From contig JAJVHZ010000011.1 of the NCBI GenBank assembly GCA_022072255.1, positions 108,927-172,926 of the forward strand: a stretch of DNA of 64,000 nucleotides, in the 5' to 3' direction. Numbering within the stretch: position 1 is the first letter of the stretch; each line of letters starts with the position of its first letter. Positions 1 through 64,000 of this stretch are shown here, one piece after another. The DNA is from Gammaproteobacteria bacterium. Its GTDB lineage: Bacteria; Pseudomonadota; Gammaproteobacteria; JAJPIJ01. The notes under the pieces are model-generated. The model saw only the letters and a list, made by a program, of their open reading frames with translations, made no database searches and had not been told where the DNA came from. Made by a program: the position numbers and the translations under genes.

Positions 1-1265
1 GCGTTGGTGCCCGCGGCGGTCGTATCGCCCGCGAGATTGGTGGTCGTGTAGGTGTAATCGATCGTCGCCGTCGTCGGCGCCGGTGCGGGGCCGGGCGCCG
101 GGGCCACCGGCGCCACGAGTCGCGGCACATCGCGCACGGCGCAATCCTCGGCCAGCCGTTCCTCGCGACCCTCGACCATGAACGACAGCGTGCCGCCCCA
201 GGGATCACGGTATTCGGACTGCGCGTGCGCGCCGATGATGAGCGAATCGGCGTCGTTGGAAAACGTCCCGTAGACCGTCGGGTCGTTGTAGGTTGTGAGG
301 GTGCCGTCGGTGTAGCGGTTGGTGACCTCGTTGAACTGGCTGACGTAGGCCCAGCCGCGATGCGACCACGGGCCCTCGGGGGAGTAGTCGGCGCTGACCT
401 GCGCGTAGTAGGCGCGCTCCTCGTCGACGCGCTCGTTGCGCGGCGGATTGACGAAGGGATCCTCGGTATCGTCGAACACGCTGGAGGGAACGCCGTGATC
501 GCCGTCGGCGAAATTGAAGGTGAGCCCGAATTCGAGATCGTTACTGGGCGTATAGGTTGCGTTCGCGTAAAGGGTTTCGCGGCGCCGATCGCTGTTCTCG
601 CGCAGGCCGCCGCCCTCGAGCAGCGTGGCGCGGAACTCCTCGGACAGATCGTAGCCGTCGCGTTCCTGGTGTCCGGCGCTGACCAGCAGGCCGAACTCCT
701 TGTTCGCCCCGGTGAAGGTGGCGACAACCCGGCGCTCATTGCCGTTGCCGACCTCCGTCAGCAGGTTGGCATGCTTGCCCTCCACGGCCTGCTTGGTGAC
801 GATGTTGATGACCGCGCCCAGGCCATTGTCGCCGTAGAGCTGGGACTGCAGTCCGCTGGTGATCTTGACGCGTGCGATCTGCTCGGTGGGGATAAGGGTC
901 GGGTCGAACTGGCCGTCGGCGGCATTGTTGAAGGGCACGCCGTTTATGAGCAGCTTGACGTGGCGCGTGCGCCGGCCGCGCACGTCGATGCGCGGCGTGC
1001 CATCGGCGCGGGTGGAGACGTTGACACCGGGCTCCAGTTCGATCGCCTCGTCGAGCGTCCGCGCCCCGCGACGCGCCACGTCCTCGCTCGACAATTCGCG
1101 CACCGAGCCGGCCTGCTCGACCACCGGCTGAGCGCCCGAGACCACGATCTCGCCGAGCTCGTAGGGCTGCGAGTCGACCTCCTGTGAGCCGGCAGGGCGC
1201 GCCGCCGCGAGTAGCGCTCCTGCGCAGATCAGCGGGATCCATCGGTAATTGGCGGCTGCTCGCAT
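1..1265 (-). CDS. TonB-dependent outer-membrane receptor. Only the N-terminal signal peptide and plug domain lie in the window; the C-terminus runs past position 1
   Basis: Minus-strand frame starts at ATG (plus-strand CAT at 1263-1265) and reads to the window edge without a stop. Hand translation: MRAAANYRWIPLICAGALLAAARPAGSQEV...YELGEIVVSG...TLDEAIELEPGVNVS...RGRRTRHVKLLINGVPFNNAADGQFDPTLIPTEQIARVKITSGLQSQLYGDNGLGAVINIVTK. This gives a signal peptide, a TonB-box-like segment and canonical plug-domain motifs. It is missing from the ORF track because there is no in-window stop codon. The antisense 225..1187 ORF is its shadow. Confidence 0.75.
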   Translation of the reverse strand, partial: MRAAANYRWIPLICAGALLAAARPAGSQEVDSQPYELGEIVVSGAQPVVEQAGSVRELSSEDVARRGARTLDEAIELEPGVNVSTRADGTPRIDVRGRRTRHVKLLINGVPFNNAADGQFDPTLIPTEQIARVKITSGLQSQLYGDNGLGAVINIVTKQAVEGKHANLLTEVGNGNERRVVATFTGANKEFGLLVSAGHQERDGYDLSEEFRATLLEGGGLRENSDRRRETLYANATYTPSNDLEFGLTFNFADGDHGVPSSVFDDTEDPFVNPPRNERVDEERAYYAQVSADYSPEGPWSHRGWAYVSQFNEVTNRYTDGTLTTYNDPTVYGTFSNDADSLIIGAHAQSEYRDPWGGTLSFMVEGREERLAEDCAVRDVPRLVAPVAPAPGPAPAPTTATIDYTYTTTNLAGDTTAAGTN

Positions 1266-1300
1266 GCGACCGTTGTGCAGGGGGAGGGACGGGCGAGACC

Positions 1301-1882
1301 CTATTCCTTGTGCAGCATGCGGTTCGTCGCTTTCCCCAGCAGCACGCCGATCATGCCGCCCGCGAATCCGAAGCACAGATGCGTCAGCAGCGGAAAGCCG
1401 ACGCCCGAGGCCAGCGAGCCGAACTTGAGATTCCAGCCGGCTGCGGCCGCCCACTTCCACAGGGGCTTGGTCGCGTGCCCGAGCGCGGCCATGGCGGCGA
1501 GGACGACCGGATTGCGCGAGGGCACGTATCGATAGAGCAGGTCGATGGTGAGCCCGGCCAGGAGAAAGCTGAAGCGCATGCCGAGCTCGTTGAAGCCGAA
1601 GACCGGGACGAAGGACGTCACGGCGGCGCTGGTGGCGATGGTGAGCGCCGCCCAGCGATGGCTGACGACGGTTCGGCCGAACATCATCAGCGCCATGTAT
1701 TCCAGGCCGTGATGGCCGGGCAGCCTCAGCGGCCAGTGCAGCAGGGCATGCAGGACCGGGATCGCCGCGCCCAGCCCGATCAGCAGAAGGAGCTGCTTCG
1801 TCTGCGTCGCGGTGGCGCCGACTTCAATATTGCTTGATGATTTCTTTTCTGACCACGCACCAGCGGCAGCTTGGGTCTTCAT
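1301..1882 (-). CDS. Polytopic membrane protein of about 4-5 TM helices, possibly a small-molecule transporter component
   Basis: 193-aa ORF with hydrophobic segments (LLLLIGLGAAIPVLHALL, AALTIATSAAVTSFVPVFGF, SFLLAGLTIDLLY, VVLAAMAALG, GVGFPLLTHLCFGFAGGMIGVLLG). It lies 36 bp upstream of the TonB receptor start on the same strand. The first 59 nt overlap the upstream gene, so the true start may be internal. Confidence 0.45.
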   Translation of the reverse strand: MKTQAAAGAWSEKKSSSNIEVGATATQTKQLLLLIGLGAAIPVLHALLHWPLRLPGHHGLEYMALMMFGRTVVSHRWAALTIATSAAVTSFVPVFGFNELGMRFSFLLAGLTIDLLYRYVPSRNPVVLAAMAALGHATKPLWKWAAAAGWNLKFGSLASGVGFPLLTHLCFGFAGGMIGVLLGKATNRMLHKE

Positions 1883-2600
1883 AGTCTTCGCCCTCGGATT
1901 CGACCAGCAGTACGGAGCGTCCGTGCCTGAGTATGGGCTTGGCCCACTCCGTGATTCTCATGCGCGTGTTCTCGTCGGTCAGCAGTTCGCCGTCGAGCGA
2001 GCGGTAGTCGTCGATGTCGACCAGCCTGCGCAGCTCCTTGATGGCATAAACGCCCGGCTCAAGCTCGCGCAGGCCGCGCAGCCACAGGAAGCGGCCGTCG
2101 TTGCCGCCGTGATGCAGGCCGACGGCGGCCAGCGAACCGATGACGCCCTGGCGGGTGCCGGTGAGGCCCTCCACGTAGATACCTTCCGCGCGCGCCGTCT
2201 CGTAGCAGTGGTCCATGGTGAGTACGGTCCGCTTCGCGCTCTCGGCGTAGGCGGCCACGCGGCCGTTGACCTGATCCGGCGTGGCGATGCAGAGGCCGGC
2301 GTCCGATCCGGGTGCGCTCTCGCGCGCAAGGTAACGGCGGCAGTACTCCGTGATCTCGACCCGCCGCGCGGTGTCGGCGGCGAACTCCAGGCAGGCGGCG
2401 CTGTTGTGCGAGGTGTAGGGGATGTCGGGGCTGACGAACAACTGGTGGCGGGTGACGCTCTTCAGAGAGGCCAGCCCATGCTCCGTGAGCTGGACGCCCA
2501 GCTCGCGGGCGCGGAAGCCCGTGCCCCGGCTGTCGAGGTTGTCGGTGTCGTCGATGCCGATCAGCAGAGCCGATCGCGACTCGGTATCCGTCTGTTCCAT
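1824..2600 (-). CDS. Hypothetical cytoplasmic protein with an N-terminal IGIDDTDN...RGTG motif. The motif is reminiscent of the TiaS kinase-like (DUF1743) N-domain, which is a weak inference
   Basis: 258-aa ORF MEQTDTESRSALLIGIDDTDNLDSRGTGF.... It is the first gene of the minus-strand operon (1824..2600 > membrane protein > TonB receptor) and sits downstream of the AT-rich promoter region at 2601-2880. Confidence 0.5.
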   Translation of the reverse strand: MEQTDTESRSALLIGIDDTDNLDSRGTGFRARELGVQLTEHGLASLKSVTRHQLFVSPDIPYTSHNSAACLEFAADTARRVEITEYCRRYLARESAPGSDAGLCIATPDQVNGRVAAYAESAKRTVLTMDHCYETARAEGIYVEGLTGTRQGVIGSLAAVGLHHGGNDGRFLWLRGLRELEPGVYAIKELRRLVDIDDYRSLDGELLTDENTRMRITEWAKPILRHGRSVLLVESEGEDYEDPSCRWCVVRKEIIKQY

Positions 2601-2880
2601 CGCGATCGTTCGCTCCCCGCATCAAGTTCGTCTTCGTGCATATACGGATACCCTCATATTGACCTGCCCACCCGCAACGGGCGTAGCATGCATGCAGCGA
2701 AAAGTGAATCATAAGTAACATTAATATAGACGCGTAACCCTTTTTTATGCAAGAAGAAATGGCGTCTAATCTCTTGCCGGCTACTGCGTGGCGCGCCAAT
2801 CTGGCCGTCGATGTAGGGCCGTGAATGCCAAGAAAACTCAACCGCCTCTACTCGCCTTCAAGATCACTTAAGGATTGATT
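2601..2880. promoter_or_regulatory. AT-rich divergent promoter region between the minus-strand operon starting at 2600 and the VPLPA-CTERM gene
   Basis: The 2690-2760 stretch (aaaagtgaatcataagtaacattaatatagacgcgtaacccttttttatgcaagaagaaatgg) is far below the window's GC content. The ribosome-binding site aagga lies 7-11 nt before ATG 2881. Confidence 0.4.
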
Positions 2881-3663
2881 ATGCCTACGATGCCAAGAAG
2901 AACTCACGCGAGCAAAACAGTTCGACGATTTGCTGGCCTGATGTCCGTCACGCTGGTCATGGCCGTCGGCCAAGTCGCGTCTGCCCCAGCCGCGACACTC
3001 GCCCTGTACGATTTCTCTTCCGGAACCGACGTGGCCTCGCGACTTGCAGCGACGACCGTTGGTAGCGGTGTCACGGCGAGTTCATTCAGCGAAACTGGCA
3101 CCGGGGACGCAAATGCAGGATTTCTTACACAGGCGGGCGATGCGGGGTCAACAGGCGGCGTTTATCAGCTTGGTCCGTGGGACGCAACTACACGATTGTA
3201 CTTCTCGATTACATTCGCCAATCCTACCAATCTGACGAGCTTCAGCTTCTGTAACCGGAGCGCTGGCGCGGGCGCGGGCGGGGGCGCCCAGCTTGGTGTT
3301 TGCGGCGGCACGTCGACCAACAATGCCACACCGTTTAGCGCATACAACCTGTTTCTTGCATCGGGTTCAGCGACAACCACCGGGGGAACGGCGCTATTCG
3401 CTACTGATCAGGCACCTGGTGGCGGGACACCCGTACTTCCCAGCCTCGACCTTTCGTCGGACGCGACTTTCCAGAACCTCTTGGGAACCTATACGTTCTA
3501 TTTTGCCGCGGCGGCTGGCGCCACGTTCGATGCGGCGCGGACGTGGCGAATTGACAATATCCTGTTGGAAGGTACCCCTGTCCCCCTGCCGGCCTCGTTG
3601 CCATTGTTGCTCGCGGCTCTAGGTGGTATTGGTGTGATAGGGCGCCGGCGCTACAGGAAATAG
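2881..3663 (+). CDS. Secreted Gly/Ala/Thr/Ser-rich protein with a C-terminal VPLPA-CTERM (PEP-CTERM variant) sorting signal
   Basis: Signal peptide FAGLMSVTLVMAVGQVASAPA. C-terminus ...TPVPLPASLPLLLAALGGIGVIGRRRYRK, which is a VPLPA motif, a TM helix and an Arg-rich tail. The track ORF starts with TTG at 2875; ATG at 2881 with a good ribosome-binding site is preferred. Confidence 0.7.
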   Translation: MPTMPRRTHASKTVRRFAGLMSVTLVMAVGQVASAPAATLALYDFSSGTDVASRLAATTVGSGVTASSFSETGTGDANAGFLTQAGDAGSTGGVYQLGPWDATTRLYFSITFANPTNLTSFSFCNRSAGAGAGGGAQLGVCGGTSTNNATPFSAYNLFLASGSATTTGGTALFATDQAPGGGTPVLPSLDLSSDATFQNLLGTYTFYFAAAAGATFDAARTWRIDNILLEGTPVPLPASLPLLLAALGGIGVIGRRRYRK

Positions 3664-3690
3664 CTGAATTCGACCAGCTTGGAATTCAAG

Positions 3691-3721
3691 GCCCCGCAAG
3701 CGCGGGGCTTTTCGTTTTTTT
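3691..3721 (+). terminator. Rho-independent terminator after the VPLPA-CTERM gene
   Basis: gccccgc-aagc-gcggggc is a 7-bp GC stem with a 4-nt loop, followed by ttttcgttttttt. Confidence 0.85.
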
Positions 3722-3770
3722 GGGGCACGAACAGGTCTGTGCGATCATGGCATTTGGCCCGTAGCCGCAA

Positions 3771-4601
3771 ATGCTCGAGAAAACTCTACGACAGGTGCTG
3801 CGCAAAATGGGTATGCGACTCATTTTCTTGTGGCTGCTGATTAGCGTCCATCCGCCAATGGTTCTTGCCGGCGGCAGGCTGGATGAGATCCGGGCGCGCG
3901 ACGTGCTGCGGGTCAGCGTCAAGAACGAGGGCGCGGTCACGCGCACCGAGCACAACGATCCCGCCCATTTCCAGAAGCGCAATTTCGAGATCGAGCTGGC
4001 CAGCCTCATCGCCGGGCGCATCCTCGGCGACGAGAAGAAGCTCGACCTGCAGGTCTTCAAGCGGCGCTACCGGCTCCCGGCGGTCGCCGACGGGACGGTC
4101 GACGTCGGCATCTCCATGTTCCCCGTGACCGAGGAGAACCGCGCGCTGGTCGATTTCTCCATGCCCTACTATTCGGGCGGGCTCGCCGTCCTGCAGAAAT
4201 CGGGCGCGCCGATACAGGCGCTCGCGGATCTCGACGGCAAGAGGATCGCCGCCATGGAGGAGAAGTCCCACGACCCCGGCGGCGAGCTGCAGGCGCTGGC
4301 GGCGGCACAGGGTGCGACTGTCGAGATCGAATATGTCTCCCGGTTTGAAGATGGCATCGGGATGATCGAATCGGGCGAGGCGGCCGGGATGGTCGCCATG
4401 CACGCCAACCTGGACGCCTTCATCGCCGACGGTCACCCGGACTACCACCGTTCGCCGCTGCTGTCTCACGAGGAGTATGCGGTGGCGGTGCGCAAGGGCG
4501 ACGACGATCTGCTGGCGATCGTCAACGAGGTCATCGCGGAGCTGAAGGATTCCGGAAAGCTGGCGACGATGCTCGCGAAATACCAGTTGACCGAGCAATA
4601 A
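3771..4601 (+). CDS. Periplasmic substrate-binding protein, ABC family 3 (amino-acid/opine-binding type)
   Basis: 276 aa with an N-terminal signal/anchor (MGMRLIFLWLLISVHPPMVLAGG). PBP3-like sequence with LRVSVKNE, YSGGLAVL and GKRIAAMEE motifs. An alternative start is at Met14 (about 3810). Confidence 0.7.
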   Translation: MLEKTLRQVLRKMGMRLIFLWLLISVHPPMVLAGGRLDEIRARDVLRVSVKNEGAVTRTEHNDPAHFQKRNFEIELASLIAGRILGDEKKLDLQVFKRRYRLPAVADGTVDVGISMFPVTEENRALVDFSMPYYSGGLAVLQKSGAPIQALADLDGKRIAAMEEKSHDPGGELQALAAAQGATVEIEYVSRFEDGIGMIESGEAAGMVAMHANLDAFIADGHPDYHRSPLLSHEEYAVAVRKGDDDLLAIVNEVIAELKDSGKLATMLAKYQLTEQ

Positions 4602-4752
4602 CACCTCCCGTGCGGCTGCCGAACACGAGGCGCTCTTCTCGGCCTCCAGCGCCGGCGTCTCAATCGATGCCGCCGGGTTCTCGACCGTGCCGCCACCGAC
4701 TGCCGGCGTGATCGGCACGTCCCGCATCCGCCCTTGAGACGTTCGCGGCTAT

Positions 4753-4962
4753 CTACTCGGTCGCGAGCATGACGTTGGAGGCCTTGATGACGGCCATCAC
4801 CTTCCGGCCCTTCTTCAGCGCGAGGTGATCCGCGGAGGCCCTGGTGATCATCGACACCAGCTCCGCGCCGCCCGGCAGCTCGATGGTGATCTCGCTGTTG
4901 ACCTCGCCGTGCACGATGGCCTTGACCTTGCCCTTCAGTACATTGCGTGCGCTGATCTTCAT
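4753..4962 (-). CDS. Molbindin, a single Mop/TOBE-domain molybdate/tungstate-binding protein (69 aa)
   Basis: MKISARNVLKGKVKAIVHGEVNSEITIELPGGAELVSMITRASADHLALKKGRKVMAVIKASNVMLATE is a textbook Mop domain (N[VQ]L.G.V). The ORF track fuses it into a 382-aa ORF at 4753..5901, but only the last 69 codons look like protein. The start ATG (plus-strand CAT 4960-4962) was verified. Confidence 0.8.
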   Translation of the reverse strand: MKISARNVLKGKVKAIVHGEVNSEITIELPGGAELVSMITRASADHLALKKGRKVMAVIKASNVMLATE

Positions 4963-5424
4963 GGCTACTCCCCCTCGGTTGGCCCCGAGTGGCATCATCC
5001 GGCATGGCGATCGGGGCTGGCAAGCACCGCATGGGGTGGAAGCACAGTTGGCGTGGGCCGGGGGCTGCCGGCGTCCGAGGAGCGTAGGGACCCGCCCTCC
5101 TGCAGGCTTCGAAAACCTGAAGTCGAAGAATCGGTGCGCTGCCCTGGCGCCGCATCCTTGGCGGTGCGACACGCGGGTCGCCCTGCCCACGGACCCGTGG
5201 GGATACGCGCAGATTCGCTCATTGCGCGTTTGTGTCTCCCGTTTCAAGCCCGACGGTCTCGGCGGGGCATCGACGCCGAAACCCGTCCACCCCATGACGT
5301 GCCCGTTGCCACGCGACTGCACACCGGAAAACGGCAGCGGCGCCCGCGCCCGCACATTTCGGCATGGAGTTGCATTTACACGTCGAACCGCACAGTAGTT
5401 TAATATTGGCTGCTCCACGGAGAG

Positions 5425-5444
5425 ATATGCTTGCCTGAGCATAT
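5425..5444. promoter_or_regulatory. Candidate operator palindrome ATATGCT-N6-AGCATAT between mop and tupB
   Basis: Perfect 7-bp inverted repeat atatgct tgcctg agcatat, 11 bp upstream of the tupB ATG and overlapping the likely promoter. ModE/TunR-type regulators bind AT-rich palindromes. Confidence 0.4.
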
Positions 5445-5455
5445 TAAGGTGAGAA

Positions 5456-6163
5456 ATGCGAGAAATGTCGGAGGCGGTCGCCGCGGCGGTCGATCTGGTG
5501 GCGCGCGCCGATCCGGAACTCGTCGAGATCGTGCTGTTGTCGCTGCGGGTCAGTGTCTCGGCCGTGATCATCGCGGCACTGATCGGCATACCGGCTGGTG
5601 CGGCGCTCGCCATGTTCCGGTTCCCGGGGCGCCAGGGTCTCGTCATCGCGGTCAATGCGCTGATGGGTCTGCCGCCCGTGGTCGTCGGCCTTTGCGTATA
5701 CCTGCTCGTGTCCCGCTCGGGGCCGCTCGGGAATTGGGGAATTCTGTTCACGGCCCCGGCGATGATCATCGCGCAGACCATCCTGATTGTACCGATCGTG
5801 ACGGCGCTGAGCCGTGGCGTGATCGAAGACCTATCGACCGAGCTGAGCGAGCAGCTGCGCTCCCTTGGAGTCGGAACCTCGCGCGCCATGTTGACGCTCA
5901 TCCGGGAGGCGCGTTACCGATTGGTGACCGCCGTGCTGGCCGGATTCGGGCGGGCGATCGCCGAGGTCGGCGCCGTGCTGATCGTCGGCGGAAATATCGC
6001 GCACCACACCCGCGTCATGACCACGGCAATCGCCCTGGAGACCTCCAGGGGCAACCTCGCCCTGGCGCTCGGGCTCGGACTCATACTGATCGCGGTTTCG
6101 CTGGCCATCAATGCGCTGGTCTATCTCACCAGCGGCATAGCCAGGCGGCGTGCGGGAGCGTGA
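5456..6163 (+). CDS. tupB: ABC transporter permease, tungstate/molybdate-type (TupB-like)
   Basis: 235-aa polytopic permease with an EAA-like loop (SEQLRSLGVGTSRAML) and the N-terminal PELVEIVLLSLRVS signature shared with ModB/TupB permeases. It is the first gene of a permease-ATPase-SBP operon. Confidence 0.7.
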   Translation: MREMSEAVAAAVDLVARADPELVEIVLLSLRVSVSAVIIAALIGIPAGAALAMFRFPGRQGLVIAVNALMGLPPVVVGLCVYLLVSRSGPLGNWGILFTAPAMIIAQTILIVPIVTALSRGVIEDLSTELSEQLRSLGVGTSRAMLTLIREARYRLVTAVLAGFGRAIAEVGAVLIVGGNIAHHTRVMTTAIALETSRGNLALALGLGLILIAVSLAINALVYLTSGIARRRAGA

Positions 6164-6166
6164 TGC

Positions 6167-6928
6167 ATGGCGCGGCCGGCGATTGAAGAGCAACCTGCGA
6201 TATCGGCGGGCGGGCCGTCGATACTGCCTCTCGTACTGCGCGACGTCTGCCTCAGCGCGGGCGGGCGGGCGCTGCTCGATCGGGTCAATCTGGTGTTGAC
6301 GGCTGGCGTGCGCACCGTGGTGCTCGGGCCCAACGGAGCCGGCAAGAGCCTGCTGTTACGGATCTGCCACGGGCTGATCTCCCCGAGTTCGGGAACGATG
6401 GAATGGACGGGGCCGGGCGCGACGGAGGCGCGCGTGCGACAGGCGATGGTGTTTCAGCGGCCGATGCTGCTTCGCCGGTCGGTCATCGCCAACGTCGACT
6501 ACGCCCTGGCGGTGCGGCGGATGTCCAGGGCGTTGCGAACGACCCGCGCGCGCGAGGCGCTGGAGATGGCCGGGCTGGCGCCGCTTGCGGAGCGCCCGGC
6601 GGGCGTCCTGTCCGGCGGCGAGCAGCAGCGCGTGGCGCTTGCGCGGGCCTGGGCGCTGGATCCGGAGGTCCTGTTTCTCGATGAGCCGACCGCCAACCTC
6701 GATCCCGCAGCCACGCGGGCGGTCGAGGAGGCCATCGCCGGGATCGCGCGCGGAGGCACGAAGATCGTCATGACGACGCACGACCTCGGACAGGCGCGTC
6801 GCCTCGCCGAGGAGATCGTCTTCCTGCATAACGGCCGCCTGCTCGAACAGCGGTCGGCCGCCGCTTTTTTTGCAGGGCCCGGGCACGAGGCGGCGCGCGC
6901 CTTCCTGCGCGGGGAGTTGCTGTGGTAG
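6167..6928 (+). CDS. tupC: ABC transporter ATP-binding protein (TupC-like; no C-terminal TOBE domain)
   Basis: Walker A GPNGAGKS, signature LSGGEQQRVALARA, Walker B VLFLDEPTANLD. 253 aa, so it lacks the Mop extension that ModC carries. The stop of tupB overlaps the start region. Confidence 0.75.
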   Translation: MARPAIEEQPAISAGGPSILPLVLRDVCLSAGGRALLDRVNLVLTAGVRTVVLGPNGAGKSLLLRICHGLISPSSGTMEWTGPGATEARVRQAMVFQRPMLLRRSVIANVDYALAVRRMSRALRTTRAREALEMAGLAPLAERPAGVLSGGEQQRVALARAWALDPEVLFLDEPTANLDPAATRAVEEAIAGIARGGTKIVMTTHDLGQARRLAEEIVFLHNGRLLEQRSAAAFFAGPGHEAARAFLRGELLW

Positions 6929-7792
6929 ATGCGTTCCGATCTTGAGATCCCGAGGATGAAAGGATCACTCAGTTGGGTTCGATTGCTCCTCCTGCTGGGA
7001 ACCGCAATCGTCGCGACGCTCGTACATCCGGCCGGTCGTTTCATCACGCTCGCCTCGACCACTTCCACGCAGAATTCCGGCCTTTTCGACTACCTGTTGC
7101 CCGAGTTCACAAGGAAGACGGGGATCGAGGTCCGTGTCGTCGCCGTCGGTACCGGCCAGGCGATCGAACTGGCCGAGAGCGGCGATGCCGACGTGCTGCT
7201 CGTGCATGACAGGGCCGGTGAGATGAAGTTCATGAGCGAGGGACATGGCGTCAGTCGCCGCGAGGTCATGTACAACGACTACGTCATCGTCGGACCGGGT
7301 TCCGACCCGGCGGCTGTACGGGGACTCAACGATGCGGCGCAGGCATTTCGCCGCATCGCCGATGCTGCAGCGAACTTTGTTTCGCGCGGCGACGACAGCG
7401 GTACCAATCGGCAGGAATTGCGGCTGTGGGAGGCCGCAGGGATCGACGCGAAGTCGGCCTCCGGCAGCTGGTACAAGGAGGTTGGAGCCGGCATGGGCGC
7501 CACGCTGAACACGGCCGTGGGTCTGGACGCGTACACGCTGACCGATCGCGCCACCTGGGCGACATTCCGCAATCGCGGCGACCTCGAGCTCCTGGTGGAG
7601 GGCGACCCGCGGCTTTTCAACCAGTACGCGGTCATCGAGATCAATCCCGTCCTGCATCCGGCGGTGAAGGCGAGTGACGCCCGGCTGTTCGCCGAGTGGC
7701 TGGTCTCCCGCGAGGGACAGGCGCTGATCGGGGCGTTCACGATCGACGGCCAGGCTCTTTTCTTCCCGAATGCGACGACACCAGAGAACTGA
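6929..7792 (+). CDS. tupA: Tungstate/molybdate ABC transporter periplasmic binding protein (TupA family)
   Basis: Signal peptide MKGSLSWVRLLLLLGTAIVA, with an alternative start at 6956. TupA-type anion-binding signature ASTTSTQNSGLFDYLLPEF...VVAVGTGQAIELAESGDADVLLVHDRAGEMKF...VMYNDYVIVGP. Confidence 0.75.
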   Translation: MRSDLEIPRMKGSLSWVRLLLLLGTAIVATLVHPAGRFITLASTTSTQNSGLFDYLLPEFTRKTGIEVRVVAVGTGQAIELAESGDADVLLVHDRAGEMKFMSEGHGVSRREVMYNDYVIVGPGSDPAAVRGLNDAAQAFRRIADAAANFVSRGDDSGTNRQELRLWEAAGIDAKSASGSWYKEVGAGMGATLNTAVGLDAYTLTDRATWATFRNRGDLELLVEGDPRLFNQYAVIEINPVLHPAVKASDARLFAEWLVSREGQALIGAFTIDGQALFFPNATTPEN

Positions 7793-7848
7793 CCCGACTA
7801 TACATCCGCCGATCCACCTGGGAGACGACGTTGAGCATAGGATTTGAA

Positions 7849-8907
7849 GTGCGATGGAAGTTGCAGGGCAAGGATGCGCTGCAGATGGAACCTGATCTCT
7901 TCAACCTTCTGCAGGAGATCGAGAGCAGCGGCTCATTGCTGGTCGCCGCCCGGACGCTGGGGATCTCCTACCGCTATGCCTGGGAGCTCATCCGCAAGTG
8001 GTCGGCGCGGATCGGGCATCCGCTGGCGGAGCTGCGGCGTGGCCGCGGCACCAAGCTGACGGCGCTGGGCGCAAAACTCCTGTGGGCGCAGCGCAAGGTG
8101 AATGCGCGGCTCGGCCCCATGCTGGAGAGCCTCGCCTCGGAGATCGATGCGGAGATCCGCACCATGATGCGGACCAAGGAGATCCCGCCGTTGCGCGTGC
8201 ACGCGAGCCATGGACTGGCCATCGCCATACTCCGCGACATGCTCAATGCGATGGATCCCGGCGCGATCGATCTGCAGTTCCGCGGCAGCCTCGACAGTCT
8301 GCGCGTCTATCGCAACGGCAAGTGCGACATCGCCGGGTTCCACCTGCCCGAGGGAAGGCTCGGTGCGGAGCTGGGTCCGCGGTTCCGGCGCCTGCTGGAC
8401 CCGGCCGAGGATGTCCTGGTCCATGTCGTGCGCCGCGACCAGGGGATGATGACGGCGCCGGGCAATCCGAAGAAGATTGCAGGCGTGAAGGACCTCCTGC
8501 GCAAGGGCATCACCATGGTGAACCGGCAGCCCGGCTCCGGAACACGGCTCATCGTCGATGCGATATTTGCCGATGCCGGCGTCGACGCTCACAAGGTCCG
8601 CGGCTACGGCAACGAAGAATTCACGCACATGGCGGTAGCGGCGATCGTGGCGAGTGGGGCGGCGGACGCGGGTTTCGGGATCCGTGCGGCGGCCGCGCAG
8701 CTTGGGCTCACCTTCATCTCGCTGGTGCCGGAAAATTATCTCTTCGCCCTGCACCGGGAGCGGCTGCGGGCCGCGGAGATTGCACGGCTGCGCGAGGTTC
8801 TGCGCAGCGACGAGTATCGCCGGCGGATCGCGGCGCTGCCCGGATATGACGCCGCGCTCTCCGGCAACGTCACCGACATGGAGGGCCTGTTCCAGTTCGC
8901 GCCGTGA
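7849..8907 (+). CDS. Transcriptional regulator with a ModE-type N-terminal wHTH fused to a C-terminal PBP-like (COG1910-type) oxyanion-binding domain (TunR-like)
   Basis: N-terminus LFNLLQEIESSGSLLVAARTLGISYRYAWELIRKWSARIGHPLAELRRGRGTKLTALGAKLL matches the ModE N-domain. C-terminus ...VKDLLRKGITMVNRQPGSGTRLIVDAIF...AADAGFGIRAAAAQLGLTFISLVPENYLFA is a PBP-like domain. The start is uncertain, GTG 7849 or ATG 7885. The 7696 track start adds an implausible leader. Confidence 0.7.
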   Translation: MRWKLQGKDALQMEPDLFNLLQEIESSGSLLVAARTLGISYRYAWELIRKWSARIGHPLAELRRGRGTKLTALGAKLLWAQRKVNARLGPMLESLASEIDAEIRTMMRTKEIPPLRVHASHGLAIAILRDMLNAMDPGAIDLQFRGSLDSLRVYRNGKCDIAGFHLPEGRLGAELGPRFRRLLDPAEDVLVHVVRRDQGMMTAPGNPKKIAGVKDLLRKGITMVNRQPGSGTRLIVDAIFADAGVDAHKVRGYGNEEFTHMAVAAIVASGAADAGFGIRAAAAQLGLTFISLVPENYLFALHRERLRAAEIARLREVLRSDEYRRRIAALPGYDAALSGNVTDMEGLFQFAP

Positions 8908-8969
8908 ATGGCGACGCGCACGCGCAATCATGTTCGCGCGTTCGCGGCAGGGAGGGTGCAGCAGGATGG

Positions 8970-9722
8970 CTAATGAACCTTCGGAGGACTGTCCGGCTGG
9001 CCTGCACGCGCGGCGATCAGCCGGTTGGACTGCTCCTCGATCCACGACTCCGCCTCGCGCATGATCTCGCGGGCGTCGCGTCCGGCCGTGGTTATCCGAG
9101 GACCGATCACCAGATCGATGACCCCCGGATGCTTGGCGAAGGTCCGGCGCGGCCAGAACACGCCGGCGTTGTGCGCGATGGGCAGCACCGGGACCCCGGT
9201 CTCGGCGGCGAGCATCGCGCCGCCGACGTTGTAGCGGCCCCTGCTTCCGGGGGCGACGCGCGTGCCCTCGGGAAACAGCGTCACCCACAGGCCGCGCCCG
9301 AGCCGCTCGCGGCCCTGCTCGATGAGCGTGCGCAGGGCCTGGTGGCGCGCGCTGCGGTCGAGGATGATGGGATTGAGGGTCGCCAGACCCCAGCCGAAGA
9401 ACGGGATCAGGACCAGCTCACGCTTGAACACCAACACCTGCGGCGGCAACAGCGGCGGCAGGGCGATCGTTTCCCAGGCGGATTGATGTTTGCAGAGGAT
9501 GATGACGGGGCTGCCATCGGTCGGAACGTGTTCCCAGCCGGTAACGCGGTGCGTCAGGCCGCAGGTGACTCCGAGCCACCACAGCGCGAAGCGGTTCCAG
9601 AGCGTAACGAAGCGATAGCGCCGGCGCAGCGGCAATGGCCACAGCAGCAGGGCAAGCGGGGCGATCACGATCACCGCCAGCCCGATACCGAGATAGTAGA
9701 GCAGCGCGCGCAATACCAGCAT
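8970..9722 (-). CDS. plsC: 1-acyl-sn-glycerol-3-phosphate acyltransferase
   Basis: N-terminal TM helix, acyltransferase HX4D-type block (ILCKHQSAWETIAL) and FPEGTR block. Last gene of the glyQS-gmhB-plsC operon. Confidence 0.8.
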   Translation of the reverse strand: MLVLRALLYYLGIGLAVIVIAPLALLLWPLPLRRRYRFVTLWNRFALWWLGVTCGLTHRVTGWEHVPTDGSPVIILCKHQSAWETIALPPLLPPQVLVFKRELVLIPFFGWGLATLNPIILDRSARHQALRTLIEQGRERLGRGLWVTLFPEGTRVAPGSRGRYNVGGAMLAAETGVPVLPIAHNAGVFWPRRTFAKHPGVIDLVIGPRITTAGRDAREIMREAESWIEEQSNRLIAARAGQPDSPPKVH

Positions 9723-9752
9723 GGCCGGTGGGATCGATGGGCGGGACGTGCC

Positions 9753-10301
9753 CTAGTCGAGCCAGCCGGTGGTGAAGAGCTTCTCCACCACGGCGTTCAG
9801 ATCCGAGTACGCTGGCCCGGTGTAAAGGCCGTCGGCCTCCTTCAAGGCGTTCTGGCCGCGGCCAGTCAACACCAGGTAGGGCTTCGCCCCCACGGCCCGC
9901 GCCGCCTTGATGTCGCTGAGTCGGTCCACCACGATCGGCACGTTTTCCAGCGACGTGCGCAGGCGGCGGCCGATCTCCTCGAACATCCCGGGGCGTGGCT
10001 TGCGGCAGTGGCAGTTGTCCTCGGGCAGATGCGGACAGAAGAAGATGGCCTCGATGGTGCCGCCCGCGGCTGCGACCTCACGCAGCATCTTCTGGTGGAT
10101 CTGATTGAGCGTGTCCATGGTGTAAAGGCCGCGCCCGATGCCGGACTGATTGCTGGCGACGACGACACGACAGCCGGCGCGCGAGGCGCGCGCGATGGCC
10201 TCCAGGCTCCCGGGGATCGCGTGCCATTCCTCCGGTGACTTGATGTAGTCATCGGAGTCCTGGTTGATCACGCCATCGCGGTCGAGGATGAGCAGCCGCA
10301 T
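9753..10301 (-). CDS. gmhB: D-glycero-beta-D-manno-heptose-1,7-bisphosphate 7-phosphatase
   Basis: HAD motif LILDRDGVIN and the CxHxxxxxCxCRKP zinc motif (CPHLPEDNCHCRKPRPGM) typical of GmhB. 182 aa. Confidence 0.85.
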   Translation of the reverse strand: MRLLILDRDGVINQDSDDYIKSPEEWHAIPGSLEAIARASRAGCRVVVASNQSGIGRGLYTMDTLNQIHQKMLREVAAAGGTIEAIFFCPHLPEDNCHCRKPRPGMFEEIGRRLRTSLENVPIVVDRLSDIKAARAVGAKPYLVLTGRGQNALKEADGLYTGPAYSDLNAVVEKLFTTGWLD

Positions 10302-10414
10302 CGTCGAAGTTCCTGCCTCAGGTCAATGCCGTCGCCCGCGCCACGGGCCAAGACGGACGGTACGCCCGCACCGCGAGAGACGGGGGGTTGCCGTGTGAGC
10401 GGCGAGCATCGGTC

Positions 10415-12493
10415 TCAGCCCTGCAGCCTCGAGATGTCGGCCACCTTCAGAAACAGTGTACGCAACTCCTGCAGCATTGCCAGCCGGTTGCCGCGCAGCT
10501 CGCCGTCGTCGCACATGACCATCACATGGTCGAAGAATGCGTCCACCGGCTCCTTCAATCCGGCCATCACCGACATGGCCTCGGCGTAGTCGCGCTCGGA
10601 CAGCAGCGGCGTGACGATCCCCGCGGTGCGCCGCAGTTCCTGGTCCAGCGCCTGCTCGGCAGGCTCCACCAGCAGGCTGGGCGTGACGCGCCCGGGGATT
10701 GCCTCCTCGGTCTTTTTCAGGATGTTGGCGATGCGCTTGTTGGCGGCCGCGAGGCTGTCCGCGGCCGGAAGGTGGCTGAAGGCGCTTACCGCGCGCAGTC
10801 GTGCGCCGAAGTCCAGCGGCCGTGTCGGCCGTGTCGCCAGCACGGCCTCGTAGACATCGGGCCGGGTTCCGTTTTCGAGGCAATAACCGCGCAGACGCTC
10901 GAGCACGAAGGCCAGCACGTCGGCGACCAACTGCTCGTGATGGCCGAATTTGCCGGCGTACTGGCGGGCCGCCAGCCGCAACAGGTCTTCCAGATCGAGG
11001 TCCAGGCGCTGCTCGATGAGGATGCGTAGCACCCCCAGCGCGGCGCGCCGCAGCGCATATGGATCCTTCTCGCCCGTGGGCGGCTGGCCGATCCCGAATA
11101 TGCCGACCAGCGTGTCGATCTTGTCCGCAATCGCCAGCGCAGCACCGGTGCTGGTCGAGGGCAGGTCGCCGCCGGCCTGGCGCGGGCGGTACATCTCCTC
11201 GAGCGCGTGCGCCACCTCACCGGGCTCGCCGTCATGGGTCGCGTAGTAACGGCCCATCAATCCCTGCAACTCCGGGAACTCGCCGACCATGTGGGTGAGC
11301 AGATCGCAGCGCGACAGCGTCGCGGCGCGATGCGCCCACTCGAGATTTCCACCGATCAGGGTGGCGATCTCGGTCGCGAGGGTTGCGACACGATGGGTCT
11401 TCTCGTGCAGCGTACCCAGGTCCTTCTGGAATATCACGGAGGCGAGGGCGTCCACTCGCGCGGCCAGCGGTTGGGCACGGTCCTGGTTCCAGAAGAACTC
11501 CGCGTCGGCGAGGCGTGGCCGGATGACGCGCTCGTTGCCCTGCTGCACGGCGAGCGGCTGGCGGCTCTCGACGTTGGCGACGGTGACGAATCGGGGCAGC
11601 AGCTTTCCCGCACGCTCCCACAGCGGGAAATAGCGCTGGTGCTCCTGCATCGTTGCGATCAGCACCTCGGCGGGCAGAGCGAGAAAGCGCGCTTCGAAGC
11701 CTCCGGTCATCGCGACCGGCCACTCGCACAGTGCCGTGACCTCTTCGAGGAGCTCGGCGTCCATGTGCACCTGGGCGTGCTCATGCGCCGCCGCCGCGGT
11801 CACCTGTTCGCGGATGCGGGCCTGACGTGCGTCGAAATCGGCGATCACGTAGCCGCGCCTCAGCAGGGCCTGCTCGTAATCCCGCGGGTGGCTCAACTCG
11901 ATCGGCGCGGGGTGATGAAAACGGTGACCCCGCGTGTAGCGGTTGCTGCGCACGCCGAGCACCTCGGCGTCGATGACCTCGTTGCCGAACAGCAGCACCA
12001 CCCAGTGCACGGGACGCACGAACTCCGTCTTGCCGCTGCCCCAGCGCATGCGCCTCGGTATGGGCAGTTTTTCCAGCGCGGCGTGCAGGGTGCCCGGGAT
12101 CAGCTCGCTCACCGCCCTGCCGCGCTCCTGCACCTGGCAGCCCACCCACTCGCCCTTGTCCGTCTTGATCCGCTCCAGCCGGTCGACGCTCACACCGCAG
12201 GATTGCGCGAATCCGATGGCCGCCGGCGTCGGACTGCCGTTCTTGGCGTAGGCGGCACTGGCAGCCGGTCCACGGCGCTGCACGACGCGGTCCGGCTGCG
12301 CGCGATCCAGTCGCCGCAGGAGCACGGCGAGCCGGCGCGGGGTGGCGTAGGTCCTCGCCTCCTCATGCGCCAGCCCCGCCGCGGCCAGCCCGGCGGTAAC
12401 CCCGGAGGCGAGCGCGTGCGCCAGCGTCAGCAGCGCCCGCGGCGGCAGCTCCTCCGTACCCAGTTCAATGAGCAGATCGTCTTTTTCGGCCAT
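10415..12493 (-). CDS. glyS: Glycine--tRNA ligase beta subunit
   Basis: 692 aa, MAEKDDLLIELGTEELPP... is the canonical GlyS N-terminus. It follows glyQ with a 50-bp gap. Confidence 0.9.
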   Translation of the reverse strand: MAEKDDLLIELGTEELPPRALLTLAHALASGVTAGLAAAGLAHEEARTYATPRRLAVLLRRLDRAQPDRVVQRRGPAASAAYAKNGSPTPAAIGFAQSCGVSVDRLERIKTDKGEWVGCQVQERGRAVSELIPGTLHAALEKLPIPRRMRWGSGKTEFVRPVHWVVLLFGNEVIDAEVLGVRSNRYTRGHRFHHPAPIELSHPRDYEQALLRRGYVIADFDARQARIREQVTAAAAHEHAQVHMDAELLEEVTALCEWPVAMTGGFEARFLALPAEVLIATMQEHQRYFPLWERAGKLLPRFVTVANVESRQPLAVQQGNERVIRPRLADAEFFWNQDRAQPLAARVDALASVIFQKDLGTLHEKTHRVATLATEIATLIGGNLEWAHRAATLSRCDLLTHMVGEFPELQGLMGRYYATHDGEPGEVAHALEEMYRPRQAGGDLPSTSTGAALAIADKIDTLVGIFGIGQPPTGEKDPYALRRAALGVLRILIEQRLDLDLEDLLRLAARQYAGKFGHHEQLVADVLAFVLERLRGYCLENGTRPDVYEAVLATRPTRPLDFGARLRAVSAFSHLPAADSLAAANKRIANILKKTEEAIPGRVTPSLLVEPAEQALDQELRRTAGIVTPLLSERDYAEAMSVMAGLKEPVDAFFDHVMVMCDDGELRGNRLAMLQELRTLFLKVADISRLQG

Positions 12494-12542
12494 GTACGCG
12501 TCGGGAGGCGTTGTCCATCGGGGAGGCGGATCGCCTTCGCGA

Positions 12543-13487
12543 TCACGCCCCGGTGCCCGGGCGGGAGGAGTCCTTCAGCAGTGGGAATCCCATCGCCTCG
12601 CGGCGCGCCAGATAGGCTTCCGCGCAGCCGCGCGCGAGGGTGCGCACGCGCAGGATGTAGCGTTGCCGTTCCGTGACCGAGATCGCGCGCCGGGCGTCGA
12701 GCAGGTTGAAGGTGTGCGAGGCCTTGAGCACCTGTTCGTAGGCGGGCAGCGGAAGCTGCTTGTCGATGAGCCGCTGCGACTCCCGCTCGCAGACATTGAA
12801 CCACTCGAACAGCGAGGCGGTGTCGGCGTGCTCGAAGTTGTAGGCGGACTGCTCGACCTCGTTCTGGTGGTAGACGTCGCCGTAGGTGATCGCGCCCTGC
12901 GGACCGCGCACCCAGACCAGGTCGAAAACGCTGTCCACGCCCTGCAGATACATGGCGATGCGCTCCAGTCCATAGGTCAGTTCCCCGGCCACCGGGTCGC
13001 AGTTCAGGCCGCCGACCTGCTGAAAATAGGTGAACTGGCTGATCTCCATGCCGTTGAGCCAGACCTCCCATCCCAGGCCCCAGGCGCCGAGCGTCGGCGA
13101 CTCCCAGTTGTCCTCCACGAAGCGGATGTCGTGCACCAGCGGATCGATGCCGATGACGCGCAGCGACTGCAGGTAGAGTTCCTGCAGATTCGCGGGAGAG
13201 GGTTTGAGGTTCACCTGGAACTGAAAGTAGCGCTGCAGCCGATTGGGATTGGCACCGTAGCGGCCATCGGTCGGGCGTCGCGAGGGCTGCACGTAGGCTG
13301 CCCGCCAGGGTTCTGGACCGACGGCGCGCAGGAAGGTCGAGGGATGGAAGGTGCCCGCCCCGACCTCCATGTCGTACGGCTGCTCGATGGCACACCCGTG
13401 TCCCGCCCAGTAGGTCTGCAGGACCTGTATCAGCCCCTGGAAACTGTCGTGCGCGGCCTGTGCAGATGCGTCGAAGTTGGTGGTCAC
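12543..13487 (-). CDS. glyQ: Glycine--tRNA ligase alpha subunit
   Basis: [34 protein letters not shown] is a highly conserved GlyQ motif. 314 aa. Confidence 0.9.
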
Positions 13488-13697
13488 TATCTCAATTAGC
13501 CTTGTTTTTCGCGCGAATAATCAGGCTGGGCGGCGGCGGCGACGGCATATGCTGTGCGCTGCGGAAGGCAAAGTATACCCCGTGGCAGCAGGCCGCGGCA
13601 CGGCGGCGGCGCGCGCAGGCGCGGCGCATGCGCGCCGTTGTTCAAGAAAGGTCGCCAGCCGTCGATAAGGAACGGGTAACCACAGGAGTTTCGAACC

Positions 13698-14252
13698 ATG
13701 AGCTCGCTCGCCCTCCATACTCGTGACACCGCCCATTGGCGGGCCCTGGTCACCGCCGCGGAGGCATCGGTGCAGTCGTGCCTGGATGACGACCTGGAAA
13801 GCTACCTCGTCATGCTCCTGCTACGCTTCGCCCGGCGCGGACAGAGGGCGGGCGAACCGCCGGCGCTGTGCACGGACGGCGCCTCGGAGGCGCTGACTAC
13901 CGAGGGGCTCATCGATGCCGGCGACCGCTGCCTGGTGATCGCCGGTCTGATGCCCGACCAGGCGCTCGCGCAGGGGCTGCCCGTTCGACACTTCGTCGAC
14001 ACCGGCCGTTACGCCTTCGAGCAGGCCGCGCGTCGTACTGCAAATCCGATCTTCCGGCGGCTGGCCGACCGGTTCGTCGAGCTCATGGATGTGCTGCAGG
14101 TCATGCGCACGCTCGATGAGGACGAGATCATGGTCGATCTCTTCCGGGTGTACGACCAGTGGCAGGATACGGGCAGCCGATACGCATATCGACTGCTGCT
14201 GGCCGCCACCGACGCCCTGCCGGCATCGAGCATCAGCCGGCACCGGCACTGA
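13698..14252 (+). CDS. Hypothetical protein (184 aa, acidic, no recognisable motif)
   Basis: ORF with a good ribosome-binding site (aggagtttcgaaccATG) and non-degenerate composition. It sits between glyQ and the hybrid histidine kinase. Confidence 0.5.
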   Translation: MSSLALHTRDTAHWRALVTAAEASVQSCLDDDLESYLVMLLLRFARRGQRAGEPPALCTDGASEALTTEGLIDAGDRCLVIAGLMPDQALAQGLPVRHFVDTGRYAFEQAARRTANPIFRRLADRFVELMDVLQVMRTLDEDEIMVDLFRVYDQWQDTGSRYAYRLLLAATDALPASSISRHRH

Positions 14253-14411
14253 CTCCGGACCGTGCCGCGGCAGCGCACCGGCGTGGTTCAGCCTTCGATG
14301 GATACGCCCAGCCTCACAACGACTCGGGCGCAGGCCAGGGCGCCTGCGGTACCCGTTCCCGCTCCCGGCGCCGAACGTCCCGGAACGGGCTGACCGAGGC
14401 AGGATGCTCCG

Positions 14412-16790
14412 ATGAGTAGCGAACAAGGCAGAAGCTCCGAGGTGACGGTCGGTCCGGCCGGCCCCGGCTGGCGGCTGGCACTCGCGGCCGCGGCGGTGGT
14501 GGCCCTCGTCTCGGCGGTCCTCTGGAGCCAGCAATTGCAGCTCAGCATGCCGCTCGTGCTGCTGGTCGTGGGGCTGGCAGTCTGCACCCTGCACCTGCTC
14601 GCACAAGCCGCGCGGCGCGAGCGCGAGGTCGGCGGGCTGAGCCGGTCGCTGGAGGCTGCGCAGCGTCGGCTCAAGGCGGCGCGACACGATCTGGACGTGC
14701 TGGTGCGCTCGCATCAGCGCACCGAACAGGAGCTCGGCGGCGCCAAACGCGCCGCGGAGCGTGCGCTGCAGGCGAAATCCGAGTTCCTGGCCAACATGAG
14801 TCATGAGATCCGCACGCCCATGAATGGCGTGATGGGCATGACGGAGCTGCTGCTGGCCACCGAACTGAACCGCAAGCAGCGCCACCTCGCCGAGACGATC
14901 AATGGCTGCGGCGAGCAGTTGCTGGCGCTGATCAACGACGTGCTGGACCTTTCGAAGATCGAGGCCGGCAGACTCGAGCTGAACGAGTCGGTGTTCGATC
15001 TTCGGCGACTCATCGAGGACGTCAACGACCTGTTCGCCGAGCAGGCGCACCGCAAGGGCCTGGCCCTGACGACGGTGTGCCCGCCCGACCTGTGCACGAC
15101 CCTGCGGGGAGACGCCTTCCGGCTGCGGCAGGTGCTGGTGAACCTGGTCGGTAACGCGGTGAAATTCACGACCACCGGCGAGGTGGTCACACGTGTCGTG
15201 CCGCTGCGTGATGAGCCGGATACAGTGAGCCTGCGGCTGGAGGTCAGCGACACCGGCGTCGGGATCAGCCCGGAGGCGATACCGAGGTTGTTCACGGCCT
15301 TTTCGCAGGCGGACTCCTCGACCACGCGTCAGTTCGGCGGCACCGGACTCGGGCTTGCGATCTGCGCCCAGCTGGTCAGGCTCATGGGCGGCCAGATCGG
15401 CGTGACGAGCACGCCGGGGAAGGGCTCCACCTTCGCGGCGACGCTCGGCCTGCCCAAGGACCTGAACCAGAAGGTCCGCTGCACCGAGGACGTCCAGGCC
15501 CTGCGCGGCGCGCGCCTGCTGATCCTCGACGACAATGCCGGCTCGCGCGAGGCCATGCGCATGCAGTTCGAGGCCTGGGGCATGAAGGGGCTCGCCGTCA
15601 CGAAGGGCGACCACGTGCTGCGAGCCCTGCAGCAGGCGAACGCCGCCGGCCAGCCGTTCGACGCGGCGCTCCTGGATCAATCCGCGCCCGGCATGTTGGC
15701 CGTCGACCTGGTGCGCGTCATCAAGGCGACGCCCGCGATCGCCGACATCCGTATCATCATGCTGACCGCCGTGGCGAATCTGGAGGACACCCGGCAGTGG
15801 CTGACGGCCGGCGTCGATGCCTACATCGAGAGACCGGTTCGCCAGCTCGATCTGCAGAAATGCCTGCTGCGCGTGTTGGGGCGCGGCGGGCGCGTCGTGA
15901 CGGCGCCGGCGGGCACCCGCCCGGCCGCCGCGGAGGCGCACTATGCCGCGCACGTACTGGTCGCCGAGGACAACGCGGTCAACCAGGAGGTCATCGTTGC
16001 TCTCCTCGAGGGATACGGTTGCCGCGTCCGCGTGGTGGGGGACGGCAGGGAGGCGGTCGATGCCGTCACCGGCCGGCCCGTGGAACCGGCGCGCGAGCCT
16101 TACGATCTGGTGCTGATGGATTGCCAGATGCCGATACTCGACGGCTATGCCGCGACCCGTCGCATACGCGAATGGGCGCGCACCGAGGGCCGCGGGAAAT
16201 GCCCGCCGATCATCGCGCTTACCGCCAACTCGCTGCAGGGGGATCGCGAACGCTGCCTGCAGGCCGGCATGGACGACTATCTCGCCAAGCCCGTGCGACG
16301 CACGGAGTTGTCGGAGGTCCTCAGGCGCTGGCTGCCGATGAGGTCGCGCGTGCCGGTACGCGATGCCGGGCCCGCCGCCGCGCCGGACGCAAGGGAGACC
16401 GGAGTCGCCGGGCATGCGATCCCCGCGGACGTGGGCATTCTGGACATGGAGGCCATCGGTCGCATTCGCGCGCTGCAGCGCCCGGGGGTGCCGGACGTGC
16501 TGTCGAAGATCGTGCACCTTTTCATCGATCACTCCCCGGGGATCCTCGCGGCGATCCGGCGCGCGGCCGCGAGCTGCGATGCCGCGGCCTTGCGAAACGG
16601 TGCACATTCGATGAAATCGAGCAGTGCCAATATCGGCGCGGCGCGGGTGACGGCGATCTGCCGGCGTCTGGAGGCGATGGGCCGCGACGGGAATCTGGAC
16701 GGCGCCCAGGCCGAGCTGGACGTGCTTGAGTTCGAGTTCAAGGCCGCCTGTGATGCGCTGCTGCGGCAGGTAGCCCGCCAGGCCGCCTGA
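14412..16790 (+). CDS. Hybrid (unorthodox) sensor histidine kinase: 2TM-coiled coil-HisKA-HATPase-REC(degenerate)-REC-Hpt
   Basis: H-box [21 protein letters not shown] boxes ([20 protein letters not shown]). First REC has DD and the phospho-acceptor Asp but lacks the conserved Lys (YIERP). Second REC is canonical ([24 protein letters not shown]). Hpt [12 protein letters not shown]. Confidence 0.85.
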
Positions 16791-16848
16791 GGCCAGGCCA
16801 TTCCCGCCAACGACCCGTCCGCGGAGCGCGAGGAACATCACTTTCGAC

Positions 16849-18996
16849 ATGGAAACCATGAGGACCAGCCCGCCGCTCGTACTCGTCGTCGATGACGACG
16901 TGACGGCGCGCGCGCTCGCGCGCGAGGCGCTCGAGGTCGCGGGGTTTGCCGTCGAGGAGGCGGGCAACGGCCGCGAGGCGCTCGAGCAGGCGCACGCCCG
17001 GACGCCGGACATCGTGCTGATGGACGTGCTGATGCCCGAGATGGACGGGTTCGAGGCGTGCGCGGCGCTGCGCGCGGAGCGCGCAACGCGACACGTTCCG
17101 GTCGTGATGATGACCGGCCTCGACGACGTCGCCTCCATCAATCGTGCCTACGAGGCGGGCGCGACCGATTTCACGTCCAAGCCGATCAACTATCTGCTGG
17201 TGGCGCATCGCATCCGCTACATCCTGCGCGCCAAGACGACGGCCGATAATCTGCGGGCCAGCGAGGCGCGTCTCGCCAATGCGCAACGCATCGCACGTCT
17301 CGGTCATTTCGAGTGGGAACTGGAATCCGGGCGTGTCTACTGCTCGCCGCAGGTCTACCGGCTGTTCGGCATTCCCGCCGATGGCAGCGTCGCGAACAAT
17401 CGCGCCCTGCTCCGCTTCATCCACCCGCGCGACCGCGTCCGGTTCGCCGGCGAGCTGCGCAGTGCCGTGACGACCGGCATGGGCTACAGCCTCGAGCACC
17501 GCGTCGTCCGTCGTGACAAGACGGTACGCATCATGTACCAGGAAGGCGAGATAGTACGGACGCCTGCCGGTCTGGCAGTCTCCGCGACGCTGCAGGACAT
17601 CACCGAGCGGCGCAACATGGAAAGAAAGGTGCTGAAGATCGCCAACTTCGACGCCACCACGGGGCTGCCCAACCGCCAGCTCATGCACCGTTATCTCACC
17701 GAGTCCATTGCCCACGCGAGGCGCAGCGCGGGCGTGGTCGTGGTCATGGCGATCGATCTCGACAACTTCTCCCGCGTCAACGACATCCTCGGCCACGGCG
17801 CCGGGGACGCCCTGCTGAAGGTCGTCGCCTCGCGCCTGGGATCCTGCATACAGCCCTGCAGCGCGATGGGACGCGTCGGCGAGGAACTGCAGCCAGACGG
17901 TGACATGCTCGCGCGCACGGGCGGAGACGAATTTACCGTCGTGCTCACCCGGCTGAAGGGGCTGGAGGACGCGGCCGCGCTGGCGCGCAAGCTGACCGAG
18001 TCGCTGGCGTTGCCGTTCTCCGCGGGCGAGAACGAGGTTTCCGTGAACGCCAGCATCGGCATCAGCGGCTTCCCCGCCGATGCGTCCGATGCCGACGTGC
18101 TGCTGCAGCAGGCCGACACCGCGCTGCATCACGCCAAGAACCTCGGGCGCAACCAGTGGGCCTTCAGCTCCGCGGCCATCAGTCGTCGCGTGACCGACCG
18201 ATTCCAGCTCGAGAGCGACCTGCGCCGGGCGCTGGTGGCGGGCCAGTTCGAGCTCCACTACCAGCCGAAGGTGAGGACCAGCGACGAGATGCCCGACGGC
18301 ATGGAGGCCCTGCTGCGCTGGCGTCATCCGGAGAAGGGATTGATCTCGCCCGCGACGTTCATCCCGATCGCCGAGGAGACCGGCCTCATCGTTCCGATCA
18401 GCGAGTGGATCATGTTCGAGGCATGCAGACAGGTGCAGGAGTGGCGACAGGCCGGCCTGCCGCCGCTGCGCGTGGCGATCAACGTCTCCTCGGCGCAGTT
18501 CCGCAACAGCGGCCTGCATCTGATCGTCGCGAACGCGCTGACCGGCACCGGCATCGACCCGGCCCTGGTGGAGCTCGAGTTGACCGAGAGCCTGTTGATG
18601 GAGGAGGGCGAGGCGAGCATACGGCTGATGCAGAAGCTGCGCGCGCTCGGCCTGTGGCTGTCGATCGACGATTTCGGAACCGGCTATTCCTCGCTCGGCT
18701 ACCTGAAGCGATTTCCCATCAACGCCCTGAAGATCGATCGTTCCTTCATCATGGAATCGGCCAACAGTCATGCCGACAGCGCCATCGTCGCGGGCATCAT
18801 CGCGCTGGCGCACAGTCTCGGCCTGAGCGTTGTCGCCGAGGGCGTGGAAACCGAAAAGCAGGTGCGTCTGCTGCGCGAGCTGAAGTGCGACGAAGTGCAG
18901 GGGTATTACTACAGCGCGCCGCTGCCGCCCCAACAGTTCGCGGCCTGGCTGCACGACCGCCTTCAGCCGGCGCTGAAGGCGGTCGCCTCGAACTGA
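16849..18996 (+). CDS. Response regulator with REC-PAS-GGDEF-EAL domains (c-di-GMP cyclase/phosphodiesterase)
   Basis: REC (LVVDDDV, LMDVLMPEMDG, TSKP). GGDEF (RTGGDEFTVVL). EAL (EALLRW, DDFGTGYSSL). 59 bp downstream of the hybrid histidine kinase. Confidence 0.85.
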   Translation: METMRTSPPLVLVVDDDVTARALAREALEVAGFAVEEAGNGREALEQAHARTPDIVLMDVLMPEMDGFEACAALRAERATRHVPVVMMTGLDDVASINRAYEAGATDFTSKPINYLLVAHRIRYILRAKTTADNLRASEARLANAQRIARLGHFEWELESGRVYCSPQVYRLFGIPADGSVANNRALLRFIHPRDRVRFAGELRSAVTTGMGYSLEHRVVRRDKTVRIMYQEGEIVRTPAGLAVSATLQDITERRNMERKVLKIANFDATTGLPNRQLMHRYLTESIAHARRSAGVVVVMAIDLDNFSRVNDILGHGAGDALLKVVASRLGSCIQPCSAMGRVGEELQPDGDMLARTGGDEFTVVLTRLKGLEDAAALARKLTESLALPFSAGENEVSVNASIGISGFPADASDADVLLQQADTALHHAKNLGRNQWAFSSAAISRRVTDRFQLESDLRRALVAGQFELHYQPKVRTSDEMPDGMEALLRWRHPEKGLISPATFIPIAEETGLIVPISEWIMFEACRQVQEWRQAGLPPLRVAINVSSAQFRNSGLHLIVANALTGTGIDPALVELELTESLLMEEGEASIRLMQKLRALGLWLSIDDFGTGYSSLGYLKRFPINALKIDRSFIMESANSHADSAIVAGIIALAHSLGLSVVAEGVETEKQVRLLRELKCDEVQGYYYSAPLPPQQFAAWLHDRLQPALKAVASN

Positions 18997-20346
18997 TTAC
19001 TGCGGATCCGGCGCGGCGGCTGCGTCGGCCGGAGGCGCTGCCGGGGTGGGCGGGGTCTCCGGCGTCGCCGTGGGCGGGCCGCCCGGCGGCATCTCCGGCA
19101 GCGACCCGGGATCCGGCGCGGCGGCCGGTGGCGGCGGTATGGGACGACCCTGCTCGTCGAAGTGCTCAACCGTCAGCGGGTCCGGCGGCGGTGCGACAGG
19201 CCCGGCGGGCTTCTGGAGCTCGACCTTGGCGACGAGGTCGTCCATGGTCTTGGTGAGCATGGCCTGCTTGTAATCCGGCAGTACGAACACCCAGTTCTGC
19301 ACGCGCTCGTTGAGGCCCCTGACCTCCTCGGCCACGGATTGGGCCGGCTTGGCCGCTTCCGCCGCGCCGCCCGCCTTGTCCTCGCCGCCGGGCAGGGGCA
19401 ATTCCGGTATCGCGGGCTGCTTGGCGATCTCTGCCGCGTCGGCGGTTACCGCCGCGGGATCGAAATCGAACGCGAACTGGCTGTATGTCTTGCCGTCCAC
19501 CGTCGCGGTCCTGATCCGGGCGATGAGGCCGTCGAAGCCCTTCAGCGTGGTGACGATCGCATCCGCCGGGAACGTCACATTGTTGCTGGCGCGCACGTCG
19601 TCGAATCGAAGCTCTTCCAGCACCGAGGCCAGGCTGGTGACCGTGGCCGTCGAGCGGACCTTGTAGCCGGTCGGCACGCCATCGAGGCCGAGGTCGATGT
19701 CGGTCGCCTTCTGACGGCTCATGCGCAGCGGATCCTTGCCCGGATGCTCGATCACGATCTCGCGTATGCGTGCGGCGGACACGCTGAGCAGCGCCCGATC
19801 CGTCCAGCTCAGCGGGTCCGACGGCAGCGACAGTTCGCCCTCGACGAGGTAGGACTGCTCCTCACCGGCCTTGCGTACGTAGTGCGCCGCCTTTATCGGG
19901 CCGCTGCTCGCAGCGCGCTCCTTGCCGACGATGAGCGAGGCGATCGCCCCTCCGGAGGCGTCTTTCAGCGTCACCTGGGTGGACTTGGAGCCTTCGGTGG
20001 CGACGTCCTCGACGCCGATGTGCGTGTACATCTCCGGCAGCCTGGTCTTCGGCTCGATGATCTTCAGCTCGCCCAGCGCGAGTATGGTGCGTTTGACGTC
20101 CTCGAACTTGGCCGGGTAGCCGTCGCGGTTTTCGATCTTCCACGCGGCGCCGTCGCCGACCAGCACCGTGCGGTTGGCGCGCGAGCCGATCTCCACGCGC
20201 TTGACATCGTTGACTCTCGACGCGAGGTCCGGAAACAGCGGCGGCGTGCCCACGTCGGTTTCGGGCGCGCGCAGGTGCGATACGTACCACGCCGCCCCGG
20301 CAACCAGCAGCGTTGCGGCAACAGCGATCAGGGATTTGCTCTTCAT
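18997..20346 (-). CDS. DUF4340-family protein, GldG-associated, with a Pro/Ala-rich C-terminal tail
   Basis: N-terminal signal/anchor MKSKSLIAVAATLLVAGAAWYV. Last gene of the ABC/GldG operon, the usual position of DUF4340. Confidence 0.65.
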   Translation of the reverse strand: MKSKSLIAVAATLLVAGAAWYVSHLRAPETDVGTPPLFPDLASRVNDVKRVEIGSRANRTVLVGDGAAWKIENRDGYPAKFEDVKRTILALGELKIIEPKTRLPEMYTHIGVEDVATEGSKSTQVTLKDASGGAIASLIVGKERAASSGPIKAAHYVRKAGEEQSYLVEGELSLPSDPLSWTDRALLSVSAARIREIVIEHPGKDPLRMSRQKATDIDLGLDGVPTGYKVRSTATVTSLASVLEELRFDDVRASNNVTFPADAIVTTLKGFDGLIARIRTATVDGKTYSQFAFDFDPAAVTADAAEIAKQPAIPELPLPGGEDKAGGAAEAAKPAQSVAEEVRGLNERVQNWVFVLPDYKQAMLTKTMDDLVAKVELQKPAGPVAPPPDPLTVEHFDEQGRPIPPPPAAAPDPGSLPEMPPGGPPTATPETPPTPAAPPADAAAAPDPQ

Positions 20347-20398
20347 ACGTTCCTGTTCACAGCCGTGTTGAATTCCGAAAGCGACCGACTCGCGGCAA

Positions 20399-22327
20399 TC
20401 AGCCCGTCGCGGGCGTGGTTCGCCGGGCGCGGCGCATGAGCGCGAACACGATGGCGAACGCGCCGAGCAGTACCGGCACCAGGCCGATGTTCACGATCCG
20501 CAGCCTGGTGCCCAGGCCCTCGATGTTCTTGCGCAGGTCGTGCTGCACGTCGCGCAGCTGCTTGCGCGTGTTGAGCATCTCCGCCCTGAATTTCTCGACC
20601 TCGGCCTTCTGCTGCGGGCTCATGAGCGTCCCGGCGCTCTGGTCCTTCTGCTGCTGCAACTCGGCAATCTTCTTCTCGGTCTCCTGCAGCCTGTCCTGCA
20701 GCGCGCGCTCCTTGCTCCTGAATTGCGCCTCCGCGTCCTTCTGGATCTGCTCGACCACCGTGAATGGCCGGCTCGAGCTGCCGCGGCTGCGCAGGCTGAT
20801 GAGGTCGCTGTTGCCGCCGAGGTTGTCGATGGCGTTGACCAGGAAATTGCCGTTGTCCGCGAAGGGCGTGGGCACGCGCACGCCCATCGACTGCTGCATG
20901 CGTATCCAGAAACTGTCCGCGAGCATGTCGGTGTCGGCGACCACGATGACGTTGATGGGCTGGGCGGACTCCTCGACATGGTCGGGCTTGATGATCGTTT
21001 CCTTGGCGGCGTTCTCGCCATCGGCCGGCTGCCCGGCCGCGTCCGGTCCCGCCTTCTCGACCTTGCCGCCGGGGAACGCCGACGCGACCTTGCCGGTCAC
21101 GCGCGCGGCGAGCATCTCCGGCTTGCCCTCGGGCTTGAAGCTCTCGAGCAGGCCGCGCGGGTCGCGCACGATCATCACGGCCTCGGCATCGAGCAGGCCC
21201 GAATTGCTGCCGGTCTCGATCAACGGGGTGATCGTGGTCGTGGCGCCCTCCAGCCGTTGCAGCACGCCGCTGCTGCCGACATTGATGAGCTTGAGCTGAC
21301 TGGTGGTGAAGTCCTCGCGATTGAGGTTCTTCTCCTCCAGGTGCAGCCACGGCAGATACTCGATTTCCTGCGGCCCGCGATTGCCGGTGTAGGAAACGCG
21401 GATGGCCGCATCGGGGTCGGCGGCGATCTTGCCTTCGAGGAGTTTCAGTCCCCATGCCTTGAGCAGCTTGGGCAGATCCGACTTGTGCTCCGGAAGCACC
21501 GTGGGATTGGCCGGGTCGGGCGCCGCGCTGTCGTTCTCGGCGGAGGGATCCACGAACACCATCGCCTTGCCGCCCTTCAGCACGAACTGGTCGATCGCGT
21601 ACTGCGTCTCCTCCGACAGATTCACCGGATGGATCACGACCAGTGTGTCGATGTCCTTGTCGATGCTGACGAGGTCGGTGCGCAGCTCGCGCAGGTCGAA
21701 GGCCTCGCGCAGCACCGGCACCACGGTCCACGGCTGGGACGGCCGGCCGTACGGGTCCGGCGTGCCGAAGATGGGCAGGCCGCTGATGACGCCGACCACG
21801 CGCTTCTTCGGGTGCGCGAGGTTGTAGACGAGCTTGGTCAGGTCATACTCCAGCGCCTGTTCCTGGCTCGGGTCGAAGAAGGGGATGGCGATCTCCTGAT
21901 CGACGGAGTTCGTGCCGACCACACCGAAGTAGGCCATGTCGCCGACCTCGGTCACCGGCAGCTGCCGGATGCCGAAGGCTACCGCCTGATCCTCGGCCTC
22001 CGAGAACGGCTCCGGATCGATGACGGTGAGCTTGATCTGTCCGCCCGAGCGGCTCGCGTACTCCTCGAGCAGATCGCGAACCCGCACGCCATAGGTCTGC
22101 AGATCCGGATAGCCGGCCAGCAGCTTGTTTGAAAAGAAGAAGCGCAGGTTGATCGGCTCCCGGAGCGAATCGAGAATGTTGCGCGTGCCCTGCGACAGCG
22201 TGAACAGCCTGTTCTCCGTGACGTCCAGCCGCATCGAGGTGAGCGTCTGGTTGCCGATGATGTTGACGGCCAGGAAGGCCACCAGCGCGAGCAGCAGGCC
22301 ACCGCCGGACAGTAACCGTGTGTTCAT
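20399..22327 (-). CDS. GldG-family auxiliary component of an ABC-2 exporter
   Basis: 642 aa with N- and C-terminal TM anchors (LLLALVAFLAVNIIG; GLVPVLLGAFAIVFALM) and a large extracytoplasmic domain. Synteny ATPase > permease > GldG > DUF4340. Confidence 0.75.
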   Translation of the reverse strand: MNTRLLSGGGLLLALVAFLAVNIIGNQTLTSMRLDVTENRLFTLSQGTRNILDSLREPINLRFFFSNKLLAGYPDLQTYGVRVRDLLEEYASRSGGQIKLTVIDPEPFSEAEDQAVAFGIRQLPVTEVGDMAYFGVVGTNSVDQEIAIPFFDPSQEQALEYDLTKLVYNLAHPKKRVVGVISGLPIFGTPDPYGRPSQPWTVVPVLREAFDLRELRTDLVSIDKDIDTLVVIHPVNLSEETQYAIDQFVLKGGKAMVFVDPSAENDSAAPDPANPTVLPEHKSDLPKLLKAWGLKLLEGKIAADPDAAIRVSYTGNRGPQEIEYLPWLHLEEKNLNREDFTTSQLKLINVGSSGVLQRLEGATTTITPLIETGSNSGLLDAEAVMIVRDPRGLLESFKPEGKPEMLAARVTGKVASAFPGGKVEKAGPDAAGQPADGENAAKETIIKPDHVEESAQPINVIVVADTDMLADSFWIRMQQSMGVRVPTPFADNGNFLVNAIDNLGGNSDLISLRSRGSSSRPFTVVEQIQKDAEAQFRSKERALQDRLQETEKKIAELQQQKDQSAGTLMSPQQKAEVEKFRAEMLNTRKQLRDVQHDLRKNIEGLGTRLRIVNIGLVPVLLGAFAIVFALMRRARRTTPATG

Positions 22328-22348
22328 GTCTCGTTTTCCTCGTCGGAC

Positions 22349-23083
22349 CTAGCCGGCCTTCTTCATGTCGATGACCAGCGTGTTCGCGTACAGCCAGAAT
22401 GCTATCAGGGTGCCGAAGTACAGCACGTCGCGCGCGTCGATCACGCCCTTCTTGATGGAATCGAAGTGTGTGAGGAAGCTGAAGGAGCTGATCGCGTCGA
22501 CAACCGCCTGCGGGGCCCAGGCGCGGAAGAAGTCCAGCACGATCGAATAGCCGCTCAGGATGATCAAGAAGCAGATCACCACGCTGATGACGAAGGCGAT
22601 GACCTGATTCTTCGTAAGCGCGGAAATGCATGAGCCGATGGCGAGAAACCCGCCCGCCATCAGCAGGCTGCCGAGATAGCCGAAAAGGATGACCGTGTTG
22701 TCCGGGTTGCCCAGGTAATTGACGGTGATCCACATCGGGAAGGTCAGTGCGAGGGCGATCGCGGTGAAGCACCAGGCCGCGAGAAATTTGCCCAGCACCG
22801 CCTCGCCCAGTGTCACCGGCAGCGTCATCAAAAGTTCGATGGTCCCACTTTTCCGCTCCTCCGACCAAAGGCGCATGGAGATGGCGGGAATGAGGAACAG
22901 GTACAGCCACGGATGGAACCGGAAGAACGGCTCGAGATCCGCCTGCCCGCGCTCGAAGAAGCCGCCGATGTAAAACGTGAATATCCCGGTGAGGAACAGG
23001 AAGATCACGATGAAGACGTACGCCACGGGCGTGGCGAAATAGCCGCGCAGCTCGCGCTTGAAGATCGACAGGATGTTCTTCAC
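22349..23083 (-). CDS. ABC-2 family transporter permease (GldF-like)
   Basis: 244-aa, 6-TM permease. GTG start overlaps the ATPase stop (GTGA). Confidence 0.75.
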   Translation of the reverse strand: MKNILSIFKRELRGYFATPVAYVFIVIFLFLTGIFTFYIGGFFERGQADLEPFFRFHPWLYLFLIPAISMRLWSEERKSGTIELLMTLPVTLGEAVLGKFLAAWCFTAIALALTFPMWITVNYLGNPDNTVILFGYLGSLLMAGGFLAIGSCISALTKNQVIAFVISVVICFLIILSGYSIVLDFFRAWAPQAVVDAISSFSFLTHFDSIKKGVIDARDVLYFGTLIAFWLYANTLVIDMKKAG

Positions 23084-24042
23084 GTGCGCGCCCCTCCGCT
23101 CGCCTGCTGCGTGGTAATCGTGCGGAAGACCTCATCCAGACGCCCGGACTCGACCCGGACCTCCGTCGCAGTCCAGCCGCGGGTCCGGACGAAGTCGGTG
23201 ACCTCGTTGATGATGTTCGTGCCGGCCGCGGGCACGACGGTGAGGCGGGTGTTGCCGCTGCTGTCGGTCCTGATGTCCACGCTGTCGACGTTTCCCAGCG
23301 CGCTCAATTCCCGCTGCGCGGCGAAGGAATCGCGGTTCACCGAGAGCGTGACGGCATTGTGCAGGCGCGACCGCGCCTCCAGCTCCCCCGGCGTGCCCTC
23401 GAACAGCAGTCGGCCGCCGGCGATGATGATCGCGCGCGTGCACACGGAGTCGACCTCTTCCAGGATGTGCGTGGAGATGACGATCGCCTTGGTGCTGGCC
23501 ATCTCCCGTATGAGCGTGCGCACCTCGTGCTTCTGGTTGGGGTCCAGGCCGTCGGTGGGCTCGTCCATGATCAGCACCTCCGGGTCGTGCAGGATCGCCT
23601 GCGCCAGGCCAACGCGCCGCTTGTAACCCTTCGAGAGCGTCTCGATGCGCTGCTCGAGCACGGCCTCGAGATGGATGCTGCGAACCACCTCGCCGATGCG
23701 ATCCTGCAGATGCCGCCCGCGCAGGCCGCGGATCTCGCCGATGAATTCGAGGAAGCTCACGGGTGTCATCTCGCCGTAGGCGGGCGCACCCTCCGGGAGG
23801 TAGCCGATCCTGCTCTTCAACTGCACGGGCTCCTCGTGCAGGTCGTGGCCGCAAACCCGCACGCGCCCGGCGGTGGGCTCGAGGAAGCCGGTGATCATCT
23901 TCATCGCGGTGGACTTGCCGGCCCCGTTGGGGCCGAGGAATCCAAGCACGTCGCCGCGCGCGACGTTGAAGGAGATGTCCCGCACCGCGTGCAAGCTGCC
24001 GAAGCTCTTGCTCAGGTTCTGGACTTCTATTGCGTATGACAT
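23080..24042 (-). CDS. ABC transporter ATP-binding protein (GldA-like)
   Basis: Walker A GPNGAGKST, signature LSKGYKRRVGLAQA, Walker B LIMDEPTDGLD. Confidence 0.85.
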   Translation of the reverse strand: MSYAIEVQNLSKSFGSLHAVRDISFNVARGDVLGFLGPNGAGKSTAMKMITGFLEPTAGRVRVCGHDLHEEPVQLKSRIGYLPEGAPAYGEMTPVSFLEFIGEIRGLRGRHLQDRIGEVVRSIHLEAVLEQRIETLSKGYKRRVGLAQAILHDPEVLIMDEPTDGLDPNQKHEVRTLIREMASTKAIVISTHILEEVDSVCTRAIIIAGGRLLFEGTPGELEARSRLHNAVTLSVNRDSFAAQRELSALGNVDSVDIRTDSSGNTRLTVVPAAGTNIINEVTDFVRTRGWTATEVRVESGRLDEVFRTITTQQASGGART

Positions 24043-24268
24043 GAAAGGCTCCCGTTCCGGTTCTCTGTGCCCGGGGCATCGCCCGGCGCCGGATCTGAGC
24101 GAGTATCAATGGTTATTGCCGCTGGCTGAAGCCAGGCTCGCCGAGGGCGGTCCGCAGCGGCGCGCCAATGTTCCACAACGCCGCGGGGGCGTCAACCTTG
24201 GCGCTACGAGGCTGTTAGTCCGCCGGGAACGGGCGGAGTTCCGGGGCCGCCGACCGGCGGCGCCGGAT

Positions 24269-25135
24269 TCAGTTGTACTGGGAACGCTTCAGGCGATAGA
24301 GCGCGGAGATGTCCTCGTCGCCGTGCCCTTCGGACATGAGCCGCTCGTAGTCGCCGAGCGTGGCGTCCACGACGGCGAGGTAGCCGGCCAGCCTTTCCCT
24401 GGCCATCTCCCGCACGATCGTGAGGTCTTTGTGGTGCAGCGCCAGCTTGAATCCGGGGGCGTAGGTGCCGGCGACCATCGTGCGGCCGCGCTTGTCGAGG
24501 AACCAGTTGGCCGCCGCGCCGCTGCCCACGACCGCGATCACCTTTTCCATGTCAAGGCCCATGGCCGCGCCGAAGGCGAGCGCCTCGGTCACGGCGTGAT
24601 TGATGCCGGCCACCATGATCTGGTTGACCGCCTTGGTGGCCTGGCCGCTGCCGCTCGGCCCCATGTGCACGATCTTCGCGGCGATCGCCGAGAGCAGCGG
24701 CCGAGCCCGCTCGAGGGCCGCCCCGTCCCCGCCGACCATCATCGCGAGCTTTGCATCGCGGGCGCCTTCCACGCCGCCCGAGACCGGGCAGTCGAGGAAG
24801 TGCGCCGCGTGCGCGGCAAGCCTGTGCGCCGCCTCTCTTGCGGTGGCCGCGCTGACGGTCGAGGTGTCGCAGACGATCGCATCGGGCCGGATGCGGGGAG
24901 TCATCGCGTCGACCACCTCCAGGACGTCGGCATCGCGCGAGACGCAGGTGATGATGACATCCGCGGCGGCCGCGACATCGCGTGGCGAGCTCGCCCGCAG
25001 CACGTTCGCTCCGACCGGCAATGCCGCCGTTCGTTGCGCAGTACGATTCCAGATTGCCGCCAGCAGGCCGGCCTTGTCGAGGTTGACGGCCATGTGCGAG
25101 CCCATCGCGCCCAATCCGATCACACCGGCTTTCAT
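24269..25135 (-). CDS. NAD(P)-dependent oxidoreductase, 3-hydroxyisobutyrate/tartronate-semialdehyde dehydrogenase family
   Basis: N-terminal Rossmann GVIGLGAMGSHMAVNL and the beta-hydroxyacid dehydrogenase core DCPVSGG...KAVNQ. Confidence 0.8.
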   Translation of the reverse strand: MKAGVIGLGAMGSHMAVNLDKAGLLAAIWNRTAQRTAALPVGANVLRASSPRDVAAAADVIITCVSRDADVLEVVDAMTPRIRPDAIVCDTSTVSAATAREAAHRLAAHAAHFLDCPVSGGVEGARDAKLAMMVGGDGAALERARPLLSAIAAKIVHMGPSGSGQATKAVNQIMVAGINHAVTEALAFGAAMGLDMEKVIAVVGSGAAANWFLDKRGRTMVAGTYAPGFKLALHHKDLTIVREMARERLAGYLAVVDATLGDYERLMSEGHGDEDISALYRLKRSQYN

Positions 25136-25201
25136 ACGTGTTCTGCCCCCGTGAGTCCTTGTCTGCCCGGCGCGCCGCGAGGTCTTTCCGCCGCGTCGGA
25201 T

Positions 25202-26614
25202 TCAACCGCGGGCCTGGCGATGGTGCTCCGCGAGCACCTCGGAGACGCAGCAGGTGAGCCGCTTGGCGGTCGGTATGTGCAGGAATTCGTTCGGCCCATG
25301 CGCGTTGGAGCGCGGCCCCAGGACGCCGGTGATGACGAACTGCGCGGCCGGAAACTTCTCGCCCAGCATGGCCATGAACGGGATGGTGCCGCCCTCGCCC
25401 ATGTAGACGGCGGGCTTCCCGAAGTACGCCTGTGAGGAGGATTCCAGCGCCCGCGTGAGCCACGGCGCCTCGGCGGGCGCATTCCATCCGCTCGCCGCCC
25501 AGTCGGGCGTGAAGCGCACCCGCGAGTTGTAGGGCGGATCGCGTTCGAGCAGCGCCTTGAGGACCTGCGAGGCCTTGCCGCCGTCGCAGCCCGGCGGCAG
25601 GCGCAGCGAGATCTTTATCGAATTCGCCGGCAGCGCGACGTTGCCCGCGTTCGCGATCGCCGGCAGTCCGCCGGCGCCGGTGATCGCGAGCGCCGGCCGC
25701 CAGGTCGTGTTGAGGATGAGTTCCGCAGCATCCTCGGTCACGGGCCGCACGTCCCGGGAGAAGGGGAGCTTGCGCGCCACGTCGCCCAGCACGGCGGCGG
25801 CGGCCCGCGCCTGTGCGACCCGATGCGCGGGTATCTCGACGTGGAACTCGCGCGCAATGATCCTTCCGTCCCCGGCCGCCTCGAGCCTCTCCAGCAGCTG
25901 CCGCAGGATGCGGAAACAGCCGGGCGCGACGCCGCTGGCGGCGCCGGAGTGCACGCCCTCGCGCATCACCTCGACCTCGAGCACCCCGCCGATGAGCCCC
26001 CGCAGCGAGGTGGTGACCCAGAGCTGATCGTAATTGCCGCAGCCGGAGTCCAGGCAGATGACCAGCGACGGGCTGCCGATGCGCTCCTGCAGCGCGTCGA
26101 TGTAGAAGGGCAGATCGAAGCTGCCGCTCTCCTCGCAGGCCTCGATGATGACGACACAGCGCGCGTGCGGGATGCTCTGCTCCTGCAACAGCATGATGGC
26201 CGTCAGTGAGGCGAACATCGCATAGCCGTCGTCGGCGCCGCCCCGCCCGTACAGCCGGTCTCCATCGATCACCGGCCGCCAGGGGCCCAGGTCCTCGCGC
26301 CAGCCTGTCATCTCCGGCTGCTTGTCGAGATGGCCGTAGAGCAGCACGGTGTCCCCGCCGGCCCCCGGGATTTCCATATATATGAGTGGGGTGCGGCCCG
26401 GCAGCCTGACGACCTCGAGCAGCAGCCCGCGCACCCCGGCGCCGCGCGCCCAGCGCTCGAACCGCCGCACGACCTCCTCCATGTGCCCGTGCGCCTGCCA
26501 GTCCGCATCGAACGCCGGCGACTTGTTGGGAATCCTGATGTACTCGACGAGCTCGGGGACCACCGAACCGTCCCACAGCTCGCTGACGAAACGTTGGGCG
26601 GATGCGCGATTCAT
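25202..26614 (-). CDS. M20/M25/M40-family metallopeptidase (dipeptidase-type)
   Basis: Metal-ligand blocks LLYGHLDKQP, GRGGADDGY and IIEACEESGS. The start was re-set to MNRASAQRF (ATG 26614..26612 verified); the track ORF starts 36 codons upstream. Confidence 0.75.
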   Translation of the reverse strand: MNRASAQRFVSELWDGSVVPELVEYIRIPNKSPAFDADWQAHGHMEEVVRRFERWARGAGVRGLLLEVVRLPGRTPLIYMEIPGAGGDTVLLYGHLDKQPEMTGWREDLGPWRPVIDGDRLYGRGGADDGYAMFASLTAIMLLQEQSIPHARCVVIIEACEESGSFDLPFYIDALQERIGSPSLVICLDSGCGNYDQLWVTTSLRGLIGGVLEVEVMREGVHSGAASGVAPGCFRILRQLLERLEAAGDGRIIAREFHVEIPAHRVAQARAAAAVLGDVARKLPFSRDVRPVTEDAAELILNTTWRPALAITGAGGLPAIANAGNVALPANSIKISLRLPPGCDGGKASQVLKALLERDPPYNSRVRFTPDWAASGWNAPAEAPWLTRALESSSQAYFGKPAVYMGEGGTIPFMAMLGEKFPAAQFVITGVLGPRSNAHGPNEFLHIPTAKRLTCCVSEVLAEHHRQARG

Positions 26615-26805
26615 GCGCCCAGTGTAGCGGCGCGATCGGCACCGGCAAAGGGTCTGGATCGCCGTCGCGCTTGCGGAGCGTGACGCTGCGATGCGCCGCG
26701 GGCGGGGACGATCATTGAACAATTCCTGCCGATGGTGTCACATCGTTCATGCGCCGGTAATAGAATGGCGCGTCGGCGATTGAACGAGATGATCCGGGGC
26801 GCGGG

Positions 26806-28263
26806 GTGGCAAACGTGACGGCGAGCGTGCAGGAGGAACTGAAACATCCCCGTGACTTGAGGGTGACCCTCGAGGAGATCGAGGAGCTGCTGAACAAACA
26901 GGAGATGGTGAGCGAGCTGACCGCCCGCCAGGACGCCCCGCGCCATGAACTGGTGATGGACCTCCTGCTGCGGCAGCAGCACGTCGAAGTCGAACGCCGT
27001 CTGCAGCAGTCCCACCCGGCCGACATCGCCTACGTGCTCGAGGGATTGCCGCTGGAACGGCGTCGGCTGGTCTGGAGCCTCGTCCGTCCCGAGGCGCGCG
27101 GCGCCGTGCTGCTGGAACTGGCGGAGGCGGTGCGCGAGGGACTGCTCGGCGAGATGCCGAGCAGGGAGATCATCGACGCCGCCGAACACCTGGATCCCGA
27201 AGAGATCGCCGATCTCGTTCCGAGCCTGCCCAGGGATACCGTCTTCGAACTCTTCAACTCCCTCGACCGCAAGGATCGGACGGAACTGCAGGACGTGCTT
27301 TCGTTTCCCGAGGGAAGCGTCGGCGCGCTGATGGATCTCGATGTGCTGAGCGTGCGTGACGATGTCGAGATCGAGGTGGTCCTTCGTTATCTGCGCAAGC
27401 GCAAGGACCTGCCGGAGCAGATCGATCAGATCATCGTTGTCGATCGCGCCGGCGTGCTGAAGGGCGTCCTGCCGGTCAAGCGCCTGCTGATCCATGACCC
27501 GGAGGTAATGGTCGGGGACGTGATGCTCCTGGAGCCGGTCTTGTTCCGTACCGACGAGTCCGCGCGCGATGCCGTGCAGGCCTTCGAGCGTTACGACCTG
27601 CGTACCGCGCCGGTCGTGAACACCCACAACCAGGTGGTAGGCGTGCTGAGCGTAGACCAGGTGATGGACTACGTGAACGAATCGGCCCAGCGCGAACGCC
27701 TGAGCCAGGTGGGACTGAGGGAGGACGAGGACCTGTTCGGTTCGGTGTGGAAGAGCAGCCGAAACCGCTGGACCTGGCTGGTGTTGAACCTCATGACGGC
27801 CTTCATCGCCTCGCGCGTCATCGGACTGTTCGAGGGCACGATCGAGCGGCTCGTCGCGCTGGCGGCGCTCATGCCGATCGTGGCGAGCATCGCGGGCAAC
27901 TCGGGCAACCAGACCGTGGCGCTGGTGATCCGCGGGCTGGCACTGAACCAGATCAACACCGGGAATTTCTACCGGCTGTTGTTCAAGGAGATCGGCATCA
28001 GCCTCGTCAACGGTCTGGTATGGGGATTGGTCGTCGGCTTCTTCGCATACCTCTTCTACAACAACGTCTCGCTGGCCGCCGTCATGGTCGCTGCGATGAT
28101 GCTCAACCTGCTGATGGGCGCCCTGGCCGGTGTGGTTTTTCCGCTGACGCTGCACATGCTGGGACGCGACCCGGTGATGGGCAGCAGCGTCATGCTCACC
28201 GCGATCACCGACAGCATGGGATTTTTCATCTTCCTGGGGCTGGCGGCGATGTTCCTGCGCTAG
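26806..28263 (+). CDS. mgtE: Magnesium transporter MgtE
   Basis: N-domain, tandem CBS domains and a C-terminal 5-TM MgtE domain (PIVASIAGNSGNQTVALVIRGLAL...). GTG start. Confidence 0.85.
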   Translation: MANVTASVQEELKHPRDLRVTLEEIEELLNKQEMVSELTARQDAPRHELVMDLLLRQQHVEVERRLQQSHPADIAYVLEGLPLERRRLVWSLVRPEARGAVLLELAEAVREGLLGEMPSREIIDAAEHLDPEEIADLVPSLPRDTVFELFNSLDRKDRTELQDVLSFPEGSVGALMDLDVLSVRDDVEIEVVLRYLRKRKDLPEQIDQIIVVDRAGVLKGVLPVKRLLIHDPEVMVGDVMLLEPVLFRTDESARDAVQAFERYDLRTAPVVNTHNQVVGVLSVDQVMDYVNESAQRERLSQVGLREDEDLFGSVWKSSRNRWTWLVLNLMTAFIASRVIGLFEGTIERLVALAALMPIVASIAGNSGNQTVALVIRGLALNQINTGNFYRLLFKEIGISLVNGLVWGLVVGFFAYLFYNNVSLAAVMVAAMMLNLLMGALAGVVFPLTLHMLGRDPVMGSSVMLTAITDSMGFFIFLGLAAMFLR

Positions 28264-28524
28264 CCGCGGCGATTCATCGCGGGTCGGAGGATGGCCTCCG
28301 GTACGGGAGGGTGTGACAGAAATGACCTGCAATCTGCACCAGCCGGGGATGATCGCTCACTGACGTCGAATCAATCAATCGCCAGGCATGGCACGTACGT
28401 CGTCTTCCTGACTGCGCGGGCGGAGTCGGCTCGCGAAACGCGCCTGCAGCATTCGGCCGCGTCTGCCCCGGGCCCGGCTCCACGTGTATAGTGAACGCCA
28501 AAAAACGGCCGGAGCGCGCGTGCG

Positions 28525-28785
28525 ATGCAGGCGGTTGTCATCATCCTCAAGGTTCTGGCGCTGGCGCTGGCGATCGCGGGGCTGGTGGGGGGCGGGATCT
28601 GCACCCTGTGCGGTGCGGTGTGGTCGTTCGAGGACGCCGGTGTCGGCATGCAGATCGTGGGGATCTCGCTGCTGTTCGCCGTGCCGTCGTATTTCCTGAC
28701 GCGGCTGCTTTGGCGTTCGTTGAATCGGCGACCGGGCGCCGCGCCGGCGCCGAGTGAGCCTGCATCGTCGGGCGACGGCCCCTAG
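28525..28785 (+). CDS. Small membrane protein, paralog A (86 aa; signal-peptide-like N-terminus ending in GGGIC, then a second TM helix)
   Basis: MQAVVIILKVLALALAIAGLVGGGICTLCGAVWSFE...MQIVGISLLFAVPSYFLTRLLWRSLNRRPG aligns with the next ORF, sharing [KR]VL.L.L...LV.G.GIC.....F...M...I..L..L...F......R.L.R.R.G. Confidence 0.5.
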   Translation: MQAVVIILKVLALALAIAGLVGGGICTLCGAVWSFEDAGVGMQIVGISLLFAVPSYFLTRLLWRSLNRRPGAAPAPSEPASSGDGP

Positions 28786-28793
28786 GTTGGCGC

Positions 28794-29045
28794 ATGGAAA
28801 CGATCTTCACGGCGCTGTGGTGGATTATCCGGGTGCTCATCCTGCTGGGACTGTTCTGCCTGGTCGCCGGCACCGGCATCTGCGGCTACATCTACTACGA
28901 ATTCAGCGCCCAGTATCACCGCCCGGAAATGGCGGACTGGCTGTTCATCGGGGCGCTGGGGTCGCTGGCTGCGCTGTTCGGGTGGATCTTCTGGGTCGTG
29001 AAGCGAGCCTTGTTCCGGCCGCGGTCAGGCGCTGATGGCTCCTGA
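28794..29045 (+). CDS. Small membrane protein, paralog B (83 aa)
   Basis: METIFTALWWIIRVLILLGLFCLVAGTGICGYIYYEFS...MADWLFIGALGSLAALFGWIFWVVKRALFRPRSG. Lies 9 bp after paralog A, and its stop overlaps the next gene by 11 nt. Confidence 0.5.
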   Translation: METIFTALWWIIRVLILLGLFCLVAGTGICGYIYYEFSAQYHRPEMADWLFIGALGSLAALFGWIFWVVKRALFRPRSGADGS

Positions 29046-29778
29046 ATACGCGCTGGTCCTGCACGCGGCCTTCGAATGGGCCGCCATCCTCGCCGGCGCC
29101 CGGCTGTACTTTCGCGAGCGCGGGCTGCATGGCTTGCGCGCCGCCCTGCAGCCGCAGAATTACGCGGTGCTGACCGGCTGCCTGCTCGGCGCGGCGATCG
29201 GCAACAAGGCGGTGTTCTGGGTGGAGAATCCGCAGCTCTGGGACCCGGACTCCGGCGTCGCGCAGTTCTTCCTGGGCGGACAGTCGATGGTCGGCGGCCT
29301 GGTGGGCGGCTATCTCGGCGTCGAACTCGGCAAGGTGGTCGCGGCCGTGCGCCATTCCACCGGAGATCATTTCGTCTTCCCGATCCTGCTGGGGATCGCG
29401 ATCGGGCGCCTCGGATGCCTGCTCGCCGGACTTCACGATCAAACCTTCGGCGTCCAGACCAGCCTGGCCTGGGGTATCGATTTCGGCGACGGAATAAGGC
29501 GGCATCCCACCCAGCTCTACGAGATCCTGTTCGCGGGGCTGCTCTGGTGGGCGTTCCGACGCGCGCGCGCACGGCTGGCGGGCTCCCCGGGCCTGATGTT
29601 CAAGATCCTCCTTGCCGGCTACCTGTCATGGAGGCTGCTTGTCGACGCACTCAAGCCCGTCCCGTACGCCTATCCCATGGGCCTGAGCGGCATACAGATC
29701 GTGTGCGCGGTGGCGCTGGCGTTCTATCTGCCGCTGCTCATTGCGCAGTTGCTGCGGCGCGAGGCGGCGCGCGCATGA
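29035..29778 (+). CDS. Lgt-family (prolipoprotein diacylglyceryl transferase-like) polytopic membrane protein, with a divergent signature
   Basis: RRHPTQLYEILFAGLLWWAF matches the Lgt RHPSQLYE block. IAIGRLGCLLAG occupies the place of the Lgt G-R-x-G-N-F-x-N-G-E signature, with N replaced by C/L. About 7 TM segments. ATG 29035 verified. The stop overlaps the downstream radical SAM start (ATGA). Confidence 0.65.
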   Translation: MAPEYALVLHAAFEWAAILAGARLYFRERGLHGLRAALQPQNYAVLTGCLLGAAIGNKAVFWVENPQLWDPDSGVAQFFLGGQSMVGGLVGGYLGVELGKVVAAVRHSTGDHFVFPILLGIAIGRLGCLLAGLHDQTFGVQTSLAWGIDFGDGIRRHPTQLYEILFAGLLWWAFRRARARLAGSPGLMFKILLAGYLSWRLLVDALKPVPYAYPMGLSGIQIVCAVALAFYLPLLIAQLLRREAARA

Positions 29779-31208
29779 GCCGCAAGGCGAGGCCGTACCT
29801 CTTCTACGACACCACCAGCGCGGTGTGCACGACCTGTCTGCGCGTGATCGAGGCGAAGATCCTGCTCAAGGACGGGAAGGCGTACATGGAGAAGTGGTGT
29901 CCTGCCCACGGCACCGAGCGGGTGCTGGTAAGCGACGATGCCGACTACTACCGGCAGTGCCGCGAGCTGTGGATCAAGCCGCCGGAGATGCCGAATACGT
30001 TCAACACCCGCATGCAATACGGTTGTCCGTACGACTGCGGCCTGTGCCCGGACCACATGCAGCACTCCTGCCTCACGCTGCTGGAACTGACCGATCACTG
30101 CAACCTTCGCTGCCCGATCTGCTACGCAGGTTCGGGGCCGGAGCGCGCGGGCTACCGGACGCTGTCCGAGATCGTGTGCATGCTGGACGCCATCGTCGCC
30201 AACGAGGGCGAGCCGGACGTCGTGCAGCTCTCCGGCGGCGAGCCGACGCTGCATCCGGATTTCTTCGCAGTGCTCGATGCGGCCCGCGCGCGCGGAGTCC
30301 GGCACCTGATGGTGAACACCAACGGCGTGCGCCTGGCGCAGGACCGCGAGTTCTGCGCACGGCTGTCGGAATACCGGAGGGCTTTCGAGGTCTACCTGCA
30401 GTTCGACTCGCGGCGGCCGGAGGCGCTGAAGGAGATGCGCGGCGCGGATCTCACCGGCGTGCGCGAGCAGGCGCTGCAGCATCTCAACGAGTTCGACATT
30501 TCCACCACACTGGTGGTGACGCTGAAGAAGGGCGTCAACGACGAGGAGATCGGCGATATCATCGGCTACGCGCTCGGCCAGTCCTGCGTGCGCGGGGTGA
30601 CGTTGCAGCCGATACAGGACGCCGGCCGTGTGCAGGGCTACGACGCGAGAGTCCATCGGCTGACGGTGAGCGAGATTCGCCGCCGCATCGCCGAGCAGTC
30701 GGGCGTGTTCACGGCCGCGGACATCCTGCCCGTGCCCTGCAACCCGGACACACTGGCCATGGGTTATGCGCTGAAGGTCGGGGGTGAGGTCGTGGCGCTC
30801 ACACGCTACCTCGACCCTGCGGTCCTGGTCGAGGGCGGCCGCAACACGATCAGCTTCGAGCACGACGGCGAATTGAGGCGGCGCGTCTTCGACCTCTTTT
30901 CGACCAACCACTCGCCGGCCTCGCAGGCGAATTGCCTTGCCGAGCTGATGTGCTGCCTGCCCCGCGTCAGTGCGCCCGCGGAGCTGACGTATCACAACGT
31001 CTTCCGCGTCCTCATAGTGCAGTTCATGGACGCGCTGTCGCTGGACATCCGTGCCCTGAAGAAGTCATGCATCCATATCGTCCAGCCCGACGGCCGTCTC
31101 ATCCCCTTCGAGTCGTTCAATCTCCTCTACCGCGACGGCCGTGCCGGGCTGTTGCGGACGCTGCGGCATGAGGTCGTCCGCGCAACCCGGGCGCGCCGGA
31201 CCTCCTGA
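29775..31208 (+). CDS. Radical SAM enzyme with an N-terminal rubredoxin/Zn-ribbon-like Cys2...Cys-His motif and an extra CxxxCxxC motif (multi-cluster radical SAM)
   Basis: Canonical ELTDHCNLRCPICYAGSG (CX3CX2C) plus a glycine-rich SAM motif LSGGEPTLH. Upstream GCPYDCGLCPDH is a second CX3CX2C. N-terminus CTTC...WCPAHG. Further C-terminal cysteines (PVPCNPD, NCLAELMCCLP, KSCIHIV). The track 29076 start is an out-of-frame extension through the Lgt-like gene. Confidence 0.8.
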   Translation: MSRKARPYLFYDTTSAVCTTCLRVIEAKILLKDGKAYMEKWCPAHGTERVLVSDDADYYRQCRELWIKPPEMPNTFNTRMQYGCPYDCGLCPDHMQHSCLTLLELTDHCNLRCPICYAGSGPERAGYRTLSEIVCMLDAIVANEGEPDVVQLSGGEPTLHPDFFAVLDAARARGVRHLMVNTNGVRLAQDREFCARLSEYRRAFEVYLQFDSRRPEALKEMRGADLTGVREQALQHLNEFDISTTLVVTLKKGVNDEEIGDIIGYALGQSCVRGVTLQPIQDAGRVQGYDARVHRLTVSEIRRRIAEQSGVFTAADILPVPCNPDTLAMGYALKVGGEVVALTRYLDPAVLVEGGRNTISFEHDGELRRRVFDLFSTNHSPASQANCLAELMCCLPRVSAPAELTYHNVFRVLIVQFMDALSLDIRALKKSCIHIVQPDGRLIPFESFNLLYRDGRAGLLRTLRHEVVRATRARRTS

Positions 31209-31307
31209 GGAAACGGCGGCGGTCGACGGCGACCGGATCCCGCGGTAACACAGGGGCGCGGCGGCGCGTTAGGGGCGTGGCCGTGCATTCCGTAGAATGC
31301 GGCAGTC

Positions 31308-33515
31308 GTGCAGAACAACCCGGCCCACCGCTTCTTCGCCACCGCGCCCAAGGGGGTTACCAGCCTGCTCGCGGATGAATTGCGCGCGCTCGGCGCCGGG
31401 CACATTCGCGAGGTGACTGCCGGGGTGCTGTTCGCCGGCACGCTGGAGGTCGGCTATCGCGCCTGCCTGTGGTCGCGCACGGCCAGCCGCGTGCTGCTGC
31501 AATTGTGCCGCTTCGCGGCGCCCGACGCCGATGCGCTCCATGCCGGGGTGCAGACTGTCGACTGGGACGGACATCTGGCCGCCGGGGGAACGTTGGCGGT
31601 CGACGCCAACGTTCGCGGTTCCCGCCTGAGGCACTCGCAGTTCGCGGCCCAGCGCGTGAAGGACGCGATTGCCGATCAACTCCGCGCCCGCCATGGCTTG
31701 CGCCCATCGGTGGATCTCGAACGGCCCGACCTGCGCATCAACGTCTTCATCGACCGCGACGTGGCGAGCCTCGCCGTCGATCTCTCCGGAGAGAGCCTGC
31801 ACCGCCGCGGTTATCGCGAGGATGCGGTCGTGGCGCCGCTGAAGCAGAATCTGGCCGCCGCGATCCTGCTGCGGGCGGGGTGGCCGGAGATCGCGCGCGG
31901 CGGCGGCGGATTCGTCGATCCCATGTGCGGCTCGGGCACCCTGATCGTCGAGGCCGCGTGGATCGCCGGCGATCGCGCGCCGGCACTGCTGCGGCGGGAT
32001 TTCGGCTTCGATCGCTGGCTGGGACACCTGCCGCGGCTGTGGCAGCGCCTGCGCGAGGAGGCCGAGGCGCGGGCCGCCGACGGGGGGCGACGGATCCCGT
32101 CGATGCGCGGTTTCGACGCCGATATGCGCGCCGTGCGCGCCGCGCGCGAGAACGTGGCGGCCGCCGGCGTCGCCGGGCATGTCCGCATCGACAGGCTCGA
32201 GCTCGCCGACCTGCCGGCACCCGAGGTCCCGACCGGCCTGCTGGCGGTCAATCCACCCTATGGCGAGCGTCTCGGGGAGAGCGAGGCGCTCGGGACGCTG
32301 TACGCGCGGCTGGGCGGAACGCTGCGCGCGCGCTACCAGGGATGGGAGGCGGCGGTCTTCACCGGCAACCCGCCGCTCGGCAGGTTCATCGGTCTGAAGG
32401 CGCGCCGGGTGCACACCTTCTACAACGGCGCCATCGAGTGCCGGCTGCTGCGATTCACCGTCGCGCCGGAGCATTTCGAGGCCTCGCGGGAAGAACGCGC
32501 CCAGGCCGGCAGCGAGCGGCCCTTGAGCGCAGGCGCGCAGATGTTCGCCAACAGGCTGCGCAAGAACATGCAGGCGCTGAAGCCGTGGGCGGAGCGGGAA
32601 GGCATCACCTGTTATCGAATCTACGATGCCGACATGCCCGAGTATGCCGCGGCCATCGACCTGTATCGGAGCACCGAGCCGTGCCTCGTCGTGCAGGAGT
32701 ATGCGCCGCCGAGAACGGTGGCCGAGGACAAGGCACGCCAGCGGCTGCGCGACATGCTGAACGCCATCCCGCCGACGCTCGGCGTGAGCCGCGGGCAGGT
32801 GTTCGTGAAGCGGCGCGAGCGTCAGCGCGGCGCGGCACAATACGAACGGCAGGCACAGACGGGGGCGTTCCACGAGGTGAGAGAGGGGCCATGCCGCCTG
32901 CTGGTGAATTTCAGCGACTATCTGGATACCGGACTATTTCTAGATCACCGGCTGACGCGCGCGATGGTGGGCGAGCTCGCACGCGGTCGCGACATGCTGA
33001 ATCTGTTCTGCTACACGGCCACCGCCAGCGTGCACGCCGCGCTGGCGGGAGCACGCTCGACCGTCTCGGTCGACATGTCCGCGACCTATCTCGACTGGGC
33101 GCGGCGGAATTTCGCGCTTAACGACATCGATCCGCGTGTCCACGCACTGGTACAGGCCGACTGCCTGTGGTGGCTGGAGCAGCAGGCCGGCGACCCTGAG
33201 GCGCCGCGATACGGCGTGATCTTTCTCGACCCCCCGACATTCTCGAACTCCAAGCGCATGCGGTCGAACTTCGATGTGCAGCGCGACCACGCGATGCTCG
33301 TGCGCCAGGCCGCGCACCTGCTCACCGGGGACGGCGTGCTGGTGTTCTCCACCAACCGGCAGCGCTTCCGCCTCGATCTCGCCGGTCTCGCGGGACTGCG
33401 GATCGAGGACGTGAGCGAGCGGACGATCCCCCGGGATTTCGCCCGCAACGCGACGGTCCATCGTTGCTGGCTGATGCGTGCGCCGGGGCGGCCACCGGAT
33501 GTCGGGCCGGGGTGA
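31308..33515 (+). CDS. rlmL: Bifunctional 23S rRNA (guanine2445-N2 / guanine2069-N7)-methyltransferase RlmKL
   Basis: 735 aa: THUMP region, first methyltransferase (DPMCGSGTLIVEAA, NPPYGERL) and C-terminal second methyltransferase (FLDPPTFSNSKRM). Confidence 0.85.
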   Translation: MQNNPAHRFFATAPKGVTSLLADELRALGAGHIREVTAGVLFAGTLEVGYRACLWSRTASRVLLQLCRFAAPDADALHAGVQTVDWDGHLAAGGTLAVDANVRGSRLRHSQFAAQRVKDAIADQLRARHGLRPSVDLERPDLRINVFIDRDVASLAVDLSGESLHRRGYREDAVVAPLKQNLAAAILLRAGWPEIARGGGGFVDPMCGSGTLIVEAAWIAGDRAPALLRRDFGFDRWLGHLPRLWQRLREEAEARAADGGRRIPSMRGFDADMRAVRAARENVAAAGVAGHVRIDRLELADLPAPEVPTGLLAVNPPYGERLGESEALGTLYARLGGTLRARYQGWEAAVFTGNPPLGRFIGLKARRVHTFYNGAIECRLLRFTVAPEHFEASREERAQAGSERPLSAGAQMFANRLRKNMQALKPWAEREGITCYRIYDADMPEYAAAIDLYRSTEPCLVVQEYAPPRTVAEDKARQRLRDMLNAIPPTLGVSRGQVFVKRRERQRGAAQYERQAQTGAFHEVREGPCRLLVNFSDYLDTGLFLDHRLTRAMVGELARGRDMLNLFCYTATASVHAALAGARSTVSVDMSATYLDWARRNFALNDIDPRVHALVQADCLWWLEQQAGDPEAPRYGVIFLDPPTFSNSKRMRSNFDVQRDHAMLVRQAAHLLTGDGVLVFSTNRQRFRLDLAGLAGLRIEDVSERTIPRDFARNATVHRCWLMRAPGRPPDVGPG

Positions 33516-33820
33516 CACGCACTGGTGGACGCGAGGCGATGCTGCGCCGGGGACGGGCGGGTGCGGGCGCGGTGATCCGACGACGCGGGCCCCGGGATCC
33601 GGTGCCCGGAACGGCCGGATCTCCGGGCGGCACCATGGCACGTTTCGTGAATCGACCAGACTGATTCTCCACCAATCGGCTGCGCGGCCGCGTCCTTGCC
33701 GGCGCCAGTTGCCGGGAGGATGGCCGAACAGTGGATGTCGCATCGAAAAATCAATAAGTTGTCTTCCGTGCCGGTCACCCCTGGGCGGTGCCCGGCAGCG
33801 CGGGAGTTTTGACGGCACCC

Positions 33821-36800
33821 ATGCGAATCAGAACGAGATTGGCAGTCGCGGCGCTCACGGCCTTCGCGGTGGCTGCCGTGCCGGGCGCATTGTTCTCGTA
33901 CCGGGTGACCCGCGAGCACGTCATCGCCGATGTCGCGCAGGAGGTCTCGGCGCACGTGACATGGCTCGCCACGCTGTTCCAATCCCGCGTGGTCACCGCC
34001 GAAAACACGCTGCCCGCGCTGCAGCGGCTGCTCGCCAGCGCGCTGGCGCAGCCGCCGCGGGCGGGGGAGCTCGAGGAATTCGACCGCCTGTTCGCGGCGG
34101 GCGACGACAGCGTCTACCGCAGTCGCCATGACGCGTTCGACGGCAAACGCGAGGCGGGCGCGTACATTCCGGGCTCCCCGCCGCTCGATGACGATCGCAA
34201 GCGCTTCTACGTGCGCGTGAAGGGAGTTCTCGACACCTTCGGCGCGCACACGAATCCGGATTTCCAGAATGTCTGGCTGCTCGATCACCATCGCGCCCTG
34301 GTGATATTCGATCGCCTGAAGCCGGACTTCGTGTTTCGGATGAGCCGCGAACAGGACTACACGCAGACGGCGTGGATGACCCTGACGGGGCCGGCCGCGA
34401 ACCCCGTGCGTACGCTGCGCTGGACTCCCGTCATTTTCGATCCCGTCCCGCGCACATGGATGGTGAGCGCGGTGTATCCGCTCGATGTCGGCGATGCCTG
34501 GCTCGGATCGGTGGGGTTCGATCTGCCGCTCGCGCAACTGACCGAGACGCTGGTGCACAGCAATCGCGAGTTCTCCGGCGTGGAGCATTTCCTGCTCGAC
34601 GAGAATGGCAGCTTCATATTGGCCGGCCCGTGGCAGTCGCAGCTCATGACGCGCGGACGGGCTCTCCCCGATCTCAGCCGCGAACCGGAACTGGACCGTC
34701 TGCTGCGCTGGCAGGCGACCCTGGACGCGGACGCCGGCCGTTCGCGCGTGGTGACGATGCGCGGCGTGCGCTACCTGGCGGTCCCCGCCACCCTCAAGAC
34801 GCTCAACTGGAAGTACGTCCGCCTCATCCCGTTGTCGGAGGTGCTCGCGCCCGTGCACCAGCTTTTCCTGCTCATCGGCAAGTCGGCCCTGCTGATCATG
34901 CTGTTGAGCGGTGTGGTCGTCGTGCTGGTCACACACGGCACGCTCGTGCAGCCGATATTGCGCCTGGCGACGGCGGCCCGCACCTACGGCAGCGGCGACA
35001 CGCGCATCCGCTTGGGCAAGGGTGGCGACGACGAGCTCGCGGAACTGGCCCTGAGCTTCGATGCGATGGCCGATGGACTGGAGCGCAGCCAGACCGAACT
35101 GCGCCAGCGCGAGGCGCGCTACCGCACCGTCGTGAACAGCGTGCGCGAGGTGATCTTCCAGCTGGGCGGCGAGGGACGGTGGCTGTTTCTCAGCGAGGCG
35201 TGGACCGCGCTGAGCGGGTACGCCATCGAGGACACGCTGGGCCGCAGCGTATACGAGTTCGTCGCCGTCGAGGACGTCGACGGGATCCGGGAACAGATCA
35301 GGGCGCTGACGAACCACGAGATCGAGGCGTGTCGCTGTGAATTCCGGCTCCGCACCCGCTCGGGGGACAGGCTCTGGGTCGAATTCCTCGCACAAACGGC
35401 GCGTTCGAGCGACGGCGAGGCCGTCTTCACGGGCACCATGGACGACGTCAGCGAGCGTTATTACCAGCGCGAGGTCAGCGCGTTGCTGCGACGGGCCGAG
35501 GAGTTCGTCAACGAGGGCTACCGCACCGAGCAGCTGTTGCAGTACTTCTGCGAGAAGCTCGCCTGGCTGTTCGGCTTCCCGCTCGTGGTCGCCGCGCTCA
35601 ACCGGGAGCAGAAGCTCGGCATCGTCGGCCGTTCGGACTGCGAGGTGGACTTCCTGCGCACGCTGAGCGGCTCGAGACGCCAGAACGCCGAGGTCGAGCT
35701 GTACGCGCGCGCGTTCGCAGAGGACAAGCCGCTCACGCTGACCGGCGAGGACGACGAGTCCGGCGAGTGGGCCCGGTCCGCCGCGCGCGCCGGGATCGGC
35801 TCGGCGATGGTCGTCCCAATCCGCATCCACGAGCAGCTCGGCGCGCTGCTCGGATTCCACATGCGCGGCAACGCCGGGCTCGCAGCCGAGCGCGTGCAGC
35901 GCATGGAGGAGCTCTGCCGGCGCATCGGCGGCGTGCTGCGCAGGGCCGAGGATCTGCAGTGGCTGCGGTTGCAGCGCACCGCGCTGGAGTCGGTGGCGAA
36001 CGGCATCATGATCGTGGACACCGATCACGAGGTCATCTGGATCAATCCGGCAATGGAACGGCTGAGCGGCTACCGCCGCGAGGACGTGATCGGCAGGAGT
36101 ACGAGGTTGTTTTCGGCCGGCTTCAGTTCCAGCGCTCAGCCGAGCGAGCTCGCCGAAGCGCGGCGGCGGGGCGGAACGTGGTCCGGAGAGATCGTCAATC
36201 GACGCAAGGACGGCAGCCTCTATACGGTGCACGAAACGGTCACGGCGTTGACCGATGCCTCCGGGAAGATCACGCACTTCGTCGCGGTACAGGCCGATAT
36301 CACCGCGCTGAAGGACGCGGAGGCGCGGCTGCAGCACATGGCCACGCACGATGCGTTGACCGGACTGTCCAATCGTCTGCTGTTCCGCGAACGCCTGAAG
36401 GAGGCGTTCTCGCGCGCCAACCGCTCCGGCAACCAGGTAGCGGTGCTACTGCTCGACCTGGATCGCTTCAAGGCGATCAATGACACCCTCGGCCACATGC
36501 GCGCCGACGAGCTGCTGCAGGCGGTCGCCGGCCGCTTGCACGGCTGCCTGCGCGAACACGACACCGTCGCCCGGCTCGGCGGCGACGAATTCACGGTTCT
36601 GCTGCCGGAGCTGGATACCTCCGAACACGCCGCCGTGGTGGCCGGCAAGATCCTCTCCTCGCTGAGCGAGCCGTTCGATATCGCCGGGCAGCCCGTGACT
36701 ACGACGACCAGCATCGGGATCAGCATCTACCCGCACGACGGCATCGACATCGACGACATACTGCAGCGCGCGGACGCCGCGATGTACCAGTCCAAGGCGA

Positions 36801-37675
36801 TGGGCCGGAACACTTACCAGTTCTACACGCGCGCGATACACGAACGCAGCATGCAGCGCCTGAGCATCGAGAAGGAGTTGCGCCGAGCGGTCGAACACAA
36901 CGAGTTCGTGCTGCATTTCCAGCCGATTGCCGATACCCGCAGCGGCACCATCGTCGGCGCCGAGGCGCTGGTCCGCTGGCGGCATCCCGTGCGGGGAGTG
37001 CTGCCGCCGACGGCGTTCATCGAGGTGGCCGAGGATTCCGGCCTCATACTGGCGATCGGAGACTGGGTGCTGCGTGCCGCGTGCGAGCAGGGCGCGGCGT
37101 GGGAGGCGCAGGGCATCCGGGACATGGAGGTGTCGGTGAATCTTTCGACGCGGCAGTTCCGCCAGTCCGACCTGGTGGAGCGGGTCGCGCACGCGTGCGC
37201 GCATGCGGGATTCAGCTCGCGCAGCATGCACATCGAGCTGACCGAGAGCCTGATGATGGACGACATGGAACAGGGCATAAGGACCATGAAGGCGTTGAAG
37301 GAGCTCGGCGTCAGCATCTCCATCGACGACTTCGGCGTCGGCTACTCGAGCCTTGCCTACCTGAAGCGATTCCCGCTGGACTCGCTGAAGATCGATCGCT
37401 CCTTCATCGAGACGGTGCCGCAGAATTCCGAGGCGACCGCGATCGCCAGCACGATACTGGCGATGGCCCGCACCCTCGGTCTGAGTGTCGTTGCCGAGGG
37501 CGTCGAGAACGAGGCGCAGCTCGAATTCCTGCGCGCGCTGGGCTGTCCGCGTTATCAGGGCTTTCTGCTCGGCAAACCGATGTCCGCCGAGGAACTTGGC
37601 GCATTCATCCGCCGCGGCCGTGCGCGCCAGGCGGAGCTACTCTCGCCGGTCGCGGCGATCCGCCCCGCCATCTAG
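33821..37675 (+). CDS. Large membrane sensor: periplasmic domain-TM-HAMP-PAS-GAF-PAS-GGDEF-EAL
   Basis: Signal/TM MRIRTRLAVAALTAFAVAAVPG, then a ~330-aa periplasmic region and TM LLIMLLSGVVVVLV. GGDEF RLGGDEFTVLL. EAL EALVRW...DDFGVGYSSL. The 33788 track start adds 11 codons. Confidence 0.8.
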   Translation: MRIRTRLAVAALTAFAVAAVPGALFSYRVTREHVIADVAQEVSAHVTWLATLFQSRVVTAENTLPALQRLLASALAQPPRAGELEEFDRLFAAGDDSVYRSRHDAFDGKREAGAYIPGSPPLDDDRKRFYVRVKGVLDTFGAHTNPDFQNVWLLDHHRALVIFDRLKPDFVFRMSREQDYTQTAWMTLTGPAANPVRTLRWTPVIFDPVPRTWMVSAVYPLDVGDAWLGSVGFDLPLAQLTETLVHSNREFSGVEHFLLDENGSFILAGPWQSQLMTRGRALPDLSREPELDRLLRWQATLDADAGRSRVVTMRGVRYLAVPATLKTLNWKYVRLIPLSEVLAPVHQLFLLIGKSALLIMLLSGVVVVLVTHGTLVQPILRLATAARTYGSGDTRIRLGKGGDDELAELALSFDAMADGLERSQTELRQREARYRTVVNSVREVIFQLGGEGRWLFLSEAWTALSGYAIEDTLGRSVYEFVAVEDVDGIREQIRALTNHEIEACRCEFRLRTRSGDRLWVEFLAQTARSSDGEAVFTGTMDDVSERYYQREVSALLRRAEEFVNEGYRTEQLLQYFCEKLAWLFGFPLVVAALNREQKLGIVGRSDCEVDFLRTLSGSRRQNAEVELYARAFAEDKPLTLTGEDDESGEWARSAARAGIGSAMVVPIRIHEQLGALLGFHMRGNAGLAAERVQRMEELCRRIGGVLRRAEDLQWLRLQRTALESVANGIMIVDTDHEVIWINPAMERLSGYRREDVIGRSTRLFSAGFSSSAQPSELAEARRRGGTWSGEIVNRRKDGSLYTVHETVTALTDASGKITHFVAVQADITALKDAEARLQHMATHDALTGLSNRLLFRERLKEAFSRANRSGNQVAVLLLDLDRFKAINDTLGHMRADELLQAVAGRLHGCLREHDTVARLGGDEFTVLLPELDTSEHAAVVAGKILSSLSEPFDIAGQPVTTTTSIGISIYPHDGIDIDDILQRADAAMYQSKAMGRNTYQFYTRAIHERSMQRLSIEKELRRAVEHNEFVLHFQPIADTRSGTIVGAEALVRWRHPVRGVLPPTAFIEVAEDSGLILAIGDWVLRAACEQGAAWEAQGIRDMEVSVNLSTRQFRQSDLVERVAHACAHAGFSSRSMHIELTESLMMDDMEQGIRTMKALKELGVSISIDDFGVGYSSLAYLKRFPLDSLKIDRSFIETVPQNSEATAIASTILAMARTLGLSVVAEGVENEAQLEFLRALGCPRYQGFLLGKPMSAEELGAFIRRGRARQAELLSPVAAIRPAI

Positions 37676-37868
37676 GGCTCCCCGGGGCGCGGACCCGGGG
37701 ACGGAAGCCGCGCCCGACCGCCGGCGCGGTCGCCTCGCGCGCCGGCGCGGATTTGAGCCGCGTTGCGGGCCTGCGGTATTCTTCCACACCGTCGGCCCGC
37801 GCGCGGGCGCGTCGACCCGATTCAATCCGCAGACCCCTGCACCGGCCTTCACTCCTCGAGCACAGCGT

Positions 37869-38396
37869 ATGACGATTCGCGACTATCAGGGCTGCCTGCC
37901 CAGCATCGATGCCGGTGCCTACGTCGATCCCACGGCTGTGGTGATTGGCAACGTCACCATCGGCGTGCACAGCTCGATCTGGCCGATGGCGGTCGTGCGC
38001 GGGGACGTCAACACCGTCGAGATCGGCGCATATACCAATATCCAGGACGGCAGTGTGATCCATTGCACGCACGACGGGCCGTACACCCCTGGCGGCTTCG
38101 CGACGCGTATCGGCGATCGCGTCACCATCGGGCACAGGGCGGTCGTGCACGCATGCACGGTCGGTGAGCTTTGCCTCATCGGCATGTCGGCGACGATCAT
38201 GGACGGGGCGGTGCTCGAGCCGCGGGTGATGCTGGGCGCCGGCAGCCTCGTGCCGCCCGGCAAGGTGCTCGAAGGCGGCTGTCTGTGGGTCGGGGTCCCG
38301 GCCCGGCGCGTGCGCCCGCTCACGCAGGCCGAGCTGGAATCACTCGATTACTCCGCCGGGCATTACGTCAGGCTGAAGAACAAGTACAGCGCTTAG
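37869..38396 (+). CDS. Gamma-carbonic-anhydrase-family hexapeptide-repeat protein (YrdA/PaaY-like)
   Basis: MTIRDYQGCLPSIDAGAYVDPTAVVIGNVTIGVHSSIWPMAVVRGDVN with left-handed beta-helix repeats and a His triad context. ATG 37869 verified. The track ORF starts at 37485, which is implausible. Confidence 0.8.
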   Translation: MTIRDYQGCLPSIDAGAYVDPTAVVIGNVTIGVHSSIWPMAVVRGDVNTVEIGAYTNIQDGSVIHCTHDGPYTPGGFATRIGDRVTIGHRAVVHACTVGELCLIGMSATIMDGAVLEPRVMLGAGSLVPPGKVLEGGCLWVGVPARRVRPLTQAELESLDYSAGHYVRLKNKYSA

Positions 38397-38478
38397 GGTG
38401 CCGGGGCGGGGGTGCCTGCCCGCGCGGTACGGGGGCGTCGCGACAGGATCGAAGGCAGCGCGATTCGGCCGTCGAGGT

Positions 38479-39114
38479 CTAGCCAGGAAGCTCGTCCAGG
38501 CCGGCGATCGGCATCGCGTTCCACGACTGCAGCTGCCAGCCTCCGTTCGCGTGGGCGATCCAGCTGACGCCGGCGTTCGAGATGACGAAGTCGCGCGGCG
38601 CGGTCAGCGGCAGCCCGGTGGCCATGCGGTAGGCGATGTCGAGCACGCCGCCGTGCGCGACCACCAGGAGCGCGGCGCCGCGCTGTGCCTGCGCGATCGC
38701 GTGCAAAGCGGCCCGCACGCGCCGGCTGAACTCGCTCAGCGATTCACCGCTGCGGAAGTTCTCGTCCGGATCGCGATCGTGAAAGCGCCTGTAGGCCCTG
38801 GGATAGCGTTGCTCGGCCTCCGCATAGGTGAGTCCCTGGAATTTTCCGTACATTCTTTCGCGCAGCCCGCCATGCAGCCGCACCGGCTGGGTGTGATGCG
38901 CGGCGATGATCTCCGCGGTCCTGTGCGCGCGCTGCAGGTCGCTGCTGTAGATGGCAGTGAATTGCACCTTCGACAGCCAGCGCGCAGCCGCATGGGCCTG
39001 GGCAATGCCGATGCTGTTGAGGGGGGAATCGATCTGCCCCTGGATGCGGCGATCGGCGTTCCAGGCCGTCTCGCCGTGCCGTACGAGGCAGACCCTGGTT
39101 GTCGTAACGCTCAC
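38479..39114 (-). CDS. Histidine phosphatase family protein (phosphoglycerate mutase / alpha-ribazole phosphatase-like)
   Basis: RHG motif VCLVRHGETAWN and catalytic His block LLVVAHGGVL. The start was set at GTG 39114 (VSVTTTRVCLVRHG). The track ORF uses TTG at 39195. Confidence 0.6.
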   Translation of the reverse strand: MSVTTTRVCLVRHGETAWNADRRIQGQIDSPLNSIGIAQAHAAARWLSKVQFTAIYSSDLQRAHRTAEIIAAHHTQPVRLHGGLRERMYGKFQGLTYAEAEQRYPRAYRRFHDRDPDENFRSGESLSEFSRRVRAALHAIAQAQRGAALLVVAHGGVLDIAYRMATGLPLTAPRDFVISNAGVSWIAHANGGWQLQSWNAMPIAGLDELPG

Positions 39115-39249
39115 GAGTGAGGGGATCACCGCGCCGCGCGGCGATCTACGGTGCTGCGACGGACAGGAGGGATCATGGCTGACTCCGGGCGGCAATTATA
39201 GAATCATGAGCTATATTCACAGGATACCTCACGGGCAGCGGACGGCGTC

Positions 39250-41124
39250 ATGCAATATCCGGAGACCTTCGATGTCATCGTGGTGGGCGGCGGACATGCC
39301 GGCACCGAGGCGGCGCTCGCCAGCGCGCGCATGGGCTGCCGGACCCTCCTGCTGACCCACAGCATCGAGACCCTGGGCCAGATGTCGTGCAATCCCGCCA
39401 TCGGCGGGATCGGCAAGAGCCACCTCGTTCGCGAGATCGACGCGCTCGGCGGCGCAATGGCGCTGGCCGCCGACCAGTCCGGCATCCACTGGCGCGTTCT
39501 CAATGCGAGCAAGGGCCCGGCGGTGCGGGCGACGCGCGCACAGATCGACCGGACGATGTACAAGCAGATCGTTCGCCGCACGCTGGAAAGCCAGCCCAAT
39601 CTCACCATGTTCCAGCAAACCGTCGAGGACCTCGTCATCGAATACGAGGAGGTGGCGGGCGTGGTGACGCAGACGGGAATGCGATTCCTGGCGCAGTCGG
39701 TCGTGCTCACCGTTGGAACCTTCCTGGCCGGTCGTATCCACATCGGCGAGCATCACTACCAGGGAGGGCGCGCCGGCGACCCGCCGTCCAACGCGCTGTC
39801 TCGTCGATTGCGCGAACTGCCGTTCCGGGTCGGTCGCCTCAAGACCGGTACGCCGCCGCGACTGGACGGACGCACGCTGGAATACTCGAAGTTCAGCGTG
39901 CAGCCGGGCGACGAACCCATGCCGGTGCTTTCCTACCTGGGCAAGGCCGGCATGCATCCGCGTCAGGTCGACTGCCACATCACCGCCACCAATCCGCGCA
40001 CTCACGAGATCATCCGCAAGGGGCTCAGCCGATCGCCGATGTACAGCGGCGCAATCGAAGGCGTGGGTCCCCGCTATTGCCCGTCGGTGGAGGACAAGGT
40101 GGTGCGCTTCGCCGACCGCGCCTCGCACCAGATCTTCGTCGAGCCGGAAGGACTGGATACGCAGGAGGTCTACCCCAATGGCATCTCCACCAGCCTGCCG
40201 TTCGAGGTGCAACTCGAACTCGTGCGCAGCGTGCGCGGATTCGAGAAGGCGCACATCACGCGCCCCGGCTACGCCATCGAGTACGACTACTTCGACCCGC
40301 GCGAGATCCGCCCGTCACTGGAGACGAAATATCTGCCCGGGCTGTTCTTCGCCGGCCAGATCAACGGCACGACCGGCTACGAGGAGGCCGCGGCGCAGGG
40401 CATCATCGCGGGCCTCAATGCCGCGCGCAGGGTGCAGGCGCGCGAGCCGTGGTGGCCGAAACGCGAGGAGGCCTACATCGGCGTGCTGATCGACGATCTG
40501 ACCACCCGCGGTACCAACGAGCCGTACCGCATGTTCACCAGCCGCGCCGAGTACCGCCTGCTGCTGCGCGAGGACAACGCCGATCTGCGGCTGACGCCGG
40601 TAGGCCGCGGGCTGGGACTGGTCGGTGACGCGCGGTGGCGGCGTTTCGAGGAGAAGCGCGAGGCGCTCGCGGCCGAGCAGGAGCGCCTGCGCGGGCTCCG
40701 GGTGCGCCCCGGCGCGCACAACGACGAGGACATCGGTCGCGTGCTCGGCCAGCCCATCGAGCGCGAGTACACCGCCGCCGAGCTGCTGCGGCGGCCGGGG
40801 GTGCGCTATCGCGGCCTGATGCGCCTGGGCGGTGTCGGTCCCGGCGTCGACGATCAGGAGATCATCGACCAGATCGAGATCCAGTCGCGCTACACCGGCT
40901 ACATCGATCGCCAGGCCGAGGAGATCGAACGCGCCCGGCGGCACGAGGAAACCCCGCTGCCACCCGACCTCGACTATCGCGAGGTGCACGGCCTTTCCAC
41001 CGAGGTGATGCAGAAACTCAACGACTATCGTCCCACCACCATCGGGCAGGCCTCGCGCATCGCGGGCATCACGCCGGCGGCCGTGACCCTGCTGCTGGTT
41101 CACCTGCGCAAACGTTTCGCCTGA
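39250..41124 (+). CDS. mnmG: tRNA uridine-5-carboxymethylaminomethyl modification enzyme MnmG (GidA)
   Basis: [23 protein letters not shown]...[23 protein letters not shown]. 624 aa. Confidence 0.95.
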
Positions 41125-41133
41125 ACCGCGGAA

Positions 41134-41775
41134 GTGAGCCGGGAGATGCCGCTGCGCGATCGCCTGACCGCGGGCGCCTTGCGCCTGGGCGCGCCGCTGC
41201 CGGCCGCCGCCGTCGACCGGCTGATCGCCTATCTGGAACTGTTGCGCAAGTGGAATCGCGTCTACAACCTGACCGCCATCCGCGATGCGGAGCAGATGAT
41301 GACGCATCATCTGCTCGACAGCCTGGCCGTGACACCCCATGTGCGTGGCGAGCGACTGCTGGACGTCGGCAGCGGCGCCGGCCTGCCCGGGCTGGTCATC
41401 GCCATCGCGCGTCCCGAGGTCCATTGCACGCTGCTCGACAGCAACGGCAGGAAGACGCGGTTCCTGACCCAGGCACGCATCGACCTCAAGATCGACAATG
41501 TCGATGTCGTCCACTGCCGGATCGAGAACTATCATCCGGCCATGCCCTTCGACTGCATCGTTTCCCGCGCCTTTGCCGCGCTCGGGACCTTCGTCGCGGT
41601 TGCCGGATCGCTGCTGGCCGCCGACGGCGAGCTGCTCGCAATGAAGTCCGTGCGCGGAGCGGAGGAGGTCGAGACCGTGCCCGCGGGCTGGGAGGTCCGG
41701 TCCATGGAACTGGAGGTGCCCGGCCTGCACGCCGTGCGGCGACTGGTGGTGGTGCGCCGTGCCGCTGCGCCCTGA
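41134..41775 (+). CDS. rsmG: 16S rRNA (guanine527-N7)-methyltransferase RsmG (GidB)
   Basis: LLELLRKWNRVYNLTAIRD and the SAM motif LLDVGSGAGLPGL. Immediately downstream of mnmG. Confidence 0.9.
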   Translation: MSREMPLRDRLTAGALRLGAPLPAAAVDRLIAYLELLRKWNRVYNLTAIRDAEQMMTHHLLDSLAVTPHVRGERLLDVGSGAGLPGLVIAIARPEVHCTLLDSNGRKTRFLTQARIDLKIDNVDVVHCRIENYHPAMPFDCIVSRAFAALGTFVAVAGSLLAADGELLAMKSVRGAEEVETVPAGWEVRSMELEVPGLHAVRRLVVVRRAAAP

Positions 41776-42075
41776 GCGGCGGAGTCCGCGGGCACCGCCG
41801 CACCGCACGCTGCGAGGCCCCTCCATCACCGGCTGCATATCAACGGTGAATACTCGGCCGGATTAGGCAGATAGACGCCGGAACGGCCAGTCCGCCGGAG
41901 CATCGCCGGCCAACCATCGGAGGCCGCGTCGTTTTCCCCGGCACGGAGCACGAAGGCGCACCGGCGATGAGACAGCGACGTGGACGCGCGCGCCGCCGCC
42001 CGAGAGCTGTGCCATAATTCTGCCCCGCTCGACGCGGTCCGTGCGAGCGGTGGTTCCGGGGACTACAGGCGCGCC

Positions 42076-42858
42076 ATGGCCAAGATTTTCGCAATCGCCA
42101 ATCAGAAGGGTGGGGTGGGGAAGACCACCACCAGCGTCAACCTGGCCGCCTCGCTCGCCGCCACGAAACGCCGCGTGCTTCTCGTCGATATCGATCCTCA
42201 GGGCAATGCGACCATGGGCAGCGGCATCGACAAACGCGAGCTGCGGTCCTCGACCTTCGATCTGCTGATGAACGACGCCCCGGTGTCGGAGGTGGCGCTC
42301 TCGCTGCCCGCGGTCGGATACGAACTGGTGCCCGCCAACAGCGATCTCACGGGCGCGGAGGTCGGATTGCTGGAGGAGCTCGGGCGCGAGCTCAAGCTGC
42401 GGGTCGCGCTCACCGCCGTGGTGGACGACTACGATTACATACTCATCGACTGTCCGCCGTCTCTCAACATGCTGACCGTGAACGCGCTGGTGGCCGCCGA
42501 TTCGGTCATCATCCCGATCCAATGCGAGTATTACGCACTGGAAGGTCTCTCGGCCCTCGTCGAGACGATCGAGAAGATCCGTAAGGTGTTGAATCCGAAA
42601 CTGAAAATCGAGGGACTGTTGCGCACCATGTATGACCCGCGCAACAACCTGGCCACCCAGGTCTCGGCGCAATTGCTGAAGTACTTCGGCGACAAGGTCT
42701 ACACGACGGTCATTCCACGCAACGTGCGCCTGGCGGAGGCCCCGAGTCATGGCCTGCCAGTCATACTTTATGATCGGCAATCGAGCGGTTCCCTTGCATA
42801 TCTGGCACTTGCCGGCGAGATGCTGCGCAAGGACAACAATTACGAACGTCTGAATTGA
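42076..42858 (+). CDS. parA: Chromosome partitioning ATPase ParA (Soj)
   Basis: MAKIFAIANQKGGVGKTTTSVNLAASLA carries the deviant Walker A. ATG 42076 verified; the track start at 41980 is upstream. Confidence 0.9.
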   Translation: MAKIFAIANQKGGVGKTTTSVNLAASLAATKRRVLLVDIDPQGNATMGSGIDKRELRSSTFDLLMNDAPVSEVALSLPAVGYELVPANSDLTGAEVGLLEELGRELKLRVALTAVVDDYDYILIDCPPSLNMLTVNALVAADSVIIPIQCEYYALEGLSALVETIEKIRKVLNPKLKIEGLLRTMYDPRNNLATQVSAQLLKYFGDKVYTTVIPRNVRLAEAPSHGLPVILYDRQSSGSLAYLALAGEMLRKDNNYERLN

Positions 42859-42915
42859 TCGCGGCGGCGGTTGGGGGAACTGCACGCCCGCGCGCCGCAT
42901 CTCGGAGACAGAACA

Positions 42916-43818
42916 ATGTCATCAGCCAACAAGCGTGGCCTGGGCCGCGGGCTGGACGCGTTGCTCGGCATCGGCCCCGAGGCGGCGGCGCCGAAGCCGG
43001 AGGCGGCGGCCCCGGACCACGGCCTGCGCTCCATGCCCGTGGACCTGATCCAGCGGGGCCGTTATCAGCCCCGCAGCGATTTCGAGCAGGACTCGCTGCA
43101 GGAGTTGGCCGACTCCATCCGCGCCCAGGGCATCGTCCAGCCCATCGTCGTGCGGCGGCTGCCCGGCCAGGATCGCTACGAGATCATCGCCGGCGAGCGG
43201 CGCTGGCGAGCCGCGCAGATCGCGGGCCTGCATGAGGTGCCGGTGCTGGTCCGCAACGTCGATGACCGCACCGCGATGAGCGTGGCGCTCATCGAGAACA
43301 TCCAGCGCAAGGATCTGAACGCCATCGAAGAGGCCACCGCGCTGCATCGGCTGGTCAACGAGTTCGGGCTGACCCACGAGAAGGTCGCCGAGGCCGTCGG
43401 CCGGTCGCGCGCCGCGGTCAGCAACCTGCTGCGTCTCCTGGAACTCGCCGAGCCGGTTCGTCGCATGGTCGAGAAACACGAGCTGGAGATGGGCCACGCC
43501 CGCGCCCTGCTCGCGCTGCCGGCGGAACAGCAGCCGGCCGCCGCGCGCCATGTCGTCGCCCGTTCGATGTCGGTGCGGCAGGCCGAACGGTACGTCAAGG
43601 GATTGCTGGCGCCGCGGTCCAGGGCCGCGAGCGGCGCCCGCCACGTCGATCCGGACGTACGGCGACTGGAGCAGGAACTCGCAGAGCGACTGGGCGCGCG
43701 CGTGGTGCTCGCCCACGGCGGCAAGGGCGGCGGCACGGTCACCATTCATTACCACTCCCTCGACGAGCTGGACGGTATCCTCACGCACATCCGCGGATCC
43801 CCCGGAGACCCCGGTTGA
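42916..43818 (+). CDS. parB: Chromosome partitioning protein ParB (Spo0J)
   Basis: RGLGRGLDALL, the ParB box IIAGERRWRAAQIAGL, and HTH FGLTHEKVAEAVGRSRAAVSNLLRL. ATG 42916 verified. Confidence 0.9.
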   Translation: MSSANKRGLGRGLDALLGIGPEAAAPKPEAAAPDHGLRSMPVDLIQRGRYQPRSDFEQDSLQELADSIRAQGIVQPIVVRRLPGQDRYEIIAGERRWRAAQIAGLHEVPVLVRNVDDRTAMSVALIENIQRKDLNAIEEATALHRLVNEFGLTHEKVAEAVGRSRAAVSNLLRLLELAEPVRRMVEKHELEMGHARALLALPAEQQPAAARHVVARSMSVRQAERYVKGLLAPRSRAASGARHVDPDVRRLEQELAERLGARVVLAHGGKGGGTVTIHYHSLDELDGILTHIRGSPGDPG

Positions 43819-43879
43819 TGACGATTGACGCGCCCGCGAGGATAAACTTACAATCCGCGGCCTTTGCGGTCCGGCGCCA

Positions 43880-44281
43880 GTGAGCGGCGCCGTTGCCGGG
43901 CGCGGGACGGACGCCGGCTGGTGGTCGGTGGTCGGCAAGACCATCGCCCTGCAATGGGCGGTGATTCTGATACTGGCCGCGGCTGCGTGGCCGCTGAGCG
44001 GCATCGCGGGGGCGGTGTCGCTGGTGCTGGGTGGGGCCGCCGTAGCCTTCCCCAACACGCTGCTCGCCTTGTGGCTGACCATCCGAGTGCAGCGCGTCGG
44101 GTCGTTGACCACGGCCGCGCTGCTTTTTGGGGAACTGCTCAAGCTCGGCCTGACATTGGCACTGCTGGCGCTTTTCGTCGCGAAATTCAGGCACACCGTG
44201 GTGTGGCTTGCGCTGATCATCGGCGTGGTCGGGGCGCTAAAGGCGCAATGGCTGGCGCTGTGGGTGACGCGGAAGGGCTGA
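43880..44281 (+). CDS. atpI: ATP synthase protein I (AtpI)
   Basis: 133-aa, 4-TM small protein immediately upstream of atpB. The start codon is uncertain. Confidence 0.6.
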   Translation: MSGAVAGRGTDAGWWSVVGKTIALQWAVILILAAAAWPLSGIAGAVSLVLGGAAVAFPNTLLALWLTIRVQRVGSLTTAALLFGELLKLGLTLALLALFVAKFRHTVVWLALIIGVVGALKAQWLALWVTRKG

Positions 44282-44344
44282 GCGCGATGCTCCGGGGCGC
44301 CGGGTCCCAGGACAAGATATCGTAACTCTGAAGAAGCTGCACGA

Positions 44345-45521
<1,177 letters not shown>

Positions 45522-45561
45522 GGAACATCCCCTAATCTTCAACCCGGGACAGGGGGCGGCA

Positions 45562-46032
45562 ATGAACATCAATCTCACCCTGATCGCTCAGGCGATCATG
45601 TTCGCCATATTCATCTGGTTCACCGCCAGGTTCATATGGCCCCCGCTGATGAACGCCGTCGAACGGCGGCAGAAGACGATCGCCGATGGGCTGGCGGCGG
45701 CCGAGCAGGGCAACCGCAGCCTGAAGGAAGCCGAGGTGCGCGTGCAGACCATTGAGCGCGAGGCCCGCGCCAAGGCGCAGGCAATCATGGCCGACACCGA
45801 AAAGCGGGCCACGGCGATGATCGAGGAGGCCAAGGTCCAGGCCAAGACCGAGGGCGGGCGGCTGCTCGCCGCGGCCAAGGCCGAGGTCGGGCAGGAGGTC
45901 GAACGCGCCAAGGCCACACTGCGGGAGCAGGTGGCGAATCTCGCCGTGATAGGCGCGGAGCAGATCCTGAAGCGCGAGGTGAATTCCGGTGCCCACGCCG
46001 AAATGCTCAATCGCCTGAAGGCGCAGCTCTGA
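45562..46032 (+). CDS. atpF: F0F1 ATP synthase subunit b
   Basis: [44 protein letters not shown].... ATG 45562 verified. Confidence 0.9.
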
Positions 46033-46049
46033 GAGGACGGAATCCAGCC

Positions 46050-46586
46050 ATGGCCGAACTCTCGACCTTCGCGCGTCCTTATGCGGAAGCGGTGTTCCGC
46101 ATCGCCCGCGACGGAAACTCGCTGAGCGAGTGGTCGGCGCTGCTGGGGGACATGGCGAGTATCGCCGCGAACCCGGATATGGCGGTGCTGATGTCGGATC
46201 CCGCGGTGGCGACCACGCAGCTCTACGACGTATTCGCGGCGGCCACGAAACGCAGCCTTTCCCCGGAGGCGCAAAATCTGCTGCGCACCTTGATCGACAA
46301 CGATCGCCTGGGCGTGCTGCCCCACATCGCCAGCCAGTTCAACGAGCTCAAGAACGCGCACGAGGGCGCCGCCGACGCGGAAGTCATCTCCGCGTTCCCG
46401 CTGGACGAGGTGCAGTTGAAGGACCTCGTCGCCGTCATGGAGAAGAAATTCGGCGTTCGCCTCAAGCCTCACGTCAAGGTCGATGACAGCCTGATCGGCG
46501 GGGTACGCGTGTCGGTCGGCGACCGCACGCTCGACGCCTCGGTGCGGGCGCAGCTCGAAAGCATGCAGGCGGCGCTGTCCGCATAA
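46050..46586 (+). CDS. atpH: F0F1 ATP synthase subunit delta
   Basis: 178 aa. [19 protein letters not shown] is a typical delta-subunit (OSCP) N-terminus. Confidence 0.85.
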
Positions 46587-46612
46587 CGAAAAGGTTTCCA
46601 GGAGCAAATTTT

Positions 46613-48157
46613 ATGCAGCAACTCAACCCTTCCGAGATCAGCGAGCTGATCCGCAGTCGCATTCAGGGCCTGGGCGTGAAGGCCGATCTGCGCACGCAGG
46701 GCACGGTCGTGACCGTGACCGACGGCATCTGCCGCATACACGGCCTGGCCGGCGCGATGCAGGGCGAAATGCTCGAATTCCCGAATCAGACCTACGGCCT
46801 GGCGCTCAACCTGGAGCGTGACTCGGTCGGCGCCGTAGTGCTCGGCGAGTACACCCACATCAAGGAAGGCGACACGGTGAAATGCACCGGCCGCATCCTG
46901 GAGGTGCCGGTCGGACCGGAGCTGATCGGGCGCGTCGTGAACTCCCTCGGTCAGCCTATCGACGGCAAGGGCCCCATCAACGCCAAGGACTCCGACGTTA
47001 TCGAAAAGGTCGCCCCGGGCGTCATCTGGCGCAAGTCGGTCTCGCAGCCGGTGCAAACGGGCCTGAAGGCCATCGACTCGATGGTGCCGATCGGTCGCGG
47101 CCAGCGCGAGCTCATCATCGGCGACCGCCAGACCGGCAAGACCGCCGTGGCCGTGGACACCATCATCAACCAGAAGGGCAAGAGCCTGTTCTGCGTTTAC
47201 GTCGCGGTCGGCCAGAAGGCCTCCACCATCGCCAACGTCGTTCGCAAGCTCGAGGAGTACGGCGCGATGGAGTACACCATCGTGGTCGCGGCCTCGGCCT
47301 CCGAATCGGCCGCCATGCAGTACATCGCGCCCTATTCCGGCTGCACCATGGGCGAGTACTTCCGCGACCGCGGCCAGGACGCCCTCATCATCTACGACGA
47401 TCTCACCAAGCAGGCCTGGGCCTACCGCCAGGTGTCGCTGCTGTTGCGCCGTCCGCCGGGCCGCGAGGCATACCCCGGCGACGTCTTCTACCTGCACTCC
47501 CGGCTACTTGAGCGCGCCGCGCGCGTCAACGAGGAGTACGTGGAGCGCTTCACCAAGGGAGCCGTCAAGGGCAAGACCGGCTCGCTGACCGCGCTGCCGG
47601 TCATCGAGACGCAGGCCGGCGACGTCTCCGCGTTCGTGCCGACCAACGTCATTTCTATCACCGACGGCCAGATCTTCCTCGAGACCGACCTGTTCAACGC
47701 CGGCGTCCGTCCCGCCATCAACGCCGGTATCTCGGTCTCACGGGTCGGCGGCGCGGCGCAGACCAAGGCGGTGAAGAAACTCTCCGGCGGCATCCGTACC
47801 GATCTGGCGCAGTATCGCGAGCTGGCGGCATTCGCGCAGTTCGCCTCCGATCTCGACGACGCCACCCGCAAGCAGCTGGAGCGCGGTCGCCGCGTGATGG
47901 AGCTGCTGAAGCAGCCGCAATACCACCCGCAGCAGGTCTGGCAGCAGGCGGCGCTTCTTTTCGCCGTCAACAACGGCTATCTCGACGACATCGATGTCAA
48001 GACTATCCCGGCGTTCGAGAAGGGTCTGCTCGAACATCTGAAGACCAAGCAGGAGGCTCTCGCTCAGCGCATCGAGGACACCAAGGAGGTCTCCAAGGAC
48101 GACGAGACCGCGCTGCACGAGGCGATCAAGCAGTTCAAACAGGCGGGCGCATTCTAA
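46613..48157 (+). CDS. atpA: F0F1 ATP synthase subunit alpha
   Basis: Walker [10 protein letters not shown], 514 aa. Confidence 0.95.
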
Positions 48158-48202
48158 GGCGCGCAGGCACACTGCCCTTTCAACTGCTGACGGAAGCGAC
48201 CC

Positions 48203-49081
48203 ATGGCGGGAACAAAAGAGATCCGGACCAAGATCAAGAGCGTGCAGAACACGCGCAAGATCACCAAGGCGATGGAGATGGTCGCCGCATCCAAGATGCG
48301 CAAGGCGCAGGATCGCATGCGCGCCTCGCGTCCCTATGCGGACAAGGTGCGCAACATCGCCGCCCACATGGGTGGAGCGAATCCAGAGTACAAGCATCCG
48401 TTCCTGATCAGACGCGAGGCCGTCAGGAACACCGGCCTCATCCTGGTGACCACGGACAAGGGCCTCTGCGGCGGCCTGAACACCAACGTGCTGCGCGCGG
48501 TGACGACGAAGCTGAAGGAACTCGACGCCGCGGGCGTCGGCGTTCATGCCACCGCTATCGGCGGCAAGGGGCTGCAGTTCTTCATGCGCATCGGTGCCAA
48601 CCTCATATCGCAGGCCGTACAGCTTGGCGACAAACCGCAGATGGAGAAACTGATCGGCGCAATCAAGGCACAGCTCGACGCGTACACGAAGGGCGACGTG
48701 GATGCGGTCTACCTGGCCTACTCGCGTTTCATCAACACCATGAGGCAGGAGCCGGTGCTCGAGCAGCTGCTGCCGCTCGCCGCGGAGCGTCTGACGCAGA
48801 GCGACGTGGAGAAGCGGGCCTACGGGTGGGATTACATCTACGAGCCAGGTGCCAAGGAGGTCGTCGACGAGCTGCTGGTGCGCTACGTGGAGGCCCTGGT
48901 GTATCAGGCGGTCGCGGAGAACATGGCCTCGGAGCAGTCCGCGCGCATGGTGGCCATGAAGGCCGCCTCGGATAACGCGAAGAATATCATCGGCGAACTG
49001 CAGCTCGTCTACAACAAGACGCGCCAGGCCGCGATCACCAAGGAGCTCGCCGAGATCGTCGGCGGCGCGGCGGCGGTTTAA
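48203..49081 (+). CDS. atpG: F0F1 ATP synthase subunit gamma
   Basis: [36 protein letters not shown]. Confidence 0.9.
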
Positions 49082-49092
49082 CCCGAATTTGA

Positions 49093-50529
<1,437 letters not shown>

Positions 50530-50653
50530 GGCGGGGACTCGTGAACGGCAATTGGTGAACCGCATGGCGCCCGATCCGGAGCCGCGAATCACGAATCGGG
50601 AGTTGCGACTCGCGGGTCATCCGTAACCGGTCACCAGAGACGGACAGATAGCA

Positions 50654-51073
50654 ATGGCGAACAAGATGCTTGTGGATGTGGTCAGTGCCGAGGAGTCGAT
50701 CTTCTCCGGAGAGGCGACGTTTGTCGTGCTGCCGGGCGAAGCCGGAGAGCTGGGCATATTGCCGCGCCACACCCCGCTCATCACCCGCATCCGGCCGGGT
50801 ACGGTGGAGATCACGCGCGCGGACAATGACGAGAAGGAGCTCGTGTTCGTCGCCGGCGGCATACTGGAGGTGCAGCCGAATCACGTCACGGTGCTGGCCG
50901 ATACGGCCATCCGCGGCAGGGATCTCGATGAGGCCAAGGCGCAGGAGGCCGTACGGGCGGCCGAGGACGCGAAGCGCAACGCCAAGGATCAGGTGGAAGT
51001 CGCCTCGGTGGAGGCGGAACTGGCCACGCTTGCTGCCCAGCTCGCGGCAATACGGCGTCTGCGTCGCCGCTAG
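50654..51073 (+). CDS. atpC: F0F1 ATP synthase subunit epsilon
   Basis: 139 aa, [21 protein letters not shown].... Confidence 0.9.
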
Positions 51074-51085
51074 CAGATCCCCGCC

Positions 51086-51105
51086 GCGCCGGTCAGCTCC
51101 GGCGC
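51086..51105 (+). terminator. Candidate weak terminator / attenuating hairpin after atpC
   Basis: gcgccgg-tcagct-ccggcgc is a 7-bp GC stem, but the downstream U-tract is poor (gtcgcatttcac), so readthrough into glmU is likely. Confidence 0.3.
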
Positions 51106-51220
51106 GTCGCATTTCACATCCCGATTCTCCCGCCGCCCTGCGGTGCTGCCTCGGAAGCGGCAGCTTCGGTATCATCTGCTCTGTACTTGTCTCACAACCG
51201 CCGAACCGCAGGGAAAATCC

Positions 51221-52585
51221 ATGGCATTGAGCGTCATCATCCTCGCCGCGGGCCAGGGCACCCGCATGAAGTCGCAGCTTCCCAAGGTGCTGCATCCGCT
51301 GGCCGGCCGCCCGCTGCTGGCGCACGTTTACGCGGCGATCGAGCGGTTCCCCGCCAAGGACGTCCACATCGTCTACGGACACGGCGGCGAACGGGTGCGC
51401 GATGGGCTGAGCCATCTGAAGGCAAGATGGGTGGAGCAGGCGCGTCAGCTCGGCACCGGGCACGCAGTGATGCAGGCGATGCCGTCGGTCAGACCTGCGA
51501 GCACGGCGTTGATACTGTATGGCGACGTGCCTCTCATCACGCACGCGACGCTGCAGAGGCTCCTCGACGCTGCCGGACGCAAGGATCTGGCGCTGCTGAC
51601 GGTCAGTCTGGAGAACCCCACAGGCTACGGGCGCATCGTGCGCGACAGCCACGGCAACGTGCAGCGCATCGTCGAGCAGAAGGATGCCAGCGAGTCCGAG
51701 CAGGTCATCCACGAGGTCAATACCGGCATGATGGCGGTCAGCGCGAAGCTGCTGCGCGGATGGGTGGGGCGGTTGAGCAACAAGAACGCGCAGAAGGAGT
51801 ACTACCTGACCGACGTGATCGAGATGGCGGTCAAGGACAGGGTGCGCATCAACACGGTGTCGCCGGAATCGCCGTTCGAAGTGATGGGCGTGAACGATCG
51901 CGCGCAGCTGTCCGAGCTGGAACGCTACTATCAGTTCGTGCAGGCGCAGCATCTGATGCGGCAGGGCGTCACGCTGCATGACCCCTCGCGGTTCGATCTG
52001 CGCGGGGAGCTGGAGGTCGGTCAGGACGTCAGCATCGACGTCAACGTCGTCATCGAGGGGCGGGTGCGGCTTGGCAACCGCGTTACCGTGGGACCGAACA
52101 ACGTGCTGCGCAACGTGTCGATAGGCGATGATGTCGCGATCCTCGCCAATTGTGTCATCGAGGACGCCGTCGTTGGCGACGGCGCACGCCTCGGACCATT
52201 CGCCCGCATTCGCCCCGAGACCGTGCTGGGAGCGGACGTGCACGTGGGAAACTTCGTCGAGGTGAAGAAATCGGTGGTCGCGAAGGGGAGCAAGCTCAAC
52301 CACCTGAGCTACATCGGCGATGCCGAGATAGGCAGCAACACGAACATCGGGGCCGGCACGATTACGTGTAACTATGACGGCGCTCACAAGCACAAGACCG
52401 TCATCGGCGATGACGTCTTCATCGGCTCGGACTGTCAGCTCGTGGCGCCGGTGAAGGTGGGCGACGGTGCGACGATCGGTGCGGGCACGACCGTGGCGAA
52501 GGACGCCCCCGCCGGCATGCTCACCATCAGCAGGGTGCGCCAGCAGGTCATCGACAACTGGCGGCGGCCGCGAAAGAAGAAATAA
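51221..52585 (+). CDS. glmU: Bifunctional UDP-N-acetylglucosamine pyrophosphorylase / glucosamine-1-phosphate N-acetyltransferase
   Basis: MALSVIILAAGQGTRMKS, followed by C-terminal left-handed-helix hexapeptide repeats. ATG 51221 verified; the track start at 51143 is upstream. Confidence 0.9.
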   Translation: MALSVIILAAGQGTRMKSQLPKVLHPLAGRPLLAHVYAAIERFPAKDVHIVYGHGGERVRDGLSHLKARWVEQARQLGTGHAVMQAMPSVRPASTALILYGDVPLITHATLQRLLDAAGRKDLALLTVSLENPTGYGRIVRDSHGNVQRIVEQKDASESEQVIHEVNTGMMAVSAKLLRGWVGRLSNKNAQKEYYLTDVIEMAVKDRVRINTVSPESPFEVMGVNDRAQLSELERYYQFVQAQHLMRQGVTLHDPSRFDLRGELEVGQDVSIDVNVVIEGRVRLGNRVTVGPNNVLRNVSIGDDVAILANCVIEDAVVGDGARLGPFARIRPETVLGADVHVGNFVEVKKSVVAKGSKLNHLSYIGDAEIGSNTNIGAGTITCNYDGAHKHKTVIGDDVFIGSDCQLVAPVKVGDGATIGAGTTVAKDAPAGMLTISRVRQQVIDNWRRPRKKK

Positions 52586-52631
52586 GGGTCTGAAGGCGCG
52601 CCGCGGGGGAGCGCGCAAACGAGGGGGAGAG

Positions 52632-53432
52632 ATGTTCCGAGTCGGCTATTTCCAGTTCCGTCCGTTATTCGGCAGGGTGGAGCGCAATCTCAATCGCGTG
52701 CTCGCCGCCCTCTCCGACGTGCGCGCCGACATCGTCGTCCTGCCGGAGCTGCCGTTCACGGGTTACTACTTCGCCACCCGCGACGAGGTGATGGCGCTGG
52801 CGGAGGATCCTGCGCGCTCCGCGACCGTGGACAGCCTGGCGCGGCTGTGCCGGCAGCGCGATTTCTACATCGTGACCGGCTTCGCCGAGCGCAGGCACGA
52901 AAAGGCGTACAACAGTTCGCTGCTGATCGGCCCGCAGGGCCTGGTGCACACCTATCGCAAGTTGCATCTGTTCAACACCGAAAAGGACTATTTCGACGCC
53001 GGCGACACACCGCTGTCGGTGCAGGAGCTGCGCGGCGTGAAGATCGGGATGATGGTGTGCTTCGATTGGGCGTTTCCGGAGGTGGCGCGGACGCTCGCCC
53101 TGCAGGGTGCCGACATACTCTGTCATCCCGCGAACCTGGTGCTCGGATTCTGCCAGCAGACGATGCTTACACGCTGCCTGGAGAACCGGTTATATGCAGT
53201 CACCGCGAACCGCCACGGACCGGATCTGCGCCCGCACGGGGAGTTGAAGTTCACCGGACGCAGCCAGGTAGTCGCGCCCGGCGGAAAGCTGTTGCAGAGG
53301 GCGCCGGCACGGCGCGACCTGCTGCATGTCGTAGAGATCGATCCGGCGCTCGCCCGCAACAAGGCGATTACAGTGCGCAGCGATCTCATCGCCGACCGCC
53401 GTCCGCAGTTCTATGGTGAGCTCGCCCGTTAG
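52632..53432 (+). CDS. Carbon-nitrogen hydrolase (nitrilase superfamily) protein
   Basis: E-K-C triad context: VLPELPF (Glu), HTYRKLHLF (Lys), MMVCFDWAFPE (Cys). ATG 52632 verified. Confidence 0.75.
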   Translation: MFRVGYFQFRPLFGRVERNLNRVLAALSDVRADIVVLPELPFTGYYFATRDEVMALAEDPARSATVDSLARLCRQRDFYIVTGFAERRHEKAYNSSLLIGPQGLVHTYRKLHLFNTEKDYFDAGDTPLSVQELRGVKIGMMVCFDWAFPEVARTLALQGADILCHPANLVLGFCQQTMLTRCLENRLYAVTANRHGPDLRPHGELKFTGRSQVVAPGGKLLQRAPARRDLLHVVEIDPALARNKAITVRSDLIADRRPQFYGELAR

Positions 53433-53470
53433 CGCGGAGCGACGACCCTTATCAACGCCAGGAGAACTCC

Positions 53471-53950
53471 ATGACCTTCACCACACCGGACCTGTACGAT
53501 GCGCACGAGAAGGATGTCCAGGTGGCCGAGCCACTGTTCCGGAACTACGGCGGCGCCGCGCGCTTTTCCGGACCCATCGCTACGCTGAAACTGCACGAGG
53601 ACAATTCGCTGGTTCGCACCGCCCTGGAAGAGCCCGGCCACGGGCGCGTTCTCGTGATCGACGGAGGCGGCTCGCTTCGCTGCGCCCTGGTCGGAGATCA
53701 GCTCGCCGTGCTGGCGAAGAACAACGGCTGGGCCGGCCTCCTCGTGAACGGCTGCATACGGGACTCGGTCGAGATCGCAAGGATGGACATCGGCGTCAAG
53801 GCCCTCAACACGAACCCCAGGAAGAGCGTGAAGAAGGGTGCCGGCGATCGCGACATAGCGGTCTTTTTCGCCGGCGTGACCTTCCGTCCGGGCGAGTTCG
53901 TCTATGCCGACGAGGACGGTCTCCTGGTCTGCGCCCGGCGCCTGGACTGA
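53471..53950 (+). CDS. rraA: RraA-family protein (ribonuclease E activity regulator / 4-hydroxy-4-methyl-2-oxoglutarate aldolase family)
   Basis: MTFTTPDLYDAHEKDVQVAEPLFRNYGG...GRVLVIDGGGSLRCALVGDQLA follows the E. coli RraA pattern. 159 aa. Confidence 0.8.
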   Translation: MTFTTPDLYDAHEKDVQVAEPLFRNYGGAARFSGPIATLKLHEDNSLVRTALEEPGHGRVLVIDGGGSLRCALVGDQLAVLAKNNGWAGLLVNGCIRDSVEIARMDIGVKALNTNPRKSVKKGAGDRDIAVFFAGVTFRPGEFVYADEDGLLVCARRLD

Positions 53951-54074
53951 CAGTGACCCTGTTGCGGGCGCGCCCGCGGGGTCGACGGGCAGTCTCGCCA
54001 TGGATGCCGGAGCATGGAAGGCCGTTACCTTGAAAGGCTGGTGACGGAGCGGCGGCTACATATAGAATCCGGGG

Positions 54075-54902
54075 ATGGCCGAGACATTCAAAGTCGCTTG
54101 CATCCAGAATTGCGCGGAAAACGATCTCGAGCGTAATCTCGAGGAGACCACGAAGCTGACCCGTGCTGCGGAGAACGCCGGGGCGCAGCTTGTCTGCCTG
54201 CCGGAATATTTCGCCTTCATGGCGCCCAGCGACCAGGAGCTGCTTCGCGTCGCGCCGACCGAGGACGCGCATCCGGCCCTGGCGGTGTTCAAGGACCTCG
54301 CCCGGGAGCTTCATGTCTGGCTGCTCCTGGGTTCGCTGGCCATTCGTGTTCCCTCCGGCCGGGTCAACAACCGCTCGTACCTGATCGACAGCGACGGCCA
54401 GGTCGCGGCGAGCTACAACAAGGTCCATCTCTTCGACGTGACCCTGAAGGGCGGGGAGAGTTATTCGGAGTCCTCGGCGGTGGAGGCCGGTGCGCAGGCG
54501 GTGGTGGCGCAGACGCCGTGGGGGAAGCTGGGCATGAGCATCTGCTATGACATCCGATTCGCCTACCTGTATCGCCTCCTTGCCCAGTCCGGCGCCTCGT
54601 ATCTGACGGTGCCGGCGGCATTCACCCGCACTACCGGACAGGCGCACTGGCACGTGCTCATCCGCGCGCGCGCGATTGAAACGGGCTGTTTCGTCTTCGC
54701 GCCCGGCCAGTGCGGCCGTCGATCCTGGGGGCGGGCGACCTTCGGGCATTCACTCATAGTGGATCCCTGGGGGACGGTGCTTGCCGAAGGCACGGACGCC
54801 CCGGGGTTCATCGTGGCGGATATCGATCCGTCGCGCGTGGAGGATGCCCGTCAGATGATCCCTGCCCTGAACCACGATCGGCCGTTGCGTTCCCCCGACT
54901 GA
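54075..54902 (+). CDS. Carbon-nitrogen hydrolase family protein (Nit/omega-amidase-like)
   Basis: FKVACIQ...LVCLPEYF (Glu), YNKVHLFD (Lys), GMSICYDIRF (Cys). Confidence 0.8.
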   Translation: MAETFKVACIQNCAENDLERNLEETTKLTRAAENAGAQLVCLPEYFAFMAPSDQELLRVAPTEDAHPALAVFKDLARELHVWLLLGSLAIRVPSGRVNNRSYLIDSDGQVAASYNKVHLFDVTLKGGESYSESSAVEAGAQAVVAQTPWGKLGMSICYDIRFAYLYRLLAQSGASYLTVPAAFTRTTGQAHWHVLIRARAIETGCFVFAPGQCGRRSWGRATFGHSLIVDPWGTVLAEGTDAPGFIVADIDPSRVEDARQMIPALNHDRPLRSPD

Positions 54903-55121
54903 GGGCCGGCCGGTCGCCGGTCGATCGCGTTGCCCTGACCGTCTCTCCGGCGGCGGCAGCGTTCGGCAATGCGTACCATGATGTAGTCGCAGACCCGCAA
55001 TGGCACCGGCGCCCGCCGGGGCGGGCGGATCGCGGGCCGGTCGCGGGCACGCACGACGAGGGAGGCCTAAGTGCTTAATCAGGAAAGGATCCGGGACCGC
55101 GGCACCGTCCGCCCGGCAAGG

Positions 55122-55138
55122 GTTCAGTCTTCATTCAG
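55122..55138 (+). promoter_or_regulatory. Direct hexamer repeat GTTCAG-N5-ATTCAG, a candidate OmpR/PhoP-family response-regulator box
   Basis: gGTTCAGtcttcATTCAGg lies 25-41 bp upstream of the PepSY gene start. The 6-5-6 direct-repeat architecture is typical of winged-helix response regulators. Confidence 0.25.
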
Positions 55139-55162
55139 GGCTGGCTGTTAGCATCCCGCGCG

Positions 55163-55432
55163 ATGATCTCCGAACTTCTACTCCTGGCCGGTCTGCAGGC
55201 GCAGCCGGCGGCCGGGGAAGGCCTCGATCGCCAGTTTACCCGCCCCCCACTGGTGCTCGCCCAGGCGGCAACGAGCCCCGATCAGGCCGCGGCCATGGCC
55301 CGAAGGCAGACCGGAGGGCGCGTGCTTGGCGTCGACTGGGGAGACAACGGCGGACAGCCGGTCTACATGGTGAGGGTGCTGATGCCTGACGGGAGCATCC
55401 GTGTGGTCGCCATACCTGCCAGTGGCAAGTAA
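55163..55432 (+). CDS. Small PepSY-domain protein
   Basis: C-terminal half TSPDQAAAMARRQTGGRVLGVDWGDNGGQPVYMVRVLMPDGSIRVVAIPASGK has the PepSY fold pattern. Immediately upstream of the response regulator / histidine kinase pair. The start codon is uncertain. Confidence 0.55.
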   Translation: MISELLLLAGLQAQPAAGEGLDRQFTRPPLVLAQAATSPDQAAAMARRQTGGRVLGVDWGDNGGQPVYMVRVLMPDGSIRVVAIPASGK

Positions 55433-55456
55433 CCGAGGAAAGCGAGCGAGAGAACG

Positions 55457-56134
55457 ATGCGCGTGCTGCTGATTGAGGATGAGGCGCCATTGCGCGAGCA
55501 GGTCGCGGCCCACCTGCGCGAGCAGAAATATGCGGTCGACACGGCCGCAAGCGGCAACGACGGCCTCCACTTCGGCAAGGAGTACCCGGTCGACGTGGCA
55601 ATCGTAGACCTCGGACTGCCGGACATATCGGGCATGGACGTGATCAAGAAGTGGCGCGAGGCCGGTCGTTCCTTTCCGGTCCTTATCCTGACCGCCCGCA
55701 GCAGCTGGCAGGACAAGGTGCAGGGCCTGGAGACCGGCGCGGACGACTACCTGGTCAAGCCGTTCCACATGGAGGAGCTGACGGCACGCGTACGCGCGCT
55801 GGTGCGCCGCGCAAGCGGCTGGTCGGAATCGGTGCTGCACTGCGGCGCGGTCTCGCTCGACACCGCCTCACAGCAGGTCACGGTCAACGGACGCGAGGTG
55901 AATCTCACCGCGTTCGAGTACAAGGTCCTCGAGCACCTCATGCTGCATGCCGGCGAGGTGATCTCCAAGTCGGAGCTCTCCGAGCACATGTACGAGGAGG
56001 ACATGGATCGCGACTCCAACGTGCTCGAGGTCATCATCGGTCGATTGCGCAAGAAGCTCGACCCGGACAAGACGCTCAATCCCATCGAGACGCTGCGCGG
56101 CCGCGGCTACCTGCTGAGACTCGAACAGGCCTAG
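55457..56134 (+). CDS. OmpR/PhoB-family response regulator
   Basis: REC (LLIEDE, VDVAIVDLGLPDISG, LTAR, VKP) plus a C-terminal winged-helix (trans_reg_C) domain. 225 aa. Confidence 0.9.
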   Translation: MRVLLIEDEAPLREQVAAHLREQKYAVDTAASGNDGLHFGKEYPVDVAIVDLGLPDISGMDVIKKWREAGRSFPVLILTARSSWQDKVQGLETGADDYLVKPFHMEELTARVRALVRRASGWSESVLHCGAVSLDTASQQVTVNGREVNLTAFEYKVLEHLMLHAGEVISKSELSEHMYEEDMDRDSNVLEVIIGRLRKKLDPDKTLNPIETLRGRGYLLRLEQA

Positions 56135-56157
56135 GACATCGGCTATAAAGGCGGGCA

Positions 56158-57525
56158 ATGCGCTCGCTCAACGCCCGCCTACTCCTTGCCGCAACACTGA
56201 CGCTGGCGGCCTTTCTCGGCCTGACCGGCTTCACCCTCGACCAGGCATTTCAGCGCTCGGCGCTCTCGGCTACGCAGGATCGCCTGCAGGGCCAGGTGTA
56301 CATGCTGCTGTCGGCGGCCCAGTTCGAGGCTCCGGAGAAGCGCATGATGCCGACGTCGCTGCCGGATCCGCGGCTGTCCACTCCCAGCTCCGGCCTTTAC
56401 GCCCAGTTGACCCGCGAGGATGGCACCTCGGTGTGGCGGTCGCTGTCGATGCTCGGACTGACCATCCCCGTGGAACGGCCCTCCCGCACGGGTGTCCCGA
56501 TTTTCGCCGCCGCGGAGGCGTCCGACGGCACGCCGTTGTTCACCCTGATCTTCAGCGTGCGCTGGGAGGGAAAGCGCCGCAACGACGAGCGGGTCTACAC
56601 GGTACAGGTCGCCGAGAGCCGGCAGGAATACGACAACCAGGTGCGGGCCTTTCGCCGCAGCCTGGGCACCTGGCTGGCTGCCTCCGCGATCGTGCTGCTT
56701 GCCGTGCAGGCGCTCATCCTGCACTGGGGCCTGCGCCCGCTGCGGCGCGTCGCCGAGGAGGTGCGGGAGGTCGAATCGGGGCGCAAGGAATCGCTGATCG
56801 GCGACTACCCCACGGAGTTGCAGAGGCTGGTCGTCAATCTCAACGCCCTCGTCCGCAACAGCAAGGCGAATCTCGAGCGCTACCGCCGCGCCCTCGGTGA
56901 TCTCGCCCACAGCTTCAAGACTCCGCTCGCCGTGATGCGCAGCGCCGCTGACACGGGCGGGCGGGTGGAGGACCTGCGGGAGATCGTGCGCGAGCAGGTC
57001 AGCCGGCTCGACAACACCGTCCAGTACCAGTTGCAGCGCGCGGCGGCCTCGGGGCGCAGCGCGCTCGCGACACCCATTCCCGTGGAGCCGGTGGTGAACA
57101 AGGTGGTGCAGTCGCTGGCGAAGGTCTACGCGGATCGAAGGCTGCAGTTCGAGGTGACGGTCGAACGCGGGACGGAATTCGTCGGCGACGAGGGCGACCT
57201 GCTGGAGATCATCGGCAACCTGGCGGAGAACGCCAGCAAGTGGGCGAAGCAGCGGGTTCGCATACGTGCCGGTGTGGGTGCCGGTGCGGACAGGACGCGC
57301 CGGCCGCTGGAACTGAGCATCGAGGACGACGGTCCCGGCATCCCGCCGGATGAATGCAGGACCATCTTCGAGCGCGGTTATCGCGCCGACACCGCGGTGC
57401 CCGGGCACGGGATCGGTCTGGCGATCGTGCGCGACCTCGTCTACGAGGTCTACCACGGCGCGCTGACGGTGGACCGCAGCGAGGATCTCGGCGGCGCGCG
57501 GGTCCTCGCGCGCGTCACGTTCTGA
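56158..57525 (+). CDS. Sensor histidine kinase (2TM-periplasmic-HAMP-HisKA-HATPase)
   Basis: H-box LGDLAHSFKTPLAVM and HATPase N/G boxes (NLAENASKWA, GHGIGLAIV). 24 bp after the response regulator. Confidence 0.85.
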   Translation: MRSLNARLLLAATLTLAAFLGLTGFTLDQAFQRSALSATQDRLQGQVYMLLSAAQFEAPEKRMMPTSLPDPRLSTPSSGLYAQLTREDGTSVWRSLSMLGLTIPVERPSRTGVPIFAAAEASDGTPLFTLIFSVRWEGKRRNDERVYTVQVAESRQEYDNQVRAFRRSLGTWLAASAIVLLAVQALILHWGLRPLRRVAEEVREVESGRKESLIGDYPTELQRLVVNLNALVRNSKANLERYRRALGDLAHSFKTPLAVMRSAADTGGRVEDLREIVREQVSRLDNTVQYQLQRAAASGRSALATPIPVEPVVNKVVQSLAKVYADRRLQFEVTVERGTEFVGDEGDLLEIIGNLAENASKWAKQRVRIRAGVGAGADRTRRPLELSIEDDGPGIPPDECRTIFERGYRADTAVPGHGIGLAIVRDLVYEVYHGALTVDRSEDLGGARVLARVTF

Positions 57526-57635
57526 GCCAGCCGCATCCGCGCCTTTTCGACTCCCTCCGCGCCCCGCCGTGCGGGCTCTGCGAGGATGCCGTGGCGTTCC
57601 CGGCGGGCCCGGATTGCGGCGGCACCAGCGAACGG

Positions 57636-58349
57636 CTACCGCCTTTGCGCGACACCCACGACCGCATCGAACAGGCGCTGCTGGATCGGGTCGCTCGCCG
57701 CGGTCAGTTCCGGATGCCACTGCACGGCGATGAGCCAGGGGTGATCCGGGATTTCCACCGCCTCAATCGTCCCATCCGGCGCATGCGCGACCACCGAGAA
57801 TCGATCTGCAACCTTCTTCAGGGCCTGGTGATGCCAGGAGGCCACCTCGAAATCCACGCTCCCCGCAACCTGCGCCAGCCTCGAGTCCGCCCGCACGCTG
57901 ACGCGATGGGGAATGGGCTCGCGCGGCGGCGCACGATGCAGCACGGTTTCCCCGACCTCGTCGGGCAGATGCTCGATCAGCGTTCCTCCCATCACGATGT
58001 TCAGGATCTGCGCGCCGCGGCAGATCGCCAGAGTCGGCAACCCCCCGTCGAGCACGCGCTGAGCCAGATAGATCTCCGAGGCATCGCGTTCGGTATCGAT
58101 CGCGTAGTTCGCAGGGTGCCCCTTGCCCCCATAGCGCGACGGGTCGATGTCGCCGCCGCCCGTCAGTATGAGCGCATCGAGGGTGGCGAGCGCCACCTCC
58201 AGGCGCTCCTCCCCGGGGGCGAGCAAGAGCGGCACGCCGCCGGCTCGCCGCACTGCATCAACGTATTCCGCCGGGATCGTGTAGCGATTGTCGGCGTTGC
58301 GTCCATAGGTGGTCAGGCCGATTAATGGGTGGCTGCGGCCGGGCTGCAT
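57636..58349 (-). CDS. Gamma-glutamyl-gamma-aminobutyrate hydrolase family protein (class I glutamine amidotransferase, PuuD-like)
   Basis: C26 peptidase motifs LAICRGAQILN and HH (WHHQA). Confidence 0.8.
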   Translation of the reverse strand: MQPGRSHPLIGLTTYGRNADNRYTIPAEYVDAVRRAGGVPLLLAPGEERLEVALATLDALILTGGGDIDPSRYGGKGHPANYAIDTERDASEIYLAQRVLDGGLPTLAICRGAQILNIVMGGTLIEHLPDEVGETVLHRAPPREPIPHRVSVRADSRLAQVAGSVDFEVASWHHQALKKVADRFSVVAHAPDGTIEAVEIPDHPWLIAVQWHPELTAASDPIQQRLFDAVVGVAQRR

Positions 58350-58681
58350 GGTCTTTCCTTCACGCGCATGTCGATGAAATGCGCTATTTTATTCGTTTCG
58401 AGCGCGGGAGTGGCAGCACCGCACCGCTACCGACTCCGGCCAGTTGCCGCGCCCGGGGAGATGCACCATACTGACCCGACCTGCGCCGCAAACCCCGCCA
58501 TGCCGAACATCGACATAATGATCATCATGTAACGAGAACATCTGCCTGTGCCTGTCGATGGCGAATGGCGTGCCTCCCGGACATGAATCGATCCGGCTCC
58601 CGTGCCCGTCGTTGACACAGCCAACGGAAGACAAGAAGAAGGCGTGACCTGCGCGCCGAAAAAGACCTCGGGAAGATCTGC

Positions 58682-60049
58682 ATGAAGCCCAGCGATGTGA
58701 AGACCGTTGCCGACTGCAAGGAGATCGTCGACGAACGCAAGCTCACGCATGTCAAGGTGGGGGTATTCGACGTCGATGGCATCATGCGCGGCAAGTACAT
58801 GTCGCGAGACAAGTTTTTCGGTGCGCTCGAAAAGGGATTCGGATTCTGCGACGTGGTGCTGGGGTGGGATTCCGCGGATCAGCTCTACGACAACGTGAAC
58901 TTCACCGGCTGGCACACGGGGTACCCGGATGCGCCCGTTCGCCTGCTTCCGCAGACCTGCCGCGACGTCCCCTCCGAGGGCGACATGCTGCTGTTCCTAG
59001 GCGAGTTCATCGAGGCGGCCGAGTCCCTGTGTCCGCGCGGCATGTTGCGCCGCGTCGTGGAACGCGCCCGGGACATGGGTTTCGAACCCTACGCCGGCCT
59101 GGAATTCGAATACTTCGTCTTCGACGAGTCGCCGGAGTCCGTGCGCGAGAAGCATTACCGCAACCTGAAGCCGATGGCGCCCGGCTACTTCGGCTACTCC
59201 GTCATCCGCAACTCCGTGCATTCGGAGTATTACCTCGAAACGCTCGACTTGTGCGAAAAGATGCGTTTCCCGCTGGAGGGACTGCACGAGGAGACCGGCC
59301 CGGGCGTGATCGAGGCGGCGATCGCGGTGGATGATGCGATGAATGCCGCCGACAAGGCGGCACTGTTCAAGACCTTCATAAAGATCCACGCACAGCGTCA
59401 CGGCCGCATGGCGACCTTCATGGCGAAATGGTCCAGGGACTGGCCGGGGCAGAGCGGCCACATCCACGTCTCGCTGAAGGACAGGGCGGGCAAGCCGGTG
59501 TTCCACGACCCCAAGGGCCCGCACGGGATGAGCAAGCTGATGCGGCATTTCGTCGCCGGCCAGCAGGCGCTGATGCCGGAACTGCTGTGCATGGTGGCGC
59601 CGACCGTGAATTCCTTCTCGCGACTGATCCCGGGCTTCTGGGCGCCGACCGAGGCGACCTGGGGAGTCGAGAACCGCACCTGCGCGCTGCGCGTCATTCC
59701 GGGCTCGGAGAAATCCCAGCGCGTGGAGTACCGCGTCGCCGCGGCGGACGCCAATCCCTACATTGCGCTTGCCGCCGCGTTGCTCTCCGGACTGTGGGGC
59801 ATAGAGACCGAGGCCGAACTGGGCAAACCCATAGAGGGCAACGCCTACGGGCAGAAGCTGCCGAAAAAGCTGTCGCTGCCCGCGACGTTGTGGGATTCGG
59901 CACAGCGCCTGAAGGGTTCGGCAGCGGCCCGCGCGTGGCTGGGCGATGCGTTCGTGGAGCATTTCGCGGCATCGCGCGAGTGGGAGGAACGCCAGTTCAG
60001 GAAGGCGATCACGGATTGGGAGCTGGAACGCTACTTCGAAATCATCTGA
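58682..60049 (+). CDS. Glutamine synthetase family protein (gamma-glutamyl-amine synthetase, PuuA-like)
   Basis: 455-aa GS catalytic-domain homolog (GLEFEYFVF, HIHVSLKD, NRTCALRVIPG...RVEYRVAAADANPY). Confidence 0.8.
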   Translation: MKPSDVKTVADCKEIVDERKLTHVKVGVFDVDGIMRGKYMSRDKFFGALEKGFGFCDVVLGWDSADQLYDNVNFTGWHTGYPDAPVRLLPQTCRDVPSEGDMLLFLGEFIEAAESLCPRGMLRRVVERARDMGFEPYAGLEFEYFVFDESPESVREKHYRNLKPMAPGYFGYSVIRNSVHSEYYLETLDLCEKMRFPLEGLHEETGPGVIEAAIAVDDAMNAADKAALFKTFIKIHAQRHGRMATFMAKWSRDWPGQSGHIHVSLKDRAGKPVFHDPKGPHGMSKLMRHFVAGQQALMPELLCMVAPTVNSFSRLIPGFWAPTEATWGVENRTCALRVIPGSEKSQRVEYRVAAADANPYIALAAALLSGLWGIETEAELGKPIEGNAYGQKLPKKLSLPATLWDSAQRLKGSAAARAWLGDAFVEHFAASREWEERQFRKAITDWELERYFEII

Positions 60050-60079
60050 GGGCACGCACATCACAACGACCGAGGAACC

Positions 60080-61471
60080 ATGGCCGCGATACAGAAGACA
60101 ATTACACCGGTGGACGGCAGCGTCTACGTCGAACGGCAATTCGCCACGGACGAGCAGATCGGCGCGGCGCTGCAACACGCGCGCAAGGCGCAGGCCGCGT
60201 GGCGACACGTCGCCCTCGCCGAGCGCGCCGCCATCTGTACGCGATTCATCGACGCCTTCGTGGCGCGCAAGCTGGCGATCGCCGAGGAACTCACCCGCCA
60301 GATGGGGCGCCCCATCGGCCAGTCGCCCGGCGAGGTGCGCGGGTTCGAGGAACGCTCACGACACATGATCGCCATAGCCCCGGCGACCCTCGCGGACATC
60401 GACGCCGGACCGAAGGAGGGTTTTCGCCGGTTCGTACGCCGCGAGCCACTCGGGGTCGTGCTGGTGCTGGCGCCGTGGAATTATCCCTATCTCACCTCGG
60501 TGAACTCCGTGGTGCCGGCGATCATGGCGGGCAACGCCGTGATACTGAAGCACTCCAACCAGACGCCGTTGTGCGCCGAGCGCTTCGCCGAATGCTTCAG
60601 GGAGGCGGGCCTGCCGGACGGGGTGTTCCAGTTCCTGCACTGCACGCACGAACAGGCGGCGGCGATGATCGCCTCGCCGATGATCGACTTCGTCGCTTTC
60701 ACGGGTTCGGTCGAGGGCGGGCATGCGGTGCAGAAGGCGGCCTCCGGCCGCTTCATCGGAACCGGATTGGAACTGGGCGGCAAGGATCCCGCGTACGTCC
60801 GTCCCGACTGCAACCTGGCGCATGCGGTGGAGAACCTGGTCGACGGCGCGTTCTTCAATTCCGGCCAGTCGTGCTGCGGTATCGAACGGATCTACGTACA
60901 CCAAGAGATCTACGATCGGTTCGTCGACGGCTTCGTCGCGCTGACGCGTCAATACCGCCTCGGCAACCCGCTGGACCCCAACGTGAACCTCGGGCCCATG
61001 GTGCGCACCCGCGCGGCAGAGTTTGCGCGCGGTCAGGTTCGCGAGGCGGTCGCGGCCGGTGCCCGATCGCTCGTGGACCCGCAGGAATTCCCGGCCGACA
61101 AGGAGGGAACGCCCTACATGGCGCCGCAGGTGCTGGTCGACGTGAACCACTCGATGCGGATTATGCGCGAGGAGAGCTTCGCACCGGTCATCGGCATCAT
61201 GAAGGTGCAGAACGACGAACAGGCCATCGCGCTGATGAACGACAGCGACTTCGGCCTTACCGCGGCGATCTGGACGACGGATCCCGACGCGGCATTGCGT
61301 ATCGGCGACGCCGTGGAGACGGGCACGTGGTTCATGAACCGCTGCGATTACCTCGATCCGGCGCTTGCCTGGACCGGTGTGAAGGATTCCGGCCGCGGCT
61401 GCACGCTGTCCCGCGTCGGGTACGAACAGCTGACACGACCCAAATCCTACCATTTGCGCATTGCGATTTGA
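60080..61471 (+). CDS. Aldehyde dehydrogenase family protein
   Basis: Catalytic Glu and Cys blocks GLELGGKDP and FNSGQSCCGIERIYV. Confidence 0.85.
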   Translation: MAAIQKTITPVDGSVYVERQFATDEQIGAALQHARKAQAAWRHVALAERAAICTRFIDAFVARKLAIAEELTRQMGRPIGQSPGEVRGFEERSRHMIAIAPATLADIDAGPKEGFRRFVRREPLGVVLVLAPWNYPYLTSVNSVVPAIMAGNAVILKHSNQTPLCAERFAECFREAGLPDGVFQFLHCTHEQAAAMIASPMIDFVAFTGSVEGGHAVQKAASGRFIGTGLELGGKDPAYVRPDCNLAHAVENLVDGAFFNSGQSCCGIERIYVHQEIYDRFVDGFVALTRQYRLGNPLDPNVNLGPMVRTRAAEFARGQVREAVAAGARSLVDPQEFPADKEGTPYMAPQVLVDVNHSMRIMREESFAPVIGIMKVQNDEQAIALMNDSDFGLTAAIWTTDPDAALRIGDAVETGTWFMNRCDYLDPALAWTGVKDSGRGCTLSRVGYEQLTRPKSYHLRIAI

Positions 61472-61484
61472 GAGGGCAAGCGAG

Positions 61485-62663
61485 ATGACCATCGATCCCA
61501 AGAGCCTGACCCGCAACTGGAACTACCCGACGTCGGTCCGCTTCGGACCGGGCCGCATCGCCGAACTGCCCGCCGCGTGCAGGGACCTCGGCATGAAGCG
61601 GCCGCTGCTGGTCACTGATCCCGGCCTGCGCAAGCTGCCGATGATCGACAGCGCCCTGGCCTCGCTGAGGTCCGCGGGGTTCGGCGACTGCGTGTACTCC
61701 GATGTACAGGCCAATCCGGTCGGCAGGAACGTCGAGGAGGGCGTTGCCTGGTACCGGCAGCAGGGCTGTGACGGCGTCATCGCTTTCGGCGGCGGCAGCG
61801 CCCTGGACGTCGGCAAGGCGATCGCCCTGATGGCCGGTCAGAAGCGGCCGCTGTGGGATTTCGAGGATCGCGAGGACTGGTACACGCGCGTGGACCCCGC
61901 GGGCGTGGCGCAGACGATCTCCGTGCCGACCACCGCCGGCACCGGCTCGGAGGTGGGACGCGCATCGGTGATCCTCGACGAGGCGACGCATATCAAGAAG
62001 ATCATCTTCCACCCGAAGATGATGCCCGCGATCGTGATCGCGGATCCGGAACTCACGGTCGGTCTGCCGCCGCGCATCACCGCCGCCACGGGGATGGATG
62101 CGCTGGCGCACAACCTGGAGGCCTATTGCGCTCCCGGATTCCACCCGCTCGCCGACGGGATCGCCCTGGAGGCGATGCGCATGGTGAAGGAGTGGCTGCC
62201 GCTGGCCGTGAAGGACGGCAGGAACATCGCCGCGCGCGCGCACATGCTGGCGGCCGCGAGCATGGGCGCGACGGCGTTCCAGAAGGGCCTGGGCGCCATC
62301 CACTCGCTGAGCCACCCTGTCGGTGCGATGTACAACACGCATCACGGCGAGACCAATGGCGTGGTGATGCCCTATGTGCTGGCGTTCAACCGGCCGGCCA
62401 TCGAGGAGAAGCTCACCCGGCTGGCGCGTTATCTGAACCTCGCCAACCCGGGTTTCGACGCCGTGCAGCAATGGGTGCTGGCGCTGCGCAGGGAGATAGG
62501 CATCCCGCACACGCTCGCGGAGCTGGGCGTGAAGGAGGCCGATCTCGACGTACTGACCCCCATGGCCGTCGATGATCCCTCGACGGGCGGCAATCCGCGG
62601 CCGGCGGGACATGCCGAGATGCGTCAGATGTTCGAAAAAGCGATACGCGGCGAGTTGGCCTGA
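61485..62663 (+). CDS. Iron-containing (group III) alcohol dehydrogenase
   Basis: GGGSALDVGKAIAL plus the His-rich metal site (HNLEAY...HSLSHPVGAMYNTHHG). ATG 61485 verified. Confidence 0.85.
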   Translation: MTIDPKSLTRNWNYPTSVRFGPGRIAELPAACRDLGMKRPLLVTDPGLRKLPMIDSALASLRSAGFGDCVYSDVQANPVGRNVEEGVAWYRQQGCDGVIAFGGGSALDVGKAIALMAGQKRPLWDFEDREDWYTRVDPAGVAQTISVPTTAGTGSEVGRASVILDEATHIKKIIFHPKMMPAIVIADPELTVGLPPRITAATGMDALAHNLEAYCAPGFHPLADGIALEAMRMVKEWLPLAVKDGRNIAARAHMLAAASMGATAFQKGLGAIHSLSHPVGAMYNTHHGETNGVVMPYVLAFNRPAIEEKLTRLARYLNLANPGFDAVQQWVLALRREIGIPHTLAELGVKEADLDVLTPMAVDDPSTGGNPRPAGHAEMRQMFEKAIRGELA

Positions 62664-62807
62664 GCGTGCGCTGGTATCTTTCAGGCATCGAGGGCAGTGC
62701 CCCCGGGAACGGCCGTCGAGTCTGGAACGCAGTCGCGTGATCGTGGTGATGCGTCGCATGGCAATGCGCGAACGACAATCCGGCCGAGGCGACGGCCGTT
62801 GCTCATG

Positions 62808-62839
62808 CCGGGCAAATAATCGATACTGAATTTGCCCGG
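62808..62839. repeat. Perfect 10-bp inverted repeat CCGGGCAAAT-N12-ATTTGCCCGG
   Basis: Seen directly in the sequence. There is no flanking T-tract on either strand, so it is more likely a protein-binding palindrome or REP-like element than a terminator. Confidence 0.5.
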
Positions 62840-63399
62840 TCGTGACCAACGGCGGGTGTGAAGCGGCAGGTCCGCAGGCGGCGTGTGCGGCATCTTGCGG
62901 TGCGCCGTGTGAATGCGATCAGGGGGTCGCCTGTCACCGGGAACCGCTTCGGGGAACAGCCCTCGGGACATGAGCATCGCGGTCGATGGATTCGACCGCA
63001 ATCAAGAACGTGAGAAGCGCCGACACTGCACGTGGCTGGCGCCGGACAATCTGCGGAGGAGGAGTATCTTGCATACTCGGCGGTTCGGGCCTGAAGGGCG
63101 CACGCTCCGATGTCTCGCGGGACCCGCCTGTCCGAAACACCTTCCCTTCGCGGGTGGTCACCACTCCATACAGCGCATCGACTCCGCCATCGCGGCAGCC
63201 TCCGCAGGCTGTCTGCGAACCGCCTAGGAGTCCCCGGGTGCGGATGGGCGAACATGCGGACGGTGATTGGCGGCGCTGCATCTGCCGGCTGCCCGGGGAC
63301 GGCCGCGCGATGCGTGGAGGAGGGTCCGGGCCGTGCGCCGTATCGCCGGCAATGTGACGCGGGCGTCGACGTCGTGACGGATCAAGGGGGAAAAACAAG

Positions 63400-63912
63400 G
63401 TGCCAAGAGCGATAAGACTCTACGTTCGATACGTCGACGCCTTCAATCGGAGGGTTGGTCGGGCCACGATGTACCTGGTATACGTGATGCTCGGCCTGCT
63501 GCTGTACATGTCCGTGTCCAGGTCCGTGTTCAATACGCCGTTGAACTGGGGCGTGGAGATGGCGCAGTTTCTCATGGCGTCGTACTACCTGCTGGGCGGC
63601 GCGTACTCGATGCAGATCGATGCCCACGTCCGGATGGACATCTTCTACTCCCGATGGTCGCCGAAGGGCCGGGCCCTGGCTGACGTGTTGACCGCGTTCT
63701 GCCTGATCTTCTACCTCGCGGTGCTGCTCATCGGCGGCATCTTCAGCAGCGAGTATGCCGTGGTCCATGGGCAGAAGAATTATTCGGCGTGGGCGCCGCC
63801 AATGGCGCCCATCAAGATCATCATGACCTTCGGGGTCTTTCTCATGCTGTTGCAGGCGCTCTCGATGTTCTTCAAGGACGTGGCCACGCTGCGCGGGGAG
63901 ACGCTGCAATGA
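63400..63912 (+). CDS. dctQ: TRAP transporter small permease subunit (DctQ family)
   Basis: 170-aa, 4-TM protein with a typical DctQ N-terminus (YVRYVDAFNRRVGRATMYLVYVMLGLLLY). GTG start with ribosome-binding site aggggga. Confidence 0.8.
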   Translation: MPRAIRLYVRYVDAFNRRVGRATMYLVYVMLGLLLYMSVSRSVFNTPLNWGVEMAQFLMASYYLLGGAYSMQIDAHVRMDIFYSRWSPKGRALADVLTAFCLIFYLAVLLIGGIFSSEYAVVHGQKNYSAWAPPMAPIKIIMTFGVFLMLLQALSMFFKDVATLRGETLQ

Positions 63913-64000
63913 GCTACGAGATGATCGCGCTGACGATGTTCTCGATGATGATGCTGATGCTGCTCACCGGGCAGCGGGTCTTCGGGGCCATCGGCTTCGT
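63909..64000 (+). CDS. dctM: TRAP transporter large permease (DctM family), 5' fragment truncated by the window end
   Basis: The ATG overlaps the dctQ stop (ATGA). MSYEMIALTMFSMMMLMLLTGQRVFGAIGFV is a typical DctM start. Not in the track because there is no stop in the window. Confidence 0.6.
   Translation, partial: MSYEMIALTMFSMMMLMLLTGQRVFGAIGF

Follow-up and report, generated by a model that had tools for sequence, protein, structure and literature searches.

A conserved bacterial gene cassette combining an Lgt paralog, a tetraether-synthase-like radical SAM enzyme and small cysteine-bearing membrane proteins

The papers reporting the discovery of the archaeal tetraether lipid synthase (Tes or GDGT-MAS; MJ0619, PDB 7TOL/7TOM; NF045702) also noted hundreds of bacterial homologues, the role of which was left open (PMC8941075, PMC9433317). 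GDGT-MAS has two tail pockets in which bacterial phospholipids are bound, and its Met439 and Tyr459 were found to be completely conserved in 1000 archaeal homologues. The bacterial homologues were proposed to be synthases of membrane-spanning lipids by Zeng 2022 and Halamka 2022, and the only published idea for them, brGDGT synthesis, does not fit aerobic Proteobacteria. Surveys of diabolic and iso-diabolic acid producers found Tes homologues to be absent from all of those tested outside the Acidobacteria and present in only 3/14 of the iso-diabolic-acid-producing Acidobacteria. Another radical SAM enzyme, Mss of Thermotoga and Thermoanaerobacter, has been proposed or shown to join two bacterial fatty-acyl tails, but occurs in anaerobes, is only remotely related to Tes according to its authors and has no reported Lgt partner (Sahonero-Canavesi 2022).

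Work on Lgt, the phosphatidylglycerol:prolipoprotein diacylglyceryl transferase of Escherichia coli (PDB 5AZB/5AZC; PF01790, TIGR00544) has shown that Y235, R239 and E243 form, with R143, a diacylglyceryl pocket in which mutation is not tolerated, that H103 and Y26 are essential, their substitution being lethal, and that an R246K enzyme is inactive (Mao 2016, PMC4728403). The acceptors of Lgt carry a lipobox, [LVI][ASTVI][GAS]-C, and the classical lipoproteins of the Lgt-LspA-Lnt pathway begin with a basic residue, a hydrophobic stretch of ~15 residues, small residues and an invariant cysteine, after which comes a mature domain.

The locus described here lies in a window of 64,000 nucleotides, the whole stretch of gammaproteobacterial DNA that was analysed, and its features are collected in Table 1. 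Reading of the sequence bore out the four same-strand genes set out in a preliminary description, as well as their position between mgtE (MgtE_N, CBS and MgtE domains in Pfam) and rlmKL (THUMP and UPF0020 domains). The junctions, given there as 9, -11 and -4 bp, were likewise found: the TAG stop of sP1 (28783-28785) is followed by an 8-nt spacer and the sP2 ATG at 28794, the figure of 9 being start minus end; the sP2 stop (29043-29045) lies beyond the ATG of the Lgt-like gene at 29035, an overlap of 11 nt; and an ATGA at 29775-29778 is common to the stop of the Lgt-like gene and the start of the radical SAM gene.

Table 1. Features of the cassette and its upstream region (positions in the window)
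Feature	Coordinates	Strand	Description
Upstream intergenic region	28264..28524	+	261 nt, mgtE stop to sP1 start
sP1	28525..28785	+	86 aa, two-helix membrane protein
sP2	28794..29045	+	83 aa, second member of the small-protein family of sP1
Lgt-like enzyme	29035..29778	+	247 aa, divergent member of the Lgt family, seven-helix membrane protein
Radical SAM enzyme (rSAM)	29775..31208	+	477 aa, GDGT-MAS/Tes-like

The cassette is real and is kept across many bacterial phyla as an Lgt paralog and a Tes-like radical SAM enzyme, usually with one to three small cysteine-bearing proteins. With rSAM as the anchor, the Lgt-like gene adjoined it in 75/80 genome loci; with the Lgt-like gene as the anchor, rSAM adjoined it in 52/59 informative metagenome loci. 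All 109 matches to a profile of the small proteins fell on the operon strand and none on the other. Given these adjacencies and this strand bias, the arrangement is far beyond chance, and the absence of conserved co-occurrence that would have told against the system was not what was found. Stop and start codons overlapped in 75/112 loci, the overlap being of the 4-nt ATGA type in 55/112. Identity of rSAM across phyla is 59-73%, and at least 585 loci with an rSAM homologue were counted among the genomes of 185,579 species. A literature search turned up no published description of this combination of genes, in agreement with the preliminary description, which knew of none. One well-defined and highly conserved clade of bacterial Tes homologues is thus firmly linked by gene order to an Lgt paralog and in most cases also to small cysteine-bearing membrane proteins, which makes the cassette a concrete and testable lead on the role of such homologues.

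The radical SAM enzyme, which matches Pfam Zn_ribbon_HMPTM and Radical_SAM, is homologous over its full length to GDGT-MAS/Tes, the tetraether synthase that couples lipid tails. A phmmer comparison with 7TOL gave 4e-63, and in a Foldseek search 7TOM was matched with an E of 2.4e-32 and a TM of 0.76, the next family being MoaA at 5.6e-08; the overall fold is that of GDGT-MAS, with low confidence in region 354-400 of the structure model. Three sites are identical in layout to those of Tes, namely the CX2C-X20-CX2H rubredoxin-like site (C18-x2-C21...C42-x2-H45), the N-terminal C-X3-C-X2-C-X2-H cluster (C84, C88, C91, H94) and the CX3CX2C radical SAM motif (C109-x3-C113-x2-C116, encoded at 30099-30122), and every one of their residues is invariant in the family alignment (A2). 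The extra cysteine clusters that had been noted earlier are thus confirmed. Compared with GDGT-MAS, however, Met439 and Tyr459 align to V415, itself invariant in the rSAM family, and I435, while C438, C455 and C470 are replaced by I, S and E. The family has its own invariant cysteines at C99, C271, C322, C393, C394 and C432, the first five of them new relative to GDGT-MAS. As Met439, Tyr459 and most of the cysteines of the C-terminal cluster region are missing, the chemistry may differ from C-C coupling. Unlike Tes, the enzyme comes from bacteria, whose fatty-acid lipids are ester-linked, and has an Lgt paralog as its genetic partner. Mss offers a functional analogy for its step by published description only, not by sequence.

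Neither of two NCBIfam models reached its cut-off, TrsS scoring 314.1 bits (cut-off 490) and Tes 268.4 bits (cut-off 450). The TrsS radical SAM (seleno)protein (NF045646), the best-scoring named model, aligned over residues 13-456 and is on this score the nearest curated sister family; a literature search found no primary description of its function or partners, so no function can be transferred from it. Given the homology to GDGT-MAS, the radical-SAM-dependent tailoring suggested earlier would most likely be chemistry on lipid tails. The enzyme is not a SPASM-type peptide maturase: Pfam gave no SPASM match at E <= 0.1, and the C-terminal half superposes on GDGT-MAS.

An Lgt fold and Lgt membrane orientation were shown for the product of the preceding gene, which matches Pfam LGT over its full length (1.9e-16) and has the seven helices of that fold. 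It shares with E. coli Lgt the G142-R143-x-G145 start of the signature motif, the RHP(T/S)QLYE segment and the P269 kink, and the Y235/R239/E243 network is largely preserved. The protein has the donor-pocket residues R125, Y196 and R200, and across the family R143, Y235 and R239 (E. coli numbering) are present in at least 65 of 66 sequences, with D or E at E243 in 65/66. The active-site signature is altered, as had been claimed. H103 has become V in 65/66, Y26 H in 65/66, N146 C in 66/66 (C128) and R246 K in 64/66, so that neither the H103-GGL acceptor motif nor Y26 is retained; at the proposed lipobox-binding site H103-GGL and at its TM7 contact S261 the family has invariant V86 and C224 instead. 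The signature motif G142-R-L-G-N-F-I-N-G-E-L-W-G154 is incomplete: G142, R143, G145 and G150 are kept in 66/66, whereas E151-G154 and most of the periplasmic head domain fall in a 19-residue gap. H10 and a TGD motif (D111) are invariant in the family along with V86, C128 and C224. The donor side therefore appears to be conserved and the acceptor side re-specified, and as changes at H103, Y26 and R246 inactivate the E. coli enzyme, transferase activity cannot be assumed. The window holds no further Lgt-like sequence. Public databases list these paralogs as 'prolipoprotein diacylglyceryl transferase', a name that is probably misleading.

It is scarcely credible that this is just the housekeeping Lgt of the organism, which modifies normal lipoproteins and happens to lie beside rSAM. 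The Pfam match and the public annotation speak for it, but the scores of 29.3 bits against TIGR00544 (cut-off 118.9) and 31.2 bits against NF000778 (cut-off 334) are far below those expected of an equivalog, and essentially all members have other residues at H103, Y26 and N146, changes at the first two being lethal in E. coli. The enzyme is thus not the canonical Lgt that the preliminary description had named as grounds for abandoning its proposal. The adjacency to rSAM is also conserved in both directions across phyla, and loci as sparse as those counted above, with the Lgt-like gene beside rSAM in nearly all of those examined, are not expected of a universal essential gene.

Both small proteins have the features first ascribed to them, a GxGIC motif followed by a second transmembrane helix. 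The motif lies in TM1 as G22-G-G-I-C26-T in sP1 (Cys codon 28600-28602) and as G26-T-G-I-C30-G in sP2 (28881-28883), with the cysteine near the outer end of the first hydrophobic helix and a basic tail at the C-terminus. Pfam and NCBIfam gave no match for sP1; a Gammaproteobacteria MAG contains an identical protein (P0269), labelled 'hypothetical protein', and sP2 has an orthologue of 84% identity in the related locus L001. Their description as clear tandem paralogs needs qualification. Pairwise BLASTP gave E = 4.9, and kinship was found only at the profile level: sP2 aligns with the small-protein family (alignment A3), and a family HMM built without the sequences of the window and of L001 gave 38.3 bits for sP1 and 22.0 bits for sP2, while 400 shuffles reached no more than 10.7 bits. 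The ORFs are conserved and are called as genes in public annotations, which removes a further ground for doubting them.

This otherwise unannotated family was represented in at least 67/102 complete loci, with one to three copies where present, and its members share the TM1 motif G-x-G-[LIVAF]-C-[GSTA]-x-x-G. Every detected member has the cysteine, preceded by G at -4 and -2 and followed by a small residue at +1. Position -1 (n=74) is L in 24, I in 20, A in 11, V in 9, F in 7 and T in 2, and position -2 is G in 73/74. The N-terminus resembles that of a classical lipoprotein, being signal-peptide-like with the cysteine ~17 residues after a basic residue. However, the residue before the cysteine is mostly L, I, V or F, with A in only 11/74, the lipobox is not matched (the candidate acceptors have G-[LIVAF]-C, and both window proteins G-I-C), the hydrophobic helix runs past the cysteine, and a second helix takes the place of any mature domain to speak of. 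With a bulky -1 residue and these two helical features, neither cleavage by LspA nor the release of a mature domain is to be expected.

The presence of small, multi-copy, cysteine-bearing genes beside a multi-cluster radical SAM enzyme, together with NCBIfam SPASM-maturase matches of 1e-13 to 1e-7, might suggest that the small proteins are RiPP-like precursor peptides whose cysteines are cross-linked by thioethers in the manner of sactipeptides or ranthipeptides. This is very improbable. The maturase matches are weak and cover only the generic radical SAM core (residues ~96-281), no SPASM or RRE domain was found in rSAM with Pfam and NCBIfam, and the whole enzyme superposes on a lipid enzyme. 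The supposed precursors are integral two-helix membrane proteins with their cysteine in the outer leaflet while the enzyme is cytoplasmic, and no conserved protease or exporter gene was found in the loci.

The reading that we favour, although tentatively, is that the cassette serves to S-lipidate the small proteins in a dedicated, non-canonical way, with tail chemistry of the Tes type. The Lgt-like enzyme, which probably has its catalytic cavity in the periplasmic leaflet and keeps a pocket for the phospholipid donor, would bind a glycerophospholipid and move its diacylglyceryl to the single conserved cysteine of the small proteins. The motif would hold this cysteine at a similar depth in the membrane, and the helix face that bears it, lined with glycines, could dock in the remodelled side cleft. 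The product would be an uncleaved, lipid-tethered membrane protein rather than a classical lipoprotein, because the -1 residue is bulky and a second helix follows. The cytoplasmic, translationally coupled rSAM might abstract hydrogen from the end of an acyl chain in the manner of Tes and couple that chain to a neighbouring tail, giving a macrocycle, or to a lipid tail of the opposite leaflet, giving a membrane-spanning tether. The coupling might take place on the donor lipid ahead of transfer or later, once the lipid is bound to the protein. Transfer of S-diacylglyceryl to the G-x-C cysteine, which is argued here entirely by inference, agrees with a donor pocket that is retained, an acceptor cleft that is remodelled and a matching depth in the membrane. 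It also agrees with the presence of the small genes in several copies, as is more usual for substrates than for stoichiometric subunits, and with the lipobox lipoproteins encoded within some of the operons. In Collimonas, Undibacterium, Pseudoduganella and several Rhodocyclales, the gene for such a protein separates those of the two enzymes. That of Collimonas has a significant Sel1 match, as have the two inserted Amantichitinum proteins, which were read for their domain content only.

The original proposal of a lipidation and maturation system is partly supported: it keeps its conserved gene combination, its non-canonical Lgt and its extra cysteine clusters, while the paralogy of the small proteins shows at profile level only and the tailoring is most likely chemistry on lipid tails. 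Several points count against it, among them the residue changes already described in both enzymes. The candidate cysteine and the Lgt-type cavity would lie on the outer-leaflet side and rSAM is cytoplasmic, which poses a topology problem for action on a protein-bound lipid. No small protein was detected in most deep-branching lineages, and none was found nearby in Vicinamibacteria, Elusimicrobiota, Omnitrophota, Longimicrobium and myxobacterial loci, in which the pair was present with all its invariant residues; the enzymes can have no strict need of a small protein encoded in cis. Should the lipidation reading be right, bacterial protein lipidation would extend beyond the Lgt-LspA-Lnt paradigm and radical tail-coupling chemistry would be at work in bacterial envelopes. 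Its fullest form, in which the Tes homologue joins a tail of the lipid that the Lgt paralog attaches to the intramembrane cysteine to a second tail, possibly of the opposite leaflet, is improbable. Radical C-C (or C-S) coupling would in that case yield a protein in covalent linkage with a lipid that is macrocyclic or spans the membrane, and a first function could be assigned to the large group of bacterial Tes/GDGT-MAS homologues in organisms that do not make tetraethers.

The retention of the core pair in several phyla where no small protein was detected keeps alive the alternative, also raised at the outset, of a module that modifies lipid tails alone. It is a serious possibility, if a somewhat doubtful one. 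The Tes-like enzyme would modify or couple the acyl tails of ordinary phospholipids, yielding for example macrocyclic or membrane-spanning diester lipids, with the Lgt-fold protein as a membrane partner that extracts, presents or head-group-exchanges the lipid and the small proteins as lineage-specific accessory, regulatory or scaffolding subunits. The two phospholipid-accommodating tail pockets of GDGT-MAS and the earlier proposals for bacterial Tes homologues agree with this. So does a fusion of MFS and acyltransferase domains, of the lysophospholipid-transporter/re-acylation type, which lies directly upstream on the same strand in 34/80 genome loci (hosts in Rhodocyclales, Burkholderiales and Methylotenera) and points to phospholipid turnover. 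Against it, Tes homologues are absent or rare among the tested diabolic and iso-diabolic acid producers, as set out above. The invariant lipobox-position cysteine of a multi-copy small protein and the remodelled yet invariant acceptor cleft are also left unexplained. Most hosts, among them Massilia, Collimonas, Roseateles, Cellvibrio and Nevskia, are not known to make membrane-spanning lipids. If correct, this alternative would amount to a new route to unusual bacterial membrane lipids, of relevance to lipid biomarkers.

The same cysteines could instead have a redox or cofactor role within one trans-membrane complex of the three proteins. The cysteine of the small protein would then act with C128 and C224 of the Lgt-like protein, all in the outer-leaflet third of the membrane, as a thiol/disulfide or metal site or as a hydrogen-atom relay, with the small protein serving as a structural subunit that docks by its G-x-x-x-C-x-x-x-G face. 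The helix depth of C128 and C224, invariant in place of N146 and S261, is similar to that of the small-protein cysteine, the G(-4)/C(0)/G(+4) spacing is a helix-packing pattern and the genes are tightly coupled in translation. Such a complex is nevertheless unlikely, as a copy number of 0 to 3 and a gene position that may be upstream of, between or downstream of the enzyme genes are unusual for an obligate stoichiometric subunit, and beyond the motif the sequences of the small proteins change rapidly (mean column identity 24%).

Expression of the cassette presumably starts from a promoter of its own upstream of sP1, where a search for a sigma-70 consensus, terminator, Rfam family or inverted repeat gave no hit. 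A GGAG lies ~11 nt 5' of the sP1 ATG, and the ~100 nt 5' of sP1 are conserved in L001, which has 2.4 kb of additional genes upstream of the conserved stretch.

The preliminary description placed four genes on one strand, namely those for two small cysteine-motif membrane proteins (sP1 and sP2), an Lgt paralog (gene 3) and a radical SAM enzyme (gene 4), and ORF calls on the window bore out all four at the coordinates proposed for them (see table). Pfam searches identified the neighbours of this cassette as typical mgtE and rlmKL. Neither sigma-70 or terminator consensus sequences nor Rfam families or inverted repeats were found in or around the cassette, including the 261-nt intergenic region 5' of sP1. 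The GC content was 0.63-0.69 over the region, with no anomaly indicative of a compositional island.

Coordinates of the cassette genes in the window and of associated features in the window and in other loci (L numbers)
Feature	Location	Strand	Remarks
sP1	window:28525-28785	+	stop TAG 28783-28785 (sequence read)
sP2	window: ATG 28794, stop 29043-29045	+	8-nt spacer after sP1 stop
Gene 3, Lgt-like	window: ATG 29035	+	start overlaps sP2 end (sequence read)
Gene 4, radical SAM	window: start at 29775-29778	+	ATGA common to gene 3 stop and gene 4 start
1295-aa ORF	window:33788-37675	+	3' of rlmKL
MFS-acyltransferase fusion	L023:3084-4982	same as cassette	Pfam MFS_1 + Acyltransferase
Inserted protein	L025:5186-6004		classical lipobox by eye; between Lgt-like and radical SAM genes
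Inserted protein	L028:5073-5999		as L025
Inserted protein	L043:5222-6004		as L025
Inserted protein	L010:5240-6004		as L025
Inserted protein	L026:5321-6004		as L025
Inserted protein	L013:3627-4163		as L025
Inserted proteins, Amantichitinum	L083:4751-5982		Sel1 repeats; between Lgt-like and radical SAM genes
Putative second radical SAM ORF	L069:4857-5999		5' of Tes-like radical SAM gene
Paralogous ORFs, Elusimicrobiota	L071:3647-4156, L071:4690-5304		5' of Lgt-like gene
2.4 kb insert	L001:2188-4624		between mgtE and sP1
1.6 kb insert	L001:7425-8988		between radical SAM gene and rlmKL

The Lgt paralog and the radical SAM enzyme, which resembles the archaeal tetraether synthase (Tes or GDGT-MAS), form a conserved, translationally coupled pair. 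A scan anchored on the radical SAM enzyme, using one genome per species, yielded at least 585 loci, the best 80 of which were examined and came from Gamma- and Betaproteobacteria, Myxococcota, Acidobacteriota, Longimicrobium, Elusimicrobiota and Omnitrophota, with 59-91% identity to the window protein. Co-occurrence of the two enzymes, raised earlier as a point to be checked, proved to be conserved, with an Lgt-like gene adjoining the radical SAM gene in 75 of these best 80 of at least 585 loci; four of the other five have the radical SAM gene ~500 nt or less from a contig end. A reciprocal scan of metagenomes anchored on the Lgt-like gene found the radical SAM gene in 52/59 loci, counting those with at least 600 nt downstream of the Lgt-like gene. 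In 75 of 112 loci the Lgt-like stop and the radical SAM start overlap, and in 55 of these the overlap is exactly 4 nt. The acidobacterial locus L069 is among the few that depart from this arrangement: the ORF 5' of its Tes-like gene is not Lgt-like and carries a CPLRCEHC motif, which suggests a second radical SAM enzyme. The sole Lgt-like match near the radical SAM gene in three Archangium/Myxococcaceae loci (L056, L059 and L063) was weak (~33% identity, E ~1e-14) and on the opposite strand, so that in these bacteria the two genes are paired less tightly or in another way.

Most proteobacterial loci have small two-helix ORFs immediately 5' of the Lgt-like gene. An iterated HMM search of both strands detected 109 family members, distributed over 85 of 163 loci; every one is on the operon strand, and the opposite strand gave none. 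Where both enzymes were complete and enough upstream sequence was available (102 loci), at least one copy was present in 67, with one copy in 49, two in 14 and three in four; 83 copies were upstream, five between the enzyme genes and one downstream. A strict motif test was positive in 57/102 loci on the operon strand vs 1/102 on the other, and visual inspection added further divergent copies in Zoogloea, Viridibacterium, Cellvibrio and some Acidobacteria. The preliminary view that sP1 and sP2 are clear tandem paralogs held in part: both matched an HMM built without them (38.3 and 22.0 bits respectively, the best of 400 shuffles reaching 10.7 bits), but pairwise BLASTP was not significant. In the protein database 106 clusters of the family were found; it has no Pfam domain and is annotated as 'hypothetical protein'; sP1 is 100% identical to one such entry (P0269, 'hypothetical protein IT496_11825') from a gammaproteobacterial MAG.

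The small membrane protein, conserved and often multi-copy, has one invariant cysteine, present in every member detected, within the consensus G(-4)-[FGST]-G(-2)-[LIAVF]-C-[GSTA]-x-x-G(+4), with one variant carrying a three-residue insertion. A basic residue occurs ~17 positions before the cysteine, TM1 and TM2 are joined by a loop of neutral or acidic character and a basic tail follows TM2; this layout places the cysteine in the third of TM1 that lies in the outer leaflet. The 13-kb loci were searched by HMM, by motif and by hand, and no small protein was found next to the two enzyme genes in Vicinamibacteria, Elusimicrobiota, Omnitrophota, Longimicrobium or the myxobacteria, and manual ORF inspection of L069, L071, L072, L075, L076, L078, L080 and the myxobacterial loci gave no convincing candidate. 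The elusimicrobial locus L071 has two paralogous ORFs 5' of the Lgt-like gene, with a zinc-ribbon-like CxxC...CxxC N-terminus followed by hydrophobic helices and without the G-x-C motif; they may represent another kind of accessory protein, used by lineages without the small cysteine proteins.

Gene 3 matched Pfam LGT over its full length (1.9e-16) but scored only 29-31 bits against the Lgt equivalogs of NCBIfam (cut-offs 119-334 bits); its identification as the canonical housekeeping Lgt was rejected, and that it is an ordinary Lgt is extremely improbable. An AlphaFold2 model built with 54 homologues as input (pLDDT 91) had seven long helices, and loop charges read against these helices would give the N-out/C-in orientation of Lgt. 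In E. coli Lgt the diacylglyceryl pocket is formed by R143, Y235 and R239 and also activates the C3-O bond, H103-GGL at the TM3/TM7 side cleft is proposed to bind the lipobox peptide, S261 contacts H103, and substitution of H103, Y26, R143, R239, E243 or R246 abolishes activity (Mao et al. 2016, PMC4728403). Alignment of 66 family members with the E. coli enzyme showed that G142, R143, G145, G150, the RHPxQLYE segment, Y235, R239 and the P269 kink were retained, with D or E in place of E243. In contrast, H103 was replaced by V and Y26 by H (each in 65/66), N146 by C (66/66), S261 by an invariant C and R246 by K, and the E151-G154 part of the Lgt signature was missing together with most of the periplasmic head domain. 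Because of this residue pattern, set against the roles reported by Mao et al., the donor pocket is seen as conserved and the acceptor cleft as rebuilt and then frozen across the family, and we infer that the protein may still be a diacylglyceryl transferase. The helix positions of C128, C224, H10 and R125 in the window protein were taken from the secondary-structure string only. A redox or cofactor role for the three outer-leaflet cysteines (C128, C224 and that of the small protein) is unlikely.

Gene 4 contains the Pfam domains Zn_ribbon_HMPTM and Radical_SAM. Its best NCBIfam matches were to TrsS, a sister family of radical SAM (seleno)proteins (314 bits, cut-off 490), and to Tes (268 bits, cut-off 450). 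It matched GDGT-MAS (PDB 7TOL) at 4e-63 by sequence, and its AF2 model superposed on 7TOM with a TM of 0.76 (E 2.4e-32), MoaA and the SPASM maturases being far behind; the model is poor at residues 354-400, the place of the family-specific cysteines. Three metal-site motifs of GDGT-MAS, a rubredoxin-like CX2C-X20-CX2H site, an N-terminal C-X3-C-X2-C/His cluster and a CX3CX2C motif (Lloyd et al. 2022), are all invariant in the gene 4 family. The C-terminal part differs, with V415 and I435 at the positions of Met439 and Tyr459 of GDGT-MAS and with the GDGT-MAS cysteines 438, 455 and 470 aligned to I, S and E; C99, C271, C322, C393, C394 and C432 are invariant across the gene 4 family. Judged by alignment, the radical SAM machinery and N-terminal metal sites are thus retained and the C-terminal region is remodelled. 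A SPASM domain, which the preliminary description had suggested looking for, was not detected. Because gene 4 falls below both cut-offs, is changed in its C-terminal part and has no SPASM domain, its sequence places it in a distinct clade of the Tes/TrsS family, neither an orthodox Tes nor a peptide maturase. A SPASM-type RiPP maturase was rejected on the missing domain and the superposition on 7TOM, and a RiPP pathway is very unlikely. A pterin methylase was also rejected; the 'HMPTM' name of the Pfam zinc ribbon derives from the annotation of MJ0619, which could not be reproduced (Lloyd 2022). The closest named relatives of the radical SAM enzyme, among the matches listed, were from Steroidobacteraceae, Nevskia and Chiayiivirga.

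Flanking genes differ between loci, those in Nevskia and Amantichitinum being unrelated, and the conserved unit is the cassette itself. All-vs-all clustering of neighbouring ORFs was polluted by spurious high-GC ORFs and only one cluster was usable, an MFS-acyltransferase fusion resembling lysophospholipid transporter/re-acylation proteins. It lies directly 5' of the cassette on the same strand in 34 of the best 80 of at least 585 genome loci, occurring in the betaproteobacterial groups Rhodocyclales, Burkholderiales and Methylotenera (e.g. L005, L008, L012, L017, L021, L055 and L067), and is absent from the window. A lipobox protein gene is inserted between the two enzyme genes in Collimonas, Undibacterium, Pseudoduganella and several Rhodocyclales, with lipoboxes read by eye such as ...SLIGGTGC and ...LLAAC. 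The Sel1-repeat match was significant for the Collimonas protein (L025); Amantichitinum (L083) has two inserted Sel1-repeat proteins, one with only a weak match, and the Rhodocyclales proteins (L010, L026 and L013) gave no Pfam match. The inserted proteins and the MFS-acyltransferase neighbour link the cassette to the biology of envelope lipids and lipoproteins without naming the reaction.

Taken jointly, lipidation of the small-protein cysteine by the Lgt paralog and Tes-type tail coupling by the radical SAM enzyme is the best reading, a tentative one somewhat short of probable. The Lgt paralog would move the diacylglyceryl group of a phospholipid onto the cysteine, and the glycine-lined motif would let this residue fit into the side cleft at a suitable depth. 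Owing to the bulky residue at position -1 and the presence of TM2 after it, the product would stay an uncut, lipid-tethered membrane protein. The radical SAM enzyme would carry out Tes-type hydrogen abstraction and coupling at the acyl-tail end, before or after transfer. The main rival is a module that acts on lipids only, with the small proteins as accessories; the lineages without small proteins and the MFS-acyltransferase neighbour speak for it, whereas the invariant cysteine at a lipobox-like position and the multi-copy pattern do not, and it is possible but on the unlikely side. Every reading in which the radical SAM enzyme acts on a periplasmic-leaflet lipid has the same topology problem. 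Archaeal GDGT synthesis presents the same puzzle.

Zeng 2022 counted 456 Tes homologues in bacteria and put forward brGDGT synthesis as their role. Sahonero-Canavesi 2022 found no homologues in diabolic-acid producers and detected them in only three of 14 iso-diabolic-acid-producing Acidobacteria. Neither study mentions the Lgt paralog or the small cysteine proteins. A full-text literature search found no description of the three in combination, and a search for TrsS yielded only a table entry in a selenoprotein review. The enzyme families are established ones. There appears to be no description yet of the three-part module, of the re-specified Lgt clade or of the small-protein family, and there is a minority chance that the cassette represents a categorically new protein-lipid modification.

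The closest relative of the window (L001, ~89% nucleotide identity) carries two additional blocks, known from translations only: dgkA (diacylglycerol kinase), an LpxH-like metallophosphoesterase and a family-1 glycosyltransferase upstream of sP1, and two short-chain dehydrogenase (SDR) genes after the radical SAM gene. Both are missing from the window, so the borders of the cassette are places where genes are readily gained or lost. In the window, the translation of the ORF 3' of rlmKL reads as a large protein of c-di-GMP turnover: a membrane sensor that contains PAS-like regions and the GGDEF motif RLGGDEFTVLL, with a C-terminal domain of the EAL type.

Follow-up and report, generated by a model that had tools for sequence, protein, structure and literature searches.

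What might two small, cysteine-bearing membrane proteins do when they are encoded in tandem, immediately upstream of an Lgt-like gene and of a radical SAM gene related to the archaeal tetraether synthase (Tes)? The question is raised by a gammaproteobacterial stretch of 64,000 nucleotides, referred to here as the window, in which an earlier note had reported two such ORFs. The two studies that identified the archaeal enzyme both point out hundreds of bacterial homologues without an assigned function, Proteobacteria included (PMC8941075, PMC9433317), and one of them proposes the bacterial proteins as candidates for brGDGT (branched tetraether) synthesis. A later study found that the distribution of Tes homologues does not follow that of the bacteria known to make membrane-spanning lipids (bioRxiv 10.1101/2022.04.21.487849). 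In a large bacterial clade of Tes-like enzymes, our analysis shows, the radical SAM protein is accompanied by a non-canonical Lgt paralogue, and in Proteobacteria between one and three hairpin proteins bearing a Cys are added to the pair. The association points to chemistry where protein lipidation meets lipid-tail coupling rather than to free tetraether synthesis.

Gene layout and paralogy of the two ORFs

Both ORFs are present where they had been reported (Table 1). An 8-nt gap separates ORF A from ORF B, the stop of ORF B shares 11 nt with the start of the Lgt-like gene, and the Lgt-like and radical SAM genes are joined by a 4-nt overlap at ATGA. A scan of 27.8-31.6 kb for promoters and Rfam families gave no match, and the one terminator-like site detected there, against 1.7 expected by chance, is uninformative. 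ORF A and ORF B are real coding genes under purifying selection: dN/dS relative to the orthologues of a second locus (L001) is 0.26 for ORF A and 0.40 for ORF B, and GC3 (0.86 and 0.87) matches that of the neighbouring genes (0.85 and 0.89). The same two genes are called in independent public assemblies, and a protein identical to ORF A (P0052) is found on 21 public contigs.

Table 1. Features of the cassette in the window
Feature	Position	Strand	Description
ORF A	28525..28785	+	86 aa, predicted N-in/C-in two-helix hairpin, Cys-hairpin family
ORF A motif G22-G-G-I-C26-T-L-C29-G30	28588..28614	+	sequence; family columns 26 and 29
ORF A Cys codons	C26 = 28600-28602, C29 = 28609-28611	+	
ORF B	28794..29045	+	83 aa, second, divergent member of the Cys-hairpin family
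ORF B motif G26-T-G-I-C30-G31	28869..28886	+	Cys codon 28881-28883; sequence
Lgt-like paralogue	29035..29778	+	247 aa, signature G-R-L-G-C; public annotation prolipoprotein diacylglyceryl transferase
Tes-like (GDGT-MAS-like) radical SAM enzyme	29775..31208	+	477 aa; Pfam Radical_SAM + Zn_ribbon_HMPTM

Many spurious ORFs arise in high-GC DNA, and six of 53 family members faintly match Phage_holin_3_6, all below threshold (E of at least 0.0016). Non-coding chance ORFs, or independent membrane-active proteins of a holin-like or toxin-like kind, are nevertheless largely refuted and in our view highly improbable, given the selection and base composition described above, an invariant Cys, conservation across orders and phyla, and a fixed place in the cassette. 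PADLOC, moreover, returned generic radical SAM matches and nothing else, with no phage or defence context.

The earlier note had proposed an old duplication with a maintained core, citing about 30% identity between the two proteins and a shared LV-G-x-G-I-C motif. The identity is in fact 22%, and the direct comparison is not significant by BLASTP (E = 4.9) or above chance by Smith-Waterman (273 of 2000 shuffles match the score), so that the case for paralogy rests on profiles; the G-x-G-I-C core is shared, but the LV ahead of it is displaced by one residue in one ORF relative to the other. The duplication itself is borne out by a family profile trained, without the window or L001, on small ORFs beside the Lgt-like genes of other loci: ORF A scores 47.5 bits (E 5.8e-14) and ORF B 35.8 bits (E 2.7e-10), and none of 786 other segments of the window exceeds 5.8 bits. 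Part of the profile evidence depends on a training set chosen with a G..C motif; this bias is mitigated by plain tblastn with ORF A, by untrained copies lying between the enzyme genes and by database-wide searches. Alignment of A-orthologues with B-orthologues by hhalign gives E 1.6e-4 with a probability of 50% and covers helix 1 only, and a single-sequence search with ORF B found 4 clusters and no more. Taken together, the profile comparisons identify ORF A and ORF B as anciently diverged paralogues of one unannotated family.

The Cys-hairpin family and its linkage

The family, newly defined here, consists of small membrane proteins of roughly 60-125 aa in which one Cys is invariant; neither Pfam nor NCBIfam has a model for it. 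In searches of Pfam-A and NCBIfam, ORF A has no match, ORF B has chance matches below threshold, and 53 members point to no consistent family. Those public names that assign no function are all 'hypothetical' or 'uncharacterized', and two JGI names given to members (TehA-like permease and MHYT sensor) are evidently mislabels. The sole invariant feature is the Cys in [AFG]-G-[LIAV]-C-[GSTA], which is present in all 79 locus-derived members. An exhaustive search of 1.84 billion proteins yielded 144 new cluster representatives, of which 143 have the Cys; the single representative that lacks it is a spurious 950-aa repeat protein. A-type and B-type paralogues are mutually divergent while each is conserved on its own: Cys26 and Cys29 are both invariant across eight ORF A orthologues, and G26, T27, G28, C30 and G31 across seven ORF B orthologues (including P0001-P0004, P0260 and P0264).

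In the predicted architecture, a short N-terminus in the cytoplasm ends in K/R and leads into a long helix 1 rich in Gly; a short, acidic loop in the periplasm connects this to helix 2, which is followed by a basic tail on the cytoplasmic side. The charges fit an N-in/C-in topology (0.66 K+R versus 1.39 D+E in the loop; 3.9 K+R in the tail), and the Cys is predicted in the outer-leaflet third of helix 1. Hydropathy gives two hydrophobic segments in each of ORF A and ORF B. For ORF A, AlphaFold2 predicts a helical hairpin (helices 2-34 and 38-66) with a disordered tail; helix 1 continues for 8 residues beyond Cys26 and for 5 beyond Cys29. The periplasmic loop of ORF A is predicted to be acidic and its C-terminal tail basic. 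Between K9 and Cys26 of ORF A, and between R13 and Cys30 of ORF B, lie 16 residues, none of them charged and most of them hydrophobic, so that the distance from the K/R opening helix 1 to the Cys is 17 residues in both. Of 341 family members, 303 have a spacing of either 17 or 20 residues, which corresponds in length to the n- plus h-region of a lipoprotein signal peptide.

Such an n-region and h-region in ORF A and ORF B, with an N-terminal K/R and, after a hydrophobic segment, a Cys spaced as in a signal peptide, raise the idea that the hairpins are ordinary lipoprotein precursors of the housekeeping Lgt, LspA and Lnt, lying beside the Lgt paralogue by coincidence. The Cys, as had been noted before, does not sit in a canonical lipobox: the strict form [LVI][ASTVI][GAS]C fits 2 of 341 members and a PROSITE-like rule (PS51257-type) 26 of 341, and the Cys context is G-[LIAV]-C-G, compared with L-[AS]-[GA]-C in prolipoproteins. 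The -1 residue is bulky, being L, I, A or V in 311 of 341 members and L in 242 of 341, and a lipobox with a small -1 residue is absent from both ORF A (G-G-I-C and T-L-C) and ORF B (T-G-I-C). A second transmembrane helix follows the Cys, for which reason no cleaved mature domain is expected. With linkage to the Lgt paralogue near-absolute as well, a coincidental neighbourhood of this kind seems hardly credible.

The linkage extends well beyond the window. The earlier note had made linkage to the enzymes in other genomes the test of its proposal, and homologues are indeed tightly linked there to the Lgt-like and radical SAM pair. Among 80 loci retrieved through the radical SAM gene, a six-frame scan finds members in 59 (E < 1e-4), and all significant matches fall within the cassette. 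Looked up from the protein side, five of five family members are encoded directly upstream of LGT and Radical_SAM genes with 4-nt overlaps, and hairpin genes overlap the enzyme genes or sit a few tens of bases from them. Culturable hosts of the cassette include Collimonas, Massilia, Roseateles, Zoogloea and Methylococcus. A single enzyme pair is accompanied by one, two or three hairpin copies in 36, 8 and 3 loci, respectively, and copies outside the profile training lie between the Lgt-like and radical SAM genes at four loci (L021, L038, L055 and L057). The enzyme pair itself is conserved over many phyla, at 60-70% identity of the radical SAM protein, with or without hairpins. A hairpin within 5 kb of the pair was not detected in Myxococcota, Elusimicrobiota, Omnitrophota, Longimicrobium and most Acidobacteriota loci, which suggests that the hairpin is not an obligate partner or is encoded elsewhere.

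Other genes are also associated with the cassette. A gene for an LplT/Aas-like lysophospholipid transporter-acyltransferase lies in the same operon at 34 of the 80 loci; this neighbour hints at membrane-lipid turnover or stress as the inducing condition. In about nine loci the Lgt-like and radical SAM genes are separated by genes for predicted lipobox proteins, whose signal peptides went undetected with a profile of helix 1 only, and the resemblance of their GGTGC to the GTGIC of ORF B is anecdotal. A search of the literature for the cassette (TrsS; Lgt-like or diacylglyceryl transferase with radical SAM) found no publication describing it.

The two enzymes of the cassette

The Lgt paralogue genuinely belongs to PF01790, with 60.5 bits (cut-off 24.9), E 1.9e-16 and coverage of profile positions 14-237 of 240, and its AF2 model has a pLDDT of 88.6. 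It falls below equivalog level, scoring 29.3 bits against 118.9 for TIGR00544 and 31.2 against 334 for NF000778; over the NCBIfam lgt models as a whole, scores are 29-31 bits against cut-offs of 119-334. There are 1864 Lgt-like homologues, all of about 243-260 aa among the 120 listed. The roles of R143, R239, Y235 and other residues of E. coli Lgt, and the essentiality of Y26, H103 and E151, have been established (PMC4728403). Comparison of 66 cassette homologues with the E. coli enzyme shows that R143 (66/66), R239 and Y235 (65/66 each) are kept, that G142, G145, H196, P197 and Y201 are retained in 65-66 of 66, together with the HPxQLYE motif, and that the E243 position holds D in 52 and E in 13. 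By contrast, Y26H and H103V occur in 65 of 66 and N146C in all 66, E151 and G154 fall in a deletion, and the signature G142-RLGNFINGELW-G154 is not kept intact; R246K, W256G and the loss of most of the head domain are further differences from Lgt. A Cys next to R143 is invariant and specific to this clade.

Since residues essential in E. coli Lgt have been lost, the paralogue may not transfer to Cys at all. The public name prolipoprotein diacylglyceryl transferase is likely a widespread mis-annotation of these proteins. Divergent Lgt-like membrane enzymes in which catalytic residues are altered, and which may be selective for their substrates, have precedents in archaeal AliA/AliB and in the second Lgt paralogue of Mycobacterium smegmatis (PMC12462473). 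Unlike the cassette proteins, these have ordinary lipobox proteins as their substrates or proposed substrates, and no pairing with a radical SAM enzyme or a hairpin is reported for them.

The radical SAM enzyme matches MJ0619 (PDB 7TOL) over nearly its full length (E 4e-63). It scores below the cut-offs of both the TrsS model NF045646 (314 bits against 490) and the Tes model NF045702 (268 against 450). TrsS, whose model is the best-scoring in NCBIfam and matches over the full length, is for that reason probably the nearest named clade of Tes relatives, although the window gene differs from it in having no in-frame TGA as well as in falling short of its cut-off. The TrsS radical SAM (seleno)protein was reportedly described by Haft and Tolstoy in 2025.

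In common with Tes/GDGT-MAS, the enzyme has a rubredoxin-like CX2CX20CX2H, an N-terminal [4Fe-4S] motif CX3CX2C..H and the radical SAM CX3CX2C. The corresponding Cys residues (C18/C21/C42, C84/C88/C91 and C109/C113/C116) are invariant in all 81 sequences compared, and H45 of the rubredoxin-like motif is present in the window protein. The C-terminal [4Fe-4S] site differs: with ligands assigned from the alignment to 7TOL, three putative Cys ligands are replaced (C438I, C455S and C470E), as are Met439, the reported labile ligand (M439V), and the archaeal-invariant Y459 (Y459I), so that C456 (C432 in the window protein) is the only cluster Cys kept. Cys 99, 322, 393 and 394 are invariant and clade-specific, and three of them (322, 393 and 394) might build a different cluster site. 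The cassette gene also differs from Tes in being almost always paired with the Lgt paralogue in the loci examined, and the cassette hosts are not known to make membrane-spanning lipids. In Tes, the C-terminal cluster bears an S-C lipid intermediate, and GDGT-MAS couples lipid tails (PMC9433317).

One to three small Cys-bearing genes in variable copy number beside a radical SAM gene are also what sactipeptide and ranthipeptide cassettes look like, and the enzyme weakly matches peptide maturase models. The hairpin could accordingly be a ribosomal-peptide-like precursor in which the radical SAM enzyme forms a Cys thioether before cleavage and release as a bioactive peptide. We regard this as very unlikely. 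The enzyme is of the Tes lineage, by its match to 7TOL, and the maturase matches, of about 30-50 bits, fall far short of its Tes and TrsS scores; no protease or exporter is found among the genes examined at the cassettes; and the products are integral membrane proteins without leader/core organisation, predicted as stable-looking two-helix hairpins with a basic cytoplasmic tail and a Cys across the membrane from the cytoplasmic enzyme. A related idea, in which the radical SAM enzyme adds a thioether straight to the hairpin Cys, is attractive in that the sulfur-donating cluster ligands of Tes are missing. It was down-weighted because the Cys is predicted near the periplasmic leaflet, where a cytoplasmic enzyme would not act on it directly, and because other invariant Cys residues could rebuild the cluster.

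Candidate roles of the hairpins

Our preferred but tentative reading, held with something less than even confidence, is that the hairpins may be dedicated uncleaved acceptors for Cys lipidation by the Lgt paralogue, or covalent lipid carriers of it. We infer such a substrate role from the position of the genes, the variation in copy number and the position of the Cys, which, as in prolipoproteins, lies at the outer leaflet, 17-20 residues beyond a cytoplasmic K/R and a hydrophobic segment. The Lgt paralogue, which keeps the phospholipid-binding and activating residues R143, R239, Y235 and HPxQLYE, would take a glyceryl-lipid group off a membrane phospholipid and attach it, at the periplasmic leaflet, to the thiol of the hairpin Cys, which its Gly-rich flank would allow to reach the enzyme pocket. 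The lipidated hairpin would be left uncleaved by signal peptidase II, as expected from L, I or V at -1 and from the second helix. The cytoplasmic, membrane-associated Tes-like enzyme would then perform radical chemistry on the hydrocarbon tails of the attached lipid or of its donor. Variable copy number, divergent yet conserved paralogues and the lack of enzyme fusions amount to substrate-like genetics, and the relatedness to GDGT-MAS, the LplT/Aas-like neighbour and the inserted lipobox proteins place the cassette in a lipid context. The acceptor reading is weakened by enzyme pairs that occur without hairpins, by the Lgt residues that have been lost and by the misfit to a lipobox at -1. The radical SAM enzyme, being cytoplasmic, could also not itself act on a Cys predicted near the periplasmic leaflet.

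The same enzyme pairs, conserved in many phyla with or without hairpins, indicate that the chemistry does not need hairpins everywhere, and they favour another role: the hairpins could be accessory or structural subunits (scaffold, regulator or membrane tether) of a complex of the two enzymes that acts on free phospholipid and might, for instance, turn it into a macrocyclic or membrane-spanning lipid. In such a complex the Cys could pair or bond with C128 (in G-R-L-G-C; window protein numbering) or C224 of the paralogue, or serve its active site. Translational coupling, which suggests co-assembly, agrees with this role, as do the clade-specific invariant Cys beside R143 in the Lgt-like family and a Gly-rich helix 1 (G-x-G-x-C-G..G) that resembles a helix-packing surface. 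Against this role, copy number varies from one to three beside a single enzyme pair, and the hairpins are only about 20-30% identical outside the Cys motif, compared with 50-70% for the enzymes. No hairpin-enzyme fusion is found among 170 representative clusters or among the 120 Lgt-like homologues listed. (At L015 and L023 the small ORF seems to run in frame into the Lgt-like gene, which was set aside as fusion evidence because assembly indels are possible.) On balance we consider a subunit role unlikely, though a serious competitor.

The acceptor reading can be taken one step further, to an undescribed pathway in which the Lgt paralogue would thioether-link a glycerolipid to the intramembrane hairpin Cys and the Tes-like enzyme would join the bound tail to a second lipid tail. 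This we offer as a long shot. If the pathway exists, ordinary aerobic Proteobacteria would carry in their inner membrane a macrocyclic or membrane-spanning lipid anchored to a protein. The role of the proteobacterial 'Tes homologues' would then be explained, with the implication that these do not act as free brGDGT synthases.

The four-gene unit and its two small membrane-protein genes

The two small membrane-protein genes, ORF A and ORF B, were found exactly where an earlier note on this DNA had placed them, adjacent and on the same strand, and together with the Lgt-like and radical SAM genes downstream they form a tightly packed unit of four genes (see table). A and B are 8 nt apart, the stop of B overlaps the start of the Lgt-like gene by 11 nt, and an ATGA overlap joins the Lgt-like stop to the radical SAM start; mgtE lies 261 nt upstream of the unit and rlmKL 99 nt downstream. 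A and B behave as genes. Their GC3 values are 0.86 and 0.87, with the neighbours alike; measured against L001, the most closely related locus, dN/dS comes to 0.26 for A and 0.40 for B, and to 0.23 and 0.16 for the Lgt-like and radical SAM genes respectively; and the identical gene set (86, 83, 247 and 477 aa) has been called independently in public assemblies. It is unlikely that the small ORFs are chance ORFs. The frame of the radical SAM gene is open for approximately 700 nt 5' of its real start, giving a shadow ORF that overlaps the Lgt-like gene in a different frame; the ATG at 29775 is backed by public gene calls and homologues. Downstream of rlmKL lies a gene for a membrane-anchored multidomain protein, which from its translation looks like a PAS/GGDEF/EAL-type signalling protein and is not conserved beside the cassette elsewhere.

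Coordinates and identifiers of the features discussed (window positions unless a locus is named)
Feature	Position or identifier	Strand	Remarks
ORF A	28525-28785	+	86 aa, two hydrophobic segments
ORF B	28794-29045	+	83 aa, two hydrophobic segments
Lgt-like gene	29035-29778	+	247 aa
C128 codon of Lgt-like gene	29416-29418
Radical SAM gene	29775-31208	+	477 aa
Shadow ORF	29076-31208	+	710 aa
Multidomain protein	33788-37675	+	1295 aa
Hairpin architectural variants	P0275, P0296, P0302, P0328, P0388; P0387; P0301, P0355
Small ORF in frame with Lgt-like gene	L023:3943-5001; L015:3907-5001
Zinc-ribbon membrane protein	L071:3690-4304		Elusimicrobiota
Inserted gene, Oxalobacteraceae	L025:4186-5004; L028:4073-4999; L039:4186-5004; L043:4222-5004		also L041, L048
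Inserted gene, Rhodocyclales	L010:4240-5004; L013:3627-4163; L026:4321-5004
Longer operon, Burkholderiales and Rhodocyclales	L082-L087, e.g. L083:308-6464		YiaAB, hypothetical gene, DUF2145, MFS/acyltransferase, hairpin(s), LGT, radical SAM

When the sequences of A and B are compared directly, relatedness is not demonstrable: BLASTP gives no significant match (E = 4.9), the Smith-Waterman score is equalled or beaten in 273 of 2000 shuffles, and identity in a MAFFT alignment is 22%, below the roughly 30% claimed previously. The common core consists of K/R followed by 16 hydrophobic residues and ends in G-x-G-I-C; this part of the proposed LV-G-x-G-I-C motif is common to both proteins, and the 'LV' is shifted by one residue between them. 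Intermediates make the relationship clear. A hairpin profile trained on small ORFs upstream of Lgt-like genes in other genomes, with the window and its nearest relative excluded, scores A at 47.5 bits (E = 5.8e-14) and B at 35.8 bits (E = 2.7e-10), and the best of 786 other stop-free segments of the window at 5.8 bits. When a profile of A-orthologues is aligned with one of B-orthologues, the two match along helix 1 only, with E = 1.6e-4 and a probability of 50%. The training set was picked by a G..C filter and its motif is biased as a result; four checks are free of this filter. With ORF A as query, plain tblastn picks up the corresponding upstream ORFs in nine further loci (E from 1e-8 to 2e-4), and the profile also recovers untrained copies sited between the two enzyme genes. 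Searching 5.8 billion proteins with a profile yields 155 matches, and 1.84 billion cluster representatives, searched exhaustively with HMMER, yield 170.

A hairpin family linked to the enzyme pair

A and B belong to a family of predicted two-helix membrane hairpins, most of whose members listed in two database searches are 60-125 aa long. None of the members scores above threshold against Pfam-A and NCBIfam, and the public names are 'hypothetical' or 'uncharacterized', barring two JGI names (a TehA-like permease and an MHYT-domain sensor) that are evident mislabels. The family alignment contains a long Gly-rich helix 1, which opens with K/R in 74 of 78 aligned members; a variable, net-acidic loop; a helix 2 with one conserved Gly; and a basic tail. 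The sole invariant feature is a Cys at either of two registers three residues apart. Among 79 locus-derived members, the first register is occupied in 41, the second in 30 and both in 8, and no member lacks the Cys; the corresponding counts for 144 new representatives are 69, 58 and 16, and the one representative without it is a spurious 950-aa repeat protein. In 341 distinct sequences re-registered on the Cys, position -3 is A, F or G, position -2 is G (80%), position -1 is L (71%) or else I, A or V, and position +1 is G (76%); 171 members have a K/R-to-Cys distance of 20 residues, and 132 have one of 17. A strict lipobox is present in only 2 of the 341, and a PROSITE-like rule matches 26; that the hairpins are ordinary lipoproteins is unlikely. 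Charge counts (1.6 K+R at the N-terminus, 0.7 K+R versus 1.4 D+E in the loop and 3.9 K+R in the tail) support an N-in/C-in topology, and the AF2 model of ORF A is a hairpin whose turn at residues 35-37 would place Cys26 and Cys29 in the outer third of helix 1. The invariant Cys of the family is predicted to lie at outer-leaflet depth.

Some members of the family depart from this architecture: they have one more transmembrane helix at the N-terminus or a CxxC...CxxC zinc ribbon there, and two members are tandem double hairpins. No hairpin-enzyme fusion occurs among the 170 representatives from the HMMER search. In two loci (L023 and L015) a small ORF runs in frame into the Lgt-like gene, which reflects either a natural fusion or an indel error in metagenome assembly. 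The zinc-ribbon membrane protein encoded upstream of the Lgt-like gene in L071 may be a very distant member of the family.

The radical SAM protein, searched against one genome per GTDB species, has no fewer than 585 relatives, from which the 80 best loci were retained. An Lgt-like homologue is present in 75 of these, upstream and on the same strand in 71; in four of the five loci without one, the sequence preceding the radical SAM gene is shorter than 500 nt, and L069 has none in 5 kb. At least one hairpin gene (E < 1e-4) occurs in 59 of the 80 loci, and every significant match falls inside the cassette, in most cases just ahead of the Lgt-like gene. L021, L038, L055 and L057 have a copy between the two enzyme genes, and visually convincing copies are seen there in Acidobacteriota L077 and L079, two of them tandem in L079. 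The number of copies is one in 36 loci, two in 8 and three in 3. In a reverse look-up of five members found by the profile alone, all five lie immediately upstream of PF01790 and Zn_ribbon_HMPTM/Radical_SAM genes, with 4-nt overlaps. These counts are clearly the opposite of the missing linkage that the earlier note had named as a refutation of its idea: the hairpins are near-exclusively linked to a Tes-like enzyme and an Lgt paralogue that retains the phosphatidylglycerol pocket. Proteins of this kind might be taken for ribosomal-peptide precursors, or for holins or toxins; both readings are unlikely. No hairpin is detectable within 5 kb of the pair in Myxococcota, Elusimicrobiota, Omnitrophota, Longimicrobium and most Acidobacteriota loci. 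The Lgt-like gene of Myxococcota is divergently oriented.

The two enzymes and the possible role of the hairpins

The names of both cassette enzymes are misleading, since neither is what its name suggests. The Lgt paralogue, recorded publicly as a prolipoprotein diacylglyceryl transferase, is a true PF01790 member and reaches approximately 30 bits with the NCBIfam lgt models, whose cut-offs are 119-334. Across 66 cassette homologues compared with E. coli Lgt, residues G99, G104, G142, R143, G145, H196, P197, Y201, E202, Y235 and R239 are kept, as is E243 (as D or E); Y26H, H103V, N146C (66/66), R246K and W256G are uniform changes; and the larger part of the head domain is gone, along with E151 and G154. 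In E. coli Lgt, H103, Y26, E151, R143, R239, E243 and R246 are mutation-intolerant, and phosphatidylglycerol has its glycerol C3-O bond activated in a pocket made up of R143 and R239 (PMC4728403). Judging from the residues kept and those changed or lost, the paralogue can probably still bind a glycerophospholipid at the periplasmic leaflet and activate it, yet it is not an Lgt equivalog. The Cys at the N146 position (C128) yields a G-R-[LI]-G-C signature beside the catalytic Arg, kept in Myxococcota as G-R-I-G-C-F-L-[GA]-G-C-C; a second Cys, C224, is invariant in a 37-sequence alignment.

The radical SAM protein is close to the archaeal tetraether lipid synthase GDGT-MAS/Tes (PDB 7TOL, E = 4e-63), and its best NCBIfam models both score below cut-off (TrsS, 314 versus 490; Tes, 268 versus 450). 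The rubredoxin motif, N-terminal cluster and radical SAM cluster are kept and invariant (81/81). At the C-terminal auxiliary cluster, alignment to 7TOL gives the replacements C438I, M439V, C455S and C470E; three of four aligned [4Fe-4S] Cys ligands of Tes, as assigned by this alignment, and Met439, a reported labile ligand, are absent from the window enzyme. The C-terminal cluster of Tes forms an S-C bond with lipid (PMC9433317), and the alignment suggests that this sulfur-donating cluster is rewired or absent in the Tes-like enzyme. Y459, invariant in archaeal Tes, is Ile in the window enzyme. The clade has its own invariant Cys at 99, 322, 393 and 394, which might rebuild a cluster; the window enzyme also has C432, aligned with C456 of Tes, the one C-terminal Cys ligand that is kept.

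The reading that we favour, tentatively and with an inferred mechanism, is that the hairpins are not cleaved and serve as dedicated acceptors or carriers, with lipid tails as the target on which the Tes-like enzyme would act. The K/R-to-Cys spacing, which is that of a lipoprotein signal peptide, the helix-loosening glycines flanking the Cys, the variable copy number beside a single enzyme pair, the divergence of paralogues that are each nevertheless conserved, and the absence of enzyme fusions all speak for acceptors or carriers. The main rival, which we consider somewhat less likely, is that the hairpin belongs to a lipid-modifying complex as a partner with no catalytic role; cassettes lacking hairpins, the loss from the paralogue of residues essential in Lgt, and its invariant Cys beside R143, which could pair with the hairpin Cys, argue for such a partner. 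Neither the Lgt-like partner nor the hairpin family is described in any paper that a literature search turned up; the literature mentions only bacterial Tes homologues, their role being unknown. We rate the cassette as an undescribed one that joins two known kinds of chemistry, Lgt-type Cys lipidation and radical SAM chemistry on lipid tails. Should the product prove to be a cross-linked lipid anchored to protein, it could represent a categorically new kind.

Neighbouring genes and lipid context

In some loci, an additional gene separates the Lgt-like gene from the radical SAM gene. The Oxalobacteraceae proteins encoded there are 260-310 aa long and have a signal peptide with the ending ...L-[IV]-G-G-T-G-C, as read from the N-termini in L025, L028 and L043; the copy from Collimonas (L025) also contains a Sel1 repeat. 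Three Rhodocyclales loci have unrelated proteins inserted at the same place, and the lipoboxes of these are canonical (LLQAC, ICAC/ISAC and LLAAC). The helix-1 profile of the hairpins does not detect the signal peptides of the inserted proteins; homology to the hairpins is therefore unsupported, and we regard these proteins as context.

In 34 of the 80 loci (Burkholderiales, Rhodocyclales), the same-strand gene immediately upstream, approximately 2.3 kb from the radical SAM gene, encodes an MFS transporter fused to an acyltransferase, with matches to LplT and to the acyltransferase portion of Aas. LplT and Aas recycle lysophospholipids of the periplasmic leaflet, which arise notably from lipoprotein N-acylation. 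The fusion gene overlaps the hairpin gene by 4 nt in five looked-up loci, three of which have an annotated YiaAB, and in these orders a longer operon, with translational coupling between its genes, ends in the cassette. In the window, by contrast, it is mgtE that lies upstream.

Follow-up and report, generated by a model that had tools for sequence, protein, structure and literature searches.

The canonical lipobox, [LVI][ASTVI][GAS]C, follows an n-region and an h-region and precedes a cleavable mature domain. In Escherichia coli Lgt, R143 and R239 hold the phosphate of phosphatidylglycerol, and the cavity opens to the periplasmic leaflet. Function of this enzyme absolutely requires six residues, i.e., Y26, H103, R143, N146, G154 and R239 (PMC13251419). 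The archaeal tetraether synthase GDGT-MAS (Tes) is a radical SAM enzyme that couples lipid tails through C–C bonds and was crystallised with bacterial phospholipids bound; it carries a C9X2C12X20C33X2H36 motif, a Tyr459 that is strictly conserved among archaeal homologues, and a Met439 that acts as a ligand of its C-terminal cluster (PMC9433317). The studies defining this synthase noted bacterial homologues and left their role unassigned (PMC8941075, PMC9433317), and a 2026 review lists such homologues as bioinformatic detections only (PMC13459092).

Within the window (i.e., the whole 64-kb stretch of DNA that was analysed), relatives of both enzymes are encoded next to each other and behind two small ORFs, with the genes taken from the ORF list and the following features of relevance:

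28525..28785, + strand: small membrane protein copy 1 (86 aa)
28794..29045, + strand: small membrane protein copy 2 (83 aa; paralogous to copy 1 and in tandem with it)
29035..29778, + strand: Lgt-family paralog (247 aa, ATG start)
29404..29439, + strand: remodelled signature GRLGCLLAGLHD of the paralog (residues 124–135, periplasmic end of TM4)
29497..29523, + strand: retained RRHPTQLYE block of the paralog (residues 155–163, corresponding to E. coli Lgt 194–202 and including H196 and E202)
29775..31208, + strand: Tes/GDGT-MAS-like radical SAM protein (477 aa, Zn_ribbon_HMPTM and Radical_SAM domains)
29826..29909, + strand: rubredoxin-type motif C18-X2-C21-X20-C42-X2-H45 of the radical SAM protein
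30024..30122, + strand: N-terminal auxiliary cluster (C84, C88, C91, H94, H97, C99), then CX3CX2C (C109, C113, C116), of the radical SAM protein

The end of copy 2 and the beginning of the Lgt-like gene share 11 nt, and the ATG of the radical SAM gene at 29775 overlaps the TGA of the Lgt-like gene (ATGA). The operon with a radical SAM gene that the earlier note on this DNA had proposed is therefore borne out, both by this overlap and by a linkage exceeding 90% of loci from either gene (see below). That note mentioned neither the two small ORFs upstream nor the resemblance of the radical SAM enzyme to Tes/GDGT-MAS.

The Pfam LGT family (PF01790) matched residues 5–234 of the 29035–29778 protein with 60.5 bits against a cut-off of 24.9 (E=1.9e-16), which places the family assignment far beyond chance and upholds the membership originally read from the letters. 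Both Lgt equivalog models stayed below their cut-offs (TIGR00544, 29.3 bits vs. 118.9; NF000778, 31.2 bits vs. 334), as they also did for further homologs (those in locus L034, and P0184). A PDB search retrieved E. coli Lgt (5azb) as the sole relative, via a profile match with an E-value of 5e-7, and the AlphaFold2 (AF2) model of the protein (pLDDT 89.6) consists of seven long helices. Seven transmembrane helices are likewise predicted, with a positive-inside pattern that puts the N-terminus outside and the C-terminus inside, consistent with the Lgt topology in PMC4728403; the same pattern, together with the AF2 model, would assign R125, C128 and D135 to the periplasmic membrane half. The paralog belongs to the same family as E. 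coli Lgt (5azb/5azc) and would share its seven-helix body and inferred topology, whereas the identity to that enzyme is only ca. 23%, the N-terminus is shorter, and the periplasmic head domain is predicted to be missing because the TM4–TM5 periplasmic loop of the AF2 model spans only ca. 23 residues. Since a Foldseek search with this confident model did not retrieve 5azb, the fold shared by the paralog and Lgt rests on sequence profiles.

When read directly from the DNA, GRLGCLLAGLHD stands at the position of the Lgt signature GRLGNFINGELWG (G142-RLGNFINGELW-G154) and aligns to it as GRLGCLLAG-LHD, with Asn146 replaced by Cys128 and the four residues ELWG, including E151 and G154, deleted. Alignment to E. 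coli Lgt showed R143, H196, E202, Y235 and R239 to be kept (as R125, H157, E163, Y196 and R200, respectively), whereas H103 is changed to V86, Y26 to A16, and E243 to D204. Of the six essential Lgt residues, only R143 and R239 are therefore retained, with Y26, H103, N146 and G154 being lost. Both the altered G-R-x-G-N-F-x-N-G-E signature and the kept RHP(S/T)QLYE block that the earlier note had pointed out are hereby recovered, and the divergence from housekeeping Lgt that it had suspected is supported by the failed equivalog models, the loss of four of the six essential residues, and the invariance of the new signature across phyla.

This invariance was assessed among 125 family members spanning 35–88% identity. 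Cys is found at the N146 position (C128) in all 125, indicating that the substitution is no one-off, and R125, G127, C128 and D135 are each invariant in 124–125 of them. In the RRHPTQLYE block, R156, H157 and Y162 are invariant and P158 occurs in 124/125 members. More broadly, E97, K100, D111, R125, C128, D135, T137, D152, R156, H157, Y162, Y196, R200 and Q221 are each present in at least 123 of the 125, and H10 in all 121 that cover it; of these, H10, E97, K100, D135, T137, D152 and Q221 are invariants specific to this family and set it apart from E. coli Lgt. Such a pattern would be expected from purifying selection on a polar site. The family itself counts 331 representatives at 50% identity (E<=1e-30), from more than 500 species. 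The N146C change alone is not unique, as Cys also occupies this position in Leptospira interrogans Lgt and in Mycobacterium smegmatis MSMEG_5408 (PMC13251419). The Lgt activity of these proteins is presumed or measured weak and, compared by description only, they are discussed as lipoprotein transferases with no radical SAM or small Cys-protein partner reported.

The radical SAM partner matched GDGT-MAS (PDB 7tol) with an E-value of 4e-63, and its AF2 model superimposed on 7tol with a TM-score of 0.76 over 500 columns at 27% identity, while the next fold reached at most 0.39, making the archaeal tetraether synthase its sole full-length structural relative. Peptide maturases SkfB and SuiB yielded TM-scores of ca. 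0.35, and SPASM family matches were confined to the radical SAM core (30–50 bits). The best-scoring curated model was that of TrsS (NF045646), a radical SAM (seleno)protein reportedly described by Haft and Tolstoy in 2025; it covered nearly the full length with 314.1 bits but remained below its cut-off of 490, and TrsS was compared by this profile score alone. Similarly, the Tes/GDGT-MAS model (NF045702) gave 268.4 bits against a cut-off of 450.

The partner shares the four-domain architecture of GDGT-MAS/Tes (7tol/7tom), including the N-auxiliary CX3CX2C plus His and the radical SAM CX3CX2C. The spacing of its rubredoxin-type motif is identical to that of GDGT-MAS (CX2CX20CX2H; PMC9433317), and its N-auxiliary/CX3CX2C region aligns to CPYDCGLCPNH...CNLNCPIC of the archaeal enzyme. 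The rubredoxin-type motif and all N-auxiliary and radical SAM cluster ligands are invariant in 68/68 orthologs. On the other hand, the HMMER alignment to 7tol (in which the chain numbering is offset by 20) places Ile at Tyr459 and Val at Met439, the C-terminal Cys residues (C322, C393, C394 and C432) are arranged differently, and the linker ahead of the C-terminal domain is shorter. Because of both replacements and the several differing Cys of the C-terminal cluster, the radical chemistry may depart from that of Tes. Moreover, the partner is bacterial and accompanied by an Lgt-like gene in more than 90% of loci, which further distinguishes it from the archaeal synthase.

The pairing of both genes is near-obligate, exceeding 90% of loci whichever gene is used as query. 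From the Lgt side, a radical SAM gene was located downstream on the same strand in 73/80 species loci from at least eight phyla, and from the radical SAM side, an Lgt-like gene was located upstream in 58 of the 62 informative metagenome loci. The genes are co-oriented and almost always adjacent, the stop codon of the first often overlapping the start codon of the second, and a natural fusion (LGT + Zn_ribbon_HMPTM + Radical_SAM) was found on three separate contigs. In Bacteroidota, copies of the cassette are carried on plasmids and a chromid; together with the fusion, the plasmid copies argue for an accessory, specialised role. The earlier note had also taken lgt to lie normally beside thyA. 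This is the case in E. coli K-12, where lgt directly adjoins thyA, but the arrangement is of the E. coli type and does not stand as a universal rule. The Lgt-like gene, unlike that of E. coli, is coupled to a radical SAM gene, its neighbours being the small ORFs and this gene, without thyA. No canonical or thyA-linked lgt was present within the 64-kb window, and no canonical lgt in any of the fetched cassette loci. Taken together, the Lgt-like gene represents a distinct and strongly conserved subfamily of the Lgt superfamily, which serves a GDGT-MAS/Tes-like radical SAM enzyme as its membrane partner.

The two small upstream ORFs probably belong to the same system. Copy 1 is predicted to form a hairpin of two helices whose ends both face the cytoplasm, and its GGGIC motif contains a Cys (Cys26, nt 28600–28602) exactly 17 residues past Lys9, while the AGTGICG motif of copy 2 contains a Cys (Cys30, nt 28881–28883) 17 residues past Arg13. 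No Pfam or NCBIfam family matched copy 1, and a family HMM was built from 18 seeds, with which copy 1 and copy 2 scored E-values of 1.2e-17 and 3.2e-21, respectively; their identities to the orthologs in the nearest MAG locus (L005) were 76% and 84%. The shared motif is GxGxCG with a conserved Cys, for which spacing was counted from the cytoplasmic Lys or Arg, and a GTGICG at +17 was also encountered in the Bacteroidota chromid copy.

Among the 83 sources scanned (genome loci plus the 64-kb window), 60 were positive, with upstream-type small proteins in 40 and a downstream type in 20, and this count exceeds 60 when divergent copies are read by eye. In the other 23, no small protein was detected at an HMM threshold of E<=1e-4, some of these being contig ends or divergent copies. 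Most cassettes contain one to three small proteins, often as tandem copies, and both types are always on the same strand as, and adjacent to, the gene pair. Among the upstream type, 35 cases have the Cys at +17 and 16 have it at +20, in the downstream type it is invariant (22/22), and Sel1-like inserts bear LIGGTGC with the Cys at +16. Like lipoprotein signal peptides, the small proteins have an N-terminal Lys or Arg, a hydrophobic stretch, Gly-rich small residues and a conserved Cys. Unlike in signal peptides, hydrophobic helix continues past the Cys, the residue at –1 is usually Ile, Leu or Val, and in many lineages the motif resides within the last helix instead of at the N-terminus. With the Cys inside a helix or near the C-terminus, cleavage by signal peptidase II is not expected.

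Our tentatively preferred reading, which we consider quite possible, is that the paralog lipidates the Cys of the small proteins and that the radical SAM enzyme then modifies the lipid tails. The paralog still has the body of Lgt and, as R125/R200, the Arg pair R143/R239; its cavity would bind a glycerophospholipid and pass a lipid moiety to the conserved Cys thiol of the cassette small proteins. This acceptor Cys would be presented in a lipobox-like GxGxC, mostly 17 residues from the cytoplasmic Lys or Arg, and hence as deep in the membrane as the Lgt active site. The N146-to-Cys change, together with the missing H103, Y26 and head domain, may have altered which acceptors are recognised, so that uncleaved hairpins are used instead of the cleavable signal peptides of lipoproteins. 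Judging by the topology of the fusion, the radical SAM enzyme would dock where the C-terminus of the paralog faces the cytoplasm, and could apply Tes-type radical chemistry, e.g., C–C coupling or macrocyclisation, to the acyl-chain termini of the tethered lipid, giving a covalent proteolipid with cross-linked tails as end product. The fuller and more specific version, i.e., a new post-translational system in which the paralog thioether-links a glycerolipid to the hairpin Cys and the docked Tes-like enzyme cross-links the tails into a macrocyclic or membrane-spanning form, is rather unlikely in our estimation. Several observations run against the preferred reading: the Lgt site is periplasmic and the radical SAM site cytoplasmic, so that opposite ends of one lipid would be needed; the –1 residue of the small proteins is mostly Ile, Leu or Val, where a lipobox has Gly, Ala or Ser; Tyr459 and Met439 are replaced; and small proteins went undetected in 23/83 sources. 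Moreover, thiol activation would call for a different residue, given that the paralog has Val in place of H103, which has been proposed as the catalytic residue of Lgt.

The same evidence bears on other explanations. Remodelling of free lipids, in which the radical SAM enzyme couples or modifies the tails of ordinary phospholipids to produce bacterial membrane-spanning or macrocyclic lipids, is somewhat unlikely; the Lgt-like protein would then bind, orient or head-group-process the lipid, and the small proteins would be structural or regulatory subunits instead of substrates. The full-length similarity of the partner to GDGT-MAS, the phospholipid-binding Arg pair kept in the paralog, and the physical complex indicated by fusion and linkage all agree with this, but it gives no account of a Cys at conserved membrane depth in two unrelated-looking types of small proteins, nor of their tandem copies. 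To our knowledge, most carrier lineages have not been reported as makers of membrane-spanning lipids, which counts against it as well. Membrane-spanning lipids have been proposed as products of bacterial Tes homologues (PMC8941075), yet a T. ethanolicus Tes homologue gave no membrane-spanning lipid in E. coli (10.1101/2022.04.21.487849).

Short, tandem, Cys-bearing ORFs beside a radical SAM gene have the look of precursor peptides, and the radical SAM protein possesses auxiliary clusters, both of which would suit a RiPP-like system with direct modification of the small proteins (at the Cys or via a thioether) and with the Lgt-like protein as a membrane scaffold or substrate-presenting chaperone. 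We nevertheless judge this distinctly unlikely, because the target Cys lies ca. 17 residues deep from the cytoplasmic face and remote from the cytoplasmic active site, the nearest radical SAM relatives are lipid enzymes and not SPASM/twitch maturases (cf. SkfB and SuiB), and the polar positions kept invariant in the Lgt-like protein favour catalysis or specific ligand binding. Loss of four of the six essential Lgt residues and the tethering relationship seen in the fusion could alternatively point to a catalytically dead paralog that only anchors the radical SAM enzyme to the membrane. However, ca. 20 polar or charged positions that line the region of the Lgt cavity do not vary at 35–88% identity in several phyla; a passive anchor is therefore not expected, and we regard it as very unlikely. 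An ordinary second Lgt, redundant or substrate-specialised as in Streptomyces or M. smegmatis and with an incidental radical SAM neighbour, would accord with the database annotation as Lgt, the ca. 1,300 genomes with two lgt copies, and the N146C change in the low-activity MSMEG_5408 and in Leptospira Lgt (PMC13251419). It is highly improbable when set against the radical SAM linkage of over 90% in both directions across phyla, the fusions, the failed equivalog cut-offs, the lost Y26, H103, N146 and G154, and the predicted absence of the head domain.

Searches of the literature for a link between Lgt and radical SAM enzymes returned nothing relevant, and searches of curated families and the literature yielded no description of the Lgt-like/radical SAM/small-protein cassette. 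Our data tie a large bacterial branch of the tetraether synthase family to two partners, i.e., a remodelled Lgt and small Cys-bearing membrane proteins, and thereby make the question of what the bacterial homologues do an experimental one, since possible substrates and a putative site of attachment are at hand, as are culturable carriers such as Collimonas, Massilia, Dyella, Methylococcus and Nostoc. Should lipidation and tail cross-linking hold true, bacterial Tes/GDGT-MAS homologues would have a function assigned for the first time, and the paralog would be the first case of neofunctionalisation in Lgt. Current databases label the cassette genes as Lgt, tetraether lipid synthase or pterin methyltransferase, and such labels can mislead lipoprotein-pathway analyses, antibiotic-target surveys and surveys of brGDGT producers.

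Finally, the surroundings of the cassette were scrutinized. A promoter and terminator scan of 28200–31400 gave nothing informative, and tRNA and Rfam scans of the 64-kb window were empty. A role in anti-phage defence was dismissed, as the only PADLOC result was a similarity to pVip of the generic radical SAM kind. All-against-all clustering of flanking ORFs revealed only lineage-specific neighbours, the signal being swamped by spurious high-GC ORFs and antisense frames. The genes mgtE and rlmL, which flank the cassette in the window, were rejected as conserved partners since they recur only in the closest MAG locus, with rlmL additionally appearing, weakly, in one further locus (L013).

The earlier note had described an Lgt-family paralog with a substituted catalytic signature, sharing an operon with a radical SAM gene. 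The features of this region are as follows (the two motifs were read directly from the DNA):

28525-28785, + strand: ORF upstream of the paralog, small membrane protein copy 1 (86 aa)
28794-29045, + strand: ORF, small membrane protein copy 2 (83 aa), with an 11-nt overlap with the paralog start
29035..29778, + strand: ORF, Lgt-family paralog (247 aa)
29404-29439, + strand: remodelled signature GRLGCLLAGLHD in the paralog
29497-29523, + strand: RRHPTQLYE in the paralog
29775..31208, + strand: ORF with its ATG at 29775, radical SAM partner (477 aa) with Zn_ribbon_HMPTM and Radical_SAM domain matches

The assignment to the Lgt family, with a retained RHP(S/T)QLYE block, was borne out by a Pfam LGT match over residues 5-234 (60.5 bits, E=1.9e-16) and by the block at 29497-29523. 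When the paralog and 17 homologs were aligned with E. coli K-12 Lgt, R143, H196, E202, Y235 and R239 of the latter were kept (as R125, H157, E163, Y196 and R200), E243, N146, H103 and Y26 corresponded to D204, C128, V86 and A16, and E151-L-W-G154 was deleted, so that the signature is indeed substituted. Of the six residues absolutely required in E. coli Lgt (Y26, H103, R143, N146, G154 and R239; 2026 mutational study, PMC13251419), two (R143 and R239) survive in this alignment, in which the Arg pair that binds phospholipid phosphate is retained. The paralog lacks residues, and apparently the domain, tied to ordinary prolipoprotein handling, and its TIGR00544 score (29.3 bits vs. a cut-off of 118.9) places it, as judged from sequence, within the Lgt superfamily but outside the curated definition of Lgt. 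These scores and residues support the neofunctionalised transferase that the earlier note had suggested. Its remark that a housekeeping lgt lies beside thyA holds for E. coli K-12, in which thyA directly adjoins lgt. The confident seven-helix model of the paralog (m5bb3782cfc77, pLDDT 89.6) yielded no significant Foldseek match in the PDB, E. coli Lgt included, whereas profile searches do connect both proteins; the miss may reflect either a limit of the method for all-helical membrane proteins or a true fold rearrangement.

The window's proteins are identical to database entries from Gammaproteobacteria MAGs, and the paralog belongs to a family rather than being a decayed copy. A word-indexed search gave 1,869 matches, the best 120 of which were all 240-260 aa long with 54-94% identity (from Methylococcus, Collimonas, Azonexus, Sulfuricella and many MAGs), while 1.84 billion cluster representatives, searched exhaustively with a profile, contained 331 matches at E<=1e-30 and 1,933 at E<=1e-10. 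By a pattern scan with one genome per species, at least 522 confirmed species carry the Lgt-like gene, among which 80 loci were kept for synteny, spanning Beta- and Gammaproteobacteria (including Xanthomonadales), Cyanobacteria, Verrucomicrobiota, Planctomycetota, Acidobacteriota, Myxococcales and one Firmicute (Cohnella). Across 125 family members (35-88% identity), E97, K100, G110, D111, G124, R125, G127, C128, D135, T137, G139, G151, D152, R156, H157, P158, Y162, Y196, R200 and Q221 are kept in at least 123, and H10 in all 121 members covering that position.

The linkage to the radical SAM gene, visible in the window as an ATGA overlap of the paralog TGA with the partner ATG, proved widely conserved: a radical SAM gene lies directly 3' on the same strand in 73 of the 80 species loci (one of the seven exceptions being a contig end). 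Conversely, querying metagenomes with the radical SAM protein yielded 80 loci, 62 of which extend 800 nt or more upstream; 58 of these 62 have the Lgt-like gene there. The two proteins are also physically linked: P0184 (733 aa), representing a cluster of three (with P0271 and P0272) from three separate ENA metagenome contigs, is a natural fusion of LGT, Zn_ribbon_HMPTM and Radical_SAM domains via a Pro/Ala-rich linker of ~48 residues, which ties the radical SAM part to the C-terminal, cytoplasmic end of the membrane protein.

The partner, whose Tes-like identity was absent from the earlier note, scored best with the curated models TrsS (314 vs. a cut-off of 490) and Tes (268 vs. 450), and belongs to neither because both scores are under the cut-off. 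Among solved structures, the archaeal tetraether synthase GDGT-MAS (7tol) comes closest (E=4e-63); the AF2 model of the partner (pLDDT 77.8) superposes on it with a TM of 0.76 across 500 columns, and SkfB, MoaA and viperin come next (TM <=0.39). Invariant among 68 orthologs are the rubredoxin motif C18X2C21X20C42X2H45, with the spacing published for GDGT-MAS (PMC9433317), the N-auxiliary motif (C84, C88, C91, H94, H97 and C99) and the radical SAM motif (C109, C113 and C116). The C-terminal part differs, with conserved Cys at C322, C393, C394 and C432 and with Ile and Val aligned to Tyr459 and Met439 of GDGT-MAS. The partner has a Tes-like build, but need not share the chemistry of Tes.

The small proteins, likewise absent from the earlier note, complete a conserved three-part cassette. 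In the window, the small genes at 28525-29045 appear to form one operon with the Lgt-like gene; they are tandem paralogs, each with a Cys exactly 17 residues past a Lys/Arg, and are paralogous to ORFs at the equal position in Methylococcus and Collimonas. An HMM of this upstream type (18 seed sequences) matched significantly in 40 of 83 sources (genome loci plus the window), always on the same strand, directly 5' of the enzyme pair or sometimes between both enzymes, and often as two or three tandem copies. Its Cys (G-x-G-x-C-(G)) lies at +17 from the last cytoplasmic Lys/Arg in 35 cases and at +20 in 16, the latter being a variant with a three-residue insertion. In Cyanobacteria, Xanthomonadales, Planctomycetota, Cohnella and other lineages (20 of the 83 sources), a different, downstream type of small protein is encoded directly 3' of the radical SAM gene, with a C-terminal Cys invariant in 22/22 and usually followed by Phe. 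In the accessory proteins, the conserved Cys lies at one fixed depth in the membrane, and none of the small proteins matched a curated family. Bacteroidota copies of the cassette lie on a plasmid and on a chromid, with every gene overlapping or abutting the next:

L165 4854-7174: Lgt-like, radical SAM and small Cys protein genes, Chondrinema litorale plasmid NZ_CP111057.1 (162 kb; annotated 'Lgt family protein', 'radical SAM protein' and 'hypothetical protein')
L166 4962-7268: the same three genes, Persicobacter psychrovividus pPP1 (1.07-Mb chromid)

Their small proteins end in K-x16-C with GAGVCG or GTGICG, the latter identical to the motif in the window. In Collimonas, Undibacterium and Rhodocyclales, a gene between both enzymes encodes a Sel1-like protein (L003 6749-7603; L025 6728-7654; L019 6629-7444; L027 6620-7429; L009; L010) with an N-terminal lipobox-like LIGGTGC or GGMAC, its Cys at +16 or +17 past Arg/Lys. 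Finally, in P0258 (955 aa), HEAT repeats and a hydrophobic C-terminal region of several helices, ending in ...VVALCATGVIQRHGP (final residues ...VVALCATG), are fused to an Lgt-like domain; this may represent the small Cys protein in fused form.

Lgt carries out thioether lipidation of a Cys beside a membrane helix at the periplasmic leaflet, and Tes, working from the cytoplasmic side, couples the termini of lipid tails by radical C-C bond formation. From this established chemistry we infer, by analogy and with somewhat less than even confidence, that the small-protein Cys would be lipidated by the Lgt-like paralog and that the tails of the tethered lipid would then be acted on by the radical SAM enzyme. 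The cassette as a whole may realistically represent a new kind of system for making proteolipids.

Remodelling of free lipids, with the small proteins as subunits, is a less likely but serious alternative to Cys lipidation, and a RiPP-like system in which the peptide is modified directly seems improbable. That the paralog is a passive anchor for its partner is more doubtful again, as the near-invariant polar residues over the 125 members point to a polar site under selection rather than to a pseudogene or a mere anchor. An ordinary second Lgt is the least credible reading, and a very improbable one.

The papers defining Tes/GDGT-MAS mention bacterial homologues of unknown function (PMC8941075, PMC9433317), and a T. 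ethanolicus Tes homologue formed no membrane-spanning lipid in E. coli (10.1101/2022.04.21.487849). An August 2026 review treats bacterial Tes homologues as bioinformatic detections only, without mention of Lgt or lipoproteins (PMC13459092), and our literature search found no paper linking the Lgt family to the partner family. In databases, the paralog is named 'prolipoprotein diacylglyceryl transferase' and the partner 'radical SAM protein', '7,8-dihydro-6-hydroxymethylpterin dimethyltransferase' or 'tetraether lipid synthase'; the latter two names, given to bacterial JGI members (e.g., P0306, P0343 and P0417), are taken over from archaeal MJ0619/Tes without evidence.

As to the wider neighbourhood, PADLOC gave no support for the cassette as a defence system. 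Downstream of rlmL, the window encodes a large multi-domain protein (1,295-aa ORF, 33788-37675, + strand) that showed no linkage to the cassette in other loci. Just 3' of the cassette in Methylococcus sp. ANG, L001 9394-12738 contains a CRISPR-Cas locus of type I-E-like make-up (Cas3, Cse1) and a BrnT/BrnA toxin-antitoxin pair. In four Burkholderiales loci (L039, L042, L044 and L045; Ideonella, Pelomonas and Aquabacterium), a long same-strand ORF containing ...HPNQFALLGQRRFAPFFWTQFLGA.NDN.FKFAF... lies ~0.3-3 kb upstream of the cassette; it presumably resembles a lysophospholipid transporter/acyltransferase, and may be lineage synteny only.

Follow-up and report, generated by a model that had tools for sequence, protein, structure and literature searches.

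A Tes-superfamily radical SAM protein linked to an Lgt-like protein and small cysteine-bearing membrane proteins: a possible lipid or lipoprotein tailoring cassette in bacteria

Bacterial homologues of the archaeal tetraether synthase (GDGT-MAS/Tes) have been proposed since 2022 as a source of brGDGT-type lipids (PMC8941075), and they are explicitly described as unverified (bioRxiv 10.1101/2024.06.25.600576; PMC8941075). A radical SAM gene in the window (the whole 64-kb stretch of DNA analyzed here) raises the question of whether such a homologue joins lipid tails or serves another chemistry together with its neighbors. The features of the locus are listed in Table 1.

Table 1. Features of the radical SAM locus, in coordinates of the window.
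Feature	Position	Strand	Evidence and remarks
Small two-helix membrane protein, copy 1, 86 aa	28525..28785	+	HMM E 8e-18; GC3 0.86
Copy 1 TM1 motif GGGICTLCG, C26 and C29 as CxxC	28588-28614	+	within 28525..28785
Small two-helix membrane protein, copy 2, 83 aa	28794..29045	+	HMM E 5e-21; GC3 0.86
Copy 2 TM1 motif GTGICG with C30	28869-28886	+	within 28794..29045
Lgt-fold integral membrane protein, 247 aa, prolipoprotein diacylglyceryl transferase paralogue	29035..29778	+	Pfam LGT 1.9e-16
Tes-superfamily radical SAM protein, 477 aa	29775..31208	+	phmmer, Pfam/NCBIfam profiles, AF2 model, Foldseek
Rubredoxin-like metal knuckle C18X2C21X20C42X2H45 (CTTC...WCPAH)	29826..29909	+	spacing and ligand types as in GDGT-MAS; residues invariant
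N-terminal auxiliary cluster motif C84X3C88X2C91 and H94 (CPYDCGLCPDH)	30024..30056	+	aligns to MJ0619 C73/C77/C80 and H83
Radical SAM cluster motif C109X3C113X2C116 (CNLRCPIC)	30099..30122	+	Pfam Radical_SAM 1e-23
C-terminal domain segment with family-specific invariant cysteines	30738..31070	+	C322 30738-30740; C393-C394 30951-30956; C432 31068-31070

The translation of the radical SAM ORF contains the two CX3CX2C motifs and the N-terminal CxxC...CPxH knuckle from which the sequence-only reading had started, with the second CX3CX2C lying 25 residues upstream of the radical SAM motif. The additional C-terminal cysteines mentioned there were also found (C322, C387, C393, C394, and C432). The Pfam search returned only Zn_ribbon_HMPTM (8e-17) and Radical_SAM (1e-23), and no SPASM or twitch domain was detected, in agreement with the earlier remark that a SPASM-type motif was not evident. 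NCBIfam models of SPASM families covered the radical SAM core only, at 30 to 50 bits.

In a phmmer search against the PDB, the best match of the protein was 7TOL (E 4e-63). The AF2 model (pLDDT 84.4) was aligned by Foldseek with 7TOM over its full length (E 1e-39, TM 0.80/0.77), whereas the next best fold reached only TM ~0.38. These results show that the radical SAM protein is a clear homologue of GDGT-MAS/Tes, sharing its four-domain fold, and the resemblance to the tetraether synthase suggested from the letters alone was right in this respect. However, the protein scored 268.4 bits on the Tes model NF045702, below the equivalog cut-off of 450, and its best stretch spanned profile positions 2-313 of 486; MJ0619 scored 744 bits on the same model. 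The identity between the two proteins is ~30%, and Tes carries a 21-residue insertion after PVPS that is missing from the radical SAM protein. Furthermore, Tes is archaeal, whereas the present protein is bacterial and has a linked Lgt-like gene. Judged by these comparisons, the radical SAM protein is not a Tes orthologue.

The N-terminal metal sites are common to both proteins. The rubredoxin-like site of GDGT-MAS is C9X2C12X20C33X2H36 (PMC9433317), and C18/C21/C42/H45 align to these four ligands in the same CX2C-X20-CX2H arrangement. The N-terminal CX3CX2C with its histidine is likewise shared (C84/C88/C91/H94 aligned to C73/C77/C80/H83), as are the radical SAM CX3CX2C and the residues that contact 5'-dA (F/Y117, R222, Q278, and R285 here); neither protein has a SPASM domain. 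The position of Tes S271 is occupied by Q281. The N-terminal ligand residues were all invariant in 81/81 orthologues from genomes and essentially invariant across 121 family and 119 archaeal Tes sequences, a pattern whose conservation is, from the alignments, far above chance.

A different picture was obtained for the C-terminal cluster, which in Tes bears a C-S intermediate (PMC9433317). This Tes cluster is a [4Fe-4S] cluster with three cysteines and the labile Met439, and Tyr459 is strictly conserved along with it. C338, M439, C455, Y459, and C470 of Tes were invariant in 119/119 archaeal Tes sequences, whereas all five were replaced in 121/121 family members. The corresponding residues here are T326, V415, S431, I435, and E446; these positions are fixed in 120-121 of the 121 members, with I, M, or F at the Y459 position across the family. 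C338, C455, and C470 were taken as C-terminal cluster ligands from their invariance, and PMC9433317 does not number them. The family has invariant cysteines of its own, namely C99, C271, C322, C393, C394, and C432; the C393-C394 pair lies in residues 354-399 of the AF2 model, where the pLDDT is <50. Therefore, the layout of three [4Fe-4S] clusters plus a mononuclear iron envisaged in the sequence-only reading stood for the rubredoxin-like, N-terminal, and radical SAM sites, which match Tes in spacing and ligands, whereas a third cluster is only putative, with different cysteines conserved. These results suggest that the family has lost the catalytic iron-sulfur site of Tes as defined by these putative ligands, and thus Tes-type chemistry may not apply.

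The best-scoring NCBIfam model for the radical SAM protein was TrsS (NF045646), at 314.1 bits over nearly the full length against a cut-off of 490. A true TrsS member (P0345) scored 502 bits on this model, and MJ0619 scored 420 bits, above the value of the radical SAM protein. TrsS, a radical SAM (seleno)protein, belongs to the same superfamily, and P0345 also carries C99, C322, C393/C394, and C432; however, it keeps the Tes-type C/M/C/C set that is replaced in the family of the radical SAM protein. In the literature searched, no function of TrsS was found, and TrsS appeared only in a selenoprotein table.

The stop codon of the Lgt-like gene overlaps the start codon of the radical SAM gene (ATGA), and this overlap was also present in Methylococcus. 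In 72 of 80 genome loci, belonging to Beta/Gammaproteobacteria, Acidobacteriota, Gemmatimonadota, Elusimicrobiota, and Omnitrophota, the radical SAM gene was immediately preceded by the Lgt-like gene in the same orientation; in three Myxococcota loci it was preceded by a weaker Lgt-like match in the opposite orientation. Fusions of the two proteins (Lgt::radical SAM) were found twice, as P0243 and P0383, in two different clades. The lipid-handling partner pointed out earlier is therefore a real and conserved gene that stands next to the radical SAM gene or is fused with it, which sets it apart from Lgt. The Lgt fold is present, although the score on TIGR00544 was 29.3 bits against a cut-off of 118.9, and the partner (247 aa) is shorter than Lgt (291 aa; PDB 5AZB, 5AZC). 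It retains G124-R125-L-G-C128, R156-H157-P158, and Y196...R200. From published mutagenesis, we take R143, R239, and Y235 to be catalytic in E. coli Lgt, with H103 and N146 also of note. The equivalents of the first three residues are conserved as R125, R200, and Y196, whereas H103 is changed to V86 and N146 to C128, a cysteine that is invariant in the family. Because of the latter two changes, transferase activity of the Lgt-like protein is only assumed here.

Two small ORFs precede the Lgt-like gene. Their GC3 is well above the 0.64 of the flanking intergenic DNA, which indicates that they are coding. Copy 1 was called as a gene on an identical metagenome contig (L081) and had no match in Pfam or NCBIfam. 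Copy 2 overlaps the start of the Lgt-like gene by 11 nt at its 3' end and is 84% identical to its counterpart in the closest relative (L001). When 13,373 six-frame segments were searched with an HMM built from 20 such ORFs, 76 copies were detected, every one on the cassette strand, and they were distributed over 55/80 loci. One to three copies were present per locus, two of them here, and for nearly all of them the distance from their end to the Lgt-like start was 0-100 nt. A membrane-embedded cysteine (G-[FG]-G-x-C-G) occupied one of two positions a helical turn apart in 75/76 copies. Position -1 to this cysteine was mostly occupied by L, I, or V, at odds with the canonical lipobox. In most non-proteobacterial loci the HMM did not detect the small proteins, the only exception being L077, so they may be accessory.

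With regard to the surroundings, an LplT-like MFS protein fused to a PlsC acyltransferase adjoined the cassette in 34/80 loci, placing these in a lipid-related setting, and was not present in the 64-kb window. MgtE and RlmKL were rejected as cassette members, as they flank it only in the closest relative; a weak RlmL-like match was seen downstream in L049. A scan of 28150-31450 revealed no sigma-70-like promoter and a single weak terminator-like site, located within the Lgt-like gene, no more than expected by chance, and therefore the operon limits are drawn only from the overlapping and adjacent ORFs. No FNR-type box was found in the upstream region 28264-28524.

These data lead us to favor, tentatively, the reading that one to three small cysteine proteins, the Lgt-fold transferase paralogue, and the Tes-superfamily radical SAM enzyme form a conserved, membrane-associated cassette for lipid or lipoprotein tailoring, the chemistry of which we infer. 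No description of this cassette was found in the literature searched. Since the Tes fold and the rubredoxin-like, N-terminal [4Fe-4S], and SAM-cleaving sites are kept, radical formation and hydrogen abstraction are the most likely reaction. The radical SAM enzyme would most likely generate a 5'-deoxyadenosyl radical and, as in Tes, abstract hydrogen at an unactivated carbon close to the acyl-chain end of a glycerolipid held in a hydrophobic tunnel. It would be docked on the Lgt-like membrane protein, to which it is fused in some species. The Lgt-like protein, in which the two catalytic Lgt arginines are kept, would probably bind phosphatidylglycerol and load the diacylglyceryl moiety onto the invariant cysteine that the small proteins carry within the membrane. 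This bound lipid might then be tailored or cross-linked by the radical SAM enzyme, with a C-C or C-S bond made at a chain end. Such a scheme would have to bridge a topological gap, as the active site, by analogy with E. coli Lgt, is expected to face the outer leaflet and the radical SAM protein would have to be cytoplasmic. Of the two activities considered plausible beforehand, the small cysteine-bearing membrane proteins lend support to lipid-peptide C-S/C-C chemistry, whereas tail-to-tail coupling survives as one possibility, weakened by the loss of cluster residues, the sub-threshold HMM scores, and published evidence that bacterial Tes homologues do not follow the distribution of diabolic-acid producers (PMC13159169).

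Tail-to-tail coupling would make the enzyme a true bacterial membrane-spanning lipid synthase, which joins two acyl tails end to end into diabolic-acid or brGDGT-type lipids; the Lgt-like protein would then serve only as a membrane dock or lipid presenter. The full-length match to the Tes fold agrees with this, and many family members keep other cysteines that might provide an alternative cluster site. However, the partial, sub-cut-off match to the Tes equivalog and the replacement of C338, M439, C455, C470, and Y459 throughout the family are against it. The hosts, which include Massilia, Collimonas, Roseateles, Zoogloea, Cellvibrio, and Methylococcus, are not known for diabolic-acid or brGDGT-type lipids, which also counts against such a synthase. 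From the literature, Tes binds ester-linked E. coli phospholipids (PMC9433317), and bacterial, including proteobacterial, Tes homologues have been hypothesized to make brGDGT-type lipids (PMC8941075), but the tested producers of diabolic and iso-diabolic acid lacked Tes homologues, and such homologues occurred in only 3/14 iso-diabolic-acid Acidobacteria (PMC13159169). The only bacterial tail-coupling enzyme with experimental support is Mss of Thermotoga and Thermoanaerobacter, likewise of the radical SAM type and with lipid tails as its proposed substrate, which is set apart by its description as only remotely related to Tes (PMC13159169). Taken together, we regard a membrane-spanning lipid synthase as unlikely.

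The small ORFs could also be read as precursors of a RiPP-like pathway, in which the radical SAM enzyme modifies or cross-links the tandem cysteine proteins directly and the Lgt-like protein adds a lipid to give a membrane lipopeptide. One to three tandem, fast-evolving ORFs with an invariant cysteine immediately upstream are indeed typical of precursor genes. Nevertheless, we consider a peptide maturase very unlikely: SPASM, twitch, and RRE domains were not detected, the fold is that of Tes, with SkfB and SuiB at only TM ~0.35, unlike sactipeptide or ranthipeptide maturases, and no leader/core layout is seen in the small proteins, which are membrane proteins of two helices. The neighborhood had no conserved protease or exporter, and the patchy detection of the small protein outside Proteobacteria argues in the same direction. 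A role in cofactor biosynthesis, as a 7,8-dihydro-6-hydroxymethylpterin dimethyltransferase or a MoaA-like cyclic pyranopterin monophosphate synthase, is suggested by the source annotations of homologues and by a weak similarity to the MoaA model (54 bits). These names ('HMPT dimethyltransferase' and 'MoaA-like') were rejected, because the pterin methyltransferase name stems from MJ0619, which biochemical and structural work has since identified as GDGT-MAS (PMC9433317), and the MoaA score is far under the cut-off of 284. As the conserved neighbors are membrane and lipid proteins rather than cofactor genes, the probability of this role is close to negligible.

The lipid or lipoprotein tailoring cassette bears on how bacterial Tes homologues are read. 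The brGDGT-type lipids are used as palaeoclimate proxies, and the bacterial Tes homologues are uncharacterized. A large and widespread bacterial clade is devoid of the putative catalytic-cluster ligands, so its members should not be used as markers of membrane-spanning lipids in metagenome screens without experiment. The clade is coupled genetically, and sometimes physically, to an Lgt paralogue, and in Proteobacteria it is accompanied by a new family of small cysteine-bearing membrane proteins. This three-gene system is open to experiment, both in E. coli and in hosts that can be cultured, and may offer new radical chemistry on lipids or lipoproteins. A bolder version, which we hold to be distinctly unlikely, is a new form of protein lipidation: the Lgt paralogue would place diacylglycerol on the buried cysteine in helix 1 of the small proteins, and the Tes-derived enzyme with its new cysteine set would then act on the acyl ends to make a C-C or C-S bond, giving a protein-anchored macrocyclic or membrane-spanning lipid. 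If true, it would give a role to the 'Tes homologues' that occur by the hundred in aerobic Proteobacteria.

The radical SAM protein of the window carries three cysteine motifs, C18-T-T-C21 ... W-C42-P-A-H45, G-C84-PYD-C88-GL-C91-PD-H94 and C109-NLR-C113-PI-C116, and additional cysteines at positions 99, 271, 322, 387, 393, 394 and 432; every motif named in the sequence-only reading was found. Pfam matches in this ORF are limited to Radical_SAM (1e-23) and the "HMPTM" zinc ribbon (8e-17), with no SPASM domain, in agreement with the SPASM-free architecture described there. The Lgt-like partner gene was likewise confirmed (Pfam LGT, 1.9e-16); it lies directly upstream, and its stop codon overlaps the radical SAM start codon.

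Coordinates of the cassette genes and of two downstream genes in the window
Feature	Position	Strand	Length or motif
Small membrane protein copy 1	28525-28785	+	GGGICTLCG
Small membrane protein copy 2	28794-29045	+	GTGICG
LGT-family (Lgt-like) protein	29035-29778	+	
Radical SAM protein	29775-31208	+	477 residues
RlmKL methyltransferase	31308-33515		
Putative sensor protein	33788-37675	+	1295 residues

In a phmmer search of all PDB chains, the archaeal tetraether synthase GDGT-MAS (Tes; 7TOL) matched the protein at E 4e-63 over two stretches, residues 14-322 and 365-454, and the next-best entries reached only about 1e-5. An AF2 model was built from 60 sequences (pLDDT 84.4, pTM 0.85). Compared with the GDGT-MAS structure, as the sequence-only reading had proposed, the model superposed over its full length on 7TOM (TM 0.80/0.77), whereas SkfB, SuiB, viperin and MoaA gave TM values of only 0.34-0.39. 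Four metal sites are present in the GDGT-MAS structure: a rubredoxin-like site (C9X2C12X20C33X2H36), an N-terminal cluster on C73/C77/C80 and a His, the cluster of the radical SAM motif, and a C-terminal cluster held by three Cys and the labile Met439, beside the strictly conserved Tyr459 (PMC9433317). In the window protein the first three sites are retained at every residue, as are the Tes 5'-dA contacts F106, R210, Q268 and R275. The zinc-ribbon match points to the same family, since this Pfam entry is named after an old annotation of MJ0619, the characterised Tes. The window protein is a Tes homologue: a radical SAM enzyme of the Tes fold whose SAM-cleaving machinery is intact and which retains two of the three accessory metal sites of Tes. 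Annotations pointing to cofactor biosynthesis were rejected as legacy names or weak core similarity.

The window protein is not a Tes orthologue. It scored 314 on NCBIfam TrsS (cut-off 490) and 268 on NCBIfam Tes (cut-off 450), the latter match ending at profile position 313 of 486; MJ0619 scored 420 and 744, respectively. Scores under both cut-offs indicate that the window family is a third lineage without a curated model. In an alignment of 121 sequences of the family and 119 of archaeal Tes, the only invariant C-terminal cysteines of Tes are C338, C455 and C470; the same holds for M439 and Y459 (all 119/119). Because the published structure gives the Cys ligands of the C-terminal cluster without residue numbers (PMC9433317), we infer from this conservation that C338, C455 and C470, with Met439, are the [Fe4S4]C ligands. 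In the window family the equivalent positions, including that of Tyr459, are T326, V415, S431, I/M/F435 and E446, and each is shared by 120-121 of the 121 members; the putative ligands and the tyrosine present in Tes are therefore all missing. The Tes-like resemblance noted earlier accordingly holds for homology, fold and the first three metal sites, but not for the C-terminal ligand positions. The family has its own invariant cysteines, C99, C271, C322, C393, C394 and C432 (121/121), most of which are found in 81/81 genome-derived orthologues. Since C322 lies four residues ahead of the lost C338 position and C432 adjoins that of C455, a relocated C-terminal cluster is conceivable. The C393-C394 pair falls in a model region with pLDDT below 50.

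An exhaustive HMMER search over 1.84 billion cluster representatives yielded 666 clusters at E<=1e-30. Among 88 full-length representatives, most bacterial members combine the Tes-type cysteine triad with the extra C99, C322 and C432, often also the CC pair, and have M, H or K as the fourth ligand. In a rough NJ tree, the sequences grouped by fourth ligand, and the window clade sat among lineages in which the triad has been lost. One representative (P0345) exceeds the TrsS cut-off and keeps C/M/C/C. Four others (P0342, P0377, P0343 and P0349) are fused to other domains; the fusion domains comprise a MobA-like NTP transferase (with HD in P0342 only), a class I methyltransferase and DUF5714. Such unrelated partners mark the superfamily as functionally diverse and suggest several unrelated functions within it.

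For the genomic context, one genome per species was sampled; 585 of 600 among the pattern matches listed encode relatives, and the best 80 of these at least 585 were analysed. They span Beta- and Gammaproteobacteria, Myxococcota, Acidobacteriota, Gemmatimonadota, Elusimicrobiota and Omnitrophota. In 72/80 the Lgt-like gene immediately precedes the radical SAM gene and shares its strand; of the remainder, four are cut by contig ends and three, all myxobacterial, have it on the opposite strand. Single-chain Lgt::radical SAM fusions occur in two representatives, one of the window clade (P0243) and one of a clade retaining the Tes triad (P0383). This linkage, with fusions in two clades, indicates that the association is old and functional. 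The Lgt-fold partner keeps equivalents of the Lgt catalytic arginines. In 34 of the 80 loci (Burkholderiales, Rhodocyclales), the next upstream gene is a lipid-recycling neighbour that encodes an LplT-like MFS and a PlsC acyltransferase in one chain (~640 aa; e.g. L005:3072-5003, L010:1372-3261). It matches the Aas-type acyl-ACP:phospholipid O-acyltransferase model over that model's N-terminal two-thirds and is absent from the window. Between the Lgt-like and radical SAM genes, some loci encode Sel1-repeat proteins (L010:4464-5276, L025:5186-6001), and an Azonexaceae MAG carries AAA_14/DUF4143 ATPase and TIR-domain genes (L061:4110-5993) that look like an inserted defence-type module. After the radical SAM gene, Methylococcus sp. 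ANG (CP160399) has two ORFs of 180 and 90 aa without a Pfam match (L084:10188-11041), with a type I-E CRISPR-Cas locus downstream, and Roseateles-group loci have another conserved ORF without a Pfam match (e.g. L017:7559-8233).

Directly upstream of the Lgt-like gene are small ORFs of ~65-100 aa with two hydrophobic helices. An HMM built from 20 of them was run over every six-frame stop-to-stop segment of the loci and of the window (13,373 in all) and gave 76 domain matches, all on the cassette strand, in 55/80 best loci. Nearly all either end 0-100 nt ahead of the Lgt-like start or belong to a tandem group of two to three copies; three are located after the Lgt-like gene and before the radical SAM gene. 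Their signature is [RK]-x12-G-[FG]-G-x-C-G or the one-turn-shifted G-F-G-x-x-G-L-C-G, with Cys at one of the two positions in 75/76 matches and at both in nine (CxxC). Both window copies have coding-type GC3 (0.86 vs 0.64 intergenic) and have gene calls on identical metagenome contigs; in Methylococcus sp. ANG the same three genes overlap. Basic residues precede helix 1, an acidic or neutral loop follows, and a basic tail succeeds helix 2, a predicted layout that resembles a signal-anchor with a lipobox-like Cys; the residue preceding the Cys departs from the canonical lipobox in being bulky in most copies. Outside the Proteobacteria, such a protein was detected in L077 alone among the 80 best loci. 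The small proteins had no Pfam or NCBIfam match.

The radical SAM enzyme would, by analogy with Tes, abstract H from a glycerolipid chain end. The Lgt-like protein would supply or make the substrate, most economically by S-diacylglycerylation of the invariant small-protein Cys, and the radical SAM enzyme would next form a C-C or C-S bond. In Tes, the first substrate radical is retained on the C-terminal cluster through a C-S adduct (PMC9433317). With the putative ligands of that cluster lost, the chemistry here may differ and may use, for example, a relocated cluster or a protein thiol. A topological problem arises in that, if E. coli Lgt is taken as the guide, the Lgt active site would face the outer leaflet whereas the radical SAM enzyme must be cytoplasmic; the fusion order, in which the Lgt C-terminus leads into the N-terminus of the radical SAM part, fits a radical SAM domain on the cytoplasmic side. 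The sequence-only reading is partly supported: Tes homology, fold and the Lgt-like partner are borne out, whereas tail-to-tail coupling is weakened by the ligand loss and sub-threshold scores, and the specific chemistry is one that we infer.

A genuine membrane-spanning-lipid synthase, as has been hypothesised in print for the Tes homologues of bacteria (PMC8941075), is possible, but the same ligand loss and NCBIfam scores weaken this reading, and Tes homologues are reported to be uncorrelated with diabolic-acid producers (PMC13159169). A RiPP-type maturase working directly on the small proteins is also possible, although the customary domains and accessory genes are missing.

Elsewhere in the window, the 1295-aa ORF downstream of the RlmKL gene appears by eye to encode a sensor protein that has GGDEF and EAL regions; in other genomes no such gene is conserved beside the cassette. 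The FNR-box pattern TTGATNNNNATCAA, with two mismatches allowed, gave 18 matches window-wide vs 8.3 expected from shuffles, none of them in the cassette upstream region.

Proteobacterial Tes homologues have been noted before (PMC8941075), and the function of bacterial homologues is described as unconfirmed (bioRxiv 10.1101/2024.06.25.600576; PMC13459092). The literature that could be searched yielded no account of the Lgt-like partner or its fusions, of the family of small Cys proteins, or of a replacement of the Tes C-cluster ligands throughout a clade. The Tes superfamily thus appears here in a new three-gene context, and its C-terminal site is rewired. The cassette, widespread and open to experiment, bears on the question of what bacterial Tes homologues do.
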